11,052 bases of DNA, taken from positions 1-11,052 of the forward strand of contig JAEOUH010000025.1 in assembly GCA_016839365.1 (NCBI GenBank), in the 5' to 3' direction. A program made the translations under genes and the position numbers. How positions within the stretch are numbered: the stretch's first letter is position 1; every line of letters begins with the position of its first letter. Of the stretch, positions 1-11,052 are shown piece by piece. The notes below the pieces were generated by a model. The model did no database searches, was not told the origin of the DNA, and saw only the letters and a list, made by a program, of their open reading frames with translations. The stretch is from Candidatus Hermodarchaeota archaeon (GTDB lineage: Archaea; Asgardarchaeota; Hermodarchaeia; Hermodarchaeales; Hermodarchaeaceae).

Positions 1-2
1 AG

Positions 3-317
3 GATGGTAAACTGGCCATACAAGGCGCCTTTGAAGGCCATGGGAGCCTGAAACATGTCTTCATCGTTGATAAAGATATTAACATATATGACCCCCTCGA
101 CGTGGAATGGGCGATGGCTACTCGTTTTCAAGGCGACGTAGACATGATTGTAAAAGACAAAGAACGAGGAAGCAGCCTTGATCCCAGTTCGGAGCCAGGA
201 ACTTACTTGACAACAAAAATCGGCTTCGATCTCACCCATCCGTTGAAAACCGAAGGAAAAAATTTCGAGAAAGCCAGTTTCCCCAAAGTCGACCTAAAAC
301 GATTCATTCGGGAGTAA
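3..317 (+). CDS. UbiD-family decarboxylase, C-terminal part (probable anhydromevalonate phosphate decarboxylase); 5'-truncated by the window edge
   Basis: The frame is open from base 3: [43 protein letters not shown]...GSSLDPS...TTKIGFDLT, the typical UbiD C-terminal motifs. The ORF-track start at 102 is an internal Val. The specific function is inferred from the adjacent AcnX pair and fni. Confidence 0.9.
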
Positions 318-325
318 CGCAGACC

Positions 326-1516
326 ATGAAGTTAACCCATCTTCAGAAAGAAATGCTTGATGGAAAACACGGATACGCTACCCAAAAGAGCATGGAAATT
401 CTCAATGCACTTGGCGAAATATTTGATGCTGAAGAAATGGTCCCAGTCACCTCCGTGCAAATTGCTGGAGTCAGCTATGCCAATCTCGAGGAACCCGGAC
501 TAGACTGGCTCGCTCAGATGGCCAAAGACGGGCGCGTCCGGGTATTAACCACCCTCAATCCTGCCGGAATGGATCTGGAGAATTGGAAAGTATTAGGGAT
601 TGATTCTGAGTTCGCGAAGAATCAGGAACGGGTGGTCGATGCCTTTGCTAAGATGGGCATCATTACAACTTGTACATGTACCCCTTACCTGGTCGGCAAC
701 CTCCCACATTTCGGAGAACACATCGCCTGGGCTGAAAGCAGTGCAGTGTGTTTTGCCAATTCAGTGATTGGCGCAAAAACCAACCGCGAAGGAGGACCCA
801 GCGCCTTAGCAGCCGCTCTGACTGGATACACCCCCGAATACGGCTATCATCTCGACCAGAACCGTCAAGCCCAAATCGGATTCACAGTTAAATCTTCGAT
901 TTCAGGCACTGCCCAGTTTGGCACCCTAGGGAAAGCCATTGGTGATATCCTTGACTCAAATACAGAGTGGACCATCCCCTACATCACTGGCATTCCCCGT
1001 GCAAATACTGATGAACTTAAAGCATTCTGTGCATCCATCGCCACGTACGGAGGTAACGCCCTTTTCCATATGGAGGGATTAACCCCAAACAAGACGAAGA
1101 TCCCTAAGGAAACCATCACAATAACGGAAGAGGACCTAGAAAAAGCCGAGGGAGCGCTCAACGAAGAAGATGCCGCCATTGATTTTGTGAGTATTGGTTG
1201 TCCCCATGCTTCGCTACAAGAAATCCAGTATATCGCTAAACTCGTTGAGGGCAAGCAAGTGAAAAAAGAGACATGGATCACGACAGCACGACCCACCAAA
1301 CAAGTCGCCGACCGCATGGGGTACACCCAAACCATCGAAGCAGCCGGAATCAAATTTGCCTGTGACACCTGCTGTGTAGTTGCTCCAATCAAAGGTCGAT
1401 TTACTGGATTATGCACCGATTCAGCGAAAGGCTGCTACTATGGCCGTGGACGCAATAAATTCCAGACGAAACACTGTTCATTAGAAGAATGCATCGAGGA
1501 GGCGCTGATGCAATGA
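326..1516 (+). CDS. Aconitase X catalytic subunit (DUF521), probable phosphomevalonate dehydratase large subunit
   Basis: Motifs TTLNPAGMD, TCTCTPY, AWAESSAV, TNREGGPSAL, IGCPH and DTCCVV (three Fe-S Cys ligand motifs), and TDSAK. Confidence 0.92.
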   Translation: MKLTHLQKEMLDGKHGYATQKSMEILNALGEIFDAEEMVPVTSVQIAGVSYANLEEPGLDWLAQMAKDGRVRVLTTLNPAGMDLENWKVLGIDSEFAKNQERVVDAFAKMGIITTCTCTPYLVGNLPHFGEHIAWAESSAVCFANSVIGAKTNREGGPSALAAALTGYTPEYGYHLDQNRQAQIGFTVKSSISGTAQFGTLGKAIGDILDSNTEWTIPYITGIPRANTDELKAFCASIATYGGNALFHMEGLTPNKTKIPKETITITEEDLEKAEGALNEEDAAIDFVSIGCPHASLQEIQYIAKLVEGKQVKKETWITTARPTKQVADRMGYTQTIEAAGIKFACDTCCVVAPIKGRFTGLCTDSAKGCYYGRGRNKFQTKHCSLEECIEEALMQ

Positions 1517-1908
1517 CCAAGAAATTCGAGGGACGAAAAATCTCGCCTGGTTCAGTTGACGGTGAAGCTTTAGTCACCAGTCAAGGGATTTCCTTCTATG
1601 GAGGGGTAGATCCTAAAACAGGGGTCGTTGTGGAAAAAGACCATGAGCTGGAAGGCCAATCTGTCACTGGCAAGGTACTCGTCTTTCCCAGCGGAAAAGG
1701 ATCAACCGTTGGATCCTATGTCCTGTACCAACTGGCCAAAACGGGTAAAGGTCCAGTGGCAATAATCAACAAACAAACAGAAACGATTGTCGCCGTTGGC
1801 TGTATCATTAGTGAAATCCCAGCCGTTGATAAAATTCCCATTGACCAAATCAAAACGGGGCAGCAATTACGGGTTGACGCCACAAATGGTGTTGTCGAAT
1901 TCATCTAA
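1513..1908 (+). CDS. Aconitase X swivel subunit (DUF126), probable phosphomevalonate dehydratase small subunit
   Basis: Motifs ISFYGGVDPKTG, GKGSTVGSYVLY and ETIVAVGCII. The start is placed at the ATGA overlap (1513-1516) with the upstream stop; GGAGG lies at 1498-1502. Confidence 0.92.
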   Translation: MTKKFEGRKISPGSVDGEALVTSQGISFYGGVDPKTGVVVEKDHELEGQSVTGKVLVFPSGKGSTVGSYVLYQLAKTGKGPVAIINKQTETIVAVGCIISEIPAVDKIPIDQIKTGQQLRVDATNGVVEFI

Positions 1909-1967
1909 CGAATAACCCCAATAAAAAATTCACAAATTACTCACACAGGTTCCGGGAGGAGCTGATA

Positions 1968-3116
1968 TTGGTAAAAACCCAGTCAAAAACGAAATCAAAG
2001 GCAAAGGACACACTCACTGAAAGTCGCAAACTAGAACATATTCGTATCTGTTTAGAAAGTGAAGTGGAATCCAGCATTCCCACAGGATTTGATGATATTA
2101 CCTTAGTCCATAATGCAGTTCCTGAATTGAACCTAGACGATGTAGATGTCCGAACCACCTTCCTTGGATATGAACTACAAGCCCCTCTAATGGTCACGGC
2201 CATGACTGGTGGGCATCAGGAAGCTCTACCACTTAACAAGCATATTGCCAAAGCTGTTGAATCGCTAGGACTTGCTATGGGCGTTGGGAGTCAACGCGCT
2301 GCCGTTGAAGATGCCAGTCTAGCCGATTCTTTTACGGTCACCCGCGAACATGCTCCGACAGCCTTTCTCGTTGGAAACATCGGGGCTCCACAGTTATCAT
2401 TGGGTTGGGGGGTAGACGAGGCGCAAACGGCGATTGACATGATTACCGCCAATGCGCTTGCTATCCACTTTAACGCCGCGCAGGAAGCTGTTCAGCCAGA
2501 AGGTGAAGCGACCTTCGCTGGCGTGCTCCGATCTCTCAAGCAACTGGCCACAAAGCTCTCCACCCCTCTCATTGCCAAAGAGACCGGAGCAGGTCTAAGC
2601 CAAAGTTCTGCTAAAGCCCTGATGGCGGCCGGTGTCAAAGCGCTAGACGTTGCAGGACTCGGAGGGACCAGCTGGCCCAAAGTCGAAGTGGAACGCGCTA
2701 AACCAGGAGATACCATGAAGGCTACGCTCGGTCGTTGGTTTACCGATTGGGGGATACCCACGGCCGTAGCAACTTTTGAAGTGGCGTATCATGTGAAGAA
2801 ACGAATCCCCGTCATCGCATCTGGAGGAATCCGGACAGGTATTGATATTGCTAAGGCCATTGCTATTGGAGCAGACCTTGCTGGTGTCGCTCTACCAGTC
2901 CTCTCTCCTGCTGTCATCGATGCACAAGCGGTTCAACTCTTCCTTGCGAGTCTGATCCACGGTCTTAAAGCCGCAATGTTTCTTGTTGGTGCTTCCAATC
3001 TCAAAGAATTAGCCCAGGCCCCCTTAGTCATCACTGGACAGACCCGAGAATGGCTTGAATACCGCGTCTATCAAGAACTTGTAGAATTTCAGGCTGACCG
3101 ACGTATCCACAAGTAA
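1968..3116 (+). CDS. fni: Type 2 (FMN-dependent) isopentenyl-diphosphate delta-isomerase
   Basis: Motifs RKLEH, MTGG, GVGSQR, HFNAAQEAVQPEG, KETGAG, GGTSW, WGIPT and ASGGIRTG. TTG start with GGAGG just upstream. Confidence 0.96.
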   Translation: MVKTQSKTKSKAKDTLTESRKLEHIRICLESEVESSIPTGFDDITLVHNAVPELNLDDVDVRTTFLGYELQAPLMVTAMTGGHQEALPLNKHIAKAVESLGLAMGVGSQRAAVEDASLADSFTVTREHAPTAFLVGNIGAPQLSLGWGVDEAQTAIDMITANALAIHFNAAQEAVQPEGEATFAGVLRSLKQLATKLSTPLIAKETGAGLSQSSAKALMAAGVKALDVAGLGGTSWPKVEVERAKPGDTMKATLGRWFTDWGIPTAVATFEVAYHVKKRIPVIASGGIRTGIDIAKAIAIGADLAGVALPVLSPAVIDAQAVQLFLASLIHGLKAAMFLVGASNLKELAQAPLVITGQTREWLEYRVYQELVEFQADRRIHK

Positions 3117-3141
3117 AAAACGGGCAATCGGACTATGAGAA

Positions 3142-3156
3142 GAAAAACCTTTAAAT
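3142..3156 (+). promoter_or_regulatory. BRE/TATA promoter of the rpl7ae-rps28e-rpl24e unit
   Basis: GAAAAACC-TTTAAAT matches a purine-rich BRE followed by an archaeal TATA box, in the intergenic region about 100 nt before the rpl7ae start. Confidence 0.75.
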
Positions 3157-3227
3157 GTCGAGTTGTTTGCTACACTGTCGCCGCAGCCACGGGTCGATAA
3201 ATTACCGGCTGTTGGTATCGACAAGAC

Positions 3228-3250
3228 CCGATGAATACACCATGAGGTGT
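3228..3250 (+). promoter_or_regulatory. Putative L7Ae-binding k-turn/k-loop overlapping the rpl7ae Shine-Dalgarno
   Basis: CC-GAU-GA-A...U-GA-GG gives a short C-stem, a 3-nt bulge ending in U and tandem G.A/A.G pairs. Its 3' strand is the SD GAGGTG (3244-3249). Confidence 0.6.
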
Positions 3251-3255
3251 TCTTG

Positions 3256-3624
3256 TTGTCAAAAGCACATGTTAAATTCACAGCACCAAAAGAACTCCAA
3301 GATATTGCATATGAAATAATCGAGGTTGCCCGGGATACCGGCAAGGTCCGTAAGGGAACCAACGAAACCACCAAAGCCGTTGAACGAGCAATCGCGAAAT
3401 TCGTCGTCATTGCTGAAGATGTAGATCCCCCAGAAATCATCTTCCATCTTCCCGTTATGTGTGAAGAGAAGAACATTCCATACATCTATGTTGCCAGCAA
3501 AACCAAAGTGGGCAGCGCCCTCGGAATTGACGTTCCCTCTGCCTCTGCCGCGGTCATTGAACCAGGGGATGCGCAGAAGCTCATCGCTGACCTCGTTAAA
3601 AAGTTGAAGGACATACAAAAATAG
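3256..3624 (+). CDS. rpl7ae: Ribosomal protein L7Ae (eL8)
   Basis: GKVRKGTNETTKAVER, IAEDVDPPEI and CEEKNIPY. The start is probably TTG at 3256 (MSKAHVKF), 6 nt after SD GAGGTG; the ORF-track GTG at 3247 lies inside the SD. Confidence 0.97.
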   Translation: MSKAHVKFTAPKELQDIAYEIIEVARDTGKVRKGTNETTKAVERAIAKFVVIAEDVDPPEIIFHLPVMCEEKNIPYIYVASKTKVGSALGIDVPSASAAVIEPGDAQKLIADLVKKLKDIQK

Positions 3625-3647
3625 GCACCACCACGGGTGAGAGATAA

Positions 3648-3863
3648 ATGAGTTCAGAAGACTTGGGTATTCCTGCTGAAGTCGTCCAGGTTGTGGGACG
3701 AACCGGTCTCACTGGTGAAATCATCCAGGTCCGGGTCCGTGTACTGGAAGGTCGTGATACAGGCCGCATTCTCACCCGAAATGTCAAAGGTCCGATCAGC
3801 GAAGGAGATATCTTGCTTCTACGTGAAACAGAACGCGAAGCACGGAAGATACGAACTCCATAG
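3648..3863 (+). CDS. rps28e: Ribosomal protein S28e
   Basis: [22 protein letters not shown] and [16 protein letters not shown] at 3636-3640. Confidence 0.97.
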
Positions 3864-3885
3864 AACTTCAAACCTGGGATTATGA

Positions 3886-4302
3886 ATGGTTAAAAAATAT
3901 ACTTGCACTTTCTGTGGTACCGATGTTGAGCCAGGCACAGGGTCCATTTATGTGAGAAACGATGGGTCACTGTACTACCTGTGTTCGAGCAAATGTCGGC
4001 GAAATCAAATTCTTTTAAAGCGACGGCCTAGGCGGCTAAAATGGACCGAAGTGTATGAGGAACGAATACGTCGTCGAGCACAAGCTGCGAAGAAGGGCAG
4101 AGCAAAACCCACTCCCAAAGCGAAGAAAGCAGAGACGAAGCCCAAAGCTGACGCCAAAGAAAAACCCTCAAAACCAAAAGCGAAACCGAAGGCTAAGACG
4201 ACAACTAAGAAAGAAGCCAAGGCAACTGAAAAGAAAACTGCTTCAAAATCTAAAACAAAGAAACCAGCAAAGAAGTCTAAATCCAAGCCCGAATCCAAAT
4301 GA
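3886..4302 (+). CDS. rpl24e: Ribosomal protein L24e with long Lys/Ala/Pro-rich C-terminal extension
   Basis: Zinc-binding core CTFCG...PGTG...DG...CSSKC...PRRLKWT; conserved position after rps28e. Confidence 0.95.
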   Translation: MVKKYTCTFCGTDVEPGTGSIYVRNDGSLYYLCSSKCRRNQILLKRRPRRLKWTEVYEERIRRRAQAAKKGRAKPTPKAKKAETKPKADAKEKPSKPKAKPKAKTTTKKEAKATEKKTASKSKTKKPAKKSKSKPESK

Positions 4303-4310
4303 AATTAGCC

Positions 4311-4334
4311 TTCATTTCTTTGCTCATTTTCTTT
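4311..4334 (+). terminator. Probable oligo-T terminator between convergent rpl24e and ndk
   Basis: TTCATTTCTTTGCTCATTTTCTTT immediately follows the rpl24e stop. Confidence 0.5.
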
Positions 4335-4360
4335 GATCCATTCTAGCTGATGGTAGTATT

Positions 4361-5032
4361 TCAACGGTCACTATCACGGTCTAAATCCATATTTCCCAAA
4401 ATAGCGTTGGCAAGTGTGCTCAGCTCCGCTTCCATCCAGTCTGGGCATTCCTCAATCAGCAGCTCAGTGATTTCAGATTGGTAAATATCTCGATTCAGGT
4501 ATTCGCGAGCATAATCCTGACAAATCTGACGAATTTGTTCCGTGGCCACGATTGGGGTTTCCAACCATTTGGCAATATAAGCGTTGATTGCTTCAAATCC
4601 ATCTTGGCTCAGGTCCAACTGGGCTTCCTTTTGCCAAAGGGCAATTTCCTTTTCTGCGTTGGCAGGTTCGTCGGAGGCATGGGCTACATTCACCCCGCCA
4701 ACAATTCCATATTTTCCGCGAAGACTATCTGGGCTAGCTTTCTCAACAAAGGTGGCCCCCAGAACTTCTCGGAGACGGGCAACAATATCTTCACCTTCCA
4801 GGACGGTTGCCAGAACATTACCCACTTGGATGAATTGCAACAGCCACGGATAGAAGAACTTGCCTTCATGAACGGCGTAGTGTTTTTCAGCTAAATGGGA
4901 CGGAACCGCTATTTCTAGGAAGCCTTTCAACTTGGCATCTGGCAGAGCATTGAGGATTTGTTCAAATACCGCTGCTCCTACGCCTCTTCGCATAGTGGCA
5001 TCAGGTTTTAGAATAAGTAGAGTTTGTTCCAT
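4361..5032 (-). CDS. ndk: Nucleoside diphosphate kinase with ~90-aa C-terminal extension
   Basis: TLLILKPD, HYAVHEGKFFY, LEG, R..LGAT, SLRGKYG, NVAHASD (catalytic His) and EIALW. ATG at 5032 (MEQTL) lies 7 nt after GAGGTG on the minus strand. Confidence 0.9.
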   Translation of the reverse strand: MEQTLLILKPDATMRRGVGAAVFEQILNALPDAKLKGFLEIAVPSHLAEKHYAVHEGKFFYPWLLQFIQVGNVLATVLEGEDIVARLREVLGATFVEKASPDSLRGKYGIVGGVNVAHASDEPANAEKEIALWQKEAQLDLSQDGFEAINAYIAKWLETPIVATEQIRQICQDYAREYLNRDIYQSEITELLIEECPDWMEAELSTLANAILGNMDLDRDSDR

Positions 5033-5054
5033 GGGAGCACACCTCGAATGGCAC

Positions 5055-5066
5055 ATTTAACTTTTC
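5055..5066 (-). promoter_or_regulatory. Possible BRE/TATA promoter for ndk
   Basis: The minus strand reads GAAAAG-TTAAAT, ending about 22 nt before the ATG. Confidence 0.5.
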
Positions 5067-5123
5067 ACACAAAAAGGCTTCTCTCAGTGAAGAAACTCTT
5101 TGTTCTGCGATTTCCAGGGACAT

Positions 5124-5136
5124 AAGCCTTAAATAG
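5124..5136 (+). promoter_or_regulatory. Probable TATA promoter for aIF5B
   Basis: AAGCC-TTAAATAG in the divergent intergenic region, about 70 nt before the start. Confidence 0.6.
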
Positions 5137-5203
5137 CGCAGACCTGTCGAAGCAAACTAAAGCGCTACCCACTGGTAAAAACGCGTTTGAGAAGGTGTCG
5201 TCG

Positions 5204-6985
5204 GTGCCCATCCGCCAACCCATTGTCACCATGTTAGGTCATATTGACACGGGCAAAACCAGTCTCCTTGACAAAATCCGAGGTACTGGAGTCCAAGCCC
5301 GTGAAGCCGGGGGCATCACTCAACAAATCGGGGCTAGTTTCTTTCCCTTATCCACGGTAAAAGAACTGGTTGGCCCCCTCATGAAGACTTTCAAGCGGGA
5401 ACTGACCCTCCCAGGTCTTCTGATAATTGACACACCTGGTCATGCTGCATTTTTCAATTTACGAAAACGGGGGGGTGCAGTAGCGGATATCGCAATCCTG
5501 GTCGTCGACATTGTTGATGGACTCCAACCGCAAACCTACGAGTCACTGCGCATTCTCCGAGCCCGTAAGACTCCATTTCTTATCGCCCTGAACAAAGTGG
5601 ATCGACAACCTGGCTGGAAACCTCAAGATACCTGGGTCATCACTGAATCACTCAAAGCCCAATCGGAATTTGTCAAAGGGGAGCTAGATAAGAAGATCTA
5701 TGAAGTCATGGGCGACCTATCGCGTGAAAACATTCAATCTGATCGCTACGATCGCATCAGAAATTTCGCTAAAACTGTGGCGATTGTCCCGACAAGTGCT
5801 AAAACCGGGGAAGGATTATCCGAACTCCTCTTAGTGCTAATCGGGCTTGCTCAACAGTTCCTCGAAGAACAACTACAGACTACCAAAGGTCCCGCGAAGG
5901 GCGTCGTTCTGGAAGTTAAGGAGGAACCAGGGCTCGGCGTCACGGTTGACACCATCATCTATGACGGAGTTCTCCATCAGGGCGATACCATTGTTGTAGG
6001 CGGACTACCGGAACCTATAACTACACATGTTCGCGCCCTGCTGATGCCCAAGCCCCTCGATGAAATTCGTGATCCCCGTGAACGGTTTTCACCAGTCAAA
6101 GAAGTAGTTGCTGCCGCGGGTATCAAGATTGCAGCCCCCTACCTGGATGATGCGATTGCTGGATCCGGTCTATTCGTAGCCAATTCTGACGACGAGGTCG
6201 AATCCATTAAGGAACGCATAACTCACGACATGGAAGCCGTTCGGATTGAAACTGACAAAATCGGCGTGTTACTAAAAGCTGACACGCTAGGATCATTAGA
6301 AGCCCTCATCGATTACCTCAAGGGGCGGGAAATTCCCATTCGCCGCGCAGATATCGGCGACATTTCGAAGAAGGAAGTGAAGGCTGTCTCTACGGTTTAT
6401 GAGAACGATCCCTTCGTTGGCGTCATATTAGCTTTCAATGTAAGACCCCTACCAGATGCAGCCAAGGAAGCCGATGAGTTAGGTGTCCCAATCTTCCAGA
6501 GCCAAATCATCTACGATTTGGTGGACCAGTATGAGAACTGGGTCTCAGATAAGCGACGAAAACTGGAGGAGGCAATGCTTGAAGAACTCATTTTTCCCGG
6601 AAAGTTCGAAATTCTCCCAGGCTATGTCTTTCGACAGAGCAATCCTGCTGTCGTTGGCGTGAAGGTACTTGCCGGACGCATTAGTGCCAAAAGCAATCTC
6701 ATTACCCCTGACAACCGTCGGATTGGCTCAATTCAGCAAATTCAAGATAGCGGCGAGACAATTTCCACAGCTCGTATTGGTGCTGAAGTCGCTGTGTCCA
6801 TTCGTGGAGCCACGGTGGGTCGCCAAATCGATGAAGGCGATATTCTCTATATCGATTTACCCGAGGGCATGGTGATACGACTCAACCAGGAGTTCAAGGA
6901 TAAACTCTCAGCCGATGAACAGGAATTGTTGCAAGAGTTCTTGGAACTGAAACGCAAGCACGTGCAACCTTTTTGGGGCGTCTAA
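5204..6985 (+). CDS. infB: Translation initiation factor aIF5B (IF-2)
   Basis: RQPIV..LGHIDTGKT, EAGGITQQIGA, DTPGH, NKVD, SAKTGEG, KADTLGSLEAL and VFRQSNPAVVG, ending in FWG. The start is probably GTG at 5204 (MPIRQP) after SD AGGTG at 5193-5197. No intein-sized insertion. Confidence 0.97.
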   Translation: MPIRQPIVTMLGHIDTGKTSLLDKIRGTGVQAREAGGITQQIGASFFPLSTVKELVGPLMKTFKRELTLPGLLIIDTPGHAAFFNLRKRGGAVADIAILVVDIVDGLQPQTYESLRILRARKTPFLIALNKVDRQPGWKPQDTWVITESLKAQSEFVKGELDKKIYEVMGDLSRENIQSDRYDRIRNFAKTVAIVPTSAKTGEGLSELLLVLIGLAQQFLEEQLQTTKGPAKGVVLEVKEEPGLGVTVDTIIYDGVLHQGDTIVVGGLPEPITTHVRALLMPKPLDEIRDPRERFSPVKEVVAAAGIKIAAPYLDDAIAGSGLFVANSDDEVESIKERITHDMEAVRIETDKIGVLLKADTLGSLEALIDYLKGREIPIRRADIGDISKKEVKAVSTVYENDPFVGVILAFNVRPLPDAAKEADELGVPIFQSQIIYDLVDQYENWVSDKRRKLEEAMLEELIFPGKFEILPGYVFRQSNPAVVGVKVLAGRISAKSNLITPDNRRIGSIQQIQDSGETISTARIGAEVAVSIRGATVGRQIDEGDILYIDLPEGMVIRLNQEFKDKLSADEQELLQEFLELKRKHVQPFWGV

Positions 6986-7128
6986 TTTCTCCATCCCCTT
7001 CTCTTCTGCTCTCTACTCATTTGATGGTAAGATTGATAAGCGCTAATCCTATGCTACGAATTCATCATTGCCTTCCCTACTAAATGGAAGGTATAACTGA
7101 TTCAGTACCAAAAATTGAGGTCTCTGTT

Positions 7129-7524
7129 ATGACACGTATCCGTTTAGTCATCGGTGATCCCCAGAGCGGAAAGACCATCCAGCTAGAACTCAGTGAGCAG
7201 CGTAGCCGTCTCCTTCACGGCAAAATCATTGGTGAAGTTGTTGATGGTGATCCTTTAGGCTTCGGGGGCTATCAATTCAAAATCACTGGCGGCAGTGATG
7301 GAACGGGAACACCCATGCGACCGGATGTCCACGGTGCAGTCCGTAAACGTCCACTGCTGACTGGAGGGATTGGATACAAGCCTAAAACCCACGGAGAACG
7401 CCGTCGACGACGGGTTCGTGGCAATGAAATCACCGATGAAATCGTACAGGTCAATGCCAAAATCATTACCCCAGGGCCCAGGCCCCTTCTTGAATTAATT
7501 GAACAAAGCACCACTTCCTCATAA
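7129..7524 (+). CDS. rps6e: Ribosomal protein S6e
   Basis: GKIIGE, KITGGSD..G.PMRPDV.G, GERRRRRVRGN and QVN. ATG at 7129 follows GAGGT at 7117-7121. Confidence 0.96.
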   Translation: MTRIRLVIGDPQSGKTIQLELSEQRSRLLHGKIIGEVVDGDPLGFGGYQFKITGGSDGTGTPMRPDVHGAVRKRPLLTGGIGYKPKTHGERRRRRVRGNEITDEIVQVNAKIITPGPRPLLELIEQSTTSS

Positions 7525-7564
7525 GAATTAAACATAGAAGTCTCCTAAGAGATGACGAGTTATC

Positions 7565-8821
7565 ATGTCCTCCCAGAAAACCATGCCCAAACAAGCTGAA
7601 GTCAACATCGGTCTAGTGGGTCATGTCGACCATGGGAAGACCACCTTAGCAAAAGCGTTATCAGGTGAATGGACTGACCGCCATTCAGAGGAGATTCGTC
7701 GCGGTATTTCCATCAAATTAGGATATGCTGATGTGACGTTTTTCAAATGTGGGAGCTGTCGTGGTGCTGCTGCATATACAACTTCACCGAAGTGCCCCAA
7801 ATGCGGAGGGAAAGCTGAACCCTTACGACGGATCTCTCTCGTGGATGCACCTGGGCACGAAGTTTTGATGGCCACCATGATATCAGGCGCCGCATTGATG
7901 GATGGAGCAATCTTGCTCATTGCCGCAGATGAGAAATGTCCCCAACCACAAACACGGGAACACCTAGCAGCCTTGGAAATCATCGGGGTTGACAAAATAA
8001 TTATTGCCCAAAACAAAGTAGAAGTAGTATCCGAAAAGGAAGCCGTAGCCAATTATAATCAAATCAAACGCTTCGTCGCGGGATCCATTGCAGAAAACGC
8101 CCCAATAATCCCCATTTCCGCCATGTTTGGAACCAATATTGATTTCCTCATTCAAACCATTGAACAAGTCATTCCCACTCCCAAACGGGATTTAGATAAG
8201 CCTGGACTGTTTTATGTGGCCCGTTCCTTTGACATCAATAAACCAGGTACACGACCCAAGGATTTGCTTGGAGGGGTCATAGGTGGTACAATCATCCAAG
8301 GGAAGGTATCGGTGGGCGATGAACTTGAAATCCGACCCGGAATCCCCGTGAAAGGAAAAAGCACCATCACTTACGAGCCGATATTTACATCAGTGAAAAG
8401 TATTCAGACTGGGACTGGAAAATCTCTCAAAACCGCTCATCCCAGCGGCTTAATTGGAATGGGAACCAACCTTGACCCGTCACTGACACGTGCAGATGCT
8501 TTGATTGGCAACCTTGCAGGTCCTACGGGAAAGCTTCCTCCAATTGTTCAGCAAGTAACACTAGAATCACACCTACTCAAACGCGTAGTTGGTATGGTGG
8601 AACAGACGGTCGTCCAAGGGATAAAACCGAATGAAACGCTGATGCTGATAGTTGGCTCTTCAGCAACAGTAGGTCAGGTCACAAACATTGGAGGTAAAGA
8701 CAAGATTTCTTTTACACTTAGAAAACCGGTCGCCGTGATTCCCAATCAACGTGTCGCGATAAGCCGGCAAATCGAAATGCGGTGGCGGTTAATTGGATGG
8801 GGCACGGTCGTTGCCGAATAA
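7565..8821 (+). CDS. eif2g: Translation initiation factor 2 subunit gamma
   Basis: EVNIGLVGHVDHGKTT, RGISIKLGY, CxxC...CPKC zinc knuckle, DAPGHEVLMATM, PQPQTREH, RSFDINKPG and WRLIGWG. Confidence 0.98.
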   Translation: MSSQKTMPKQAEVNIGLVGHVDHGKTTLAKALSGEWTDRHSEEIRRGISIKLGYADVTFFKCGSCRGAAAYTTSPKCPKCGGKAEPLRRISLVDAPGHEVLMATMISGAALMDGAILLIAADEKCPQPQTREHLAALEIIGVDKIIIAQNKVEVVSEKEAVANYNQIKRFVAGSIAENAPIIPISAMFGTNIDFLIQTIEQVIPTPKRDLDKPGLFYVARSFDINKPGTRPKDLLGGVIGGTIIQGKVSVGDELEIRPGIPVKGKSTITYEPIFTSVKSIQTGTGKSLKTAHPSGLIGMGTNLDPSLTRADALIGNLAGPTGKLPPIVQQVTLESHLLKRVVGMVEQTVVQGIKPNETLMLIVGSSATVGQVTNIGGKDKISFTLRKPVAVIPNQRVAISRQIEMRWRLIGWGTVVAE

Positions 8822-9236
8822 TTTGCAGCCGTCTTATGGGACGAAAGTTTTGTTAGATACTAATTTTCTTCTACTCCCTTTTCAACGGCAAATTGATATC
8901 TTTGATGAAATTCCACGGCTAATCGGTGGGCACGTTCATTTTGTACTCCTCCCACAAATTATCGATGAATTGGAATGGCTACAGTCTGAAGGAACTGCCA
9001 AAGAAAAGCGTGCGGCGGAAAGCGCGCATCAGTTGATGGAACAATTTTGTCAAGTACCCACCGATCTTCCCGCTTCCATTCAAGACCTTGATGCAGATTC
9101 CGCGCTTCTCCGATTTGCACAAGAGACAGGAGCAGTTGTGGCCACCAATGATGGTGCACTACGCCGAAAACTAATAAAACAAGGTTCTCGTGCCATATTT
9201 TTACGAAAACTAGCTGTATTAGCCCTTACCGGGTAA
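8811..9236 (+). CDS. PIN-domain protein, Fcf1/Utp24-like (DUF188-type)
   Basis: Acidic PIN motifs VLLDTNFL, DELE, DAD and VATND..LR; conserved position between eif2g and rpoE1. The start is uncertain (TTG at 8793, 8811 or 8823). Confidence 0.88.
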   Translation: MPNNLQPSYGTKVLLDTNFLLLPFQRQIDIFDEIPRLIGGHVHFVLLPQIIDELEWLQSEGTAKEKRAAESAHQLMEQFCQVPTDLPASIQDLDADSALLRFAQETGAVVATNDGALRRKLIKQGSRAIFLRKLAVLALTG

Positions 9237-9272
9237 GACAAACGCTAAAAACAAGAGCACAGCAATTGAATA

Positions 9273-9286
9273 GAAAAGCTTATCAG
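9273..9286 (+). promoter_or_regulatory. Possible BRE/TATA promoter for the rpoE1 unit
   Basis: GAAAAG-CTTATCAG about 40 nt upstream of the proposed rpoE1 start. Confidence 0.5.
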
Positions 9287-9323
9287 CCCGACTTGTAATC
9301 GGTCGGGAGTCGGAGGCAGGACC

Positions 9324-9926
9324 ATCTACCAAGCTGTCATTATAAAAGGGCATGTGCGCATTCCGCCGAGTCGGTTCAGCGAAGACCTGTATGAGGTTGC
9401 CGAAGAAATTCTTCGTGAACAATACGAGGGAATCATCGATGTCGACCTTGGGTTCATCATCGCGGTCACCGAGGTACTCGAGATCGGAGTAGGGAAAATC
9501 ATTCCTGGTGATGGCGCAACCTATCATGATGTGAAGCTTGAAGTCCTCACCTTTGATCCCAAAGTAAACTTCCTTACCCAAGGGGAGGTTGTGGAAGTTG
9601 TTGATTTCGGAGCTTTCATTCGCTTAGGTCCGCTTGATGGGCTGTGCCATGTGAGTCAAATCACCGATGACTTCTTCTCATACGATCCCCGAAGTGCGGC
9701 CTTGGTCGGCAAGGAAACGGGGCGAGTCATCACAGAAGGCGATTTAGTGCGCACTCGAATCGTTGCAGTCAGCATCGATGGTGGTGCCCGCAGTGGAAAA
9801 CTTGGCTTGACAATGCGACAGCCTTTTCTAGGCAAGTTTGAGTGGATTAAAGAAGAAATCGCAAGATTACTTGAATCAAAGCGAAAAGCGGAGAAGAAGA
9901 AAGAAGGAAAAGACAAGGAAAAATAA
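9324..9926 (+). CDS. rpoE1: DNA-directed RNA polymerase subunit Rpo7 (E')
   Basis: VRIPP, GKIIPGDGA, the S1-domain motif FGAFIRLGPLDGLCHVSQI and LTMRQPFLGK. The family-like N-terminus extends upstream of the ORF-track GTG (9354) to an ATC at 9324. Confidence 0.95.
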   Translation: MYQAVIIKGHVRIPPSRFSEDLYEVAEEILREQYEGIIDVDLGFIIAVTEVLEIGVGKIIPGDGATYHDVKLEVLTFDPKVNFLTQGEVVEVVDFGAFIRLGPLDGLCHVSQITDDFFSYDPRSAALVGKETGRVITEGDLVRTRIVAVSIDGGARSGKLGLTMRQPFLGKFEWIKEEIARLLESKRKAEKKKEGKDKEK

Positions 9927-9973
9927 TATGCTCCTTATTTTCCTAATCCTCCCATCCCATAATGGTGATGAAA

Positions 9974-10162
9974 ATGGCAAAACGAAAAGCATGCAAAGTC
10001 TGTCATACGATGACAACCAAATCGCATTGTCCAGCCTGCAAAAGTACCAATCTTTCAGAGAGCTTCTCTGGGCTAGTTTTGATATTTGATCCCGAGCATT
10101 CCATGATTGCCCAAAAACTCAACATCACTAAAGATGGGGAATACGCTCTCCAAGTCCGTTAG
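9974..10162 (+). CDS. spt4: Transcription elongation factor Spt4 (RpoE'')
   Basis: KACKVC...CPAC zinc ribbon, FSGLVLIFDPEHSMIA and GEYALQVR. ATG at 9974 follows GGTGA. Confidence 0.95.
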   Translation: MAKRKACKVCHTMTTKSHCPACKSTNLSESFSGLVLIFDPEHSMIAQKLNITKDGEYALQVR

Positions 10163-10171
10163 GTGAAATAG

Positions 10172-10735
10172 TTGGCTGCCAAGCAGCTGCGACAATATAT
10201 TCTTGTACTCCCCGATCATCTTCGTCAATCTCTCAAAGGACCAAAGGGTGAATTGTTCTCCCGAGCAGCCCTGGGCGCCGCAGAAGATGCCTGTGCTTAT
10301 ATTCGGAAACACAAACTGGCTCCGGTCATCGCAGTTGGTGATTTGGTCTCGATTAATTTAGCAAAGGTCAACTGCCAAGCAACCCTGTCTATCTTGGATG
10401 GTAGAACGAAGCGTAACGATGCTGTGGAATTTTCCCTTACAACTGATGTCACCTTTACCGCAACAAACGCGGCTGCAGAAATTCGTCCCGAGGTATGGAT
10501 TGCCATTGAGCTAGCCCTCACTGCCAGTAAATCTGGGAAAACTGCGAAACTCTTAATAGAGGGAGAAGAGGACCTAACGGCACTGCCCGCAGTGGCACTT
10601 GCACCCTCTGGCTCAGCCGTTGTATATGGGCTTCCCAATCAGGGCATAGTTGTCATTAAGGTCGCGGCAGAGCACAAACAGGCGGTCAACGCAATCTTAC
10701 GAGAAATGGTGCAAAAAAATGAAAATCAAGATTGA
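10172..10735 (+). CDS. GTP-dependent dephospho-CoA kinase (DUF359 family)
   Basis: LKGPKG, VGDLVS, DGRTKR, GEEDL and VYGLPNQG; conserved position between spt4 and rps24e. TTG start after AGGTGA. Confidence 0.9.
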   Translation: MAAKQLRQYILVLPDHLRQSLKGPKGELFSRAALGAAEDACAYIRKHKLAPVIAVGDLVSINLAKVNCQATLSILDGRTKRNDAVEFSLTTDVTFTATNAAAEIRPEVWIAIELALTASKSGKTAKLLIEGEEDLTALPAVALAPSGSAVVYGLPNQGIVVIKVAAEHKQAVNAILREMVQKNENQD

Positions 10736-11052
10736 AGAAAAAAATGACAATGCGCTCCTTCAGCGTCAGGACATCACTTTCCTAGTTGATCATACAGGAA
10801 CGGCGACACCTCCTCGCGTGGATGTCCGAGCGAAACTTGCGGCTATGCTGAATTGCAAAGAAGATCAGCTCTATATCATTAAGCTTACTGGTCAATACGG
10901 CCAATCCATCTCGCAGGGCTATGCTCATCTTTATCCTTCAAAGGACGCTGCTGCAATGCAAGAACAGGTCCACATCAAAAAACGACATGGCACTGAGGAG
11001 GCGGCGCCGCCACCTGCCATGAAACCAGCTAAACCTGTGGCTGAAGAGAAGA
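10719..11052 (+). CDS. rps24e: Ribosomal protein S24e, 3'-truncated by the window edge (absent from the ORF track)
   Basis: Manual translation: MKIKIEEKNDNALLQRQDITFLVDHTGTATPPRVDVRAKLAAMLN...GQYGQSISQGYAHLY...QEQVHIKKRHG. It overlaps the DUF359 gene by 17 nt. Confidence 0.92.
   Translation, partial: MKIKIEEKNDNALLQRQDITFLVDHTGTATPPRVDVRAKLAAMLNCKEDQLYIIKLTGQYGQSISQGYAHLYPSKDAAAMQEQVHIKKRHGTEEAAPPPAMKPAKPVAEEK

Follow-up and report, generated by a model that had tools for sequence, protein, structure and literature searches.

An RNA polymerase subunit gene, rpo7, probably initiated at a genus-wide AUC codon in an Asgard archaeon

The rpo7 gene of a Candidatus Hermodarchaeota archaeon is probably translated from a near-cognate AUC codon at position 9324, selected by a Shine–Dalgarno (SD) motif and read by initiator tRNA. 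Comparing sequences across relatives, we put the probability of this reading at about 0.85. The ATC start is very probably a habit kept across the genus and common to a few other core genes. Initiation of this gene (rpoE1/Rpo7) at AUC had been proposed in a first-pass annotation of the window, that is, the whole 11,052-nt stretch analysed here (contig JAEOUH010000025.1 of assembly GCA_016839365.1), and the comparative evidence strongly supports it.

In the window sequence, a GGAGG motif (9312–9316, forward strand) is followed by a 7-nt spacer (9317–9323) and by ATC at 9324–9326, on the same strand. These bases, noted in the first-pass annotation, were confirmed, and the arrangement is conserved genus-wide. 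The next codons (TAC CAA GCT GTC ATT ATA AAA GGG CAT GTG CGC ATT CCG CCG) specify Y-Q-A-V-I-I-K-G-H-V-R-I-P-P. Upstream, the rpo7 frame is closed by a TGA (9267–9269, forward strand), and it holds no ATG, GTG or TTG from there to the ATC. The first canonical in-frame start is GTG at 9354–9356 (forward strand), codon 11 of the gene; the earlier claim that none precedes it also stood. The coding sequence comprises 200 codons plus TAA (9324–9926, forward strand) and is defined by Pfam matches, matches to solved structures and an AlphaFold2 (AF2) model. It lies between a PIN_9-domain gene (8793–9236) and spt4/rpoE'' (9962–10162), both on the forward strand and both assigned by Pfam, within the neighbourhood S6e, aIF2-gamma, PIN_9, rpo7, spt4, DUF359, the usual archaeal order.

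Both GGAGG and ATC are invariant in the genus alignment, and GGAGG is unchanged in 16/16 aligned family sequences. Counted over the first-in-frame starts of long open reading frames in the source genome, the commonest spacing from GGAGG to ATG is 7 nt (27 cases), with one or two cases at 1–2 nt; the SD-to-ATC spacing in rpo7 equals this modal value. No Rfam family matched between 9150 and 9450, and conserved RNA structure was not found around the rpo7 SD (RNAalifold −5.4 kcal/mol, zero compensatory pairs). Two upstream open reading frames, a TTG-TAA pair at 9293–9298 and an 11-codon frame starting with TTG at 9266, were rejected as not conserved. Readthrough from the PIN gene into rpo7 was rejected on account of three in-frame stops between that gene and the ATC. 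One RNA sequencing run (X19) yielded a single 278-nt contig at 9459–9736, inside rpo7.

The gene product is Rpo7 (RpoE'), the stalk subunit of RNA polymerase, with an SHS2_Rpb7-N domain (PF03876, 2.3e-17, residues 9–64) followed by an S1 domain (PF00575, 5.2e-11, residues 85–147). Matches to solved chains included 1go3_E (1e-61), 4qiw_E (3e-55) and 8cro_E (4e-55). The Rpo7 proteins of M. jannaschii (1GO3, chain E), T. kodakarensis (4QIW) and Sulfolobus (2PMZ/2WAQ) have the same SHS2 and S1 architecture. Solved archaeal Rpo7 proteins share ~50–60% identity with the window protein over its full length, have the same N-terminal register and likewise have spt4 adjoining. Counting the ATC as codon 1, residue 2 of the query aligns with residue 2 of the chain in all seven distinct solved archaeal Rpo7 chains. 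An AF2 model computed from an input of 16 sequences had a mean pLDDT of 84 overall and 91 for residues 1–10, with residues 2–13 forming a confident first β-strand.

The codon aligned with Met1 of outgroup and solved Rpo7 proteins is ATC in 14/14 genus genomes that have the gene, and two metagenome variants (L116 and L165) carry ATC there as well. The sister genus shows ATT, ATT and CTG there, and L111, a basal member of the family recovered from a hydrothermal-vent metagenome, shows GTG. In Asgard outgroups (Odin-, Baldr- and others) precisely this codon is ATG. Orthologues in the outgroups and in L111 show a canonical start at the aligned position. Where the outgroup genomes have ATG, the focal family thus has ATC, ATT, CTG or GTG, and the solved proteins begin at the same residue. 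Every state at Rpo7 position 1 in the family and its outgroups is AUG or a single mismatch from it. Within the family, the start codon has changed several times (GTG; ATT to CTG; ATC), and ATG is absent from ~20 sampled sequences. The 5' ends of rpo7 in close relatives, which the first-pass annotation had singled out as a check, therefore read ATC, ATT or CTG, not ATG. Within the genus the ATC keeps its third base without exception, whereas Ile codon 7 is free to vary.

Reading from the upstream stop to the IPP motif, four family genomes (L013, L015, L016 and L017) contain not one canonical start. The sister genus offers no canonical codon until 39–47, and a start there would lose the SHS2 domain. 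Among the genus genomes, the variable sites at codon positions 1/2/3 number 1/1/7 over codons 2–10 and 3/3/17 over codons 2–21; for the 36 nt upstream, with the frame extended backwards, the figures are 3/7/8. This bias towards third positions is found only downstream of the ATC, which indicates that coding constraint begins there.

On the proposed mechanism, GGAGG would pair with the 3' end of 16S rRNA and bring the AUC that follows 7 nt downstream into the P site, where initiator Met-tRNA would pair with it through a single mismatch at the third codon base, so that ATC 9324–9326 would be read as Met and the product would be full-length Rpo7 with the N-terminus Met-Tyr-Gln. Compared with AUG, the AUC should initiate far more weakly, and the translation rate would be low. 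Decoding as Met and low efficiency are points that we infer, as is any selective reason for a weak start. The 16S rRNA 3' end was not found in the 84%-complete source assembly, and a tRNA scan of the same metagenome-assembled genome (MAG) returned only 16 tRNAs. E. coli initiates from AUC, AUU, AUA and CUG at ~1–2% of the AUG level, and AUC gives an N-terminal Met (10.1101/063800). In S. aureus, AUU and AUA starts behind an extended SD reach ~10–30% of AUG (PMC13009471). The S. solfataricus initiation factor aIF1 discriminates against AUU in vitro (PMC4705826), and the efficiency of the rpo7 AUC may accordingly be very low.

The rpo7 AUC would be one case of a lineage habit, in which several SD-led genes start with ACG, ATC, CTG or ATA. 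A genome-wide census of SD motifs followed by near-cognate codons, unreliable unless vetted across species, gave a weak and non-significant excess (~3.1 per near-cognate codon versus 2.2 per other codon). Given this weak excess, six candidates were vetted by Pfam, five of them against genus orthologues. One was the main orthologue of the general factor TFB (C15:13424–14350, minus strand; loci L234 and L270–L283). Here, GGAGG, 9 nt and ACG ACG are found in the 14 genus genomes with a readable start region, a 15th copy in the alignment being cut by a contig end. No ATG, GTG or TTG occurs between the upstream stop and the zinc ribbon in these 14 genomes, and in three of them the upstream in-frame stop is only six codons away. 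Judged from these alignments, TFB probably initiates at ACG.

The gene for PriS (C27:16452–17678, minus strand; loci L300–L314) has an invariant ATC 8 nt after AGGAGG; its −2 codon is ATG in 7/15 species and ACG, AAG or ACA in the rest. The gene for the 2-oxoacid oxidoreductase beta subunit, OFOR-beta (C27:5220–6065, minus strand; L315–L326), starts with CTG in three species, TTG in five, GTG in three and ATG in one, and in the source genome a TAA lies directly 5' of the CTG. GDH (C46:36239–37498; loci L331–L341) has ATA in the source genome only, and TTG, GTG or ATG elsewhere. A putative ATT start of Rpo5/RpoH (C87:73021–73656, L235) was rejected, as the 25 N-terminal codons are not conserved and contain stops in relatives; translation really begins at codon 26, an ATG or GTG. 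This gene also encodes an N-terminal Mrr_cat-like domain (restriction-endonuclease fold) ahead of the Rpb5 C-terminal domain. An alkyl-sulfatase-like gene (C7:28536–30440, L239) is a further candidate, with AGGAGG, 6 nt and ACG, a stop three codons upstream and the next canonical codon at 23. The start of aIF1 is conventional, GAGGT followed by ATG.

Across archaea, Rpo7 position 1 is non-canonical in 32/99 distinct loci, 15 of the 32 lying outside the focal family. These comprise ATT in Loki-like and Thor records, ATA and ACG in Thor, and ACG in Bathyarchaeia and Hadarchaeota. Loci with ACG, ATA or ATT at this position are L064, L086, L087, L089 and L098 (Bathyarchaeia), L077 and L079 (Hadarchaeota), L063, L068, L070, L072, L083 and L085 (Thor), and L028, L075 and L081 (Loki-like). 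Some loci outside the family have canonical alternatives nearby; the Thor ATA clade, for instance, has a GTG three codons upstream. In the control gene spt4, 3/97 loci lack any canonical start; with this background and shared ancestry, Rpo7 is only modestly enriched in non-canonical starts. In the rpo7 of L079, a TAA stands directly 5' of the ACG. In L065 (Helarchaeota) and L054, no canonical start precedes the CxxC motif of the spt4 adjoining rpo7, and in L065 an ATT directly follows a stop codon.

Upstream of the rpo7 SD, cross-genus alignment revealed a conserved 19-nt block, AATAGAAAAGCTTATCAGC (9269–9287, forward strand), probably a promoter of BRE/TATA type. The block is invariant across both genera, bar one change in one sequence, while its flanks vary, and it is unique in the genome. 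Read in frame, its third positions are as invariant as the others, so it is not conserved as coding sequence. A 14-nt core of the block recurs once, ~24 nt 5' of the ATG of a small-GTPase gene (C43:43537), a distance that fits a BRE/TATA-type promoter of a leaderless mRNA. A similar element, AAGCTTTTATAA, is present in the promoter region of aIF1. From this pattern, rpo7 would have its own promoter, with a predicted transcription start near 9305–9312 and a short leader carrying the SD. An N-terminal extension of Rpo7 through the block, from the ATA annotated by NCBI in one genus genome (G011), was rejected: every codon position of the block is invariant, no codon periodicity is seen between the block and the start codon, and in one genome of the sister genus a stop interrupts the frame six codons ahead of the start.

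A weak AUC start could also serve as a gene-specific regulatory device of the infC kind, in which Rpo7, together with TFB, rises as start-codon stringency (aIF1 activity) falls. Such a device would couple transcription capacity to the state of translation initiation; it would be a layer on AUC initiation, not a replacement for it. We consider it doubtful. In its favour, the near-cognate start of rpo7 has been kept through family-level divergence and several codon changes, and TFB, also a core transcription gene, has its ACG genus-wide. Rpo7 position 1 is near-cognate again in records from Thor, Loki-like, Bathy and Hadarchaeota lineages, and the discrimination of aIF1 against AUU in vitro (PMC4705826) is in keeping with it. 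The ATG-free turnover of the start and the fixed third base of the ATC, next to a freely varying Ile codon 7, hint at selection for a weak start. Against strong selection for weakness, however, an ATG has arisen two codons upstream in some species. Moreover, unrelated metabolic and replication genes carry near-cognate starts too, the spt4 control lacks canonical starts at a few loci as well, and the SD region shows no conserved RNA structure.

The first-pass annotation had gone further, suggesting by analogy with infC a sensor that ties RNA polymerase supply to the initiation factors encoded just upstream. As a gene-specific device this found no support, since unrelated genes of the genus are also near-cognate. 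Nor did the upstream genes single out the AUC: the order aIF2-gamma, PIN, rpo7, spt4 is also present in a relative with a GTG start, and rpo7 has its own conserved promoter-like block. In infC-type control, the product itself sets start-codon stringency. Here the product is Rpo7, which, unlike IF3, is not a fidelity factor; the archaeal fidelity factor is aIF1 (PMC4705826), encoded elsewhere by a separate gene with its own SD and an ATG start. Because Rpo7 is not an initiation factor, there would be no infC-type feedback loop. A slightly longer shot is that the Rpo7 AUC and the TFB ACG are kept by selection as a small translational regulon in Asgard archaea, linking the supply of the polymerase stalk and of the general initiation factor to aIF1 activity. 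If true, this regulon would be a prokaryotic precursor of non-AUG control as seen in eukaryotes.

SD-directed initiation at AUC itself resembles known bacterial cases. Non-canonical starts directed by an SD occur in E. coli infC and pcnB (AUU) and in S. aureus infC (AUA), cvfC1 (AUU), ccpN and citZ (AUA) (10.1101/063800; PMC4705826; PMC13009471). The rpo7 start shares with infC-type starts a single-mismatch codon, a strong or extended SD at proper spacing, conservation in relatives and an expected lower yield. It differs in belonging to archaeal aIF1/aIF2 initiation, in its codon, AUC, and in its product, a core RNA polymerase subunit and not a fidelity factor. Eukaryotic non-AUG initiation policed by eIF1 uses the same codon set (CUG, ACG, AUU, AUC and AUA), and aIF1 and eIF1 are homologous (PMC4705826; PMC5666671). 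As opposed to what happens in eukaryotes, the rpo7 codon is positioned by an SD, not by scanning, and, unlike eukaryotic uORFs and N-terminal extensions, the Asgard cases are main-ORF starts of housekeeping genes.

Translation could instead begin at the −2 codon, with the ATC read as an ordinary Ile. This codon is AGG in the source genome and AAG, ATG, AAA or AGA in relatives. It is ATG in three genus genomes (G001, G004 and G005), and database proteins beginning MNIYQ and MTIYQ reflect this; some metagenomic relatives (P0001 and P0007) also have an in-frame ATG two codons upstream, and all of these may use it. AGG and AAG are likewise single-mismatch codons, and PriS has the same layout. However, the −2 codon lies only 1 nt from GGAGG, a spacing that is rare for real starts (2 cases versus 27 at 7 nt), and in G003, G011 and G014 it differs from AUG at two bases (AAA or AGA). 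Sequence at the −2 and −1 codons varies freely, and the outgroups and solved structures all start at the ATC position, not at −2. With AGG, AAG, AAA or AGA in other species, the −2 codon is not a conserved start, and we regard its general use as improbable.

Still less probable is a start at GTG 9354, as most gene callers annotate, which would yield Rpo7 without its first ten residues. This GTG is the first canonical in-frame start, and many database entries begin MRIPP. Yet it is not conserved, being GTC in G011 (L013) and GTA in L165, and the sister genus has no canonical codon before 39–47. No SD lies 5' of it, and a start there would exclude codons 2–10, which are under coding constraint. 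As the first-pass annotation had argued, it would also truncate the first strand of the fold: by the AF2 model, 10/12 residues of β-strand 1 would be lost.

Errors of sequencing or assembly can be practically discounted, as can a start lost through gene decay: the source is a MAG (2.2 Mb, 93 contigs, 84% complete), but Logan contigs from three independent studies (X3, X5 and X9; mangrove, marine sediment and soil) cover 9270–9363 with no difference at 9324–9326, 14 separately assembled species genomes have the same bases, ATC and not ATG, and rpo7 is intact, present once per genome with a match, and under strong purifying selection.

AUC initiation of rpo7 bears on how the start codon is chosen in this lineage. 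The rpo7 of the family and the TFB of the genus have kept starts other than AUG, GUG or UUG across many species, and this Asgard lineage seems to choose its start codons less strictly than textbook rules for archaea would have it. Looser stringency in Asgard archaea would bear on the evolution of start selection in eukaryotes. The rpo7 AUC and TFB ACG leaders offer concrete material for studying aIF1-dependent discrimination in vitro. In bacteria, a handful of essential genes are known to have natural near-cognate starts. Searches of the literature for near-cognate starts of Rpo7 or of Asgard genes turned up no description of such starts on archaeal core transcription genes.

Near-cognate starts also lead gene finders to get such proteins wrong, and wrong calls distort Asgard alignments, counts of domains and sets of phylogenomic markers. 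ATC was given as the start in 0/19 database entries inspected. Public Rpo7 calls for the clade begin at no fewer than six places (proteins P0002, P0004, P0008–P0015, P0026, P0060 and P0071). The starts include MRIPP (codon 11), MYEVAEE, VDLGF or later (with the SHS2 domain lost), MNIYQ, and an ATA 18 codons upstream. The ATA start of one public call falls inside the promoter-like block.
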